Source: a virus (taxonomy: Duplodnaviria > Caudoviricetes). From it: DNA of 38,465 nt. Location: IMG/VR virus record IMGVR_UViG_3300044983_000082, positions 1-38,465 of that record; one strand, written 5' to 3'. Positions 1-38,465 of the stretch are shown here, piece after piece (positions within the stretch are counted from its first letter, which is position 1; each line of letters opens with the position of its first letter). The translations under genes were made by a program, and so were the position numbers. The notes under the pieces are model-generated. The model was given only the letters and a program-made list of their open reading frames with translations, searched no databases and was not told the origin of the DNA.

Positions 1-270
1 GACCGCACGTCGCACGAAGTCTTCAGCGTCCGAATCGACGTCGAGTTCCCCGGCCGCACCGACTGCATGAAGGACATGGCTCGAACCGTCGAGCACGAGA
101 TGATCCACAGCGTGCGGCGCTACCTAGACCAGGGCGACGAGAACAGCGGCCACTCTCTGACCGGCGTGTTCCAGGCCTACGCCAACGACCTCGACAACAA
201 GCTGAACGAGGAATCTCTACTGGCCGTCTGCAAGGCCGTCGACTGCAACGAGTTCAACCCCGAGGAGTAA
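1..270 (+). CDS. 5'-truncated protein with HExxH motif, SprT-like zinc metallopeptidase domain
   Basis: Frame open from base 1; EHEMIH followed by GH...F, the SprT-type pattern. Confidence 0.5.
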   Translation, partial: DRTSHEVFSVRIDVEFPGRTDCMKDMARTVEHEMIHSVRRYLDQGDENSGHSLTGVFQAYANDLDNKLNEESLLAVCKAVDCNEFNPEE

Positions 271-271
271 T

Positions 272-427
272 ATGGAAGACGAACAACTGGCCGAGTTCGA
301 GACCGAGATCACAGAGAACGGTCTGGACCATCGCGAGCACATTCGCCACGTGCTGAGCCTGATCAGGGAAGTTCGGAGGCTCCGAGCCATCCTGACCGAG
401 CTGGGAATTGAAGTGGTGCCGGAGTGA
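272..427 (+). CDS. Hypothetical protein, 51 aa (MEDEQLAEFETEITENG...), not in ORF track
   Basis: GAGGAG SD at 262-267, ATG 272, TGA 425-427 overlapping the next GTG start. Confidence 0.7.
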   Translation: MEDEQLAEFETEITENGLDHREHIRHVLSLIREVRRLRAILTELGIEVVPE

Positions 428-1296
428 GAATCAGCGTAAAGCAGATCAACCAATTCGGCGCACTGCAGCGCCCCAGCATCGGCGGCTGCCCGCGGGCGTG
501 GGGGTTCTCCTACCTCGACCGCATCAAGCTCGAATGGCTCGCGCCGCCGTTGGTTGACGGCATCAAGTTCCACGCCTGCATGGGCTGGCTGGTCGCATCC
601 GACAAGATGCCGCCACCGGGGCAACTGCAGGAGAACATCGCGCTGACCGAAGCCGAAGTTCTACCCGAAGGGCACTACGGCCGTATGTGCCGCAGCGCTC
701 TGATTCACCTCCCGCGCCGGGACTGGGCCCTGACGCCCCAAGCGAGAGCGATGGGACTCGGCTGGAAGGTCGAGGGCGAGTACCTGTTCCCCTGGAAGAC
801 GGAGCCGCACGGCGTCGTTGCAGAGATCGATCTGCGCCCCGACGTGCACAGCGACAACGTGGGGCCGATGGTCTTCATCGACTGGAAGTCGACCAGCGAC
901 AAGCGCTATGCCCTGAAGTCTCTGCAGGAGGACGTGCAGGCGAACCTGTACGCCTACGGCCTGATGCGGAACTTCGGCAAGGTGTGCGTCTCTGCTCGCT
1001 GGGTCTACGTCAACAAGAAGACCTACGAGAGCTGGCCGGTGGATCACGAGTTCAAGCTCCACGAAACGACCGAGTGGATGCATAAAAATGTTGACGCGAC
1101 CATCGAACTGATTCATACCTTCAGAGACGCGAAGCTGAAAGCCCTGGACCTGCCAGGCGACATCGAAGCGTGCGGCGGAGTCGGCCGCTTCTGCGACCAC
1201 AAGGATCGCTGTCTGATCGGCCCCGTTGGGGCTCTCCCCTCTCGACTCGTAACCCTGCAAGAGATCGTTCGATACAAGGAAGGAACCAAAACATGA
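424..1296 (+). CDS. Cas4-like / RecB-family PD-(D/E)XK exonuclease
   Basis: N-terminal CPR, EIDL, IDWKS, QANLY and C-terminal C-x6-C-x5-C Fe-S-type cysteines. Confidence 0.85.
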   Translation: MRISVKQINQFGALQRPSIGGCPRAWGFSYLDRIKLEWLAPPLVDGIKFHACMGWLVASDKMPPPGQLQENIALTEAEVLPEGHYGRMCRSALIHLPRRDWALTPQARAMGLGWKVEGEYLFPWKTEPHGVVAEIDLRPDVHSDNVGPMVFIDWKSTSDKRYALKSLQEDVQANLYAYGLMRNFGKVCVSARWVYVNKKTYESWPVDHEFKLHETTEWMHKNVDATIELIHTFRDAKLKALDLPGDIEACGGVGRFCDHKDRCLIGPVGALPSRLVTLQEIVRYKEGTKT

Positions 1297-1649
1297 AGCC
1301 CTCTGCATCCTGGCAATTCTCCTCGCGCGCTGCTGACATCGACGTTGGGCGCATTCTGAAGGAGGCCGGCACCGTCAAGGAAGTCGTCCGCCTGACCGTC
1401 GGCGGGAAGGTGTTCACCATCGCACCGCGAATCCTCGCCGACCGCCACGGCGTGACCTCTCAGGCGCTCGGCGTCCTGACGGTGAACACGAAGTTCGACA
1501 ACACCTACAGCGACCTGCGGGTGCTCGGGCTCGACCCGACGAACACGGCCATCTGGAGCCCGAACCGCGCGCACGAGTGCCTGATCTTCGATCAGGACAT
1601 CGCGAACAAGCTCGTCCGCTCTGTCGTGACCAAGGTCGAAACGTTCTAA
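1293..1649 (+). CDS. Hypothetical protein, 118 aa
   Basis: ATG 1293 overlaps upstream stop (ATGA), AAGGAAGGA SD; coding-like codon usage. Confidence 0.75.
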   Translation: MKPSASWQFSSRAADIDVGRILKEAGTVKEVVRLTVGGKVFTIAPRILADRHGVTSQALGVLTVNTKFDNTYSDLRVLGLDPTNTAIWSPNRAHECLIFDQDIANKLVRSVVTKVETF

Positions 1650-1681
1650 CGAGCCCGCCATGGGCAACAAGGAAAAACAAC

Positions 1682-2257
1682 ATGGGACTCAAAGACAGCT
1701 ATCTGAAGGCGGCGGGGGGTGCCCCCGCTGCTGCGGCGCCGGTTACTTCGGCCTCGACTCCGACTGCCGCTCCTGCGGCGGTAGCGGCCGCGCCCGTACA
1801 GACGACGGTGGCGCCGCCCGCGGCTGGGGGTACTCGCGACCTGGCCGCGATGCGAGCGAAGCTGGCCAGCCGCCAGTCGGGCGGAGTCAATCCCCCCGAG
1901 GCGGCGGCGAGCCAGACGGAGGCTCTGTTCGAGCCTCGGACGAAGGAGGCGCCCGACGGGACGGCGGTGCCCCTTGTCGATGCCGAGCCTGTGATCGCCC
2001 CTTCGGAGTCGGTGTCGGCACCTGCCCCGGAATTGGCTGTCCTTACGCGCGGGCAGAAGGCAGCCGCGACCCGAGCCAAGAACAAGGCTGGCGCAGCTAC
2101 GTCCCCGCCGGCTTCGTTGACTCCGGACGAACCCCCCGCTGCTGGCAATACTGCGGATTCACCTGCCGCGGAGTCTGTAGCGTTCTCGCTCCGTGACGTC
2201 CACACGGACGATCTCCTGGCCGAGATCTACAAGCGCGTTGCGGCGAGGTTCGCGTGA
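1682..2257 (+). CDS. Ala/Pro-rich, probably disordered protein
   Basis: AAGGA SD then ATG 1682 (MGLKDSYLKAAGG...); low-complexity linkers, basic RGQKAAATRAKNK patch, C-terminal helix. Confidence 0.75.
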   Translation: MGLKDSYLKAAGGAPAAAAPVTSASTPTAAPAAVAAAPVQTTVAPPAAGGTRDLAAMRAKLASRQSGGVNPPEAAASQTEALFEPRTKEAPDGTAVPLVDAEPVIAPSESVSAPAPELAVLTRGQKAAATRAKNKAGAATSPPASLTPDEPPAAGNTADSPAAESVAFSLRDVHTDDLLAEIYKRVAARFA

Positions 2258-2466
2258 GCTCCCGGAGCAGGATGAAGGTCGGGCGCCAGCCGCTCGCCCC
2301 TCGCCCCACCATCGGACGACACCTGCGGCGCGTACTGCGCGCGGCAGCCCGACGGGAGAACGGCAGCTTCACGGCGCTTTGCCTTGCAGCTCCGGCAGAT
2401 CCCGTGCTACGTAGACTCCAGCGGATGGCCGCACGGCACCACAGCACGAGGAACAGCGCACTATGA
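2254..2466 (+). CDS. Arg-rich hypothetical protein, 70 aa
   Basis: GTGA and ATGA overlaps with both neighbours. Confidence 0.55.
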   Translation: MSSRSRMKVGRQPLAPRPTIGRHLRRVLRAAARRENGSFTALCLAAPADPVLRRLQRMAARHHSTRNSAL

Positions 2467-4058
2467 GCAGAATCAGCGACCTCCGACGGCGAGACTGGAC
2501 GACGGACGACCCGTCGGCGGTCGCTGAGCTCTCGTGCGCCCTGAACGACCGGGGCATGCAGCTCCGACCGATCCAGGCCATGTCGATTCGAGAATGCCTG
2601 CAGCTGGGCGGCGTGTGGTGCGCCGCCCGCGTGGGCGCCGGCAAGACGTTGATTGCAGGGCTCCTGGCCACGCTCTACGAGGACGAACGGCCGCTCGTGT
2701 TGGTCCCGGGAGGCCACCAGGAGAAGACGGAGCACGAGTTCGCCGGCTACCGCGCGCAAGGCTGGCAGCTCTCCCACAAGATCCAGGTCGTCACGTACAA
2801 CGACATCGCCCGAGACGTGGACGAGAAGCTGTTCCGCAGCTACCATCCGGGCATGCTGATCGCCGATGAAGTCGACAAGCTGCGCCGCGTGCAGCCCGGC
2901 GGCTCCGGCACGGCCGCGCGCGTGGCCCAGTGGATGGCCGCGTACCCCCGCACCCGGTTTGCCGGCATGAGCGGGACCATGTTCAAGGAAGGGCTGCGCG
3001 ACTACGCGCACGTTCTGCGCTGGGCGTTGAAAGACGCCGCACCCGTCCCCGAGCTCTCCCAGGACATCGGCGCCTGGCACAAGGGCCTGAAGGGCGAGGA
3101 AGTGCACTGGAAGAAGATGCGCGCCCAGCTCGGGCTCGCCGACACGGCCGACGTCTGCCAGGGATTCCGAGAGCGCCTCTGGTGGTCGCCGGGCGTCCTG
3201 ATCTCTGTCGACGTGTTCGACGGCGTGCCGCTGACCATCGAGCGCGTTTCCTTCGACGGCGGGACCTCGGAAGCCCTACTTCACCTCTACGAGACCGGCG
3301 AGACGCCCGACGGCCTCGACACCCTCTACGATCCGGCCGAAGATACGGACGCAGGCGAGCAGGGCCCGGGGACGACCTGGGCGGCCGAGCGCCAGCTGGC
3401 CCTCGGGTTCTACTATCGCCCTGACCCCGCGCCGCCCCAGGATTGGGCCAGGGCGCGTCGCTCTTACTTCCGGTGGGTACGGGCGGAGATTCTGCGCGGC
3501 GTCTTCAAAACCGAGCTCCAGGCCCGGCGTTGGGCCATCAAACACGAGTTGAAGGAGTGGCTCCGATGGGAAGCTATCCAACCTACGTTCGAGCCGCGTT
3601 TCGTGCCTGTCTGGTTGAACGGCCGAGCAGTGGAATACTGCCGGACCTGGGGCCAGGATGGCGGCATCATCTGGACCGATCACAGGGCCTTCGCCGAGCG
3701 CCTGTCTGCCGAGACCGGCTGGGCCTGGTTCGCCGGTGGGGGTCGCGATGCGGCTGGACGCATGATCGAGACGTGTACCGACCGGACCATCATCGCATCG
3801 CGGCAGGCGAACGGCACGGGCCGCAACCTGCAGCGCTGGTCGCGCGGGCTGGTCACGGCGATGCCGGGCAATGGGCGCGATGCCGAGCAGCTTCTGGGGC
3901 GTCAGCACCGAGACGGGCAGACCCGGCCGGTGGATCTGTCGGTGCTCTTTGCGTGTCGCGCGCACGCTAACGACCTGCGGAAGGTAATGTTCCTGTCCGA
4001 GCAGGAGGAAAAAGAGATGGGGCGGCGCAACAAGGTGTTGACCGCCTCCTGGCGCTGA
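2463..4058 (+). CDS. Superfamily 2 DNA helicase
   Basis: Q-motif LRPIQ, Walker A ARVGAGKT, Walker B LIADEVD, motif III MSGT, motif VI QLLGRQHRDGQ. Confidence 0.9.
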   Translation: MSRISDLRRRDWTTDDPSAVAELSCALNDRGMQLRPIQAMSIRECLQLGGVWCAARVGAGKTLIAGLLATLYEDERPLVLVPGGHQEKTEHEFAGYRAQGWQLSHKIQVVTYNDIARDVDEKLFRSYHPGMLIADEVDKLRRVQPGGSGTAARVAQWMAAYPRTRFAGMSGTMFKEGLRDYAHVLRWALKDAAPVPELSQDIGAWHKGLKGEEVHWKKMRAQLGLADTADVCQGFRERLWWSPGVLISVDVFDGVPLTIERVSFDGGTSEALLHLYETGETPDGLDTLYDPAEDTDAGEQGPGTTWAAERQLALGFYYRPDPAPPQDWARARRSYFRWVRAEILRGVFKTELQARRWAIKHELKEWLRWEAIQPTFEPRFVPVWLNGRAVEYCRTWGQDGGIIWTDHRAFAERLSAETGWAWFAGGGRDAAGRMIETCTDRTIIASRQANGTGRNLQRWSRGLVTAMPGNGRDAEQLLGRQHRDGQTRPVDLSVLFACRAHANDLRKVMFLSEQEEKEMGRRNKVLTASWR

Positions 4059-4066
4059 GCTAGGTT
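4038..4066 (+). promoter_or_regulatory. sigma70-like promoter TTGACC-N17-TAGGTT
   Basis: Hexamers at 4038-4043 and 4061-4066, exact 17-nt spacer, upstream of ORF 4108. Confidence 0.6.
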
Positions 4067-4107
4067 TACTGAGCCGGGCAAGACCGGCAGAAAGCAGAGA
4101 ATGAGTT

Positions 4108-4590
4108 ATGGCACTAGATCTGAACGACCCAAAGGCGATTGACTACTCCTCGAAGACCCCGCTGTTTCCGTTTACGGCTTACGGCACCTTCAAGCTCGCA
4201 CTGCTCTCGTACATCGAGAGCGGCCCCGCGGGCTCGGACACCAACAAGGGCGACAAGGAGTTCGACCTGGCCCTGGCGCGAGTGGAAGAGAGCACCGACC
4301 CGAGCATTCGGCCCGGAGACGTATACGGCTTCTTCTTCCAGACCGGCGGCGACGGGATGACCGTCAAGAGCCGGCCCTACAAGGCAGCGGCCCTTCGCGA
4401 CTTCCACAAGGGCGTGCTGGGCATCGACGCCCGCGACCGTACGTTCGACGCGAACGCGGCCCGCGGCACGATGCTGACCGAGGACCTGTCGAGCGGCGAA
4501 AACGCCGTCCGCCTGAAGACCTCGAAGGGCAACGAGATCGAGGGGAAGCCGGGCGAGTTCTACCGGAACGACCTCTGGAGCGCCGCGTAA
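4108..4590 (+). CDS. Hypothetical protein, candidate ssDNA-binding (OB-fold-like) protein
   Basis: 160 aa, beta-rich with aromatic residues, located in the replication module with its own promoter; function is inference. Confidence 0.5.
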   Translation: MALDLNDPKAIDYSSKTPLFPFTAYGTFKLALLSYIESGPAGSDTNKGDKEFDLALARVEESTDPSIRPGDVYGFFFQTGGDGMTVKSRPYKAAALRDFHKGVLGIDARDRTFDANAARGTMLTEDLSSGENAVRLKTSKGNEIEGKPGEFYRNDLWSAA

Positions 4591-4604
4591 CCCCCAGCTG
4601 AGCC

Positions 4605-4658
4605 GGGCGGGGTCCCGCGAGCCTTCGGGCACAGACGGACCCCGCCCTCCTCGGAGGA
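4605..4658 (+). other. Intergenic stem-loop with internal loop and UUCG cap, plus small hairpin over the next SD
   Basis: GGGCGGGGTCC (4605-4615) / GGACCCCGCCC (4637-4647), inner GCC-TTCG-GGC; then TCCT-CGG-AGGA covering GGAGG. Confidence 0.55.
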
Positions 4659-4662
4659 CACC

Positions 4663-4863
4663 ATGAAGAAGCCGAGCCCCCAAGCAAGCAAGCAAGCGTG
4701 GGCCCAGTATCGCGAGTGGGTGCGCGAACAGCTGAAGGACTGGGACCCAGCAGACGACCGCGGTTCCCCCACTGACTACGTCCCCCGCCACAACGGCGTG
4801 TTCGCCGAAGGAATCGAGAATGCCTCAAAGCAACATGTCGGCCCCTTCTCCACAGACGATTGA
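4663..4863 (+). CDS. Hypothetical protein, 66 aa
   Basis: GGAGGA SD, ATG 4663. Confidence 0.6.
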   Translation: MKKPSPQASKQAWAQYREWVREQLKDWDPADDRGSPTDYVPRHNGVFAEGIENASKQHVGPFSTDD

Positions 4864-5146
4864 ACCCCCTCTGCATCCGATCCAGCTCGTAGAGCTGTGG
4901 TGCCAGATTGCCGAGGAGGCCGGCGCCGCGGGAGCAGAGGGCCAGGCCGAAGTGCTGACGCAGTGTGCGACGGCGCTGGCGACCTGGATCAGGTACGAGG
5001 GCGTCCACGCGGTCATGTGCATGCCGCAAGCCTACTTCCGCCTGATTCACGCCGCGATGGGATACGACCCCGAGGACCAAGACCGAATCGACGACCTGCA
5101 GGAGCTGATCCAGGCTGCGGTCGCACTGAAAGGATCGACCCAATGA
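4820..5146 (+). CDS. Hypothetical protein (start uncertain)
   Basis: ORF with coding-like codon usage; stop overlaps MTase start (ATGA). Confidence 0.65.
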   Translation: MPQSNMSAPSPQTIEPPLHPIQLVELWCQIAEEAGAAGAEGQAEVLTQCATALATWIRYEGVHAVMCMPQAYFRLIHAAMGYDPEDQDRIDDLQELIQAAVALKGSTQ

Positions 5147-5697
5147 ACCGAGATATCCCGATCACAGCAGAGTCGGACGTGCGCGAGACCCCCGATTCGC
5201 TCTACCTGCCGCTGGATGCAGAGTTCCGCTTTGATCTGGACGCCTGCGCGACTCACGCTAACGCGCGGTGCCGGCTCTACTGGACCGAGCAGGGGCTGGG
5301 TAGCAACGGCCAGATCATCGCTCCCGGCGACGGCCTGACGGGCACCTGGGAGGGCTCGCGCGTGTGGTGTAATCCTCCGTTCAGCGACATCGGCGCCTGG
5401 GTCAACAAGGCCTGGTTTGCCGGCGCTGAAGTAGTCGTGATGCTCGTCCCCGCCACCCGGACAGAGCAAGGCTGGTGGCATGAGTACGTCGAGCCGTACC
5501 GCGACCGGCCGCCATCGAACGACGGCTTGCCGACGTTGACCACGCGCTTCATTCCGGGCCGCGTGCACTTCCTAGAGAACGGCCACCCTATCTACAGGAA
5601 AAAGAAGGATGGGACCTTGTGGACGGACCCGATCAGTGGCAAGTATCAAGTGAGCAGTCCGAAGTTCGGCTGCGTCCTCCTGATCTTCAGGAAGTAA
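5143..5697 (+). CDS. Phage DNA N6-adenine methyltransferase (phage Dam family)
   Basis: ETP...FDLDACA SAM-binding segment, VWCNPPF catalytic motif, VVMLVPA; start 5143 with AAGGA SD. Confidence 0.9.
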   Translation: MNRDIPITAESDVRETPDSLYLPLDAEFRFDLDACATHANARCRLYWTEQGLGSNGQIIAPGDGLTGTWEGSRVWCNPPFSDIGAWVNKAWFAGAEVVVMLVPATRTEQGWWHEYVEPYRDRPPSNDGLPTLTTRFIPGRVHFLENGHPIYRKKKDGTLWTDPISGKYQVSSPKFGCVLLIFRK

Positions 5698-5722
5698 CAC
5701 AGAGTTTCCGAAAAGAGGCGTT

Positions 5723-6136
5723 ATGGTAAAGTTCATGTTCCTTCAGAAGTTGTTCCTGACCAAGGCGTATCTGGCCACCCTGACGGACGAGCAGGTCGCC
5801 ATCGGAGCCCTCGGCAAGCACCGAGCGCTGCCCTACCTGAACGAGCGCTGCGACCGAAACTTTGCGATGGCAAAGAAGATGCTCGCCGAGCTGCGCGCCA
5901 CCGCGGAGAAGACCCAGCTCGTTGTCCCGGCCTACATCTACCGGAGCGAGTGTGCGGCCCGCACGTACGCCGAGCGCCGGCTGGGCCACTGGGTCGACCG
6001 GGCAGTCGCCGCCGAGGACGACAACGCGAAGCTGCTCGACCAGATCGACAGCCTGCGCAATGAGCGGAACGAGCTCCTGGACTGCGTCCACGATCTGGCG
6101 CAAGCTCTGAAGGCAGTCGCACCCGCAGGAGAGTAG
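5723..6136 (+). CDS. Hypothetical protein with C-terminal coiled coil
   Basis: GAGG SD; heptad pattern LLDQIDSLRNERNELLD. Confidence 0.7.
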   Translation: MVKFMFLQKLFLTKAYLATLTDEQVAIGALGKHRALPYLNERCDRNFAMAKKMLAELRATAEKTQLVVPAYIYRSECAARTYAERRLGHWVDRAVAAEDDNAKLLDQIDSLRNERNELLDCVHDLAQALKAVAPAGE

Positions 6137-6142
6137 GAACCC

Positions 6143-8146
6143 ATGGATCCCGTCGCGCTAGACTTCGAGACTTGTTGCTTCGCGCCGGGAATGATGGCGC
6201 CCCCGATTGTGTGCGCCAGCACCTATCACCCCCAGGACGGTCTGCGCTTGTGGACCACGGAGGAGCTGCCCGGCATGTGCGAGCGGCTGTTCTCCGAGCC
6301 CGCGCCCGTCCTGGGGCACGGCTTCGCTTACGACGCCTGCTGCATGCTGGAGGAGATGCCGGAGAAGATCCGCAGGCTGCTCTGGGAGAAGTACGAGCGC
6401 GACGAGATGCGCGACTCTCTGACGACGGAGCGGATCATCGAGATCGGCACCGGCGTCCGAGGCAAGCTGGCGCTGGACGAGCTGGCGCGTCGCTACGGCA
6501 TCTCGGTCCAGAAGTCGATTGTCCGGACTGACTTCGGCCGCTACTACATGCAGCCGATCACGGCGTACTCCAAGGAGCACCGGCGCTACATGGGGGGCGA
6601 CGCCGCCGAGCTGTATACGTTGTTCAAACGGCAGTGGAACCGCGGCATCGTCTCCCAGCGCGACCTCGGCGACCTGATGCGGGGCGACCTGTGGCTCCGC
6701 CTGAGCTCGAACTACGGCATCCGGACGGACCCGTCGCGCGTGCACGAGCTGGAGCGCTCGACGCAGGAGGAGGTGGACGAGCTGACCTGGGTCGCCCAGT
6801 GCCTCGACGGCGACGGCGTGCCCCTGCCCGACGTGGCCCCGCTGATGCGCGGGAACATCTGGACCAAGGAGGGCGCCCCCAGCGACCCGACGAAGTGGTT
6901 CAGCCGCGACATGAAAGCCATTAAAGTGCGCGTTTCGGCTGCTTATGGCCAGAATAATATCCCCCGGACCGACAGCTGGGACGCCGGGCTCGACCGCCAG
7001 GGCCGCCAGACGGACCCCCGAGGTATCCCGGGCACAGAGGAGTTCGACCCCCTGTGGGCCATCAGCTGCAGCAAGATTGCGCTGGACGAGAGCGGCGACT
7101 TCCTGCTGGAGCAGCTCTCCCGCCTCGGCGAGCTACTGGCCGTCCGGAACAAGGACGTCAAGATGTTGAAGGGCGGAGTCTACGCCCCGATCCACACGCG
7201 CTACGGCTACGCGGCCACGACCAGGACGACCAGCTCGGCCCCGAACATTCAGAACTTCCGCAAGAAGCGCGGCATCCGAGAATGCCTCATGCCGCGCGAG
7301 GGCTGCTGCTTCATCGAGACCGACTACCCGTCGCTGGAGCTGTTCACCCTCGCCCAGGTCTGCGCCTGGAAGCTGAACCGCTTCGATCTCGTCAAGAACA
7401 TGAACGAGGGCAAGGACTATCACGCCGTGATCGGTGCGGGCATCCTCGGGACGACCTACGAGGACGTGATGGCGCGCAAGTCGTCCGACCCCCGCGTGAA
7501 GGCTGCTCGCGACTGCGGGAAGTATGGGAACTATGGCTTGTGCGGGTACATGACCGACCCGGCAACCTTCGCGCTCTACGTGAACCTGGGCTCGCGCACA
7601 GACGAGAACCCGCACGGCGAGCGCTGGACCGTCCAGCAGGCTGCCGAGGTCATGGATCTGTGGAAGCGAAACGCGACTGATCCTGTCGCCTTCCTGAAGT
7701 ACGTCGACACCCTGAAGAACTCGGTCGGCCTCTATGACGTCGAGATCCCTGGTACTACTATTGTGCGCCGTGGTTGCACTCGAACTGCGGCAGCGAACAC
7801 GCACTTCCAAGGCCTGGGCGCGACTGTCGCGCGGCGTGCGGGCTGGCGCATCGCTCGCCGGCAGTACATCGAGCGCGACATGCCGAGCCGGACGGTCGTG
7901 TTCTGCCATGATGCGTTCTTGGCGGAATGCAAGATCGACGACCGGGACATCGTGGCGGCCATCCAGGAGGAAGAGATGGCCAACGCGCTGAACGAGATCT
8001 GCCCGGCGATGCGCATCGTCCCAGAGCTGAAGGCCCGGGGGCTGAAGAACGTCACCGTCATTGACAGCGCCGCCCAGGACCACTATTCTAAGTTTGCCAA
8101 GTCGAAGCGCGACAGCGCAGGAAGGCTAATCGTCTGCAATGTCTGA
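6143..8146 (+). CDS. Family A DNA polymerase with 3'-5' exonuclease domain
   Basis: ExoI LDFET, ExoII GHGFAYD, ExoIII YMGGD, TTRTTSSAPNIQN, motif A DYPSLE, motif B RDCGKYGNYG, motif C CHDA. Confidence 0.95.
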   Translation: MDPVALDFETCCFAPGMMAPPIVCASTYHPQDGLRLWTTEELPGMCERLFSEPAPVLGHGFAYDACCMLEEMPEKIRRLLWEKYERDEMRDSLTTERIIEIGTGVRGKLALDELARRYGISVQKSIVRTDFGRYYMQPITAYSKEHRRYMGGDAAELYTLFKRQWNRGIVSQRDLGDLMRGDLWLRLSSNYGIRTDPSRVHELERSTQEEVDELTWVAQCLDGDGVPLPDVAPLMRGNIWTKEGAPSDPTKWFSRDMKAIKVRVSAAYGQNNIPRTDSWDAGLDRQGRQTDPRGIPGTEEFDPLWAISCSKIALDESGDFLLEQLSRLGELLAVRNKDVKMLKGGVYAPIHTRYGYAATTRTTSSAPNIQNFRKKRGIRECLMPREGCCFIETDYPSLELFTLAQVCAWKLNRFDLVKNMNEGKDYHAVIGAGILGTTYEDVMARKSSDPRVKAARDCGKYGNYGLCGYMTDPATFALYVNLGSRTDENPHGERWTVQQAAEVMDLWKRNATDPVAFLKYVDTLKNSVGLYDVEIPGTTIVRRGCTRTAAANTHFQGLGATVARRAGWRIARRQYIERDMPSRTVVFCHDAFLAECKIDDRDIVAAIQEEEMANALNEICPAMRIVPELKARGLKNVTVIDSAAQDHYSKFAKSKRDSAGRLIVCNV

Positions 8147-8693
8147 CCCTATCCCCTACGTTCACGCAGCCCCCGCCCGCATCCCGCAAGAGGACGCACG
8201 GCGCAAGGGCGCTCCCATGTATCGCGGCCTGCTCGGGTACTTCCCGGCGGCCCTGTTTGAGGTCGCCGAGCACAGCCGCAAGTCGAACGACAAGCACAAC
8301 CCCGGCGAGGAGATCCACTGGGCCCGCGGCAAGTCGGCAGATCACGAGGACTGCATCGTCCGCCACCTGATCGACGCCGGCAAGCGCGGGCAGAAGGATC
8401 GGAAGTATCACCTCCGAGCCCTCGCCTGGCGCGCGCTGGCGATGCTGCAGGAGGAGTGCGAGGCCGAGGGCGCCGAGCCGGGCGTGTCGTCGGTGTTCCC
8501 GGACGAGCCCGCGCCGCCGAGCCCAGCCGCTCGGAAGTTCGGCGTCTTCTTCACCGGCCTAGCAACCGACACCAAGCAGGACCCCGCGGCGCGCAGCCAG
8601 GAGTTCCCGGACGACTACGAGAGCCGCGAGGCTGCGCTGGCGGCCGTGCCGGAGTACCTGCGCGAGCAGTATAGCATCTCGGGGCTGCCATGA
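8139..8693 (+). CDS. DUF5664-type dATP/dGTP diphosphohydrolase-like protein
   Basis: RK..P...L..FP.AL.EVA.....KH...W......D...RHL...HL..LAWRAL pattern of this family. Confidence 0.7.
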   Translation: MSDPIPYVHAAPARIPQEDARRKGAPMYRGLLGYFPAALFEVAEHSRKSNDKHNPGEEIHWARGKSADHEDCIVRHLIDAGKRGQKDRKYHLRALAWRALAMLQEECEAEGAEPGVSSVFPDEPAPPSPAARKFGVFFTGLATDTKQDPAARSQEFPDDYESREAALAAVPEYLREQYSISGLP

Positions 8694-9310
8694 CCCAAGT
8701 CAAAACGATCCTGGTCGACTGCGACGGCGTGCTGTCCGACATGACCGGCTCTGTCCTGGCGCTCGCGCGCCGGCAGGGCATCTACGCCACGCCGGAGGAC
8801 GTCACGAGCTGGGACTATGGCCAGGCCATCGGCTGGAACGACTGGCGCTGCTTCGTCGACAAGGCCGTCGGCGGGGACGAGTTCTGCTACCGGATGCAGC
8901 CATACGACGGGGCGTTTCCCTTCCTGCGCCGCCTGGAGGCGCTGTGCGGCGTCGAGAACGTCCTGATCTGCACGAGCCCCTGGACGGGCAAGGAAGGGCC
9001 CGCCTGGGTCGAGCAAAGGCTATGCTGGCTCCGGGACGTGATGCAGATCGGGCCGAAGCGGATCATCACCTGCTCGCGCAAGGAGCTCGTGACCGGCTAC
9101 CTGATCGACGACAGCCCCGAGCACCTGGCTGAGCGCCGCTACGGCGACAACCATTGGGCGCCCTGGGCCGGCTCCGAAGGATTCTGCGTTGCGCGCCCGT
9201 ACAACACCGAGTACACTGGCCAGCGAGGCAGCTACAACGACTGTCTGAAGCTTCTGTTCCACTCATTCTACCGCCCGGAGCTAGCCGGCGCAGTAAGGAA
9301 TCTCCCATGA
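8690..9310 (+). CDS. 5'(3')-deoxyribonucleotidase, HAD superfamily (NT5C-like)
   Basis: VDCDGVLSD motif I, ICTSP motif II, LIDDSP motif IV, RPYN. Confidence 0.85.
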   Translation: MTQVKTILVDCDGVLSDMTGSVLALARRQGIYATPEDVTSWDYGQAIGWNDWRCFVDKAVGGDEFCYRMQPYDGAFPFLRRLEALCGVENVLICTSPWTGKEGPAWVEQRLCWLRDVMQIGPKRIITCSRKELVTGYLIDDSPEHLAERRYGDNHWAPWAGSEGFCVARPYNTEYTGQRGSYNDCLKLLFHSFYRPELAGAVRNLP

Positions 9311-9567
9311 CCCCAGCATTCAAGGACGGGCTCGGCAACCTGATCGCGGTCGGCGACTTCATCTCGTACGTGTGGCGACACAGCTCCTCGTGCGGCTTCG
9401 CGCTCGGCAAGGTCCTGGAGCTGTGCGAGGACGGCCAGATCAAGGTCGTCGGGCTCGACTACCGCGGCAAGAAGCAGCGGCCGGCGAAGCTTCAGCGCCT
9501 CGACCGCGTGATCGTGCTGCCCTACACCCTTCTGCCGGCGGCCGCGCTGGACGAGCTGACGTCGTGA
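9307..9567 (+). CDS. Hypothetical protein, 86 aa
   Basis: TAAGGA SD, ATGA overlap; KD.LG..I.VGD.I.Y start typical of small beta-barrel phage proteins. Confidence 0.7.
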   Translation: MTPAFKDGLGNLIAVGDFISYVWRHSSSCGFALGKVLELCEDGQIKVVGLDYRGKKQRPAKLQRLDRVIVLPYTLLPAAALDELTS

Positions 9568-9767
9568 AGGCCTGCCCGTTCTGCGGCTCACGCGCTCGCG
9601 TGCAGAGCTACAAGAAGTGCTGGGCGCAGGCCTGGGCCCGGGTCATGTGCACCGAGAAGGCGTGCGCAGCCCGCGGCCCGACGGTGCGCGCCCACATCAA
9701 GAACGACGGCGACGCCTACGACGCCCTGCGCGCTGAAGCCGTGCGAGCGTGGGAGGCCCGCCAGTGA
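9564..9767 (+). CDS. Lar-like (restriction alleviation) zinc-ribbon protein
   Basis: GTG start; KACPFCG...VMC....C.ARGP...A..AW pattern. Confidence 0.65.
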   Translation: MKACPFCGSRARVQSYKKCWAQAWARVMCTEKACAARGPTVRAHIKNDGDAYDALRAEAVRAWEARQ

Positions 9768-10279
9768 TGCTCATGGCCTGCGACCAGAGCGTCCGGGGGT
9801 TCGCCTACGCGGCCGCCCCCACTTTCTGGAAAGGGGACTGGAGCAAGGTCTTCTACGGCCGGATCGATGGCGGGCAGCTCTCGCGCGCGGCGTCCAACAA
9901 GGACCACGTCCTGCGACAGATGCGCATCTTCGACCGGGTGGACGAGTGGATCGCGATGGTCGACCCGTCGCTGATCGGCTTCGAGTCCTACGCCTTCTCT
10001 CGCCGCCCCGACGTGGACGTGGTAGAATTAGTAGGGATGATCAAGCGGCATGCGTTCCAGCTCCTGAAGGAGACGGTGACGATCAACCAGTCGTCCGCCC
10101 GCAAGCTGCTGCTGGGCAAGGTGCCTCGGAAGGGTGACGAAGCGAAAGCGCAAGTTCGCTCTTGCTTTCAGGCGGCAGGCATGCCAGAAGATCTGAACAC
10201 GCTCGATCACACGGATGCCCTGTGCGTCCTAAACTTCATGATGTCCGAACACGGAGGTCTCTGCTTTGGCCAAAAGTAA
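9764..10279 (+). CDS. RuvC-like Holliday junction resolvase
   Basis: MACDQS (acidic 1), IGFES (acidic 2), DHTDA (acidic 3/4); GGAGG SD. Confidence 0.75.
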   Translation: MMLMACDQSVRGFAYAAAPTFWKGDWSKVFYGRIDGGQLSRAASNKDHVLRQMRIFDRVDEWIAMVDPSLIGFESYAFSRRPDVDVVELVGMIKRHAFQLLKETVTINQSSARKLLLGKVPRKGDEAKAQVRSCFQAAGMPEDLNTLDHTDALCVLNFMMSEHGGLCFGQK

Positions 10280-11033
10280 ACGCGCGCTGCTGTTCCCCGA
10301 CCTGCACGCCCCCTATCACGACGAGAGGGCTTTCAGCTGTGCGCTGGCGGCCGTGAAGATCTGGCGACCCGAGGTCGTGATCGTGCTCGGCGACTTCGCC
10401 GACTTCTACAAGGTCTCCAGCTTCAATCTGGACCCGCGCCGCAAGCTCTCGTTCGCTGACGAGATCCGCATCGCTCGGAAGTGCCGCGCTCGGCTCGACG
10501 CTGCGTGCAAGACTGCCGGATGCCGCGACAAGCGGTTCCTGCAGGGCAACCACGAGGTCAGGCTGGACACCTACCTCTCGAAGCGAGCGCCCGAGATGGT
10601 CGAGGTCCTGGACGAGCAGGGCGTGGACTGGCAGGGCCTCCTACAGCTCGACCAGAGCGGCTGGGCCGTCACCCCCTACAAGCGCTCGATCCAGCTCGGG
10701 AAGCTGCGCATCAGCCACGACGTGGGGCGCGCGGGCGTCTACAGCGCTCGCCAGTCGCAGCTCGACATGGGCTGCTCGGTGGCCTTCGGGCACACCCACC
10801 GGCTTGCCGCGCACTACCAGGGAACCATCGACGGCCCGCGGCACGTTGGCCTGACCTGCGGCTGGCTGGGCGACCCGGAGTTCATTGACTACAACCACCG
10901 CGACCGCGTGCAGCGCGATTCGATCCACGGCTTTTGCACCGTCCACGTCTTGCCAGATGGCGAGTTCTGGGCTAACCTGATCCCTATCATCGACGGCCGC
11001 TGCATCGTTGACGGCCAACTAATCAAAGGGTAA
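10266..11033 (+). CDS. Calcineurin-like metallophosphoesterase
   Basis: PDLH, LGDFAD, GNHE, SHD, FGHTH motifs; TTG start with GGAGG SD. Confidence 0.9.
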   Translation: MAKSKRALLFPDLHAPYHDERAFSCALAAVKIWRPEVVIVLGDFADFYKVSSFNLDPRRKLSFADEIRIARKCRARLDAACKTAGCRDKRFLQGNHEVRLDTYLSKRAPEMVEVLDEQGVDWQGLLQLDQSGWAVTPYKRSIQLGKLRISHDVGRAGVYSARQSQLDMGCSVAFGHTHRLAAHYQGTIDGPRHVGLTCGWLGDPEFIDYNHRDRVQRDSIHGFCTVHVLPDGEFWANLIPIIDGRCIVDGQLIKG

Positions 11034-11272
11034 TGAACATGGCTACTGTGAACCTGACCGTTGAAGTTCCGGACGACGAAGTTGCGCAATTCCGGCGCGA
11101 GCTGGTGGATCTCTGCTTCGACTTCGGACTGCCCGTGGACGACGAAGACGAGTTCGAGGAGGACGACACCGACCCCTGCATCGAGCTCCCGCCCGCGCAC
11201 AGCGCCGAGGAGGAGGCCAACCTGCGGGAGTTCCTCGAAGGCCTCTGCATTGTCGTCGTAGTCGACGGCTGA
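11033..11272 (+). CDS. Small highly acidic protein
   Basis: TAATG coupling; DDEDEFEEDDTD tract. Confidence 0.7.
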   Translation: MNMATVNLTVEVPDDEVAQFRRELVDLCFDFGLPVDDEDEFEEDDTDPCIELPPAHSAEEEANLREFLEGLCIVVVVDG

Positions 11273-11347
11273 AGACCGGGCGCTGAGAGTACAACTGCGC
11301 CGACCGCTGGCGGCCGCCGGCAACTGGTAAGTCAAGACCTCTCTCGT

Positions 11348-11368
11348 GGCGGGTGCGAAAAGCCCGCC
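11348..11368. terminator. Hairpin at the convergence of the two genome arms
   Basis: GGCGGG-TGCGAAAAG-CCCGCC next to the tandem TAG TAG stops of terL; no U-tract. Confidence 0.4.
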
Positions 11369-11373
11369 CCCTA

Positions 11374-12849
11374 CTACCGCCGCAAGGCCTCCCGCTTCCG
11401 TTGCTCGCGCGCCTCCCGCTCCTTCTCTGCCAGGCTCGCGATTCGCTCCTCGGACATCGGGACGTAGGTTTCGATCACGCCGTAGCCGAAAGCGTCGGCC
11501 GCGTGGTCTTCCTTCTGCTGGTGGTCGTCCCGGTCGTCGTTCCAGACTAGGCGCCCGAGCTCAGCCCCGAGGCACGCCGCGCCCTCGTAGACGAAGATAT
11601 GACCAATCCCGAACAGATCATTGATCGTGTGGATGCGTGGGCGCTTGTTGCCGAGCGCGTTCTTCTGCGCTGCCAGCATGGGCACGCCGAACTGACTCGC
11701 GAAGCTTTCGACGACCTGCTTGCTCGCGCCGCCGCCGCTGTCGCCTACGACAGTCCCGACGCTGTAGGTCGTGCGCAATTCCTTGATGCGCTCCGCCAGC
11801 TTGGGCAGCTTCCAGTGCTGTCGCTTTTCGGCGTAGAGAACGTGAACCCGTTCGCCGCGTACCACGCGCGTCGAGCCGTCCTCCTGCTCGTACGTCTCCT
11901 CGAAGTCGCACAGTCGTAGAACGACGATGGCCGTGTGATCTTCCCAGCCGAAGTCGACCGCCATGATCGTGCGCCCGAGCCACGGTGCGGAGCTGTCCGG
12001 GAGCAGGATGCCGGCGTAGTTGCCGTAGCACTTGAGCTCGGAGGGCAGACACCACTGGGCCAAGACCTCGCGCCGGAACCGAGAGTCGTCCCGGCTGAGA
12101 TAGAGCCGGTTCTTCAGGTCTTCCTCGATGCTGTTTTCGGCCTTGCTCTTGCCGTTCGCCTCCAGCACCTGGAAAACGGGGTTGTCGTAGATCAGGCCGA
12201 AGTGCCGGCTCGCGCCGTACATGTTCCGGCCAGTGACGGCGTCCGTCTGGGTGGTGCACTGCCACCAGAAGTCGGGCTCTGGGTCGCTCGGGTCGCCCGG
12301 GATAGGACCTGGCGTGCCGGCGAGCGTACATCCGGACCCCGGCATCCCGCGATAGCGCCGCATGGCCTCCCAGGCGCAGGAAAGGACCCCCTCCTTCAGG
12401 ACCTTCGACTTGGGGACGCCGCATTCGTCGAAGTACGCCGCGAACAGGTCCTCACCGCGCAGCTTCTGGACCTCGGCCTCGTTGGACATGCCCATGATGC
12501 GGATCGCCCCGCCGTTGGGCAGGGTGATCCGCTTGTGCATGCCGTTCCAATCCCACGCCAGCCCACAGTCGCGCTGGAGCTGGCGGAAGATCGGCAGGAG
12601 AATCTCCTCACCTCGGCTGATGGTCGGAGCGACGTAGGCCTGGACGGTCCCAGGCCTCGCGTGTTCAATCATCCGGGTCGCTAGGGCGTCCGTCTTCCCA
12701 TGTCGACGACCCGCTAGGTACGTGATCAGCGCCGCTCGGTCCCGGATGTAGGCCGTCTGGAGCGGGGTAGCTCGCTGGATCAGGCGCGGGCTGCTCGTCG
12801 CCTTCTCCTTGCGTGAGAAGAGGAATCTCTTTGCTGCTAGCGAATGCAT
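11374..12849 (-). CDS. terL: Terminase large subunit
   Basis: Walker A AGRRHGKT, LRG, Walker B AYFDEC, motif III LAGTP, nuclease MAVDFG and DHAADA. Confidence 0.93.
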   Translation of the reverse strand: MHSLAAKRFLFSRKEKATSSPRLIQRATPLQTAYIRDRAALITYLAGRRHGKTDALATRMIEHARPGTVQAYVAPTISRGEEILLPIFRQLQRDCGLAWDWNGMHKRITLPNGGAIRIMGMSNEAEVQKLRGEDLFAAYFDECGVPKSKVLKEGVLSCAWEAMRRYRGMPGSGCTLAGTPGPIPGDPSDPEPDFWWQCTTQTDAVTGRNMYGASRHFGLIYDNPVFQVLEANGKSKAENSIEEDLKNRLYLSRDDSRFRREVLAQWCLPSELKCYGNYAGILLPDSSAPWLGRTIMAVDFGWEDHTAIVVLRLCDFEETYEQEDGSTRVVRGERVHVLYAEKRQHWKLPKLAERIKELRTTYSVGTVVGDSGGGASKQVVESFASQFGVPMLAAQKNALGNKRPRIHTINDLFGIGHIFVYEGAACLGAELGRLVWNDDRDDHQQKEDHAADAFGYGVIETYVPMSEERIASLAEKEREAREQRKREALRR

Positions 12850-13270
12850 TGATCAGGTCCTCGGCGATGTCGTCGTTCGGGGCAATCTCCCAGGCGCTCT
12901 CGTTGGCCTGCTTCTCCAGCCGCTCGATGGCCCAGGCGGCCGGAAGGACGTCCTCCTCGGTCTCCTCGGTGTCGCCGCCCGGCTTGGTCACCGTCTTGCG
13001 CTTCGTGCCGCCGTTGGCCGCCGACTCGATGCGCAGCTGGTTCTCCGCCGCCTTCTCGGCCCTGATCTCGGCGATGCGCCAGGCCAGCTCGGCCGCGTAG
13101 GGGTCGGGGCAGTCGTACGTCTGGCCGAGCGCGTACCAGTAGAGCAGATCGGCCGGATAGATGTTGCACGCCTTGGCGACCTTCTTCAGGTCGTTCGGCA
13201 GCTTCTCCACCCACCGGCAGATCTGGTCTACGCGGCGCTGGGTCAGGAGACCGGAGCGTCGCCGGTTCAC
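12665..13270 (-). CDS. terS: Putative terminase small subunit
   Basis: Directly upstream of terL; HTH-like N-terminus (KKVAKACNIYPADLLYW), AAWAIER segment, disordered tail. Confidence 0.55.
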   Translation of the reverse strand: MNRRRSGLLTQRRVDQICRWVEKLPNDLKKVAKACNIYPADLLYWYALGQTYDCPDPYAAELAWRIAEIRAEKAAENQLRIESAANGGTKRKTVTKPGGDTEETEEDVLPAAWAIERLEKQANESAWEIAPNDDIAEDLINAFASSKEIPLLTQGEGDEQPAPDPASYPAPDGLHPGPSGADHVPSGSSTWEDGRPSDPDD

Positions 13271-13273
13271 GGC

Positions 13274-14005
13274 TCAGTCCTCCAGCGCGAATTGGCAGTC
13301 TTCCGAGGGCGTGAGCCGGTAGAAGATGCCGAAGCGGCGGAAGCGGCAGCTCGTGATGGGGTTCAAGCAGATCAGGTCGCCCTTGCGCTGCTTCGGCGTC
13401 CAGCGGACCGGCTTGGTGTGCACGAAAGGTTCCTCCCGGACCCCTTCCTTGCGCTCGCCCCAACGTTGCGTACCCTTGGTACGCTTGAAGGTGCCGCCGC
13501 CCGCGTCCAGGCAGCGCTCCAGCACGACCCGAACGATGCCGTCCGAGCCGCCGTCCACCGGCATGCCGTCCGACAGCATGTCCTCGGGAAGCAGGAGCCC
13601 GCCGTACATGTGGGCCTCGAACTCCTCCCGGGCTCGCTTCGTCAGCACCCAGTCATTGACCGCGCGCAGGCCTTCGTCCGGCTTGCCCAGGTTCGTGACG
13701 ACTGCAGCGATGCTGCGCATCTCGGCCAGAAGGCAGATCTCCTTCTTCAGGGCCACGACCTTCGACATGCTGAACAGCGGCAGGGCCACGATGTCGCCCG
13801 GCTTCAGCGCAGTCATGTCGGGGCAGTCGGCCGTTCCTTCACCGACGGCCACGACCTCGCCGATGCAGGTCCGGTCGTGCCGCTCGCCGGTCATGACGCC
13901 AGGCCCGATCAGGGCGCTGTCCGGAGTGATGATCGTCGAGCTGTTCCAGGCCTGCTCCAGGTCCTCGCGCGGGCGTAGCGTTACGTAGCTGTTGAACGGT
14001 CGCAT
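13274..14005 (-). CDS. Tandem double-GroES (Cpn10-Cpn10) co-chaperonin
   Basis: Domain 1 MRPFNSYV..IITPDSA..GEVVAVGEG..LKPGDIV..SIAAVV; domain 2 LRAVNDWVLTKR..GGLLLP..LDAGGG..RKGDLI..SEDCQFALE. Confidence 0.85.
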   Translation of the reverse strand: MRPFNSYVTLRPREDLEQAWNSSTIITPDSALIGPGVMTGERHDRTCIGEVVAVGEGTADCPDMTALKPGDIVALPLFSMSKVVALKKEICLLAEMRSIAAVVTNLGKPDEGLRAVNDWVLTKRAREEFEAHMYGGLLLPEDMLSDGMPVDGGSDGIVRVVLERCLDAGGGTFKRTKGTQRWGERKEGVREEPFVHTKPVRWTPKQRKGDLICLNPITSCRFRRFGIFYRLTPSEDCQFALED

Positions 14006-15096
14006 TACTTGCTCCTCCGAAGCTTCCGCTCCTGTGCCTGCGTCTGGCGCTTCACCAGCTCCAGCTCTCGCTCGAACTCCTGCTCCTCGGTCAGCTTCTT
14101 GGGGACGGGGCGCTTGCCCGCCAGCGGGGTCTTGTCGAGCGGCAGGCGCTTGTCGGCGGGTGCCGGCGTCTTGCCCTTCTTCTCGATCTTGCCGCCGAGC
14201 TTGGCGACGCGCGCCAGCTCCTTGTCCTTGACCTCCTGGTACGCCTCCTTCAGCGTCTTGGTGTACTTGTTCAGGGTCGGGTGCTTGCTCGCCTTGATCA
14301 GCGCCCAGATCTGGCCCGCTGCTTCGTCAGCGATGCCCGCCAGCGGGGTCGTCTTCAGCTTGCCGGCGATGGCGGAGACCTGCGTCGCCTCCTCGGCCTG
14401 CGCCTGCGCGGCGGTCTGCTGCTCGGCAACCTTGCGGTCTCGCTCGGCCAGCTCCTTGCGCAGCTTCAGCACTTCCACCTGGCCGGGGTCGAGGCCCTTC
14501 GCCGCGCGTGCCATGTTCGCGACGATGTTCTCGAACTTGTCCTCGAACATCAGCTCGATGGCCGCTCTGGCCGCCATGTGGTTGCCCTTGTGGTACTCGT
14601 TGAAGCCGGCGACGATGGGGCCGTACGTCTCCTCGGCTCCGCTCTGGAGCTTCGTGGCGTTCGTCTCCTTCTCCGCTGCGGTAGCCAGGGCCGTGTCGGC
14701 CTCGGCCTTCGCCTTGCGGGCGTTGCGCTCGGCGACGCGCGCTGCCTTGAACTGCTTGTTGTTCAGCTTGAAGATGGCCGGGTCCTTGCCAAGCTTCTCG
14801 GCCAGTCCCTTCAGATCTCCGCCGTCCAGCAGCTCGGCCAGCTCGTCCTTGAACGTCTCGACATCGGCCGAAGCTGCTGGACTCTCGTCCTCCAGCTCGT
14901 CGTCTTCCGACTCTTCGTTCTCGATCTCTTCGCTTTCGTCCTCCGACTCATCGTCGGCCGCCGGATCGCTGTCGACGTCAGCTCCCGGGGTTGCCTCTTC
15001 GGTCTCGACGTCTCCGTCGGATCCCTGGTCGGCTTCCAGCTCGGCCAGCACTGCCGCAAAGTCGGCGTCGCTGCCCGCGTCTTTTTCGATTGCCAT
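14005..15096 (-). CDS. Putative capsid scaffolding protein
   Basis: Follows portal; very acidic N-terminus, long coiled coils, basic linker and C-terminal helix. Confidence 0.7.
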   Translation of the reverse strand: MAIEKDAGSDADFAAVLAELEADQGSDGDVETEEATPGADVDSDPAADDESEDESEEIENEESEDDELEDESPAASADVETFKDELAELLDGGDLKGLAEKLGKDPAIFKLNNKQFKAARVAERNARKAKAEADTALATAAEKETNATKLQSGAEETYGPIVAGFNEYHKGNHMAARAAIELMFEDKFENIVANMARAAKGLDPGQVEVLKLRKELAERDRKVAEQQTAAQAQAEEATQVSAIAGKLKTTPLAGIADEAAGQIWALIKASKHPTLNKYTKTLKEAYQEVKDKELARVAKLGGKIEKKGKTPAPADKRLPLDKTPLAGKRPVPKKLTEEQEFERELELVKRQTQAQERKLRRSK

Positions 15097-15112
15097 ACTA
15101 CTCCGTTGGTGT

Positions 15113-15215
15113 CATGCTCCTGGGCATGTGGGTTGTTGCACTGATCGGGTTCTATCTGCTGTGGCGCATCGTCTGCGCCTTCACACTGGCAACCCACCCG
15201 GAGAGCTGCCAGTGT
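15113..15215 (-). promoter_or_regulatory. Three consecutive hairpins in the portal-scaffold spacer
   Basis: ACACTGGCA/TGCCAGTGT (15183-15215, extends by G-U pairs on - strand), GGCGCA/TGCGCC (15163-15179), CATGC/GCATG (15113-15128). Confidence 0.5.
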
Positions 15216-15225
15216 CCGAAACACG

Positions 15226-17151
15226 TTAGACGGGCGGGCCGCCCGCTGGCGCTGGAGGAGCTGTACCCCCTGCACCGCCGGCTGGGGCTTCCACTCCCGG
15301 GAACACAGACGCCGGGTCCACAGTCCCCGAAAGGGACGTCTGAGCCTGCGCCGAAGCCTGGTCAATGTAGGCCTGAACTTCGTCGAGGAATCGCGTGAAC
15401 CACGAGAGCCGGTCGCCGGGTGCGCCCTTCGTGCGCGCAATCAGGAGGGCCTGTGCGACGGTCTTGGCCGCGCTCTGCAGATCCATCCACTGGATCGGGC
15501 CCTGGTACTTCACGGTGTCGGCGTGAAGCCACATGTCGATCTGGCGCTCCAGCCAGTTCTCCTGGGCGAGAGCGAGCTGGCTCTTGGCCTTCTCGTCGTA
15601 GTCCTGCTGGAAGCCGAGGAGCTCCGCGCCGGTGATAAGGCCGGCCTGCATCCACTCGTCCGCTCGGTCGAGACGAGCCTTCGGCGACTGCTTGTCCTCG
15701 GAGACCGGAGCAATGCTGATCGTGTAGCGCTCCAGGTCGAGGTCGAGGTCGGCCAGCTTGACCTCCTCGACGTAATCGCCCTTGGCGTAGATCCGCTTGT
15801 ACTCCGGGACCTCCTCGATCATGTCTTGCAGCGCCCAGACGATCAGGCGTGCGCTGGAGCAGGTGCGCATGTCGATCAGCCGGCGCTCGTTGTCGGCGAA
15901 CCGCTCGGTGAAGAGGGCCGCGACCATGTTCTCGTGCTTGCCGCTGGTCGTGCCGGTCGCGCGCTTGGCGCTCGTGTGCTGATCGCTGATGCCGGAGACG
16001 TCGTGCGCGCCCTGCTGGTGGAACAGAAGCAGGTCGACCGACTGGCTATTGAACTTCGGCGGAGCAACCACCTGGATGCCGTCGCCAAGGTTGCCGGTGC
16101 CCGTGAGCTCGACCAGCGTCCAGCCCTTAGTCTTCTCCAGGTCGCCAGGCTTGGCCGCACCCTTGCGGAACATGACCATGCCCTGCGGCGAGTTGCGCTC
16201 GGCCGCATCGACATCGGCGATGATCTGATTGATGCGCAGGCACTGGTTGTAGATGCAGCGCGTCAGGCTCACGCCCCACTTGCCGTAAAGACTGCGCTCG
16301 TAGTGCCAGAAGGCGACGGGCGGGCGGTCGCGCTTGTACTCGCGATCATCCTTCAGGATCGTTCCGTCCTTCAAAACGAACATCTCCCGGCCAAAGTTCT
16401 TCCCGCCCAGCGCTACGCGCCAGCCCTGGCACACCTTCACGCCGCGCTCGGGCTTGACGTCCCCCGTGATGTCGTTGATGCCGTCGGGCATCACGTCCTC
16501 GTTGTCCAGGATCTCGTCCTCGAAGTCGGGGAAGCGGACGATCAGCTCCTCGGTGTTGTACCAGCTCGTGCGGACCAGCGAGATGATCCGGCCATACTTC
16601 CCGGACGTCTCGACGCCGCACGTCAGGGTGTCGTCCAGCTCGCAGATGATCGCGTCTGGGCCCGGCAGGAAGAACACGCCGAACGAGCCGACGCAGGACA
16701 TGGCGAGCAGAGCGCCGTGCCGGAACAGCTCGTGCAGGTTCGCGAACTGGCCCTGGGGAAGTCCGTACTCCGCGCACACGAGTCGATCCAGACGGACGGC
16801 CTTCGTGCGGGTCGTCCAGTCGCCGCCGTTGCTCATGAACTGCGGGAGCGGGCTATCCTGGGCGGTCATCTTCGACAGGCCCGTCTGCACGATGCTCCGG
16901 CAGGTGTTCCGGACGATGGGAACTTCCAGGTCCCGGAAAACTTCGTCGTTGTCGTGGACGTAGCCGCGCTCATCGAACGACGTCAGCTCGACGCCCTCGA
17001 ACAGCGAAGCGAAGCACAGGGCCTCGGTTCGCCGGCCCGCATTGTCCTGGATCGCTCGGTCGCACTCAGACAGCAGCGCCTGTGCAGCCTCCTCGGGCTC
17101 CAGGCGATACCACTGATCTCGACAGCTCGTCGCGTTGTGGTAGGAGGGCAT
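15226..17151 (-). CDS. Portal protein
   Basis: 641 aa; N..RSIV early segment, WGVSL...Q..IN, VSGIS....G..SG, low-complexity C-terminus; upstream of scaffold. Confidence 0.8.
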   Translation of the reverse strand: MPSYHNATSCRDQWYRLEPEEAAQALLSECDRAIQDNAGRRTEALCFASLFEGVELTSFDERGYVHDNDEVFRDLEVPIVRNTCRSIVQTGLSKMTAQDSPLPQFMSNGGDWTTRTKAVRLDRLVCAEYGLPQGQFANLHELFRHGALLAMSCVGSFGVFFLPGPDAIICELDDTLTCGVETSGKYGRIISLVRTSWYNTEELIVRFPDFEDEILDNEDVMPDGINDITGDVKPERGVKVCQGWRVALGGKNFGREMFVLKDGTILKDDREYKRDRPPVAFWHYERSLYGKWGVSLTRCIYNQCLRINQIIADVDAAERNSPQGMVMFRKGAAKPGDLEKTKGWTLVELTGTGNLGDGIQVVAPPKFNSQSVDLLLFHQQGAHDVSGISDQHTSAKRATGTTSGKHENMVAALFTERFADNERRLIDMRTCSSARLIVWALQDMIEEVPEYKRIYAKGDYVEEVKLADLDLDLERYTISIAPVSEDKQSPKARLDRADEWMQAGLITGAELLGFQQDYDEKAKSQLALAQENWLERQIDMWLHADTVKYQGPIQWMDLQSAAKTVAQALLIARTKGAPGDRLSWFTRFLDEVQAYIDQASAQAQTSLSGTVDPASVFPGVEAPAGGAGGTAPPAPAGGPPV

Positions 17152-17163
17152 GCGTTAGGGCCC

Positions 17164-17508
17164 TTACGGTGCGCAGTTCCAAGTAGCCGTGACCTGGAAG
17201 CCGTTGGTCGAGCCCGCTTCGATGCTGCGAGCGGTGGAGGGCAGCGCGGTCAGGATGGCCGGACATGCAGCGCCGGCCGCGGGAATCACGAGGGTGTTGC
17301 TCGTGCCGTTGGCATCGAGCCAGATGATCGAGCCGCCGGCCGCCGGGGCCAGGTAGAAGATCTTGGCCGGAAGGTGGTTGACGCCCTGCGGATTGGCCGA
17401 GATGGGGCTGGGCGTGGCGTCGCACAGGATGACCTGCGAGCCTGCGGTGGTGAACGTGCGCGCGAGCTGGGCGGTATCCCGGTCGCTGCGAATAGAATCG
17501 AATGCCAT
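17164..17508 (-). CDS. Small beta-rich virion-associated protein
   Basis: 114 aa ORF in the structural operon, apparently leaderless. Confidence 0.7.
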   Translation of the reverse strand: MAFDSIRSDRDTAQLARTFTTAGSQVILCDATPSPISANPQGVNHLPAKIFYLAPAAGGSIIWLDANGTSNTLVIPAAGAACPAILTALPSTARSIEAGSTNGFQVTATWNCAP

Positions 17509-17515
17509 TGGCTTT

Positions 17516-17544
17516 AGTATACCTCGGTTGGGCCGGCTATGCCA
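17516..17544 (-). promoter_or_regulatory. Promoter TGGCAT-N17-TATACT, 7 nt before ATG (leaderless)
   Basis: - strand reads TGGCAT agccggcccaaccgagg TATACT aaagcca ATG. Confidence 0.6.
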
Positions 17545-17547
17545 GCG

Positions 17548-20319
17548 TTATCGGATGGCCGTCGGGCCGTTGGAGAACCCTGCCGTAGCGGAAGGGGGTG
17601 CGATCACGCTCTCGCCGCCGAGAGACTGAGCGCTGGGCTGCTTGTTTCCGGCGCGCTGCTGCGCCATCAGGTTGGAGAACTGCGGACTGAACGAGCGGCC
17701 GAGAGCGGCGCCCATGTCGAACACGTTGTCGAGGTAGCGCTTCGTCTCGAAGTCTACCGTCGGGCCCGCCTGCGCGAGCGTGCGGAAGGTCTCGGCGAGC
17801 AGGCGCGAGTGCACGTCCGGGTGCACGGCCTTCAGCGCCTTGATCGCGCTCGGGCCCGCGGACATCGACGCGACGTCGCGCACGGTGTCGAGCGGGTGCC
17901 AGACGGCCTCCCACACCGGCGCGTACTGCAGGATCGCGATGTCGTCGGGCTGGTCGCCGTCCGGGTTGAACATCGACTGCCCCATGGTCGGCGGGGCGTT
18001 CTCCAGGAGGTACTGCACGCCGATCTGCATGCGCTGGATCAGCTTGGAGGCGACTTCCGGGTGTCCGGCTTCCGCCAGCGGCTGGAAAGCCTGCGAAACG
18101 CGCTCGATGAAGGCCTCCGGATCGGTCGCGAGCTTCTTCAGGTCGCCGAATTTAGCCAGATAGGCCGTCTGCAGGTCCGGATAGTCGCCCTGGAAGCGGG
18201 AAACGGCCGGCGGCAGGCGCATGATCGAGGCGTTCGGGTTCGCGAGCGCCAGCATGGCCCGCTCGGTCGTCTCTCGGCCGTGCTGGTCGAGCTCCCGAAT
18301 GGCCGCCGTCTCCGCCGCAACGTGCGCGATGCCGAGCGCCCCGCCCGCCATGGCCGTTCCTGCGATGGCCTCGCCGGTCGTCTCCTTGCCGGCCTGCACG
18401 ACCTTGCGCCCGGTAGCCTTCAGCCGCTCGGCGATGTCGCCCGCGCCAGCGCCCTTGAACTTGCCGGACACACGGTCGGCGTTGCGAGCTGCAATGTTCG
18501 CCTTCAGGTCGGCGATGGCCATGGCCCGAGACTCGCGACCCACCGGCGTCAGGAGATCGGCCGCGACCTTCTTCAGCCCCCGGCCAGCGATGCCGCCCAC
18601 CACAGCCCCAACGGGCCCGCCGACAGCTCCGCCGATAGCCGCGCCGCCCGCGCCGCCGATGGCCTCGCCGAGTTCGTCGTGAATGCCAGCGCCCGCGCCC
18701 TTCTTCAGGATGGCCCCGTGCACGTCCTGCAGCTTCGTCAGCCGCTTGATCTCGCCGAGCGCCTCCTTCAGGTCGCCGGTGTCCTTCAGGACCTGGCCCA
18801 CCGCGTCGCGCGTGCCGGGGCCGCCGATCTGCAGCTTGATCTGGCTCATGGCCTCGGTCTTGGCGATGTCGTTCTCCAGAGCGCCAATCACCTGCCGGCG
18901 CTGGCTCGGGTTCATGCCCAGCACGCGCTCGACGATATCGCCCTTCATCTGGAAGACAGGCAGCGTCCCCCACTCGGTGCGGTAGCTGCCGGCGGCGCCG
19001 GGCGCCCGCTGCATCAACTCGGACTGCCAGAGCGCGCGGGAGTTGATGATCCCGTCCTTGCCCGACCAGAGGGCGTTCTCCTCGGCCTGCTTCTGCGCCC
19101 AGTTCTTGCCCCAGATCTTGGGGTCGATCAGCTCGGCCCGCGTAGGCTCCAGCACTTCGTCGATCATCTTCACATTCGCGCGCAGCGGGTCGGAGCCCTT
19201 GGTCGCTGGGCTGCCGAACTTCTCCCGCAGGTCGTCCAGGTGGCGCTTGTAGCTGTCGACGGCGATGGCCGCATCCTCCACGTCCCCCGCGGCGAGCGTC
19301 GCCCGCAGGTTGCCCGCCTGGGCGCGCAGCGAGCGGCTGGCGGCCGGGCTCGGGGCGCTCGTGTGGCTGGTGTCGACCAGCTTGGCGGACAGAGCGTCGG
19401 CTTCGTCGGCGTACTTGTTGACGGCGTCCGAGATCAGGTCGACGTCGGCGTCCTGCATCTTCCCGAAGATGTCGGCCTTCTTGTACTGGATGGCGTGCGC
19501 CTTCTGGAACGAGCCCTCGCGCCCGAACAGGTTGTTCCCGGCCTGGTAGCCAAGATCATTCAGCTCGGAGTTGATCTGCTCGGCGTTCTGGGCGTAGTAG
19601 CGCGCCTCGGCCCGGGTCGGCGTGATGCGCTCGACCTCGGCCGCCGTCGCTGCCTTCGCCTGACCGCGCGCCAGGGTGTCTGCAGGGCCGCCGTGCAGCC
19701 CCTGAGCGACATCGGCGACTCCCTGCTCCGCCCGGCGGAAAAGCTTGCCAGCGAGGCGCCCAACGCCCAGGAATGCGGCACCCTCCATGAGGCCCTGGGC
19801 GATGTTCCCGATCTCCACGTCCCGGTCGGTCTGGGCCGCCTGGCTGAACTCCTGCGCGGCCGCTTGCGCGAGCGTCCCGGCAGCGAACGCCGCCCGCCCG
19901 CCCCATGCAGCTCCGACCAGCGGCGTAGCCGCACCGCCCGTCACAGCCTCGGCCGCGATGCTCGGGAGCAGGGTGCCTGCGACGTTCGCCGCGCCCTTCA
20001 GTATCGGGTTCTCCTGGCCGAGCACCTGGGAGCGCGCGCGACGGCCGGCGAAGTCTTGAATGTCGGTGAAGGGCAGCGACTGGACCTGGCCGAAGGTCGC
20101 GCCCGACAGCGCCTGCTCGCCGAGGCCGAGAGCCTTCTGGCTCATGCTCGACGCTGCGTGGCCTGCCCTGGCACCCTCGATCTCCTCGCGAGTCGCCGGG
20201 CGCAGGTGCGTCTGGGTGGTGCCGAGGCTGTCGTCCTGCAGCGTCACCAACTCGTTCGTCTCGGGGTCTACGTATGCGTAGCCCTCGACGCCGTCTGCAA
20301 TCTTTGCGTATTCAGCCAT
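17548..20319 (-). CDS. Large internal virion / DNA ejection protein
   Basis: 923 aa, Ala/Gly-rich helical, glycine zipper GGAGGAAIGGAVGGPVGAVVGG; position after nozzle. Confidence 0.7.
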   Translation of the reverse strand: MAEYAKIADGVEGYAYVDPETNELVTLQDDSLGTTQTHLRPATREEIEGARAGHAASSMSQKALGLGEQALSGATFGQVQSLPFTDIQDFAGRRARSQVLGQENPILKGAANVAGTLLPSIAAEAVTGGAATPLVGAAWGGRAAFAAGTLAQAAAQEFSQAAQTDRDVEIGNIAQGLMEGAAFLGVGRLAGKLFRRAEQGVADVAQGLHGGPADTLARGQAKAATAAEVERITPTRAEARYYAQNAEQINSELNDLGYQAGNNLFGREGSFQKAHAIQYKKADIFGKMQDADVDLISDAVNKYADEADALSAKLVDTSHTSAPSPAASRSLRAQAGNLRATLAAGDVEDAAIAVDSYKRHLDDLREKFGSPATKGSDPLRANVKMIDEVLEPTRAELIDPKIWGKNWAQKQAEENALWSGKDGIINSRALWQSELMQRAPGAAGSYRTEWGTLPVFQMKGDIVERVLGMNPSQRRQVIGALENDIAKTEAMSQIKLQIGGPGTRDAVGQVLKDTGDLKEALGEIKRLTKLQDVHGAILKKGAGAGIHDELGEAIGGAGGAAIGGAVGGPVGAVVGGIAGRGLKKVAADLLTPVGRESRAMAIADLKANIAARNADRVSGKFKGAGAGDIAERLKATGRKVVQAGKETTGEAIAGTAMAGGALGIAHVAAETAAIRELDQHGRETTERAMLALANPNASIMRLPPAVSRFQGDYPDLQTAYLAKFGDLKKLATDPEAFIERVSQAFQPLAEAGHPEVASKLIQRMQIGVQYLLENAPPTMGQSMFNPDGDQPDDIAILQYAPVWEAVWHPLDTVRDVASMSAGPSAIKALKAVHPDVHSRLLAETFRTLAQAGPTVDFETKRYLDNVFDMGAALGRSFSPQFSNLMAQQRAGNKQPSAQSLGGESVIAPPSATAGFSNGPTAIR

Positions 20320-20320
20320 G

Positions 20321-21934
20321 TTACCTTACGATGGGGGTGCGGCCGCTCTCGACCGTGTTGGGCCGGCTGCCCATGGCCTTCGCCGCGAACCGGTACTTGC
20401 CTCCGGGGTCTGCCGCGTTCATGACCTCGCGCACACGCTGCTGGAACAGCGGAATCTCGCTGTCGTTCTTGGGGAACGCGATGGCCGACAGGCGCTGCTG
20501 CGTCTCCTGGCCGTTGGGCTCGGATGCCCAGTCGGCACGGTTGAGGAGCTCCCACCGCGACTTGAGCGCATCGACGCGCGCCTGTCCGGGCGTGCGCGCG
20601 TGGCCTCGGGTGATCATGTCCTTGGTCTGGTTCCAGCCTTCGTCGAACCAGCCGACGTTGTCTGCCAGCGTGCCGTCCTTCACCAGGCTTTCGGCCTCGG
20701 AGGCGAAGTTCGACAGATCGGAGACCTTGCCCACGCGGGCGTACTCCTTCGGGTCGGTGACGTCCACGCCGCCGTATGCCGCGGTGTTCGGCACGAGCTG
20801 GTTCTGGGTGCGAGTCTGCACCTGGCGCGTGACCGTGTCCGCAGTCATCTTGGCCGCGTCGAGCTTGTTCTGGGCGACCTTCGCATCGACCTGAGCCATT
20901 ACGCCGGCCGCGCCCTTCTGCACGAGATCGGCCTTCTCGAACCGAGTCTGGCTCTCGATGGTGTCGTTAACGGCCTGGTACATGCGGGCCTTCAGCTCCT
21001 TCTGAGCTGCTTCGGCGGAACCGAGCTTGCGCGTCAGCTCCCGGTAGACGGCGCTGTTCTGCGCAATCTGGTCGTTGGCGTCTTCGTCGATCATCTTCGT
21101 GATCGAGTCCAGGAACGGGTTGTTCCGAGTCATGCCGCGACCCATCATCCAGCCGCCAGCCATGGCCGCGATTGCCGAGCTGATGCCGAATAGAAGGCCG
21201 TGGTCGCCGCGGAACAGCGCCGCCCGATCAGGCTTGAACTGGGCGTTCTGCTCCAGGCGCTGGGTCGTGTCGCGCACGATCTGGTCCTGCACGTTTCGCT
21301 GGCCCCAGGCCTCGAAGTATTGGTTCACGCCTCGGCCGTAGGCGTCCGTCGCCTGCTTACGCTCCAGGTTGGCGGTGTCGGTCAGCTGCTGGACCTGGGC
21401 GTTGCCCGCCGAGGTCGCGGCCGCGTTGGCTTCGCCGGTAGCGCTCTGGATCGCAGCCTTGCTGCCCTTGTCCAGGCCCTGCGTCCCGGTCGTCTTGTCG
21501 GTGGTCGTGCTCGTCGCGTTGATCATCGACGGCTGCATCGACGCCGCGCGCGCCTTCGCCGGGTCCGGAGGAGCTGAGGACGCAGCAGCGCCGGCCGCAT
21601 TGCGCGAGGTCTTCATGATCTCGGCAGGGTCGGGAGGCACAGCCGCGCCAACGCTCGTGATGTCGCCGAGCCCGTCGGCAGACTGCGGTGCCGGCTTCGG
21701 AGGAACTCCGGGAGCTGCCGGCGTGGCGAGCGGGTTGCCCGCCAGCGGGTCAGCGCTCGGCGGCTTGCTCATGTCGACAGCCAGCGGGCTCGGAGCGAGC
21801 GCACTTCCGCCCGCGGCCTGCGCCGGCTGGTCGCGCAGCTTGCCGGTCGGGTCCGGCCACTTCTGCCCCAGGTCGTCGATGAAGTCGCCGCCGTTGGGGT
21901 CGCCGTAGATCGGATTCGGAACCCAGCTCGCCAT
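20321..21934 (-). CDS. Internal virion / ejection protein
   Basis: 537 aa; Pro-rich N-terminus, Q/A coiled coils, hydrophobic LLFGISSAIAAMAGGW segment. Confidence 0.7.
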   Translation of the reverse strand: MASWVPNPIYGDPNGGDFIDDLGQKWPDPTGKLRDQPAQAAGGSALAPSPLAVDMSKPPSADPLAGNPLATPAAPGVPPKPAPQSADGLGDITSVGAAVPPDPAEIMKTSRNAAGAAASSAPPDPAKARAASMQPSMINATSTTTDKTTGTQGLDKGSKAAIQSATGEANAAATSAGNAQVQQLTDTANLERKQATDAYGRGVNQYFEAWGQRNVQDQIVRDTTQRLEQNAQFKPDRAALFRGDHGLLFGISSAIAAMAGGWMMGRGMTRNNPFLDSITKMIDEDANDQIAQNSAVYRELTRKLGSAEAAQKELKARMYQAVNDTIESQTRFEKADLVQKGAAGVMAQVDAKVAQNKLDAAKMTADTVTRQVQTRTQNQLVPNTAAYGGVDVTDPKEYARVGKVSDLSNFASEAESLVKDGTLADNVGWFDEGWNQTKDMITRGHARTPGQARVDALKSRWELLNRADWASEPNGQETQQRLSAIAFPKNDSEIPLFQQRVREVMNAADPGGKYRFAAKAMGSRPNTVESGRTPIVR

Positions 21935-23268
21935 TATGCCACCGCCGCAGCGCCGAGCTGAGCCAGAGAGCCGATGATCGGGATAGCGTAATCCATGACG
22001 CCCTTCTTGGATGCGATGCTGGCGACCTTGATCTGGGCCGCGATGTTCGCATCAATGCCGTAGGTCTTGACCCAGCGGTCGAACTCCGCCTCCTGCTGCT
22101 GCGAGGAGAGCTGGCCCCAGTTGAAGTTCTGGGACGCGAGGTCGCGCGCCATCTGGCCGAGCAGCTCCTGGTTGCGCTGGTCGAGCTCCAGCTGCTGGCC
22201 CGTGAGCTGGGAAACGTTCTGAATGAGCGCGCTGGCCGCCTGCTGGTTCTGCGCCGCGACCTGGACGTCCTGGCCTCGGCCCTGAAGCGCCGTGGTCCCG
22301 ACACCCTGGGCGACGCTACCAGCCGCCTGGGTGCGCTGCAGGGTCTCCGCGGTCGCAGCCTGGGCAGCAGCCGCCTGGAGCTCGGGCGCGGCGTTCTGAG
22401 CGTTGCGCAGGGCCTCCTGGACGGCACCCGGGCCGCCGGCAGCCGAGCGCGCGAGCGCCAGCTGGTTTCGCAGGACCTGAGAGCCCAGCCGCTGGGCGGT
22501 GTTCGGGCCGTTCAGCAGCTGGTCATAGACCGTGCGCTGCATGCCGATGCTGTCCTTGACGTCCCCGAGGCCTCGATCTGCCAGGCCCTGATCGATGGTG
22601 GGAGCGGGTCCCAGCGCGCCCTCGGCCTGATTCGCCGCCTGATTGGTGGCGTTGGCGTTGGTCAGAGGCGAGCCGTTCAGCCCGTTGACGGTCGCACCGA
22701 ACTGATCGGTCGAGGCCTGCTGCCGGCGGGTCAGATCTGCCTGAAGCTGGCCGGTGCCCTGGCTCGTCTGAGCGTTCAGCATCCCGTTTCCGCCGCCTGC
22801 GCTGGCGTCCGGGGCGACCGTGAAGGGCGTCGAGGAGCGCTGCACAGGGCCGCCGTTCGGAATCGTCTCCGCGCCGTTGCCCGTCACGCCCTCGCCGAAG
22901 TTCTGGTAGACGGACTGCGTCCCGGTCGCGCCTACGAGCGGGACATTGTTCGCCCCGAGCGGCGTGGAGGTGACCTCCTGCATCGCGCTCCCGCCCGGGA
23001 GGACGGTGCCGTCTGCCAGGACGTGCACGCCGAAGTTGTGCGGCGTCGAGACCTGGAAGCCGCTGGCGGTTCCGCCCTGGCTGACGGGCGTGCCGTAGGC
23101 CGGGAGCTGGTTGCCGTTGGCGTCCAGGCCCTGGTTGCGAAGCCACTCAGACTTGCGCAGGCGTGCCTCCTCGATCTGCTGTGCAGAAAGAGCTGGCGCT
23201 TGCGCCGGTGCTGCAGTACCTTCCCCGAGGAAGTCTGCCTGATTCGCGTCGTATGGGTTCGTTGCCAT
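21934..23268 (-). CDS. Internal virion / DNA pilot-like protein
   Basis: 444 aa; Q/A/G-rich helical repeats, hydrophobic C-terminus YAIPIIGSLAQLGAAAVA. Confidence 0.7.
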   Translation of the reverse strand: MATNPYDANQADFLGEGTAAPAQAPALSAQQIEEARLRKSEWLRNQGLDANGNQLPAYGTPVSQGGTASGFQVSTPHNFGVHVLADGTVLPGGSAMQEVTSTPLGANNVPLVGATGTQSVYQNFGEGVTGNGAETIPNGGPVQRSSTPFTVAPDASAGGGNGMLNAQTSQGTGQLQADLTRRQQASTDQFGATVNGLNGSPLTNANATNQAANQAEGALGPAPTIDQGLADRGLGDVKDSIGMQRTVYDQLLNGPNTAQRLGSQVLRNQLALARSAAGGPGAVQEALRNAQNAAPELQAAAAQAATAETLQRTQAAGSVAQGVGTTALQGRGQDVQVAAQNQQAASALIQNVSQLTGQQLELDQRNQELLGQMARDLASQNFNWGQLSSQQQEAEFDRWVKTYGIDANIAAQIKVASIASKKGVMDYAIPIIGSLAQLGAAAVA

Positions 23269-26200
23269 TATCGCTGGCTCCCGGCACCCTTGCGGGTGGT
23301 GAACTCGTCAGCCTCTACTTCCAAAGATACCATATGCATGCGCATTCCGCCAGTGTCCGTTCCGTTGGACATATCAAAGCGCAGCGCGAACCTGTCGACA
23401 CTGCACGTGTTTGGCTTCCAGAGAAGCGTTACGGGGTCGCCCGAGGCCAGCGCAGACCCGCTGACCGGATTGCCGAGGTCTGTGGCCGCCGAGGTGACTG
23501 CGAACGAGCCCAGGGTGGTCCAGGTCTTCCCATCGTCGAGCGAGATGAAGGCCTCGACCGTGCTGTCGCCCAGGTACGTCCCGAGGAGCCCGATCTTGGC
23601 GATGTTGCCGTTCCCCATGCCGCCGAACAGCTTGAAGTCGCCGGTCCGGGGCGAGAGGGTGGGCATCGTGCCGCCTGCGCCGATGGCTGCGTTCTCCAGG
23701 AAGGCGCGACCCGTCGTAGCGACGTAGGCCAGGCGGCCCAGGTATTCGCAGACCGTGCGCGTGGCCCCGACCCGATCAACGCTCCAGATGCCGCGCCGCA
23801 GGTCGTAGATCAGGATCACGCCGTCGTCTGCCGCCGAGTTGGTGCAGGCGAACGCCACGCGCTGGGTCGCGCTGCACAGGCAGGAGCCGACGATCACAGG
23901 GTAGGTTACCAGGGTGTCCCGCACGGGCTGTCCGACCCACGTGCACGAGCCGTCCAGGCCGAGCATGAAGATCTTATCGGTGTCGAGCTGGAAGAACGTG
24001 CCCTTGCCCGTCTCGCAGATCGAGCGCCAGTCGATGCAGCCGCCGTCGGTGAAGATGGCGCGCGGCGTGAAGAACTCGCCGTTGCCGTTGCGCTGCGGGC
24101 CCTCGCCGGGAATCTCGTAGATGCCGCTGGCCGTGAAGGCGATGTACGAATCGCCGGGGCAAGCGACGCCGGTGCAGGGCTCCGGCAGCCGGGCCTGGAA
24201 CGAGAAGTTGTTCGGGCTCGCGTTCTCGATGGGTTCGCCGGGGAACGCCAGCTGCGAGAGCTGCACGAGGTAGGGGTCCGGCAGCCCGCCGAAGATCATC
24301 CGGTCTTTGCCGGCTGCGATGAAGCGGCAAGGCTGCATTGCGACGTTGGCGGTCGGCTTCTGGCTCTGGGTGTAGAGCACGGGCCGCACCTGCGACGCCG
24401 CGTCCGACAGAATGTCGTCAGCGTTCGCAACGTCAGCGTAGGTCGCCGAGCCTGCTGCGGTCGTCTCGCACACCCGGAAGAACACAGAATCGCTCGGGTT
24501 CGAGCGGTAGATCACGATCTTGCAGCTGTTCGCGTCTCCGATCAGCGAGGAGCGGCGCAGGCTGCGCGGGGTCGAGACCTGCGGGAGGACCTCGTTGTTC
24601 GCGCCCGTCAGCGTGACCGACTTGGGCGTCGAGGGCGTCGAGCGATGGATCCGGCCCTGGGTGTCCTGCCACTCGTACACCGCAACGTAGGTGTAGGTCG
24701 CCAGCAGCGTTAGAGCGCCAGCGCCGCCCGTCGCCTGGGTGAGCGACTTGATCACAGGCGTGTCGAGGAATCCCGACTCAGCCGCGACCATGCCTCGGTC
24801 GTAGTAGTAGGTAAAGCCGCCCGCGATGTAGAGCGCGCCCTGCATCTCCGCGCACTGGCGCCGAGCGTTCGAGCCGGCCTTGAACTTCACGACCTGCAGC
24901 GTGCCTCGGCCCGCGGTGCCCACCGCACTCTCGTCCACCGCGCCAGCGCAGGCCCAATAGGTGCCGGAGCCATCGGTCGCGATGCTGGAGCGGCCGTGCT
25001 TGTTCGAGCTGGAGCTGGGGTTATCGAGCTTGTCGGCGAAGCCGTAGTTCCAGCGCGCGGCCGTGTGCTGGGTCTCCTCGATCAGGCTGATGCACGTGGC
25101 GTAGACCTGGTCGGTGCCGCTCGTGTTGCCCCCGACGATCATGGTCCCGAGGCCAATCCCGACGTTGAACCGAGAGTCCAGCGCCATCGCCTGGGTCTTG
25201 CTCGCGATCCGGATGTTGCCCCCGCGCGCGTTGTTGATCAGCGTGTGCGCGGCCACGTACTCGAAGATCCCCCAGTTCGTGTCGTCGATGCCGAGAGAGC
25301 CTGCAGTCGTGCCGTGGACAGTGACGTACTGCGTCGCGTTCAGCGACTCGAAGTGCACGGAGGGCGTGCCGACGATGTTGGCCGTGACGACAGAGCCCGC
25401 CGGCCCCATGACAGTAGTCGGCCCCACGACCACGCCGGCCGAGACGTTGATGCCGTAGGTCCGCATCTCGATATTGTTGCCGTTGGTGAAGCACCAAACG
25501 ACCTTGGTCCCGTCCGAGATCACGCAGCTGTTGCCGTTGCGGGCTGCTACGCTCGTGACGCTGGTCGCCGCGAAGGCGATGGTGTAGCGGCGCAGGCGCA
25601 TCGTCGAATCGCTGGTGTTCGAGAACGAGATCAGCCAGTCGGTCGTGCCCCCGCCCACCGGCGTCAGATCCCAGCCGAAGGAGTCGCCGAGGATCGTCGT
25701 GATGAAGGTTGTCCCGGCACTGAAGCCGGAAGCATACGCGGTCGTGTCGAACGTGTAGCCGGTCATGCTGCCCGCGGTGTCGCGGGAGATGATCACGAAC
25801 TTGTTTCCAATGGCGATGCAGCGGATGCTGTCCAGGCTGGTCGCGCGCTTGAAGGCCACGACGGTGTTGCTCGCGCAGTCGAGGACGTAGATCGACCCGG
25901 CGTTCGAGGTCGCGTCGACAGAGCAGAAGCAGAGAGCTCCGTTCGTGTAGGCGATGTCGGAGTTCGACATCACGTTCCCATAGGGCGCCTGGTACAGGAT
26001 CTCCAGCTCGGTCACTGGCGAGATCAGGTGATAGTTGACGTTCGCCTGCGCTGCCCAGCCCGAGGCCGTGTAGACGAAGGGATAGTACGGGTGCCGGTCC
26101 GAGAACCCGGTGTCGAACGCCCCGAGCGCCACGAGCTGATCGTGGTAGCTGGTCAGATCGAAGATGTCGACGCCGAGGTCGCTCGGCAGGGTGTGGTTCG

Positions 26201-26354
26201 ACAGCTGGGTGTAGACTGGCCGGACCTCGATGCGCCCGTCGCGCGTCAGACGCCCGTCAAACAGCGCGCGCAGCTCTCCCGGCTCCAGGAGCGTCCGATC
26301 TGCTCCTTCGTTCTGGCCGCCATTCAGCGGAAACTCGAAAACGCGCGTACCCAT
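23268..26354 (-). CDS. Tail nozzle / tail tubular protein B-like (T7 gp12 or P22 gp10 class)
   Basis: 1028 aa beta-rich, propeller-like; GC....SI and LIYD....WS segments; precedes ejection genes. Confidence 0.75.
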   Translation of the reverse strand: MGTRVFEFPLNGGQNEGADRTLLEPGELRALFDGRLTRDGRIEVRPVYTQLSNHTLPSDLGVDIFDLTSYHDQLVALGAFDTGFSDRHPYYPFVYTASGWAAQANVNYHLISPVTELEILYQAPYGNVMSNSDIAYTNGALCFCSVDATSNAGSIYVLDCASNTVVAFKRATSLDSIRCIAIGNKFVIISRDTAGSMTGYTFDTTAYASGFSAGTTFITTILGDSFGWDLTPVGGGTTDWLISFSNTSDSTMRLRRYTIAFAATSVTSVAARNGNSCVISDGTKVVWCFTNGNNIEMRTYGINVSAGVVVGPTTVMGPAGSVVTANIVGTPSVHFESLNATQYVTVHGTTAGSLGIDDTNWGIFEYVAAHTLINNARGGNIRIASKTQAMALDSRFNVGIGLGTMIVGGNTSGTDQVYATCISLIEETQHTAARWNYGFADKLDNPSSSSNKHGRSSIATDGSGTYWACAGAVDESAVGTAGRGTLQVVKFKAGSNARRQCAEMQGALYIAGGFTYYYDRGMVAAESGFLDTPVIKSLTQATGGAGALTLLATYTYVAVYEWQDTQGRIHRSTPSTPKSVTLTGANNEVLPQVSTPRSLRRSSLIGDANSCKIVIYRSNPSDSVFFRVCETTAAGSATYADVANADDILSDAASQVRPVLYTQSQKPTANVAMQPCRFIAAGKDRMIFGGLPDPYLVQLSQLAFPGEPIENASPNNFSFQARLPEPCTGVACPGDSYIAFTASGIYEIPGEGPQRNGNGEFFTPRAIFTDGGCIDWRSICETGKGTFFQLDTDKIFMLGLDGSCTWVGQPVRDTLVTYPVIVGSCLCSATQRVAFACTNSAADDGVILIYDLRRGIWSVDRVGATRTVCEYLGRLAYVATTGRAFLENAAIGAGGTMPTLSPRTGDFKLFGGMGNGNIAKIGLLGTYLGDSTVEAFISLDDGKTWTTLGSFAVTSAATDLGNPVSGSALASGDPVTLLWKPNTCSVDRFALRFDMSNGTDTGGMRMHMVSLEVEADEFTTRKGAGSQR

Positions 26355-26357
26355 GTC

Positions 26358-26534
26358 TTACTCCTCCCGCGCGAGCGTGCGCTGGCCGTCCAGGTCCCGC
26401 TCGATGCGCTCGACGCGCTTGTCCAGCGCCGTTACGGTAGCTTCCAGCCGGCCGACTGCGACCCGCATCTCCACGCCACCGAGCAGGAACGCGATGGCCA
26501 TAGCGATCACGATCTGGTTGACATACTTCGACAT
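26358..26534 (-). CDS. 58-aa membrane protein (one TM helix plus coiled coil), holin/spanin candidate
   Basis: MSKYVNQIVIAMAIAFLLGG...LDKRVERIERDLD; TAATG coupling, GGAGG SD. Confidence 0.7.
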   Translation of the reverse strand: MSKYVNQIVIAMAIAFLLGGVEMRVAVGRLEATVTALDKRVERIERDLDGQRTLAREE

Positions 26535-28357
26535 TAGCTGTACTCCTCCACGATGAATTGACCTGCGAAACCATTTGCGCCCGCCGAGTTGGCTGTGGTC
26601 GTGCCGTTCGCCTGCCCGCCCCCGCCAGCGCCAGGGCCACCGCCTGCTGCTCCATTGGAGACGGTGGTCACAGCCACGCCAGGACTGCCGCCGGTGCCCC
26701 AGGGCGTGCTGCCGCCCTTGCCGCCAGCGGCGGGGTTTGCTGCGGCAGACGGGCGAATGCCGTAGTCGCCGCGCTCGCCGGCAGTGAACCAGTCGGCGTT
26801 CGTAGCGCCGCCCCCTCCGAGCCCGCCAGACTGGATTGCGACAGTGGCGCCAGCTGCCAGCTTGATGCCGCCCGAGCCAGAGGGCAGGGTCAGCGTCACG
26901 CTGTTGTAGGCCCAGGTTGACGCGCCGCCGTTGCCGCCGTTTGCGCCCGAGCTGCCAGTGCCGGCCGCCCCGACGGTGTAGGTCGAGGTCGTGACGCCCG
27001 CGGCGATGGTGTAGACCTTCTCGCCGTACGTGCCAGACCCGCCACCAGAACCGAGCGATCCGGCCGTTACGCCGCCGCCATCCGCCCCGCCGCCCGCCCC
27101 GCCGCCCGCGACACCGCGCACGACGAAGAACCGGGCCTCCGGGTTGTGGGTGAAGGTCGCAGCCGTGCCTGTCGTCAGGACGGTGCGCGAGAGCAGCCGA
27201 CCGTGGGGGCTCGTGCACAGGAAGCGCCAGCGCGAGGTCGTGTCGTCGTAGCGGAACCAGGCGCCCGACCTCGGGCCCAGCTTCATGTTGATCGAGTCGG
27301 GCAGCAGGAACTGATTCGCCGCAGTGCTGACCGTCTGATGCGTGATCGTGAGCGAGTCCACGCTGTCGATGTTCTCGATCAGCAGTAGCTCTCCGTTCGG
27401 CGTTAGGCCGTCGGGGACGACGCCGGTCAGCGTCTGGTCTCCGGTCAGCGTGACGCGGATTCCCATCACGCCGCGCGACGTGCGCGCATAGTTGTCCTGC
27501 TGCGCCGCCCAGGTGACCTGGTCCTGGCTCGGGACCCACAGCTTCGGCATCTGCGCGACGCAGCGCCAGCGGCTGTTGTTGTAGATCAGCATCACGGCAT
27601 CGTTCTTGAACAGCCGCAGATCTCGAATGTCGGGCGTCCTGATCGAGGTCGTCGTGTTGCCGTTGTTCTCGATCAGCGTCACGACGTCCGAGGTCGTGGC
27701 GTCGCGCATGTGCAGGATGAACCAGAAGCCGTCAGGCTTGGCCGTGAACCCGTCGATGTTCGCGTCCGTCACGCTCTGCAGGGTGTAGACGCCCCCGCAC
27801 TGCAGCGCCGAGATGTCGACCACGTTCAGGTCGCCGGCCGTCGGGGTCATGTTGACGGTACTGGTCGAGCCGGTGTAGCTGACGGCATCGGCGACGATGG
27901 TGATCGCGTTGCCGACGTTGACGTTCAGGGTGTCGCCGCTGAAGCTCAGGCCGTCGCCCGCGGTCGGGTAGCCTGCAGCTCGGTCCGTGGCCCAGCCGCC
28001 CTTGCCATTGCTGACCACGTCGATCATGCTCACGTAGCCGGCGGCCAGCGTGAAGGACGTCGCGCCGTTGATCGTCCCGGAGACCGGGCGCACACGGCAC
28101 GTCCCCAGAGCTCCGTTGACGAACAGCGTGATGCGCTTGCCGAAGTTCGAGCCTACAGCAGCGGGAATCGTCACCTCCTGCCCGGCCGCGCGCGGCGCCA
28201 GATGCCGGAAGGTGCCGGCCTCGACGGCTACACGCGCGTCCACCACAGCCGGGAAGGACGGCTGCGCAACGTTCGAGTCTACGGCCTTGGAGAGGTCGGA
28301 GAGCGCCCGAGAAGTTAGGGCGTCCTGAACGGTCGGCGGAGCGACGCGGTTTGCCAC
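26534..28357 (-). CDS. Tail fibre / receptor-binding protein with glycine-rich C-terminal domain
   Basis: Three repeated beta modules each ending in W, then GGGAGGG-type polyglycine domain ending FIVEEY. Confidence 0.85.
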   Translation of the reverse strand: MANRVAPPTVQDALTSRALSDLSKAVDSNVAQPSFPAVVDARVAVEAGTFRHLAPRAAGQEVTIPAAVGSNFGKRITLFVNGALGTCRVRPVSGTINGATSFTLAAGYVSMIDVVSNGKGGWATDRAAGYPTAGDGLSFSGDTLNVNVGNAITIVADAVSYTGSTSTVNMTPTAGDLNVVDISALQCGGVYTLQSVTDANIDGFTAKPDGFWFILHMRDATTSDVVTLIENNGNTTTSIRTPDIRDLRLFKNDAVMLIYNNSRWRCVAQMPKLWVPSQDQVTWAAQQDNYARTSRGVMGIRVTLTGDQTLTGVVPDGLTPNGELLLIENIDSVDSLTITHQTVSTAANQFLLPDSINMKLGPRSGAWFRYDDTTSRWRFLCTSPHGRLLSRTVLTTGTAATFTHNPEARFFVVRGVAGGGAGGGADGGGVTAGSLGSGGGSGTYGEKVYTIAAGVTTSTYTVGAAGTGSSGANGGNGGASTWAYNSVTLTLPSGSGGIKLAAGATVAIQSGGLGGGGATNADWFTAGERGDYGIRPSAAANPAAGGKGGSTPWGTGGSPGVAVTTVSNGAAGGGPGAGGGGQANGTTTANSAGANGFAGQFIVEEYS

Positions 28358-28361
28358 GAGC

Positions 28362-29159
28362 TTATCCGCCCCACGGCCCGCGCCCGTTGTACGACTGGGA
28401 CCGGGTCCACGTCTTGGGTCCAGCAGCGGTCGGAGCTTGCGACTTCATGCGCTCGGCGACCGTCCCCTCGTTGCCGGGGTTCAGCTGGAAGTCGATGGCC
28501 TGCATCTTCTTGGCCATGTCCTTGTCGCGGATGGCGCAGACGCGCTGCATCGCGGTCATCATGTGCCACTGCTTCCAGTCGGCGTTGTGGTAGGCGTAGA
28601 CGTCGGTCGTGGCCGTAAGCGCCGTGAACTCCTGCATGCTCCAGAGCACGTAGGAGCCGCCATTCGGAATCGGCCAGATGGCGATCTGGCCAGCGACGCT
28701 CAGGTTCGCGCCCGAGGTCACGCCGCCCGAGAGCCAGCACCACTCCTCGGGGAACCCGCGCCGGTTCGGCTCGATGAAGTGGTCGCGCGTCTGCAGGAAC
28801 GTCACCTCGTCCAGTCGACGCCAGCGGCCGTTGCTCAGCTTCGCGTCGACAGCCTTGATCTGGAGCACAGTGCCGGGCGTGCCGGGCGTGCCCGCGGTGC
28901 CCACGCTGATCACGGCGTAGGTCTCGCCAGCTTCGACTGCGCTGGTCGGCATCGCGGTGGTCGTCCCGCGGTTCAGGAACTGGGTGTATCCCCACTCCGT
29001 GACCTGATCGCGCATCTGGCGATAGGAGTCATTGAAGATCGGGAGCAGGTTGGCGCTCGGGTGGCGCCCGACGGCCGTACCGAGGCCCTGAAGGTCCGCC
29101 ATGAAACGGAACTCGCCCTCGAAACCAGTCGTTGCCGTGCCGAGTGCCAGGGTGAACAA
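28362..29159 (-). CDS. Head-tail adaptor (tail tubular protein A-like)
   Basis: 265 aa; R..AD...N..Y, G.P, IWPIP pattern; TTG start with GGAG SD. Confidence 0.7.
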   Translation of the reverse strand: MFTLALGTATTGFEGEFRFMADLQGLGTAVGRHPSANLLPIFNDSYRQMRDQVTEWGYTQFLNRGTTTAMPTSAVEAGETYAVISVGTAGTPGTPGTVLQIKAVDAKLSNGRWRRLDEVTFLQTRDHFIEPNRRGFPEEWCWLSGGVTSGANLSVAGQIAIWPIPNGGSYVLWSMQEFTALTATTDVYAYHNADWKQWHMMTAMQRVCAIRDKDMAKKMQAIDFQLNPGNEGTVAERMKSQAPTAAGPKTWTRSQSYNGRGPWGG

Positions 29160-29189
29160 TATTCGCGCTCCGTGAAGGTTTCTCGCAGC

Positions 29190-29450
29190 TTAGAACGGCA
29201 TCGCCGGGGGCTGTCCGCCACCCGAACCGCTCATCCCACCCATGTTCGACATCACGCCGAGGATGGCGCGCTGCAGCGCCGCCAGCTGCTTGTCGTCGAG
29301 ATCGAGCCCGGTGTCCTGCATGTCGGCCGCGAACATCGGATCGACGTCCTCGGACGGGTCCTCGGTGTTCTCGTCCGCCAGGTCTGGGTCGCCCGGCTGC
29401 TCGGTGTCGGCTTCGAGGTCGTCGTTCATGTCGAGTTCAGGGAGAGCCAT
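29190..29450 (-). CDS. Small very acidic protein, 86 aa
   Basis: AGAGGA SD, ATG 29450 (MALPELDMNDDLEAD...). Confidence 0.75.
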   Translation of the reverse strand: MALPELDMNDDLEADTEQPGDPDLADENTEDPSEDVDPMFAADMQDTGLDLDDKQLAALQRAILGVMSNMGGMSGSGGGQPPAMPF

Positions 29451-29592
29451 GCTTTTTCCTCTTCTTGCGCCGGCTGCGGCGCTGAATGTCGTAGGCGATT
29501 GCTGCTGCCTGAGCTTTCGGCTTACCGGCCGCGACTTCTCGGCCGATGTTCTCGCCGCGCGTCGCGTTGCTGGCGCCGTACTTGAGCGGCAT
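29437..29592 (-). CDS. Small basic protein, 51 aa (MPLKYGASNATRGENIGREVAAGKPKAQAAAIAY...RRSRRKKRKK), not in ORF track
   Basis: MPLK.G......NI..E...GKP..QA.AIA pattern recurrent in phage head regions; leaderless promoter upstream. Confidence 0.75.
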   Translation of the reverse strand: MPLKYGASNATRGENIGREVAAGKPKAQAAAIAYDIQRRSRRKKRKKHGSP

Positions 29593-29598
29593 AGCTCT

Positions 29599-29627
29599 AT
29601 TCTACCACGTCTTACGACGGCTGGCCA
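29599..29627 (-). promoter_or_regulatory. Promoter TGGCCA-N17-TAGAAT with extended -10 TG, 6 nt before ATG
   Basis: - strand reads TGGCCA gccgtcgtaagacgtgg TAGAAT agagct ATG. Confidence 0.6.
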
Positions 29628-29962
29628 GCTGGAAGCTGGGGGTCGCAGGCGTTGAAGCTCTCGACGATGGCGTCTGCCTCGGCCTGAGTGACCTTCAGCG
29701 TCCCGAGGACCGAGCCTAGATTGACGTGGCCCGCGTACATCTCGCGCACGAGGTCGCTGGCATCGAAGACGGACCCGACAACGGGCTCCAGCGCCTTCAC
29801 ACGGCACTCGAACAGGTCCCCCCTGGCCTGCTGTGCCGGCGTCAGCTGCGTGCAGCCTGTGCCGTAGGAGACGCCCAGCGCGGCAAGCACGGCCAGCACG
29901 AGCGAGAGCACCGCCTTTCGGACGGCGGGAGAAGCGAACACGGCCTTGATCTTGTCGTTCAT
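29612..29962 (-). CDS. Putative lipoprotein (spanin-like candidate)
   Basis: Basic N-terminus, hydrophobic AVLSLVLAVLAALGV, GTG-C lipobox-like site, two further Cys. Confidence 0.7.
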   Translation of the reverse strand: MNDKIKAVFASPAVRKAVLSLVLAVLAALGVSYGTGCTQLTPAQQARGDLFECRVKALEPVVGSVFDASDLVREMYAGHVNLGSVLGTLKVTQAEADAIVESFNACDPQLPAGQPS

Positions 29963-30017
29963 GGGAATAGGAGCCCGTTATTGTTGCGATCCGCCACGGA
30001 GCCGGGCGGGTGTTCTG

Positions 30018-30401
30018 TTACGGGAGCTTGGCGAGGATGCGGTCGAGCACCCCCATCAGCTTGTCCTCGCGCAGCTGACCGATGTCGCGCTGCAGAGCGT
30101 CGGCCTTCATGCCGGCCAGCTGCTTCTCGATGGAAGCGAACCGGTCCGCATTCCGGATCTCGGCGTCCTTCTGCGCGACCACGAGGTCGAACTTCGCCTG
30201 GACCGTCTCTCGCTTGCCCGCCTCGACGTCCCGGTGGACGTGCTGCGTGCGGAGGGCGCCAAACTGGGCGTCCTGGTTTCGCTCCACGCTCGCACCGGAG
30301 TGCGAGACGAGAGCCGCCTGAAAGGAATCGTCGCCGCTATCCTGGCCCGTTGCGTAGAACGGGTAGGGGGTTGCGGCCACGACGGGGTTTGAATCTGCCA
30401 T
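30018..30401 (-). CDS. Coiled-coil hypothetical protein (frame also open to GTG 30551)
   Basis: ATG 30401 preferred because 30402-30554 is hairpin-rich; heptad C-terminus. Confidence 0.7.
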   Translation of the reverse strand: MADSNPVVAATPYPFYATGQDSGDDSFQAALVSHSGASVERNQDAQFGALRTQHVHRDVEAGKRETVQAKFDLVVAQKDAEIRNADRFASIEKQLAGMKADALQRDIGQLREDKLMGVLDRILAKLP

Positions 30402-30554
30402 ACGTATACTCTCACTGTTCACGGAGAGCGCCGGCCCGCCCTCCGCAAGATGAAGGGGAACCGGCTCGGGGCTAAGTGCCACGGCGCTTTTTGCGACGGG
30501 CTCCACGCTCTCCGGGGGTCTGTTGACCCCGGAGATGTGAAACTGGCTCACGAA

Positions 30555-31193
30555 TTAGTCGGTGACGGGCAGAGTCTGCGCGATCAGCGGGTACACGAGC
30601 ACGCGCACCTGCCAGAACATGTCGATGTTCGTGATGCCGGTGATCGACAGACGGACCTTGTTGCCCGACTGCTCGACCTTGACGTCCGGAACGATCAGCG
30701 AGGAGCCGAGGAAGTCGCCGCGGGCGACGGAAACCAGGTTCCCGCCCTCCTTGGTGGCCGTCGCAGCGTCCGTGCCGAACGTGATGTCCGTCAGACCGAC
30801 CAGGGGCGTAGCCCCACCCGCGACCATCGCCTTGCGGAGCAGGAGGCCCGCATCGGCGTCCGCCGTGATGTAGGCTTCCAGATCGACGCGCCGGATGGTG
30901 TTCGCCGTCAGGAAGTCGACCAGCTGATCGCTCAGGTTGAAGGTCGTAACGGTGTCGTTCGTCTCGGTCTGGCCCAGGAGCTGGAAAGTCGTGTAGCCAT
31001 CGACCGCCATCTGGAGCGCCTGCGCAGCGATGCCGCCGGCAGTGATACCCGCAGCCGCCTCGGCGGTCGTGGGAGCGAAGCCCTGGCCGTCGAGGCCGAG
31101 CTTCAGGAGGGCAGCGCGCGAGAACTGTTCCAGGCGCTGGCAATAGGCCTTCACGGGCCCGGAGTTGACGAGAGCAGCAGTTAGTGCAGCCAT
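30555..31193 (-). CDS. Putative virion structural protein
   Basis: 212 aa beta-rich, AAGGA SD, second gene after MCP. Confidence 0.7.
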   Translation of the reverse strand: MAALTAALVNSGPVKAYCQRLEQFSRAALLKLGLDGQGFAPTTAEAAAGITAGGIAAQALQMAVDGYTTFQLLGQTETNDTVTTFNLSDQLVDFLTANTIRRVDLEAYITADADAGLLLRKAMVAGGATPLVGLTDITFGTDAATATKEGGNLVSVARGDFLGSSLIVPDVKVEQSGNKVRLSITGITNIDMFWQVRVLVYPLIAQTLPVTD

Positions 31194-31218
31194 GTTCTAT
31201 TCCTTGAAAGTGCCGGGA

Positions 31219-31599
31219 TTACGGCTGGCCCACGAGGAGCGCGATGTAGATGACCGAACCGTCGGTCGGGGTTACGGGGGTGTCGACCGTCTCGGAGGTC
31301 GTCTCGAATGCGTACGTGCCTGCGGTGGCGCTCAGGCCTTCGCAGTGAACCGACTGGCCTACGCCAGCGGCTTCAGCGTTGCGGTCAACGAGGACGTTCA
31401 GCCAGTGCGCCGTAACGCCCGGGGGGAACGTGCCGGTGAACTGACCCGCCGCGCCGATGGCGATGGTGACGCCGGGAGAGCTCGACGCCGCTTCGATCAC
31501 GGGAGAGCCCGAGGTCATCACGGCCTTGATCAGGACGAGCGACAGGTCGCCCAGCTTGACCGGAGAGAAGATGTTTCGTGCAGTGTCCAGAAGTGCCAT
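31219..31599 (-). CDS. Putative capsid decoration protein
   Basis: 126 aa beta-rich, immediately downstream of MCP, AAAGGA SD. Confidence 0.65.
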   Translation of the reverse strand: MALLDTARNIFSPVKLGDLSLVLIKAVMTSGSPVIEAASSSPGVTIAIGAAGQFTGTFPPGVTAHWLNVLVDRNAEAAGVGQSVHCEGLSATAGTYAFETTSETVDTPVTPTDGSVIYIALLVGQP

Positions 31600-31624
31600 G
31601 TCTTGGTGTCCTTTAGTAAGTGAC

Positions 31625-31648
31625 GCGGGCCGACGAATGCCGGCCCGC
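31625..31648 (-). terminator. Hairpin just after the MCP stop
   Basis: GCGGGCCG-N8-CGGCCCGC perfect 8-bp stem; weak U-tract. Confidence 0.55.
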
Positions 31649-31655
31649 TATCCCA

Positions 31656-32930
31656 TTACACAGTCGCCGAGATGTGGCAGTGCTTGAACGGTGCACCCAT
31701 CACGGTCGCGATGTACGACACGGGACGGAGCTCCAGGTCGTTGGAGTTCGCCATGCGGGAAACGATGCTCCCGTCCTGGTCGACCATCTCTGCCACCGCG
31801 CCGTTAGGCGAGTGCCAGTTGATGTCGCCCTGGGCGAGGATGAAGTACCGACCGCGCGGCACCTGGGGCTCGGAGACGATCATCAGCGGGCCGTTCGCCG
31901 TCTCGCAGGTCAGGGCGGTGTAGCCGTCCTTCTGGCTGACGTCGGGGCTGCGCTGCAGCTGCGTGTGCAGCTCCTCTTCAATGCGTCCCCAGTCGGTCGG
32001 GTTCGCGTAGACGCAGTCGATCTCCGAGTTCTCGGACATGTAGCCGAGCTGCTCCCGGTGCTCGTTCACGGTGCGCTTGATGCGCGACATGCCAGAGCGG
32101 CCGGTCAGCGAGGCGTCAGCCGGGCAGAAGCCGGACAGGATCGAGTCGATGCTCCGGTCGACACCGTTCAGCGTCGAGGTCGCCACTGCCTGGGGCAGGT
32201 ACGCCTGGAGCGGGGTCATGATGTCGTTCGTCCCGGGAAGGAACTCGCCCTCTCGGAAGTAGAAGTTCGTCGCAGCCCAGTTCGCCGGCTGGCCCGCGGT
32301 GCCGCCCGAGGTCGTCGAGACGGTGACGGTGCCTGCCTTCAGGTCGCGCGAGATCACGAAGCCAGTGCCGGAGCCGGCAACCAGGACGTGAGACGAGCTG
32401 GAGCCATCGTTCGCCGAGACCACGATCTGGTCGCCGGGCACGAAGTTCGAGGCCTCCTGAGCCGTCAGGCCGGAGATCACGCCAGCCGCACAAGCGCGAG
32501 CCGCAGCAACCAGCGACGTGCCGGGGTTCGCGAACCAGACGCGGACCAGCTCCGCGCCGTGCTGCTTCAGAGCCAGGTCGGTGTCGAACTGGAGAGCGCG
32601 CGCCGCAGCGTCCTTGTCCTTGCGGGAGACCGCGATGTCCTTGTGGGGGACGCGAATCGAGCCCTCGTAGGTGCCGAAGGGCACGAGCCACTGGAGCTTG
32701 CGAGAGTTCTTCTGGTTGGCCGAGATGCCCTGCGCCGTAGCCAGGTCACCAGACGAGCCGCGGTGCCCGTAGAGGACGAACCGCTTGGACACGGCTTCGC
32801 CGCCGTTGTCCTGGAAGTTGACACGCTTGAGCCAAGGGGAACCCTTGATCGACGCGGCGTGAACGCGGTCGAGCTTCATGTACCAACGGTTCAGCCAGTT
32901 GGTCGCGAAAGAGGTCAGAGCAGCAGCCAT
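31656..32930 (-). CDS. Major capsid protein (HK97-like fold, probable insertion domain)
   Basis: 424 aa with own promoter and downstream hairpin; backbone-helix segment AAARALQFDTDLAL, LNGVDRS, YANPTDW, C-terminal P...C.I. Confidence 0.85.
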   Translation of the reverse strand: MAAALTSFATNWLNRWYMKLDRVHAASIKGSPWLKRVNFQDNGGEAVSKRFVLYGHRGSSGDLATAQGISANQKNSRKLQWLVPFGTYEGSIRVPHKDIAVSRKDKDAAARALQFDTDLALKQHGAELVRVWFANPGTSLVAAARACAAGVISGLTAQEASNFVPGDQIVVSANDGSSSSHVLVAGSGTGFVISRDLKAGTVTVSTTSGGTAGQPANWAATNFYFREGEFLPGTNDIMTPLQAYLPQAVATSTLNGVDRSIDSILSGFCPADASLTGRSGMSRIKRTVNEHREQLGYMSENSEIDCVYANPTDWGRIEEELHTQLQRSPDVSQKDGYTALTCETANGPLMIVSEPQVPRGRYFILAQGDINWHSPNGAVAEMVDQDGSIVSRMANSNDLELRPVSYIATVMGAPFKHCHISATV

Positions 32931-33057
32931 GAGATCCTACCTGTGGAATGAGACGCCGTGAGGCGTTCGGGTCTGGCCTTGGGAAGGGGCCGACAATCCC
33001 ACAGGTGGCTTAGTGAAGGCGCGAGCTGAAGCGCCAGGCCACGAGAAACAAGCTCTT
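32931..33057 (-). promoter_or_regulatory. Structured 5' leader of the MCP mRNA
   Basis: 11-bp ACCUGUGGGAU/AUUCCACAGGU helix enclosing two hairpins and ending at the AGGA SD. Confidence 0.6.
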
Positions 33058-33063
33058 ACATCA

Positions 33064-33092
33064 AGGATAGCGCGAAGCAGGCGGCCGGTCAA
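33064..33092 (-). promoter_or_regulatory. sigma70-like promoter TTGACC-N17-TATCCT for the capsid operon
   Basis: - strand reads TTGACC ggccgcctgcttcgcgc TATCCT. Confidence 0.7.
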
Positions 33093-33103
33093 GAACATTC
33101 CGC

Positions 33104-33155
33104 GCCGGCCGAGGGTGCACCCGTCAGGTTGTCAGTCCTGACGTCCCCGGCCGGC
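33104..33155 (-). other. Long intergenic stem-loop with asymmetric internal loop
   Basis: GCCGGCCGGGG/CCUCGGCCGGC outer stem and CGUCAGG/CCUGACG inner stem. Confidence 0.55.
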
Positions 33156-33171
33156 CCGGCATACCACGGTT

Positions 33172-33657
33172 TTATGGCCTGGGCACCGCAGCTAAGCCCG
33201 TCTCGAAAGTTCTGAAGTCGACGCCGCCCCCACAATCGGTTCTGCGGCGCGCGACAACCCCGAAGGCACGTCGGACGCAAGCCTTGATGTCGGGGCAAGC
33301 CTCGGGGCAGCCAACGCCCAGCAACCACCCGATGCACAGGTCGCCGCCCGAGCCGATGGCCGAGAGCCCGGGAGCCTCGGACCAGACGCGCTGGTCCTGC
33401 ACTTTGAACACGTGGCCGTCTGGAGTCATCACGAGCGCCACGCTGTCCTTGTCCACGTGCTCGATCAGGTCCTCGACCAGCTGGGCGCCCTTGCGGATGG
33501 CCCTGCGGACGTCCAGCGTCGAGGTAGCGTTGCCGGCAGCGGCCGCGATCAGGTGCGGGTTCTTGGCGATCTTCACGAGCGAGCCCTTGGCCCCGTCGGC
33601 CTCGGTCACGCAGCGGTCAGCTGCCATCCAGCCTTTGCCGGCAACGATGCACGTCAT
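33172..33657 (-). CDS. HslV / proteasome beta-subunit-like Ntn-hydrolase peptidase
   Basis: M-T-CIVA (N-terminal Thr nucleophile), MAADRCVT, VKI, AAAG, AIGSGG, D..CGG; GGAGGT SD. Confidence 0.8.
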   Translation of the reverse strand: MTCIVAGKGWMAADRCVTEADGAKGSLVKIAKNPHLIAAAAGNATSTLDVRRAIRKGAQLVEDLIEHVDKDSVALVMTPDGHVFKVQDQRVWSEAPGLSAIGSGGDLCIGWLLGVGCPEACPDIKACVRRAFGVVARRRTDCGGGVDFRTFETGLAAVPRP

Positions 33658-33662
33658 AGCGA

Positions 33663-33854
33663 TTACCTCCGGCCGAGCTTGCGGCCCACGTGTCGACGGA
33701 CGGCCCAGAGCCAGAACCCGACGGTCGTGTTCGTGTATTGCAGCCAGGAGACGAACTCCCAGAGCAGGAAAAGAACGAGCAGTCCAGTTGCAGCCATGCA
33801 GTGACCTTCCTTGAAGAGAAGACCCACAGCGAGCCCGGTTAGCCCCGGCGCCAT
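33663..33854 (-). CDS. Small membrane protein, holin candidate
   Basis: Hydrophobic GLLVLFLLWEFVSWL, basic C-terminus RRHVGRKLGRR; near endolysin. Confidence 0.55.
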   Translation of the reverse strand: MAPGLTGLAVGLLFKEGHCMAATGLLVLFLLWEFVSWLQYTNTTVGFWLWAVRRHVGRKLGRR

Positions 33855-34309
33855 GACAGTCTCCTCGGTTGTTCGACCTCCGATGCAGGCACTCTGATCG
33901 GCGCTTCGTAGGTGCCGAACGGAATGTCCGTGAACAGGCCCGAGTACATGATGTCTCGGAACTCGCGCTCCTTCTGCTTCAGCAGCATCATGAACGGCGA
34001 CGCGCGCATCGACAGCTCATGCACGCGGTCGAGCGGCTTGTACCAGCGCTTCATCCAGACGTGTGTGTTGAAGTCGCTGTTCGCGCGGTCGCTCCACGGT
34101 CGCAGCTCGCAGTCGAGCCCCAGCACGTTGTAGAGCTCCCACTGCGTGGGCGGAAGCGACTCCTCGTCCAGGCTGTCGCCCGGGTCGAGCTCAGGCTTCA
34201 GACCCAGGGCCGAGCAACGGCGGGCTAGCCACGCCTCCCGCCAGACTCTTGGATGGTCCTTCGTCGAGGTCTCGGACGAGGTAGGTGAATTGGAAGAGAG
34301 CTCGGCCAT
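33839..34309 (-). CDS. Hypothetical protein (start uncertain)
   Basis: GGAG SD, 156 aa ORF in the operon direction. Confidence 0.6.
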   Translation of the reverse strand: MAELSSNSPTSSETSTKDHPRVWREAWLARRCSALGLKPELDPGDSLDEESLPPTQWELYNVLGLDCELRPWSDRANSDFNTHVWMKRWYKPLDRVHELSMRASPFMMLLKQKEREFRDIMYSGLFTDIPFGTYEAPIRVPASEVEQPRRLSWRRG

Positions 34310-34386
34310 CGATTCTGGTCTCCAGGTCGGGGGTTGATGGCGTCAGGCCATGAAAGCCAACGCGCGGGGGACGACGTGTAGTCATC

Positions 34387-34827
34387 CTAGCGCGCCCCGA
34401 GGAAGTGTGCAAGCTCTCTCGTGCGTCGAGCTGTCTGTCCGTCAACGACCGTCTTCTTGCCCTTGATCGTGACCTTGTTCCAGCGCGTGAACTCCAGCGC
34501 CGCACCGAGCTTGTCCTGGTCGTTCAGCTTGTCGAGCAGGGTCGAGGTCGCGAATGCGCCGGCACCGATGTTGAAGATCAGGCAGACCAGCGCCTCGTGC
34601 TCGCACTGACGCAGGGAGCGCGTCACGTGCCGCAGGATCGCCTCCTCGGCGACCTCGACGTCCTGGTCCAGAAGCGAGTCAGCCTGGCCGCTCGTGATGA
34701 TCTGGCCTTCCTTGACGCCGCGCGTGTGCCCGTAGCCGATGGTCCAGACGCCCGCATCGTCCTGATAGGCCTTCAGCCTCAGGCCCTCGAACCCCTTCAG
34801 CATGTCCAGAGCGAAGTCGGTCAACAT
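34387..34827 (-). CDS. Endolysin, GH24 lysozyme (muramidase)
   Basis: FEGLRLKAYQDDAGVWTIGYGHT (E-x8-D-x5-T), FNIGAGAF, RWNK; AAGGAG SD. Confidence 0.95.
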   Translation of the reverse strand: MLTDFALDMLKGFEGLRLKAYQDDAGVWTIGYGHTRGVKEGQIITSGQADSLLDQDVEVAEEAILRHVTRSLRQCEHEALVCLIFNIGAGAFATSTLLDKLNDQDKLGAALEFTRWNKVTIKGKKTVVDGQTARRTRELAHFLGAR

Positions 34828-34912
34828 GGGCGTCTCCTTGGGGGCGCGATCCAGCCGTGTCTCGGGTCCCGCACCCAGCGGACTCCGTGCTCGTAGTGGA
34901 ACTCGGTCACGT

Positions 34913-34981
34913 TGGCACCCAGCCCAGGAGTCGAACCCGGCTGCTCGGCTTTTGGAGGGCCAGCAGGCGCCTGCACCGGAT
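34913..34981 (-). tRNA. Atypical tRNA-Trp(CCA), 69 nt, D-arm reduced
   Basis: Acceptor ATCCGGT/GCTGGGT, loop CTCCAAA, T-arm CCGGG-TTCGACT-CCTGG, G73, encoded CCA; only 12 nt in the D region. Confidence 0.7.
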
Positions 34982-34984
34982 AGT

Positions 34985-35060
34985 TGGTCGTCCCGGGCGG
35001 GCTCGAACCGCCGACCTGGCGCATATCAGGCGCCTGCTCTACCGACTGAGCTACGGGACA
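34985..35060 (-). tRNA. tRNA-Ile(GAT)
   Basis: 76-nt cloverleaf; GGCGC-CTGATAT-GCGCC, GGCGG-TTCGAGC-CCGCC, A73, CCA. Confidence 0.95.
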
Positions 35061-35064
35061 GAGG

Positions 35065-35126
35065 GGGTTGCGGTGCCGGGAGTGTGTGCCCGATCTTACG
35101 AGTGGCTCGCTTGCCACTACACCGCG
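35065..35126 (-). ncRNA. Anticodon-less tRNA-like element
   Basis: CGCGGTG/CACCGCA-A-CCC acceptor-like stem, AGTGGC/GCCACT hairpin, TCGGG/CCCGG arm. Confidence 0.45.
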
Positions 35127-35134
35127 CCTTCGAT

Positions 35135-35210
35135 TGGCTGCAGGGGCAGGGCTCGAACCTGCCACCCTCACGTTAACAGCGTGCCGCTCTACCGACTGAG
35201 CTACCCTGCA
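35135..35210 (-). tRNA. tRNA-Asn(GTT)
   Basis: 76-nt cloverleaf; loop CTGTTAA, U1-A72, G73, CCA. Confidence 0.95.
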
Positions 35211-35215
35211 ATGAT

Positions 35216-35289
35216 TGGTTCGGTCTCCTCGACTTGAACGAGGATTGGCGGGTTCAGAGCCCGGTGTCCTACCATTGGACGAAGACCGA
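35216..35289 (-). tRNA. tRNA-Gln(CTG)
   Basis: 74-nt cloverleaf; loop CTCTGAA, U1-A72, T-arm CCTCG-TTCAAGT-CGAGG, CCA. Confidence 0.92.
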
Positions 35290-35294
35290 GTGAT

Positions 35295-35437
35295 TAGGGC
35301 GCCCGCTCCGGCAGGCCTCGGCTGCTTGGTGCTCCCTGACCGGTCGAGCTGGCAGTACGCCACCAGCGCGCAGGGAGGCGATGCATGCTGTGCATCTGCC
35401 GGAGCGAACTCGGCGCCGTTTTGCAGGCGGCGCCTAG
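35295..35437 (-). ncRNA. ~140-nt multi-helix RNA with SRP helix-8-like motif
   Basis: 11-bp CGCTCCGGCAG/CTGCCGGAGCG stem, several internal hairpins, ACC-GGTCAGG-N7-AAGCAGCC-GAGGC; fills the gap between two tRNAs. Confidence 0.6.
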
Positions 35438-35440
35438 AGT

Positions 35441-35533
35441 TGGGGGCACACGACGGGATTTGAACCCGTGAGCCGGGTGTACCGGCTGGCAGACTCACAT
35501 TCTGCTGACATAAGCCGCTCGTCCACATGGCCC
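35441..35533 (-). tRNA. Atypical class II tRNA with His anticodon (GTG), 93 nt
   Basis: G-1:C73, GCAGA-ATGTGAG-TCTGC, variable arm AGCCGG-TACAC-CCGGCT, ACGGG-TTCAAAT-CCCGT, CCA; one bulged T in acceptor. Confidence 0.8.
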
Positions 35534-35566
35534 ATAACCTTGAAAGTGTTGGTTTTTTAGGTGGTT

Positions 35567-35593
35567 TGCCAACGACCACTCGGCCATACCCGT
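35567..35593 (-). pseudogene. 5' fragment of a Ser/Leu-type tRNA
   Basis: ACGGGTA-TG-GCC-GAGTGGTCGTT-GGC-A D-arm with no anticodon stem or T-arm downstream. Confidence 0.45.
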
Positions 35594-35603
35594 GCCTTAC
35601 AGG

Positions 35604-35670
35604 AAGCGGAATCAGGACTCGAACCCGACAGCCCTGGCTTATGAGGCCCGGCCGGCGCCATGCACCCGCT
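35604..35670 (-). tRNA. Atypical tRNA with CAT anticodon (Met or Ile2), D-arm reduced, followed by CCT
   Basis: Acceptor AGCGGGT/TTCCGCT, loop CTCATAA, T-arm TCGGG-TTCGAGT-CCTGA; 13 nt in the D region. Confidence 0.65.
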
Positions 35671-35724
35671 GAAAACGTCCCCGGTGTTTACTCACGGTCC
35701 GGGGGAACCGGCCCTCATACTTTC

Positions 35725-35753
35725 AGTATAGCCTAGGCAACGACGGGTTGCCA
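35725..35753 (-). promoter_or_regulatory. Promoter TGGCAA-N17-TATACT for the tRNA/ncRNA cluster
   Basis: - strand reads TGGCAA cccgtcgttgcctaggc TATACT, about 55 nt upstream of the first tRNA. Confidence 0.7.
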
Positions 35754-35996
35754 ACCCTTTTCGACATCGGTGCACCAACTCGCAGTCTTGGGTGCACGTC
35801 GGTCCAGCTCGTCTCGTGCAGCCCAGGCCTGGTAGCTCTGCCAGTCGGCCTGGCTCCGGCCTTCGGCTACGCCTCGCAGCTCGTGATGCTTCAGCCCGAG
35901 GAGCTTGGGGTCCCAGCGATAGGGCGCGAGCAGGATCAGGTTGCCGCGGGCGTCGAGCTTGCGCGGGATAGCGTTCAGCCGTTCGTAGCTTCTCAT
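35733..35996 (-). CDS. Hypothetical protein, 87 aa
   Basis: AGGAGA SD, ATG 35996 (MRSYERLNAIPRKLD...). Confidence 0.7.
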   Translation of the reverse strand: MRSYERLNAIPRKLDARGNLILLAPYRWDPKLLGLKHHELRGVAEGRSQADWQSYQAWAARDELDRRAPKTASWCTDVEKGWQPVVA

Positions 35997-36082
35997 GGCG
36001 GCGTCTCTCCTGCGGCGAGGATGGCGAGCGTCCAGCCGGTTGCGAAGATGGCCGCGAGCAGCAGCACACTCCAGTGGATCAT
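35993..36082 (-). CDS. 29-aa single-TM microprotein MIHWSVLLLAAIFATGWTLAILAAGETPP, not in ORF track
   Basis: ATGA overlaps at both ends, GAGG SD, fills the gap exactly. Confidence 0.65.
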   Translation of the reverse strand: MIHWSVLLLAAIFATGWTLAILAAGETPP

Positions 36083-36324
36083 GTGAAAGCCTCGGTGATG
36101 GGTGGGGGCGCGAAGGTCGCGGGCGTCCAGGTGTAGCGTCCGTGCGCGTCGCGCTTGGTCGGGAGCAGGACCTTGAACGCCTTGCGGGAGAGCAAGAACG
36201 GGGCATGGTCGGGCTCGGGCGGCGGGAGCGTGTCTCCAATGACGATGCAGGGCATAGGCTTGACCTCGTGCAGGGTGTTGCGAGCGAATCGGTTGCGCCC
36301 CCAGGTGGCCATCAGGCGGAACAT
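36079..36324 (-). CDS. Hypothetical protein, 81 aa
   Basis: TGATG coupling to upstream gene, AAGGGG SD. Confidence 0.65.
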   Translation of the reverse strand: MFRLMATWGRNRFARNTLHEVKPMPCIVIGDTLPPPEPDHAPFLLSRKAFKVLLPTKRDAHGRYTWTPATFAPPPITEAFT

Positions 36325-36743
36325 CAGTGCGTCCCCTTCACGAGGCGACGGAGAGCTTCGTTCTCCAGGTGCATGATCGTTCGGTGTGCGTGGTACTCGC
36401 CCCGCAGGCCCTTGGCGATGGCGTAGTGCAGGTGGCTGGAGTTCATGGCCTGAACTCGGATGGTCTCGCCAGCGCCGGTCTGCCAGGTGGCGTCCTTGCT
36501 GGCTTCGATGCGTCCCGAGATGTACTCGAAGCGCTTCAGGTCGTGTCGAATCTGTGCGTTCGCGAGCTTCAGTCCGTCGCGCTCGATCTCTAGCTCGTGG
36601 ATGCGGTTCAGGAACAGCTCCTTCTCGCCGGCTTGCTCTCGGGTCTGAATGGCTTTGGCATTACGGCCGGCCGCTCGTTGGGCTCGGGCCTTCTTGCAGG
36701 TCTCGCACTTACATACATACGTCTTGGTGTTTTTGGTCTTCAT
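36324..36743 (-). CDS. Hypothetical protein with N-terminal CxCxxC motif and coiled coil
   Basis: AAGGAG SD, ATG 36743 (MKTKNTKTYVCKCETCK...), downstream of promoter 36781-36809. Confidence 0.75.
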   Translation of the reverse strand: MKTKNTKTYVCKCETCKKARAQRAAGRNAKAIQTREQAGEKELFLNRIHELEIERDGLKLANAQIRHDLKRFEYISGRIEASKDATWQTGAGETIRVQAMNSSHLHYAIAKGLRGEYHAHRTIMHLENEALRRLVKGTH

Positions 36744-36780
36744 GGTCGGGGTCTCCTTGGCTTGCGCCTTCACTGAGTTG

Positions 36781-36809
36781 AATATGGTCTGGGTCTGTTC
36801 TGTCGTCAA
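36781..36809 (-). promoter_or_regulatory. sigma70-like promoter TTGACG-N17-CATATT
   Basis: - strand reads TTGACG acagaacagacccagac CATATT. Confidence 0.65.
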
Positions 36810-36852
36810 GATCTGTTGTCTCTTTTTCTTCACCTCCACCGACTGGCGCCAT

Positions 36853-37027
36853 GCCCTCCTAGACGAAAGGGAACCCCTTCCCCTTTCTCTAGGGGGCGCT
36901 GATGCGGACTGTCCGCACCCGGACAAGAGAAAACATGCCACTTCGTGCCTGTCCGCGGGGGGTCGGACAAGCAAAACGAGCGGACAGGCTGATCTGGCAT
37001 GTTTTCTCTTGTCCTTTTTCTGTCCGC
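36853..37027. repeat. Nested inverted repeats and iterated TGTCCG/CGGACA motifs, candidate replication origin
   Basis: Perfect 20-bp IR 36921-36940/36995-37014, inner 10-bp IR 36947-36956/36980-36989, palindrome 36903-36917, hairpin 36853-36897. Confidence 0.7.
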
Positions 37028-37030
37028 AGA

Positions 37031-38464
37031 TCAGGCATGGCCGAGGCGGACAAGCTCGATCACCCGGTGCGCGGCTGCGGGCGGGACAGTGCCGGCCGCC
37101 GGGATGTAGTTGGTCCCGTGCGTACTGACGATCAGCCCGGCCTGTGCGAGCGCGCCAACGACCTGAACCGCGCGACGCTTGGTCCGGCCGGTCGTCCCAG
37201 GAGGAGCGCCGGCCGCCGTGAGCAGGTCGGCATAGCTCGCGCTCCCGAGTCGGTGGATGTGGGTCAGCATGTCGTATTGCATCTGCTGGCCGGGCGAGAC
37301 CTCCAGCGTGTCGTCCTGGATGGTCTGGGCGTCAACCAGAACGATGCGCGCGCCCGTCAGGCGCCCTGAGCCATCGACATCGCGGTCCCACTGCGTGGCG
37401 AACTCCTCCGGGCCGCGTCCGTCGTGCTCCTCGACCTTGCGCCCCAGAGACCATAGGCGCGGGGCGTCCGTGATCGGCCTGCCGTCGGCGTCCTTGGCGA
37501 GATTCATGTTCCACATGGCGCCGCAGGCTGCCGCGATGGCCTGAGAGCCAAAGAACCCCGGCTTGCCCTTCGGTGAGTGCATCGCCCAGAGCCACGTGCC
37601 GCCCAGGTTCTTGCTGTACCAGAGCGGCTCTGCCGCCTCGGGGCTGTTCATGTCGAGGCCTGCAGCGATGGCGAACAGGGAGTCCAGGATCACGAGCTTG
37701 TAGCCGCCGCGCTGGGCCTCCTCGACGATGGGGGCGAGCCCAGCAGGATCGAAGGCCTGGTACTTATTGACGCACTTCAGGCGTCCAGGCCACACCTTGA
37801 TCGGGAGCTCCCTGGCGTCGATGCCCATGCCTCGGGCCAACATCTGGTAGCGCCAGCGCGTGGCGTACTCGCCCGCGTCCGTCGAGACGTGGAGCACCGG
37901 CCCCTGGTCTGCGGCGAACTTCCCGAAGATCGGGCGCCCGGTAGCAACGGCGAGCGCCATCGCCTGCAGGCTCCAGGTCTTGCCGGCGTTCGGCTCGGCG
38001 ACCACAGCCGCTGGGCGTCCCGGGCAGAGCTGCAGATCCTGGCACAACCACTGGATCGGCGGCAGCGGTGCCATGAGGTCGGCCCAGGTCAACCAACCGG
38101 GGGTCGCAGGCTTGGCCACTTCGGGCGCTGGGTCCGGTGCCTTCTCCAGGCGCGTATACGGCTCCAGGATGTTCCGAGGCTCGGGCCACATGGACAGCTC
38201 GGCGGCCACAGCTGGGAGCCCACGCAGGGCGTCCAGCGCCTCTAGGCTGTGGCGTTTTCCGCAGTGCTGGTGAGCGCAGACGAAGTGCCCCATCCGGTCC
38301 TCGGTGTCGTCCACGAAGGTGCCGCTCGTGTTCTTGCCGCTGTGCTCGTGCGACCAAGGGCAGGTGACGACCAGCTTCTGACCGTCCACGCGCTGAACCC
38401 GGCCGGCCGCTACGAACGCAGCCCCGACCTTGGTCGCTCGCGCGGAGCTGCCAACGTAGGTCTC
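37031..38464 (-). CDS. 5'-truncated primase-associated RepA/AAA_25-type replicative helicase
   Basis: Frame open to the window edge; Zn finger CPW...H...C.H.HC, Walker A AEPNAGKT, Walker B LVILDS, MHSPK, GSQAI; possible C-terminal winged helix. Confidence 0.88.
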   Translation of the reverse strand, partial: ETYVGSSARATKVGAAFVAAGRVQRVDGQKLVVTCPWSHEHSGKNTSGTFVDDTEDRMGHFVCAHQHCGKRHSLEALDALRGLPAVAAELSMWPEPRNILEPYTRLEKAPDPAPEVAKPATPGWLTWADLMAPLPPIQWLCQDLQLCPGRPAAVVAEPNAGKTWSLQAMALAVATGRPIFGKFAADQGPVLHVSTDAGEYATRWRYQMLARGMGIDARELPIKVWPGRLKCVNKYQAFDPAGLAPIVEEAQRGGYKLVILDSLFAIAAGLDMNSPEAAEPLWYSKNLGGTWLWAMHSPKGKPGFFGSQAIAAACGAMWNMNLAKDADGRPITDAPRLWSLGRKVEEHDGRGPEEFATQWDRDVDGSGRLTGARIVLVDAQTIQDDTLEVSPGQQMQYDMLTHIHRLGSASYADLLTAAGAPPGTTGRTKRRAVQVVGALAQAGLIVSTHGTNYIPAAGTVPPAAAHRVIELVRLGHA

Positions 38465-38465
38465 G

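Follow-up and report, generated by a model that had tools for sequence, protein, structure and literature searches.

The tRNA cluster of phage T4 holds, in addition to tRNAs, the stable RNAs known as species 1 and 2 (rnaC and rnaD), and the locus described here, from an uncultured phage, resembles it in that unexplained stable RNAs, likely freed by tRNA processing, stand among tRNA genes. It differs from the T4 cluster in belonging to a ~41-kb podovirus-like clade, in its unrelated RNA families, and in that several of its tRNAs are themselves reshaped. A second likeness is to the polycistrons of irregular tRNAs and allo-tRNAs, whose reported features include strings in soil metagenomes, 8/4 branches, V arms on non-Ser anticodons, G-1 species, a link to toxin-antitoxin systems, and some tRNAs that are charged yet unused in translation (PMC5389517). 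The 8/4 His species of that report has no G-1 and carries A73, whereas in the His tRNA found here G-1:C73 is combined with a V arm and a T stem of 5 bp. CAU and Trp tRNAs with a shrunken D arm do not appear in the results of that report, nor do the pseudoknots. A third likeness is to phage tRNAs that resist host defence, such as a T5 tRNA-Lys variant that overcomes PARIS (PMC11464382) and tRNAs with anticodon-loop changes (PMC10264068), where the variants are proposed or shown to replace the cleaved host tRNA. The variants described in these sources carry point changes in the anticodon arm, whereas in the present locus the tRNA body is rebuilt.

The kind of locus is already known from the T4 stable RNAs and the irregular-tRNA polycistrons; what appears to be new are the covarying RNA families designated PK, U4, and U1 and the tRNAs in which the D arm is a stub. 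None of these matched a family in Rfam 15, and no paper describing them was found in the open-access literature, outside of which lie the supplementary irregular-tRNA drawings of PMC5389517, where comparable tRNAs may be present.

Layout of the cassette and its annotation by standard tools

The window, meaning the whole stretch of 38,465 bases that was analyzed, has a completeness estimate of 89% and represents a podovirus-like phage with a genome of ~43 kb. Its proteins include DNA polymerase A, a helicase, a primase-type ATPase, a terminase, and an endolysin, and there is a weak match to a podovirus major capsid protein. The cassette occupies positions 34913-35754 of the minus strand and has a promoter-like site at its head. 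Of its 11 units, three are canonical tRNAs (Gln, Asn, and Ile), one is a His tRNA with a variable (V) arm, two are CAU and Trp tRNAs with a shrunken D arm, one is an initiator-like tRNA top half that has no anticodon arm, and four are non-tRNA RNAs. The features, in order of transcription and with the basis of each assignment, are as follows.

35725..35754, minus strand: sigma-70-type promoter-like site (promoter scan)
35671..35716, minus strand: U1, 46-nt structured RNA with a covarying central helix (homolog at L011:7276-7322)
35601..35670, minus strand: initiator-like tRNA(CAU) with a shrunken D arm closed by a tetraloop (ARAGORN ps95)
35580..35597, minus strand: variable leader of PK, an 18-nt stretch read earlier as a tRNA 5' fragment (comparison with X7)
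35548..35579, minus strand: PK, 32-nt H-type pseudoknot with an A-rich loop and preQ1-I-like geometry (covariation)
35441..35533, minus strand: tRNA-His(GUG), G-1:C73; variable arm of 6 bp, acceptor stem with a single bulged base (ARAGORN)
35412..35434, minus strand: U3, 23-nt hairpin, A-rich loop with a Cys-anticodon-like heptamer (sequence and fold)
35301..35411, minus strand: U4, 111-nt rod-shaped RNA with internal loops (pair-keeping changes versus G001)
35216..35289, minus strand: tRNA-Gln(CUG), canonical (ARAGORN; Rfam 56.3 bits)
35135..35210, minus strand: tRNA-Asn(GUU), canonical (ARAGORN; Rfam 61.2 bits)
35065..35126, minus strand: U5, tRNA top-half look-alike with a non-canonical T loop, ending in CCC (fold)
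34985..35060, minus strand: tRNA-Ile(GAU), canonical (ARAGORN; Rfam 62.4 bits)
34913..34981, minus strand: 69-nt tRNA-Trp(CCA) with G73 and an encoded CCA end (ARAGORN ps95, which misplaces the 5' end)

The promoter scan, which gave 2 sites per 3.3 kb versus 0.2 expected, reads an 18-nt spacer at the cassette head, and this is the same site as the TGGCAA-N17-TATACT promoter of the initial annotation, shifted by one base. The order given there for the CAU, His, Gln, Asn, Ile, and Trp tRNAs is correct, although the CAU tRNA had been placed first and is in fact preceded by U1, which was missed. The spacers are, from 5' to 3', 0, 3, 14, 6 (before the hairpin U3), 0 (after the hairpin), 11, 5, 8, 4, and 3 nt, such that most units are indeed 3-8 nt apart (six of the ten gaps). 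No terminator was predicted on the minus strand, and the transcript may therefore continue into the endolysin gene.

Standard tools see little of this. The Gln, Asn, and Ile tRNAs match RF00005 at 56-62 bits, above the gathering cut-off, with a cloverleaf and CCA; the His tRNA, at 27.5 bits, falls short of the cut-off of 29, and the initiator-like CAU tRNA, the Trp tRNA, and U5 gave no match to this model at E ≤ 10. Of the six tRNAs that bear an anticodon, ARAGORN with default settings found four and Rfam at the gathering score three, and the CAU and Trp tRNAs, correctly described earlier as D-reduced, were detected by ARAGORN solely at the lowered threshold -ps95. A search of Rfam at E values up to 10 yielded no credible family for U1, PK, U3, U4, or U5. 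Standard annotation thus finds 3-4 of the 11 units. The six anticodons match the major (commonest) codons of the phage, which argues against rare-codon supply, and on phage codon usage that role for the cassette tRNAs was rejected.

Occurrence of the cassette among related phages

The terminase encoded in the window had no match among 50,697 INPHARED phage records; it has 57 uncultured homologs with 59-91% identity, many of them on contigs near 41 kb. A scan of prokaryote genome contigs for the terminase (0 of 50 candidates) gave no clue to the host. The relatives L011 and L012 were recovered by primase alignment (47 and 40% primase identity), as was G002, while G005, whose terminase is 71% identical to that of the window, was recovered through the PK pattern and G006, a complete genome, through terminase alignment (60% identity). 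Another relative, G001, shows ~94% identity across the region and contains the whole cassette. The search for related cassettes in metagenomic phages suggested by the initial annotation was productive, as a promoter-headed cassette is present at the matching genome position in six of the seven clade members examined (the window, G001, G002, G005, L011, and L012), with promoter-like sites similar to that of the window at its head in L011, L012, G002, and G005. The seventh, G006, has a different non-coding stretch at this position and no tRNA by Rfam, the cassette being absent. Four fragments (G003, G004, G007, and L013) with primase or terminase identities of at most 30% were left out of the clade count, and no tRNA was found on these fragments in the searches run.

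The order of the units is shuffled among the relatives. It is CAU tRNA, PK, U1, and His in L011; a degenerate unit, PK, His, and a permuted tRNA-like RNA in L012; PK and CAU tRNA in G002; and PK, odd units, CAU tRNA, Gln, Pro, and a U4-like RNA in G005, while in the variant from run X7, 468 other letters take the place of positions 34809-35249. The cassette is no single fixed system, since its order and content vary among relatives and it is absent from the complete genome of G006; conservation of the cassette and structural selection on it are supported by the changes described below. Of the 35 differences between the window and G001 within the cassette, 29 are concentrated in U4-Gln-Asn, and the identity of the two from U1 to U3, outside this segment, may reflect recent recombination.

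Other searches added little. Scans of viral contigs with single sequences and with scaffold proteins were nearly empty, exact patterns for the His and initiator-like tRNAs matched G001 only among viral contigs, and INPHARED searches with the cassette, U3 plus U4, U1-PK, and His returned only generic tRNA-arm or chance matches. Protein-family searches found no phage protein partner for the cassette RNAs, the conserved 133-aa protein encoded upstream of the cassette had no usable Atlas match, and the ORF in the G002 insert had no family match. Among 17 runs listed, none was an RNA holder, a result that speaks neither for nor against expression.

Reshaped tRNAs and folded RNAs

Bacterial initiator tRNAs have a C1xA72 mismatch, A73, and an anticodon stem closed by three G-C pairs. 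The CAU tRNA of the window and its counterparts in L011, G002, and G005 have acceptor pairs 2-5 of the initiator type in addition to the anticodon CAU, and all four have U73. The window tRNA, which ends in a genome-encoded CCU, has none of the three initiator features, with A1-U72, U73, and C31-G39 instead, while the three counterparts have U1-A72 and U73 and keep the anticodon-stem G-C pairs. U73 itself is no sign of this system, since initiator-like tRNAs with U73 are common in unrelated phages, where a pattern requiring U73 led to a Met call at 38 of 44 loci. The D arm is a tiny tetraloop stub in the window and L011 and is long, with an added variable arm, in G002 and G005. The usual A38-C39 step, a VapC cut site, is altered in all four CAU tRNAs, with C38 in three of them and G39 in the window. 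In the X7 variant, CCA is encoded and the T stem is kept by two double changes and one single change, as read by hand from one contig of depth 5.9. The Trp tRNA has a shrunken D arm identical in design to that of the initiator-like tRNA, and its two changes versus G001 keep pairing or fall in loops. The anticodon loops of the Gln, Asn, and Trp tRNAs are canonical.

The His tRNA, described earlier as class II, combines the GUG anticodon and G-1:C73 of tRNA-His identity with its long variable arm, and in the X7 variant (one contig) it has structure-keeping changes, these being in loops, with a rearranged acceptor bulge. The (8/4) tRNA-His of alphaproteobacterial phages, characterized by a 4-bp T stem, no G-1, and A73/U73 (PMC5389517), was rejected as an identification because of the 5-bp T stem, G-1, and C73. 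Within the clade, V arms were added to the His tRNA of the window and to the CAU tRNA of G002 and G005. A long variable arm is an identity element for seryl-tRNA synthetase, and allo-tRNAs are described as inserting Ser at non-Ser codons and arresting growth (PMC5389517), so the reshaped tRNAs might be agents of host takeover or mistranslation, for example a V-arm His tRNA that is charged with serine. This is very improbable, given that the His tRNA retains G-1:C73, that miscoded CAC or AUG would strike the major codons of the phage itself, and that the His tRNAs of L011 and L012 have no long arm.

The anticodon-less element of the initial annotation, U5, is real as a sequence feature, but folding by itself gives it no significance (z -1.55), and it is the weakest unit of the cassette. 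It has an initiator-type C1xA72 end, A73, an 8/4-type acceptor/T branch, a D hairpin of 6 bp resembling the one in the G002 CAU tRNA, and an 8-nt linker that replaces the anticodon arm, features that suggest a derivative of an initiator-like tRNA without the anticodon stem. Versus G001 it has one change, in a loop, and no covariation. When 332 kb from other loci were searched, no distant homolog of U5, U3, or the Trp tRNA was found, and U5 and the Trp tRNA may be decaying. In its broader form, that U5, the Trp tRNA, and U3 are what is left of tRNAs, in decay or rearranged recently, between selected genes and that the cassette is only partly functional, this explanation is given little probability. 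It would account for the missing homologs, for the broken T loop, CCC end, non-significant fold, and lack of covariation of U5, for the X7 variant being without this part of the cassette, and for an anticodon-loop-like heptamer in U5 that is one letter off that of the initiator-like tRNA, as in a deletion product. Against it, none of the three changes found in these units disrupts pairing outside loops, the Trp tRNA shares the D arm design of the initiator-like tRNA and has an encoded CCA, and PK, U1, U4, and the initiator-like tRNA lie outside its reach.

TLD-only tmRNAs have an alanine acceptor with G3-U70, a stemless D loop, and a canonical T loop. U5 has none of these, RF02544 had no match in six records, ARAGORN reported no tmRNA, and this identification was rejected. 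Like TLD-only tmRNAs and the YrlA Y RNAs (RF02553), U5 is a phage-borne tRNA mimic that lacks an anticodon arm, but it is not permuted and has no Ro-binding motif, TROVE gene, G3-U70, or model match. YrlA RNAs are described as having a permuted T-AS-D module, a 5' GNCGAA motif, and a Ro60 gene within 4 kb (PMC4201824); membership was rejected because the motif is absent from the window cassette, TROVE is absent from all six records, and the best RF02553 score was 10-15 bits, spanning the Gln-Asn junction, versus a cut-off of 69. A YrlA-like permuted unit is carried by L012. Theta (HDV-like) ribozymes are reported to have a nested double pseudoknot and a catalytic C and to cut at a tRNA 3' end (PMC10879173). 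A loose descriptor for them, which also rings on tRNA arms, gave six start sites in the cassette, of which not one immediately follows a tRNA 3' end, and no theta ribozyme match to Rfam was found in the window cassette. Passages in PMC7609411 contributed nothing on phages.

The stretch at 35580-35597, proposed earlier to be a tRNA 5' fragment, is not conserved as a tRNA end. It has four adjacent changes at 35587-35590 in X7, a similar leader precedes PK in L012, and it leads into the covarying pseudoknot PK at 35548-35579, which had been missed. In a gap-free alignment of five distinct PK sequences, which represent about four independent lineages as G002 and G005 are close relatives, 50 of 50 cells are paired and four of the ten pairs have changed on both sides. 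The covariation score was reached by none of 500 shuffles, and slid controls pair at 20-50%. Loops included, 19 of the 32 letters are invariant. A relaxed descriptor gave 0.05 matches per 38.5 kb in 60 composition-matched controls, and the exact pattern matched once among 185,579 prokaryote genomes, at a site that cannot form helix 2 and, as read here, appears to lie antisense within a coding gene. There were nine matches in viral contigs, three of them valid, the other six being dropped because a helix failed or the DNA was apparently coding, and a search of 62 sources (343 kb) with the PK model turned up no other copy with a full score. Each record has one copy of PK, which lies 4-14 nt ahead of a tRNA or stable RNA in all five distinct cassettes.

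PK resembles the preQ1-I aptamer (RF00522) as a 32-33-nt H-type knot with U and A as pocket bases, a G-C ceiling pair, and an A-rich loop. In the preQ1-I pocket, C15, U6, and A29 lie beneath G11-C30 (PMC7641330), and U6, A29, G11-C30, and the loop lengths map onto PK. A variant aptamer for a different metabolite, acting as a sensor or sponge and perhaps tied to queuosine on the His and Asn tRNAs, could be imagined, with the His tRNA following PK directly in two of the five cassettes. This is highly improbable, as other units follow PK in the remaining three, the specificity cytidine (C15, before the 3' strand of stem 1) is replaced in all five PK sequences by an A that is able to pair with the pocket U, RF00522 had no match on PK in four records, no expression platform or queuosine gene is nearby, and PK sits before stable RNAs and not in the leader of a regulated mRNA.

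A further likeness is to the type III antitoxin RNAs (tenpI, cptI, and toxI) and pseudo-ToxI, which are small H-type knots with an A-minor loop, a conserved stem 1, and a covarying stem 2, and PK shares with them the H-type knot with an A-rich loop (PMC12283969). The A-rich pseudoknots might be orphan mimics of tenpI or cptI that inhibit a host endoribonuclease toxin, which is considered quite improbable. A phage RNA that mimics an antitoxin, pseudo-ToxI, is a precedent (PMC3475682), tenpI as described has, like PK, a 1-nt loop and an A run in addition to the same pattern of stems (PMC12283969, PMC13682666), and the E. coli tenpI rows have in common with the window PK both GTGG/CCAC as the core of stem 1 and a run of A with CC after it. 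However, PK is only 32 nt long with an extra middle loop of 3-4 nt, whereas tenpI repeats are given an average of 51 nt (PMC3401426), and tenpI stem 2, on the present reading of the rows, appears to pair further downstream. In addition, the middle-loop motif is absent from the four supplementary files searched, PK is a single copy rather than a tandem repeat, and its flanks are variable although toxin contacts run through the flanks. No toxin gene accompanies it, in that ToxN (PF13958) is absent from all six phage records, with the CptN and TenpN models outside this search.

U1 adjoins the next tRNA with no spacer, and in two of two distinct cassettes it abuts a tRNA. Compared with L011, where its flanks and loop are nearly letter-for-letter the same, four of six central pairs have changed on both sides while a 4-bp knot helix is invariant; through this helix U1 is predicted to be a second H-type pseudoknot, and the alignment gives weak support to the closing helix. 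The 140-nt ncRNA of the initial annotation likely comprises two modules, the hairpin U3 and the rod U4, and the rod-like RNA of G005 occurs without U3. U3 is identical in G001, and its interpretation as a Cys-anticodon mimic was rejected because a 7-nt loop of this kind is missing from the A-rich hairpins in L011 and L012. U4 is the most changed unit between the window and G001 (17 of 111), and in its 33 pairs there are six double changes and one single change that keep pairing and none that break it; a further independent double change at 35374/35335 is found in X8 (one contig, depth 4.2). The U4-like RNA of G005 (L022:693-808) has in common with U4 two motifs that lie immediately within a closing helix of 14 bp, as well as a third block, and is likely homologous to U4. 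6S RNA is a long rod with an open central bubble; U4 was rejected as 6S RNA as it is 111 nt long with a partly paired center, and RF00013 matched none of the six records at E ≤ 10. In small SRP RNA the symmetric loop of helix 8 is invariant; in U4 the look-alike letters vary and covary with the upstream strand, there was no Rfam match, and this identity was rejected as well.

Random decay of the odd units, named at the outset as the pattern that would tell against a functional cassette, is not what is seen in four of the seven, the best testable (PK, the rod, U1, and the CAU tRNA), which have compensatory changes. These changes argue that PK, U4, U1, and the initiator-like tRNA are under structural selection. 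In an alternative reading, the tRNAs merely boost translation and the knots, being ligand-free, and the hairpins are punctuation that marks or protects RNA ends during processing, with no function as decoys. The positions of PK and U1 ahead of tRNAs or stable RNAs fit such punctuation, as does the prospect that pairing of nucleotides U5 and A15 of PK would shut the pocket, comparable to an adenine in the empty preQ1-I pocket (PMC7641330). Nevertheless, this explanation, although to be taken seriously, is unlikely, as the invariant letters of PK, including those in loops, exceed what a plain barrier needs, and the rebuilt tRNA bodies and the 111-nt rod are left unexplained.

A possible role in counter-defence

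The tentatively preferred reading, plausible yet somewhat short of probable, is that normal and reshaped tRNAs and uncatalogued folded RNAs form an operon that is processed by host tRNA enzymes and keeps translation going against tRNA-targeting defences. Host RNA polymerase would produce one transcript, and the intervening RNAs would be freed when RNase P and 3' trimming act on every unit shaped like a tRNA. The Gln, Asn, Ile, and His tRNAs would replenish host tRNAs destroyed by a defence nuclease. In the CAU and Trp tRNAs, the acceptor stem, anticodon loop, and CCA appear to be kept while the D arm, elbow, and edge of the anticodon stem are rebuilt, which would preserve synthetase identity and change the shape read by a toxin. 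The pseudoknots, the rod, and the top half would persist as stable by-products and act as decoys by binding host proteins. The reading draws on the structural selection on PK, U4, U1, and the initiator-like tRNA, on the shared genome position of the promoter-headed cassette in the clade, and on the four CAU tRNAs, in which initiator-type acceptor, anticodon, and U73 stay the same while the D arm varies. The swapping of modules, as at 34809-35249 in X7, fits an arms race. Against the counter-defence reading, D-reduced tRNAs may, by analogy, not work on bacterial ribosomes, the Gln, Asn, and Trp tRNAs have ordinary anticodon loops, no phage protein partner was found, and U5, U3, and the Trp tRNA are without distant homologs. 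The probabilities attached to this and the other explanations overlap in part, because the units may differ in role.

A more ambitious version of the counter-defence reading, which is unlikely, is an all-RNA kit, an operon of ~800 bases with working, nuclease-proof tRNAs and swappable decoys, each directed at a different RNA-binding defence protein. In such a kit the tRNA bodies would have been rebuilt around fixed identity elements at 69-70 nt, far below the bacterial norm, and the decoys would include a preQ1-I scaffold made ligand-free.

As 3-4 of the 11 units are visible to standard annotation, many reshaped tRNAs and small RNAs may go unnoticed in phage tRNA arrays. The cassette, ~800 bases behind a sigma-70-type promoter, is clonable as is, and it makes testable both the role of the unexplained stable RNAs in phage tRNA operons and whether tRNAs with a shrunken D arm serve in bacterial translation while evading tRNA-targeting defences. 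The natural tRNAs of 69-70 nt are also of possible use as orthogonal tRNA scaffolds.

Additional folded RNAs in related cassettes

Two cassette-bearing relatives of the window, represented by loci L011 and L012, carry further structured elements 3' of tRNA-His:

L012:3012-3105, + strand, permuted tRNA-like RNA, directly 3' of tRNA-His
L011:7405-7456 and L012:3099-3131, + strand, additional predicted A-rich H-type pseudoknot, 3' of tRNA-His

The permuted RNA runs from a closing helix through a T arm and a capped acceptor stem to a D arm, which is the module order of YrlA, although the 5' Ro-binding motif of YrlA is absent and an Rfam search with this RNA gave no match. Its first eight letters are identical to the start of U4, the 111-nt rod-shaped RNA of the window cassette. 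The pseudoknot, which was not found in the window, is predicted to consist of a 4-bp and an 8-bp helix, both of which differ in sequence between L011 and L012. Folded or non-coding stretches also occur in the cassette-bearing relative G005 (locus L022) and in G006, a complete, tRNA-less relative:

L022:180-240, 385-445 and 600-665, + strand, three additional well-folding RNAs of the G005 cassette (fold z −3.2, −4.0 and −4.2)
G006 C1 about 10550-10850, − strand, non-coding stretch at the position matching the cassette site

The G005 RNAs had no credible match in Rfam, while the G006 stretch contains several GNRA hairpins and possibly a small A-rich pseudoknot.

Protein-coding genes of the window

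33839-34309, − strand, 156-aa ORF similar to the capsid protein region of G002, G005 and G006 over that region's ∼93 N-terminal residues
34821-34910, − strand, 29-codon ORF starting 2 bases past the D-arm-shrunk tRNA(CCA) and overlapping the endolysin start
37031-38389, − strand, primase-type ATPase gene
8139-9767, 13274-14005 and 33172-33657, accessory genes

The 156-aa ORF (25–27% identity) may be a partial duplicate of the capsid gene, and positions 34828-34912, which take in most of the 29-codon ORF, are unchanged in the close relative G001. The ATPase gene is, by sequence comparison, a presumptive swapped replication gene, because it is only 50% identical to its G001 counterpart whereas its neighbors are 80–100% identical. 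The accessory genes encode dATP/dGTP diphosphohydrolase-like, 5' nucleotidase, Lar-like restriction alleviation, GroES-like domain and HslV-family peptidase proteins.

Reshaped CAU tRNAs in other genomes

L008:7236-7735 (G002), insert with the CAU tRNA 3' end directly repeated at its borders

Since this insert is bounded by that repeat, the reshaped CAU tRNA gene seems to act as an integration site in G002; the encoded 105-aa ORF matched no family in a family search. Part of the D-arm-shrunk initiator-like tRNA(CAU) of the window (35615-35652) is also common to 27- and 43-kb contigs of high depth in sequencing runs X4 and X5, which have a short D region of their own and a CCA end; these contigs would come from a different carrier of a D-reduced tRNA(CAU), and an abundant one.

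Follow-up and report, generated by a model that had tools for sequence, protein, structure and literature searches.

The window analysed here is a whole virus record of 38,465 bases with a G+C content of about 65%. Scans of its 35 open reading frames (ORFs) against PHROGs and Pfam identified a terminase, a family-A DNA polymerase, a helicase, an endolysin and a primase-like AAA protein, and found neither an integrase nor an aminoacyl-tRNA synthetase. On the minus strand, between the primase-like gene and the endolysin gene, lies an array of six tRNA genes (Table 1). ARAGORN with default settings calls the His, Gln, Asn and Ile genes, and Rfam at its gathering score recovers three of these four. 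The other two are compact genes with CAU and CCA anticodons, which have no Rfam match even at E values up to 10, are missed by default ARAGORN, and are recovered by that program solely with lowered thresholds or in its mitochondrial mode. The putative promoter upstream of the array is unchanged in a 95%-identical relative. The two longest close matches to one soil metatranscriptome across 20 kb, of 134 and 92 nt, both fall within the array, and one of them covers the 5' half of the CAU gene; these contigs have a depth of 3 and are possibly DNA, and they were not counted as support.

Table 1. Features of the tRNA array in the window, listed from the highest position downwards.
Feature	Position	Strand	Description or basis
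Sigma-70-type promoter match, array-upstream	35725..35754	minus	10/12; 1 found vs 0.2 expected in shuffles; putative
Compact tRNA, CAU anticodon (35643-35641)	35601..35670	minus	70 nt; first tRNA of array
Mini D hairpin, CAU gene	35655..35663	minus	2 pairs (15-22, 16-21), 5-nt loop with G18-G19; sequence
Extended anticodon helix, CAU gene	35629..35654	minus	35654-35650 with 35633-35629, G43 bulged, without free variable loop; covariation
tRNA-His(GUG)	35441..35533	minus	93 nt, G-1:C73, long variable arm; ARAGORN call
tRNA-Gln(CUG), canonical	35216..35289	minus	ARAGORN, Rfam
tRNA-Asn(GUU), canonical	35135..35210	minus	ARAGORN, Rfam
tRNA-Ile(GAU), canonical	34985..35060	minus	3 nt upstream of compact Trp gene; ARAGORN, Rfam
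Compact tRNA, CCA anticodon (34955-34953)	34913..34981	minus	69 nt; last tRNA of array
Mini D hairpin, Trp gene	34967..34974	minus	2 pairs, 4-nt loop with G18-G19; sequence
Extended anticodon helix, Trp gene	34941..34966	minus	34966-34962 with 34945-34941; covariation, L130 orthologue

Aligned with each other, the two compact genes match at 47 of 69 positions. The sequence-only reading had pointed to a motif, GGTGCA(T)GGCGCC, that both share after the 5' strand of the acceptor stem. Exactly two copies are present in the window, compared with a mean of 0.04 in 100 second-order Markov simulations of it, none of which had two copies. The placement needs correction, as the GGT of the motif itself completes the 5' acceptor strand (as positions 5-7), and the mini-hairpin therefore adjoins the acceptor stem with zero linker. 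In standard numbering, nucleotides 8-14 (U8, the 5' D-strand and A14) are absent from both genes, and the canonical 3-4-bp D-stem (10-13/22-25) and 4-5-nt variable loop are missing as well. G18-G19 are kept within a loop of 4-5 nt, and the spacing from G18 to the 3' end is normal. The distance from the acceptor to the anticodon loop is 17-18 nt, compared with 23-26 in normal tRNAs. Left without its partner, the 3' D-strand (23-27) base-pairs with nucleotides 44-48 of the variable region, which brings the anticodon helix to about 9 bp. This extended helix, already proposed in the sequence-only reading, pairs 5/5 in each gene (CTGCT/AGCAG in Trp, CGGCC/GGCTG in CAU), and at two of its five pairs the genes differ in both bases, so that the substitutions preserve pairing as claimed. 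The T-arms are, as also noted there, near identical (14/17 positions). As judged from sequence and covariation together, the encoded RNAs thus lack nucleotides 8-14, hold G18-G19 in a tiny loop and pair 23-27 with 44-48.

The rest of each gene resembles an ordinary tRNA (Rfam family RF00005). The acceptor has 7/7 pairs in Trp and 6/7 in CAU, the T-stem has 5/5 in both, and both have a TPsiC loop, a 7-nt anticodon loop, U33 and a purine at 37. The CAU gene has the acceptor pairs A1-U72, G2-C71, C3-G70 and G4-C69, as in initiator tRNA, and mismatches at U7.U66 and G28.A42; its 3' end is U73-CCU, not CCA, so CCA must be added. The Trp gene has A1-U72, G73, an encoded CCA, a C31.A39 mismatch and an open 27:43 pair. 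Neither compact gene folds better than its shuffles (200 per gene; z 0.62 and 0.50); the control values for genes of the same array are -1.85 (Ile) and -1.90 (Gln). Because of these scores, and because single-sequence folding gives the 2-bp hairpin a pair probability of about 0.01 (the Trp T-arm has about 0.06), the fold rests on the comparison of homologues and not on energy. With the family's own model the CAU gene scores 69.8 bits, the gene itself being part of the training set.

Relatives of the phage were collected as 25 loci around homologues of the gene for a 424-aa protein (31656-32930; 73 homologues). Based on position and size the 424-aa product is probably the capsid protein, with no family match. 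One 95% relative (L121) has both compact genes. Both are also kept in L130, at 68% capsid-protein identity, where the flanks do not align. Between the window and L130 the CAU gene is identical at 60/70 positions and all six of its changed pairs are kept; the Trp gene is identical at 48/69, and seven of nine changed pairs are kept, six by two-sided change. In the extension helix of the Trp gene, four of five pairs are changed on both sides yet remain paired. The L130 Trp orthologue also has two acceptor pairs broken to U.U and a 3' end of CCU. Among the other relatives, the CAU gene of L122, L123 and L134 has a short variable arm and its D-arm is closed, and that of L131 is of ordinary form; L128 and L145, in which the array is fully or partly covered, show no such gene, and most of the remaining loci do not extend far enough to include the array. 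Across the phage relatives the CAU gene thus occurs in three cores (compact, long variable arm and ordinary), with anticodon and acceptor constant.

Dozens of viral contigs contain homologues, as do tRNA arrays of actinobacteria. A CAU/CCA-loop pattern matched 11 viral loci, ten of them tRNA-like and one by chance, and in a genome collection a pattern search gave 16 matches, of which three were real, all actinobacterial, and 13 were chance. A model from 15 sequences picked up members outside its training set, namely MW202803.1, at 67.6 bits, and two Lys(UUU) copies within one prophage. In a first pattern scan, which was too loose (at least 120 loci), the fold occurred, among the loci listed, solely in the 95%-identical relative (L018/L019), and the L017 group, L057/L109, L051 and L079 were tRNA-like, scored 18-31 bits and were set aside; a second pattern scan gave four loci, two being the 95%-identical relative and two chance.

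Using two anticodon-free patterns, we obtained 135 loci with 103 distinct cores; 25 of these had weak stems (acceptor, T or anticodon) and did not enter the count, which left 78 tRNA-like cores. L314, a likely member with a 3/5 T-stem, was left out of the count and is still part of alignment A4. The spacing from acceptor to hairpin in the 78 cores is 0-4 nt in 28, 5 nt in two and the normal 6 nt or more in 48. In these scans, a CAU or CCA anticodon is carried by 22/28 short-core genes versus 11/48 normal tRNAs (Fisher p 3e-6), a count that includes a few short-class cores with TCT, TGT, GTT and CCT that are perhaps mis-assigned ordinary tRNAs, and 23-27/44-48 pairing is higher in the short-core class (p 1.4e-4). 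One member (L316) is amber (CUA). A further scan for CAU genes, which required an fMet-like acceptor (GCGG) and left the hairpin free, returned at least 95 distinct cores; 18 of the 95 listed were excluded for weak acceptor, T or anticodon stems, and of the 77 tRNA-like cores 55 are short. All family counts are of sequences, some closely related, and not of independent lineages. Default ARAGORN called 18 of the 55 short CAU tRNAs among the matches listed, and Rfam matched none of 16 compact homologues in 14 loci; tRNA inventories of phages and arrays are therefore incomplete for Met and Trp.

Genome sweeps with models found the class in 1/151, 3/101 and 3/151 genomes, and in 38 genomes three of four matches were true; these figures are lower bounds, with 32-134 candidates scored per genome. 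In another sweep of 151 genomes 11 matches passed E 1e-10, about half of them ordinary tRNAs. A plasmid search for compact genes gave no match. BLAST of both genes against cultured phages returned partial matches alone; MW202803.1 was the true member of four that were checked, and two or three of six further matches are looser compact forms. Cultured phages with relatives are Limnohabitans phage DC31 (a CAU gene at 12798-12868 of its record, unannotated), Streptomyces phage WRightOn (Trp) and Bacillus phage BSP36 (Met).

The settings of the homologues vary. No partner gene is common to the neighbourhoods of 30 loci, in which 52 ORFs were scanned. Lone homologues lie between protein genes at L165, L169, L171 and L172; damaged copies exist in Cellulomonas, and L336 is without an anticodon loop. 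In four actinobacterial genomes (L152, L338, L339 and L467) the compact CAU gene occupies a constant position ahead of Arg(CCG), and in L467 it is the sole CAU gene among 17 tRNAs in 3 kb. The actinobacterial arrays adjoin rtcB (L338) or a TROVE gene (L339), and the compact CAU gene there has C1-G72; by sequence these actinobacterial copies look like elongator Met tRNAs. Long tRNA arrays of Anabaena are described as induced by translational stress and mostly charged (PMC8421152).

The sequence-only reading had argued for a selected design rather than decay, and covariation supports this: homologues were found, and both the orthologues in the 68% relative L130 and unrelated homologues re-pair by compensatory change. 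In the window's no-linker class (19 distinct sequences), 89.9% of cells are paired and 21 of 23 pairs have two-sided changes, with 34-48% paired in slid controls. The seven non-canonical pairs alone are 82.7% paired, with 42 two-sided cells (slid controls 32-48%; none of 500 shuffles as high), and the number of these pairs with two-sided change is not above shuffles (6 vs 5.6). When the alignment is thinned to 15 sequences of less than 80% identity, 59 of 75 extension pairs form versus 33 in strand swaps (0/5000). A second class with a 2-nt linker (nine sequences) is 93.4% paired. A tree of the 19 sequences gave no answer on a single origin of the compact CAU and CCA genes.

The 2-bp mini D-hairpin of the sequence-only reading stands in part: GG is kept and the outer pair covaries, while the inner pair finds no confirmation where it is free to vary. 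The outer pair (15-22) occurs as four pair types in alignment A4 and, in the unforced CAU set, is Watson-Crick in 39/55 matches listed versus 22 expected (0/5000). The inner pair (16-21), which most search patterns imposed, is at 18/55 versus 17.3 by chance among the same listed matches. The most fitting description of the hairpin is therefore a GG loop with 1-2 closing pairs. Across the 77 CAU tRNAs listed, the D-stem falls from about four pairs to 1-2 as the extension rises from about one to four (Spearman -0.58), a graded series that runs from ordinary through Pyl-like to the extreme form of the window.

Identity elements can be compared with published accounts. MetRS and TrpRS, whose cognate anticodons dominate the short-core class, are described as recognising mainly the anticodon, plus the discriminator, and the Trp gene has the bacterial tRNA-Trp signature given there (CCA anticodon, G73 and A1-U72; PMC9976931); it is without the B. 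subtilis determinants G2-C71, G3-C70 and G4-C69 and has U2.G71, C3-G70 and C4-G69. G30-C40 was reported as essential in the E. coli initiator tRNA (PMC5389676). The CAU gene has G29-C41, G30-C40 and C31-G39, and position 11 is absent, so it lacks R11:Y24 and the set of three G-C pairs. Among the 55 short CAU tRNAs listed, G30-C40 is kept in 52 and all three G-C pairs in three, CCA is encoded by 42, and 1:72 is not G-C in 54 (the scan required GCGG). In the same listed matches, 1:72 is paired in 9/9 sequences with U73, versus 15/46 with A73 (p 2e-4). With a pyrimidine at 73, the first acceptor pair is looser and formylation is aided, and the observed pattern is what selection for formylation through a loose acceptor end would produce. 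We regard the CAU RNA as a probable initiator-type tRNA.

Based on these data, we propose that both tRNA genes are conserved, have rewired cores and likely encode working Met and Trp tRNAs that the host would use on its ribosomes in infection, a reading to which we give a probability of about 0.7. Since 23-27 pairs with 44-48, an ordinary helix replaces the D-stem and its base triples. The mini-hairpin may stack on this extended helix to give about 11 stacked pairs, near a normal anticodon branch, and G18-G19 would still lock onto the T-loop, so that the L-shape would be preserved. The upstream promoter would drive transcription of the array, host RNase P and 3' nucleases would cut the array RNA, and the CAU RNA would receive its CCA from the host enzyme. 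Host MetRS and TrpRS would charge the two RNAs, because both enzymes read mainly the anticodon (plus G73 for Trp) and not the D-arm; with no shared partner protein near the homologues, host enzymes must serve. Engineered tRNAs on a Pyl scaffold with GG/TPsiC restored are reported to translate in E. coli (PMC6337575). The working-tRNA reading is supported by the place of the compact genes in an array with four ordinary tRNAs behind a promoter match, by their retention in L130, by the covariation, by the CAU/CCA bias and by the constant array position in actinobacteria; points against it are weak folding, the unconfirmed inner hairpin pair, the CAU gene's missing CCA, three G-C pairs and R11:Y24, the Trp gene's missing G2-C71/G3-C70/G4-C69, the acceptor mismatches and CCU end of the L130 Trp orthologue, and the damaged Cellulomonas copies.

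The least certain step is the reason for the reshaping, which may be to evade host nucleases or toxins for which the normal shape of tRNA-Met and tRNA-Trp is the recognition signal; we hold the odds of this to be about even. It is suggested by the presence of three cores in one phage family, by the fact that the three G-C pairs have been lost, and by reports of nuclease-resistant phage tRNAs, which are described as escaping through changes in stems or the anticodon arm (PMC12445682, PMC10264068). Three cores for one CAU anticodon, with anticodon and acceptor constant, fit a pressure on shape.

Alternatively, the genes may encode stable non-decoding tRNA mimics, that is, decoys that bind and sequester a host factor directed at tRNA-fMet and tRNA-Trp (an anticodon nuclease, a toxin or a synthetase). 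The loss of U8, A14 and the D-stem, which the ribosome contacts, would suit a decoy, as would the weak folding of both genes and the several homologues that stand alone between protein genes, and irregular tRNAs that are charged yet non-decoding have been described (PMC5389517). However, a decoy would be expected to preserve, not alter, the shape that a nuclease reads. The compact gene occupies the Met slot of otherwise ordinary arrays, and acceptor, discriminator, CCA end (42/55 listed), T-arm, U33 and R37 are retained and matched to the anticodon, all of which makes a decoy unlikely in our judgement.

We find it harder still to credit that the genes are processing signals, at which cuts by RNase P and RNase Z mature neighbouring RNAs or mRNAs and the anticodon is a relic. 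RNase P requires the acceptor and T-arm alone, the compact genes are the first and last tRNAs of the window's array, and lone copies occur within operons. In L130 and the bacterial arrays, though, compact genes lie inside the array, and a processing signal has no need of the conserved 7-nt loop, U33, purine 37, the CAU/CCA bias or the covarying helix on the anticodon side.

Covariation largely refutes a third account, in which ordinary tRNAs have left behind decaying pseudogenes or attachment-site remnants and chance explains the extra pairing. Such decay could explain why Rfam and default ARAGORN miss both genes, why there are mismatches, copies without CCA and a damaged L336, and why the spacing 3' of G18 is normal, as a duplicated 3' tRNA end would show. 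Against this, two-sided covariation extends to all four helices, the 5' acceptor strand included, both genes are conserved at 68% capsid identity, the same length classes recur in dozens of unrelated contigs, and no integrase is found among the window's 35 ORFs; we give it almost no weight. Similarly far-fetched is a reading in which the CAU gene encodes tRNA-Ile2, modified with lysidine and decoding AUA, and the Trp gene encodes a tRNA for UGA read-through. In its favour, C34 of CAU is ambiguous from sequence alone, the Trp 27:43 pair is open (unpinned anticodon stems are linked to UGA reading in PMC13092985) and TAA ends 15 of 25 genes at 65% G+C. Against it, AUA is used once in 9674 phage codons, which makes an Ile role unlikely, the acceptor is fMet-like, and in six related phage loci no in-frame stop faces Trp in a real gene, two apparent cases lying in an antisense frame.

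We return to the reading of both genes as working tRNAs, and conclude from the comparison of homologues that they represent a real, selected and widespread variant of tRNA architecture, of which the window holds the most reduced form, on two anticodons, with function likely. To our knowledge, U8, A14 and the D-stem are regarded as near-universal in tRNAs that act on bacterial ribosomes, and the exceptions that we know of, tRNA-Pyl and mitochondrial tRNAs, have dedicated enzymes or machinery. More tentatively, at somewhat less than even chances, we suggest that a widespread, unannotated class of natural tRNAs dispenses with U8, A14 and the D-stem yet functions on bacterial ribosomes, a plain helix holding the L-shape, and that phages shift their Met and Trp tRNAs onto this scaffold and so evade host defences that target tRNA. 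If this is true, counts of phage tRNAs are too low and bacterial tRNA can do without its "invariant" core. Because the core is dropped, the elbow contacts are kept and there is no dedicated enzyme, the class would test which core contacts are needed by MetRS, TrpRS, EF-Tu/IF2 and the ribosome. It also offers a clean test of the idea that phage tRNAs are reshaped to escape the tRNA nucleases of the host, and tRNA engineering gains a small natural scaffold.

A search of full-text literature, with subscription journals mostly outside its scope, found no account of this fold in phages or bacteria. The sequence-only reading had likened the genes to the D-armless tRNAs of animal mitochondria. This holds insofar as the D-arm is reduced, but they are probably not wholly armless, since G18-G19 and a covarying outer closing pair are kept. 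The D-armless mt-tRNA-Ser(AGY) (type III, as described in PMC7609411) is likewise short and without a normal D-stem, whereas the genes here have a GG loop with a covarying closing pair, a canonical T-arm and a 7/5 acceptor branch. Bacterial tRNA-fMet, as set out in PMC5389676, shares with the CAU gene G2-C71, C3-G70, G4-C69, the CAU anticodon and G30-C40, and its weak 1:72 may have a counterpart in A1-U72; the CAU gene differs in its rewired core, its inverted third pair (C31-G39), the lack of R11:Y24, and U73. The allo-tRNAs and irregular polycistronic tRNAs described in PMC5389517 are also non-canonical and come from soil bacteria and phages. Allo-tRNAs have an 8/4 or 9/3 branch, a long variable arm and Ser or Ala identity, in contrast to the 7/5 branch and absent variable arm here; the methods of that paper mention allo-tRNAs missing nucleotides 9-11, and its supplementary figures may show related folds. 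The engineered ZtRNA of PMC6337575 has a Pyl-type core with standard D-loop/T-loop pairs and is active in E. coli, but it is artificial, with a 4-bp D-stem and a 3-nt variable region, and the natural genes here are more reduced.

By architecture, the nearest known tRNAs appear to be Methanomethylophilus alvus tRNA-Pyl and mt-tRNA-Ser(UCN), and on these features the two genes are members of neither. M. alvus tRNA-Pyl, as described in PMC7609411 and PMC6337575, likewise has no acceptor-D linker, a 4-nt D-loop (here 4 in Trp and 5 in CAU), a long anticodon stem with a 3'-side bulge (here G43) and a shrunken variable region. Its anticodon stem is 6 bp with a 3-nt variable loop, whereas the stem here is about 9 bp with no such loop, and the D hairpin here, unlike its own, is just 2 bp. 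In addition, tRNA-Pyl has a CUA anticodon and is accompanied by pylS, while the genes here have the sense anticodons CAU and CCA with no synthetase among the 35 ORFs. They also keep G18-G19 and TPsiC, unlike Methanosarcina and Desulfitobacterium tRNA-Pyl, which PMC7609411 describes as without both. Mammalian mt-tRNA-Ser(UCN) (type I, as described in PMC7609411) shares the small D-loop, long anticodon stem, short variable region, G18-G19 and TPsiC; it differs in that it retains a true D-stem and has a linker of 1 nt, a stem of 6 bp and a variable loop of 3 nt, and it serves the mitochondrial system, whereas the window's genes must use bacterial ribosomes and synthetases.

Compact tRNAs are also found in other phages. 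For instance, we find one with an amber anticodon in a 302-kb phage contig, where it is a possible stop-codon suppressor, and another in the cultured Limnohabitans phage DC31. The latter has A1-U72, U73 and CCA, and the annotated genes on either side of it are Pro and Tyr. Runs X2 (depth 167) and X3 contain a contig, belonging to another organism, that agrees with the CAU-gene core (window 35615-35652) apart from 5 differences, which hints at a member of the class in an abundant soil organism. The first loose scan for the compact fold also returned tRNA-shaped elements with an acceptor and a T-arm and irregular middle parts (loci L017, L046, L068, L107, L113 and L114; L057 and L109; L051; L079); these do not belong to the class. 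A second non-canonical Met design is seen in the CAU tRNAs of three related phages (L122, L123 and L134), which have U1-A72, U73 and C38 and combine a D-stem of 5 bp with a short variable arm.

Within the array of the window phage, the tRNA-His scores under the Rfam cut-off (27.5 bits), and His genes with a variable arm were found again in two related phages. Two further elements of the array are not tRNAs. The longer, which has no Rfam match, encloses several hairpins within a long closing stem, and this stem shows two-sided changes in the 95% relative. The smaller has a 7-bp closing stem and two hairpins, with neither an anticodon loop nor a TPsiC loop, and differs from its counterpart in the 95% relative by a single base. 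Elsewhere in the window, 15 of the 25 main ORFs end in TAA (TGA 7, TAG 3), a predominance that contrasts with the 65% G+C of the genome. This small phage encodes both a GroES-like protein and an HslV-family peptidase.

Coordinates of the features discussed, within the window or each fetched locus
Feature	Location	Strand	Remarks
Compact tRNA, amber (CUA)	L316 994-1062	+	302-kb phage contig; encoded CCA
Compact CAU tRNA	L464 278-348		PQ492658.1; unannotated
Tandem compact Lys(UUU) tRNA-like genes (two)	L189 576-716	-	prophage end
Non-canonical CAU tRNA	L122 7301-7387		related phage
Non-canonical CAU tRNA	L123 240-329		related phage
Non-canonical CAU tRNA	L134 7781-7868		related phage
tRNA-His(GUG)	window 35441-35533	-	93 nt; G-1:C73; long variable arm; one acceptor bulge
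tRNA-His, variable arm	L130 7661-7748		related phage
tRNA-His, variable arm	L132 2285-2374		related phage
Structured non-tRNA RNA	window 35295-35410	-	between His and Gln genes
Small RNA-like element	window 35066-35125	-	between Asn and Ile genes
GroES-like protein gene	window 13274-14005	-	
HslV-family peptidase gene	window 33172-33657	-	

In bacteria, a cassette is conserved in Cellulomonas-type genomes (L160, L153, L335 and L336): the compact CAU tRNA comes after a short leader ORF and a hairpin, and is followed by a small ORF and then an HNH-like ORF. Judged by its motifs, the last ORF looks like a putative HNH nuclease. The tRNA of the L336 copy is without its anticodon loop. In a second example, the prophage Lys(UUU) pair has a strong promoter match upstream and adjoins a sequence resembling the 3' portion of a host tRNA-Lys attachment site. 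Lastly, long tRNA arrays occur in actinobacteria (L338, L339, L467 and L152), with rtcB upstream in L338 and a TROVE gene downstream in L339, of which a similar start is seen in L467. An RNA bearing a T-arm precedes the TROVE gene; it has no Rfam match in L339 and may be a Y-RNA-like gene.
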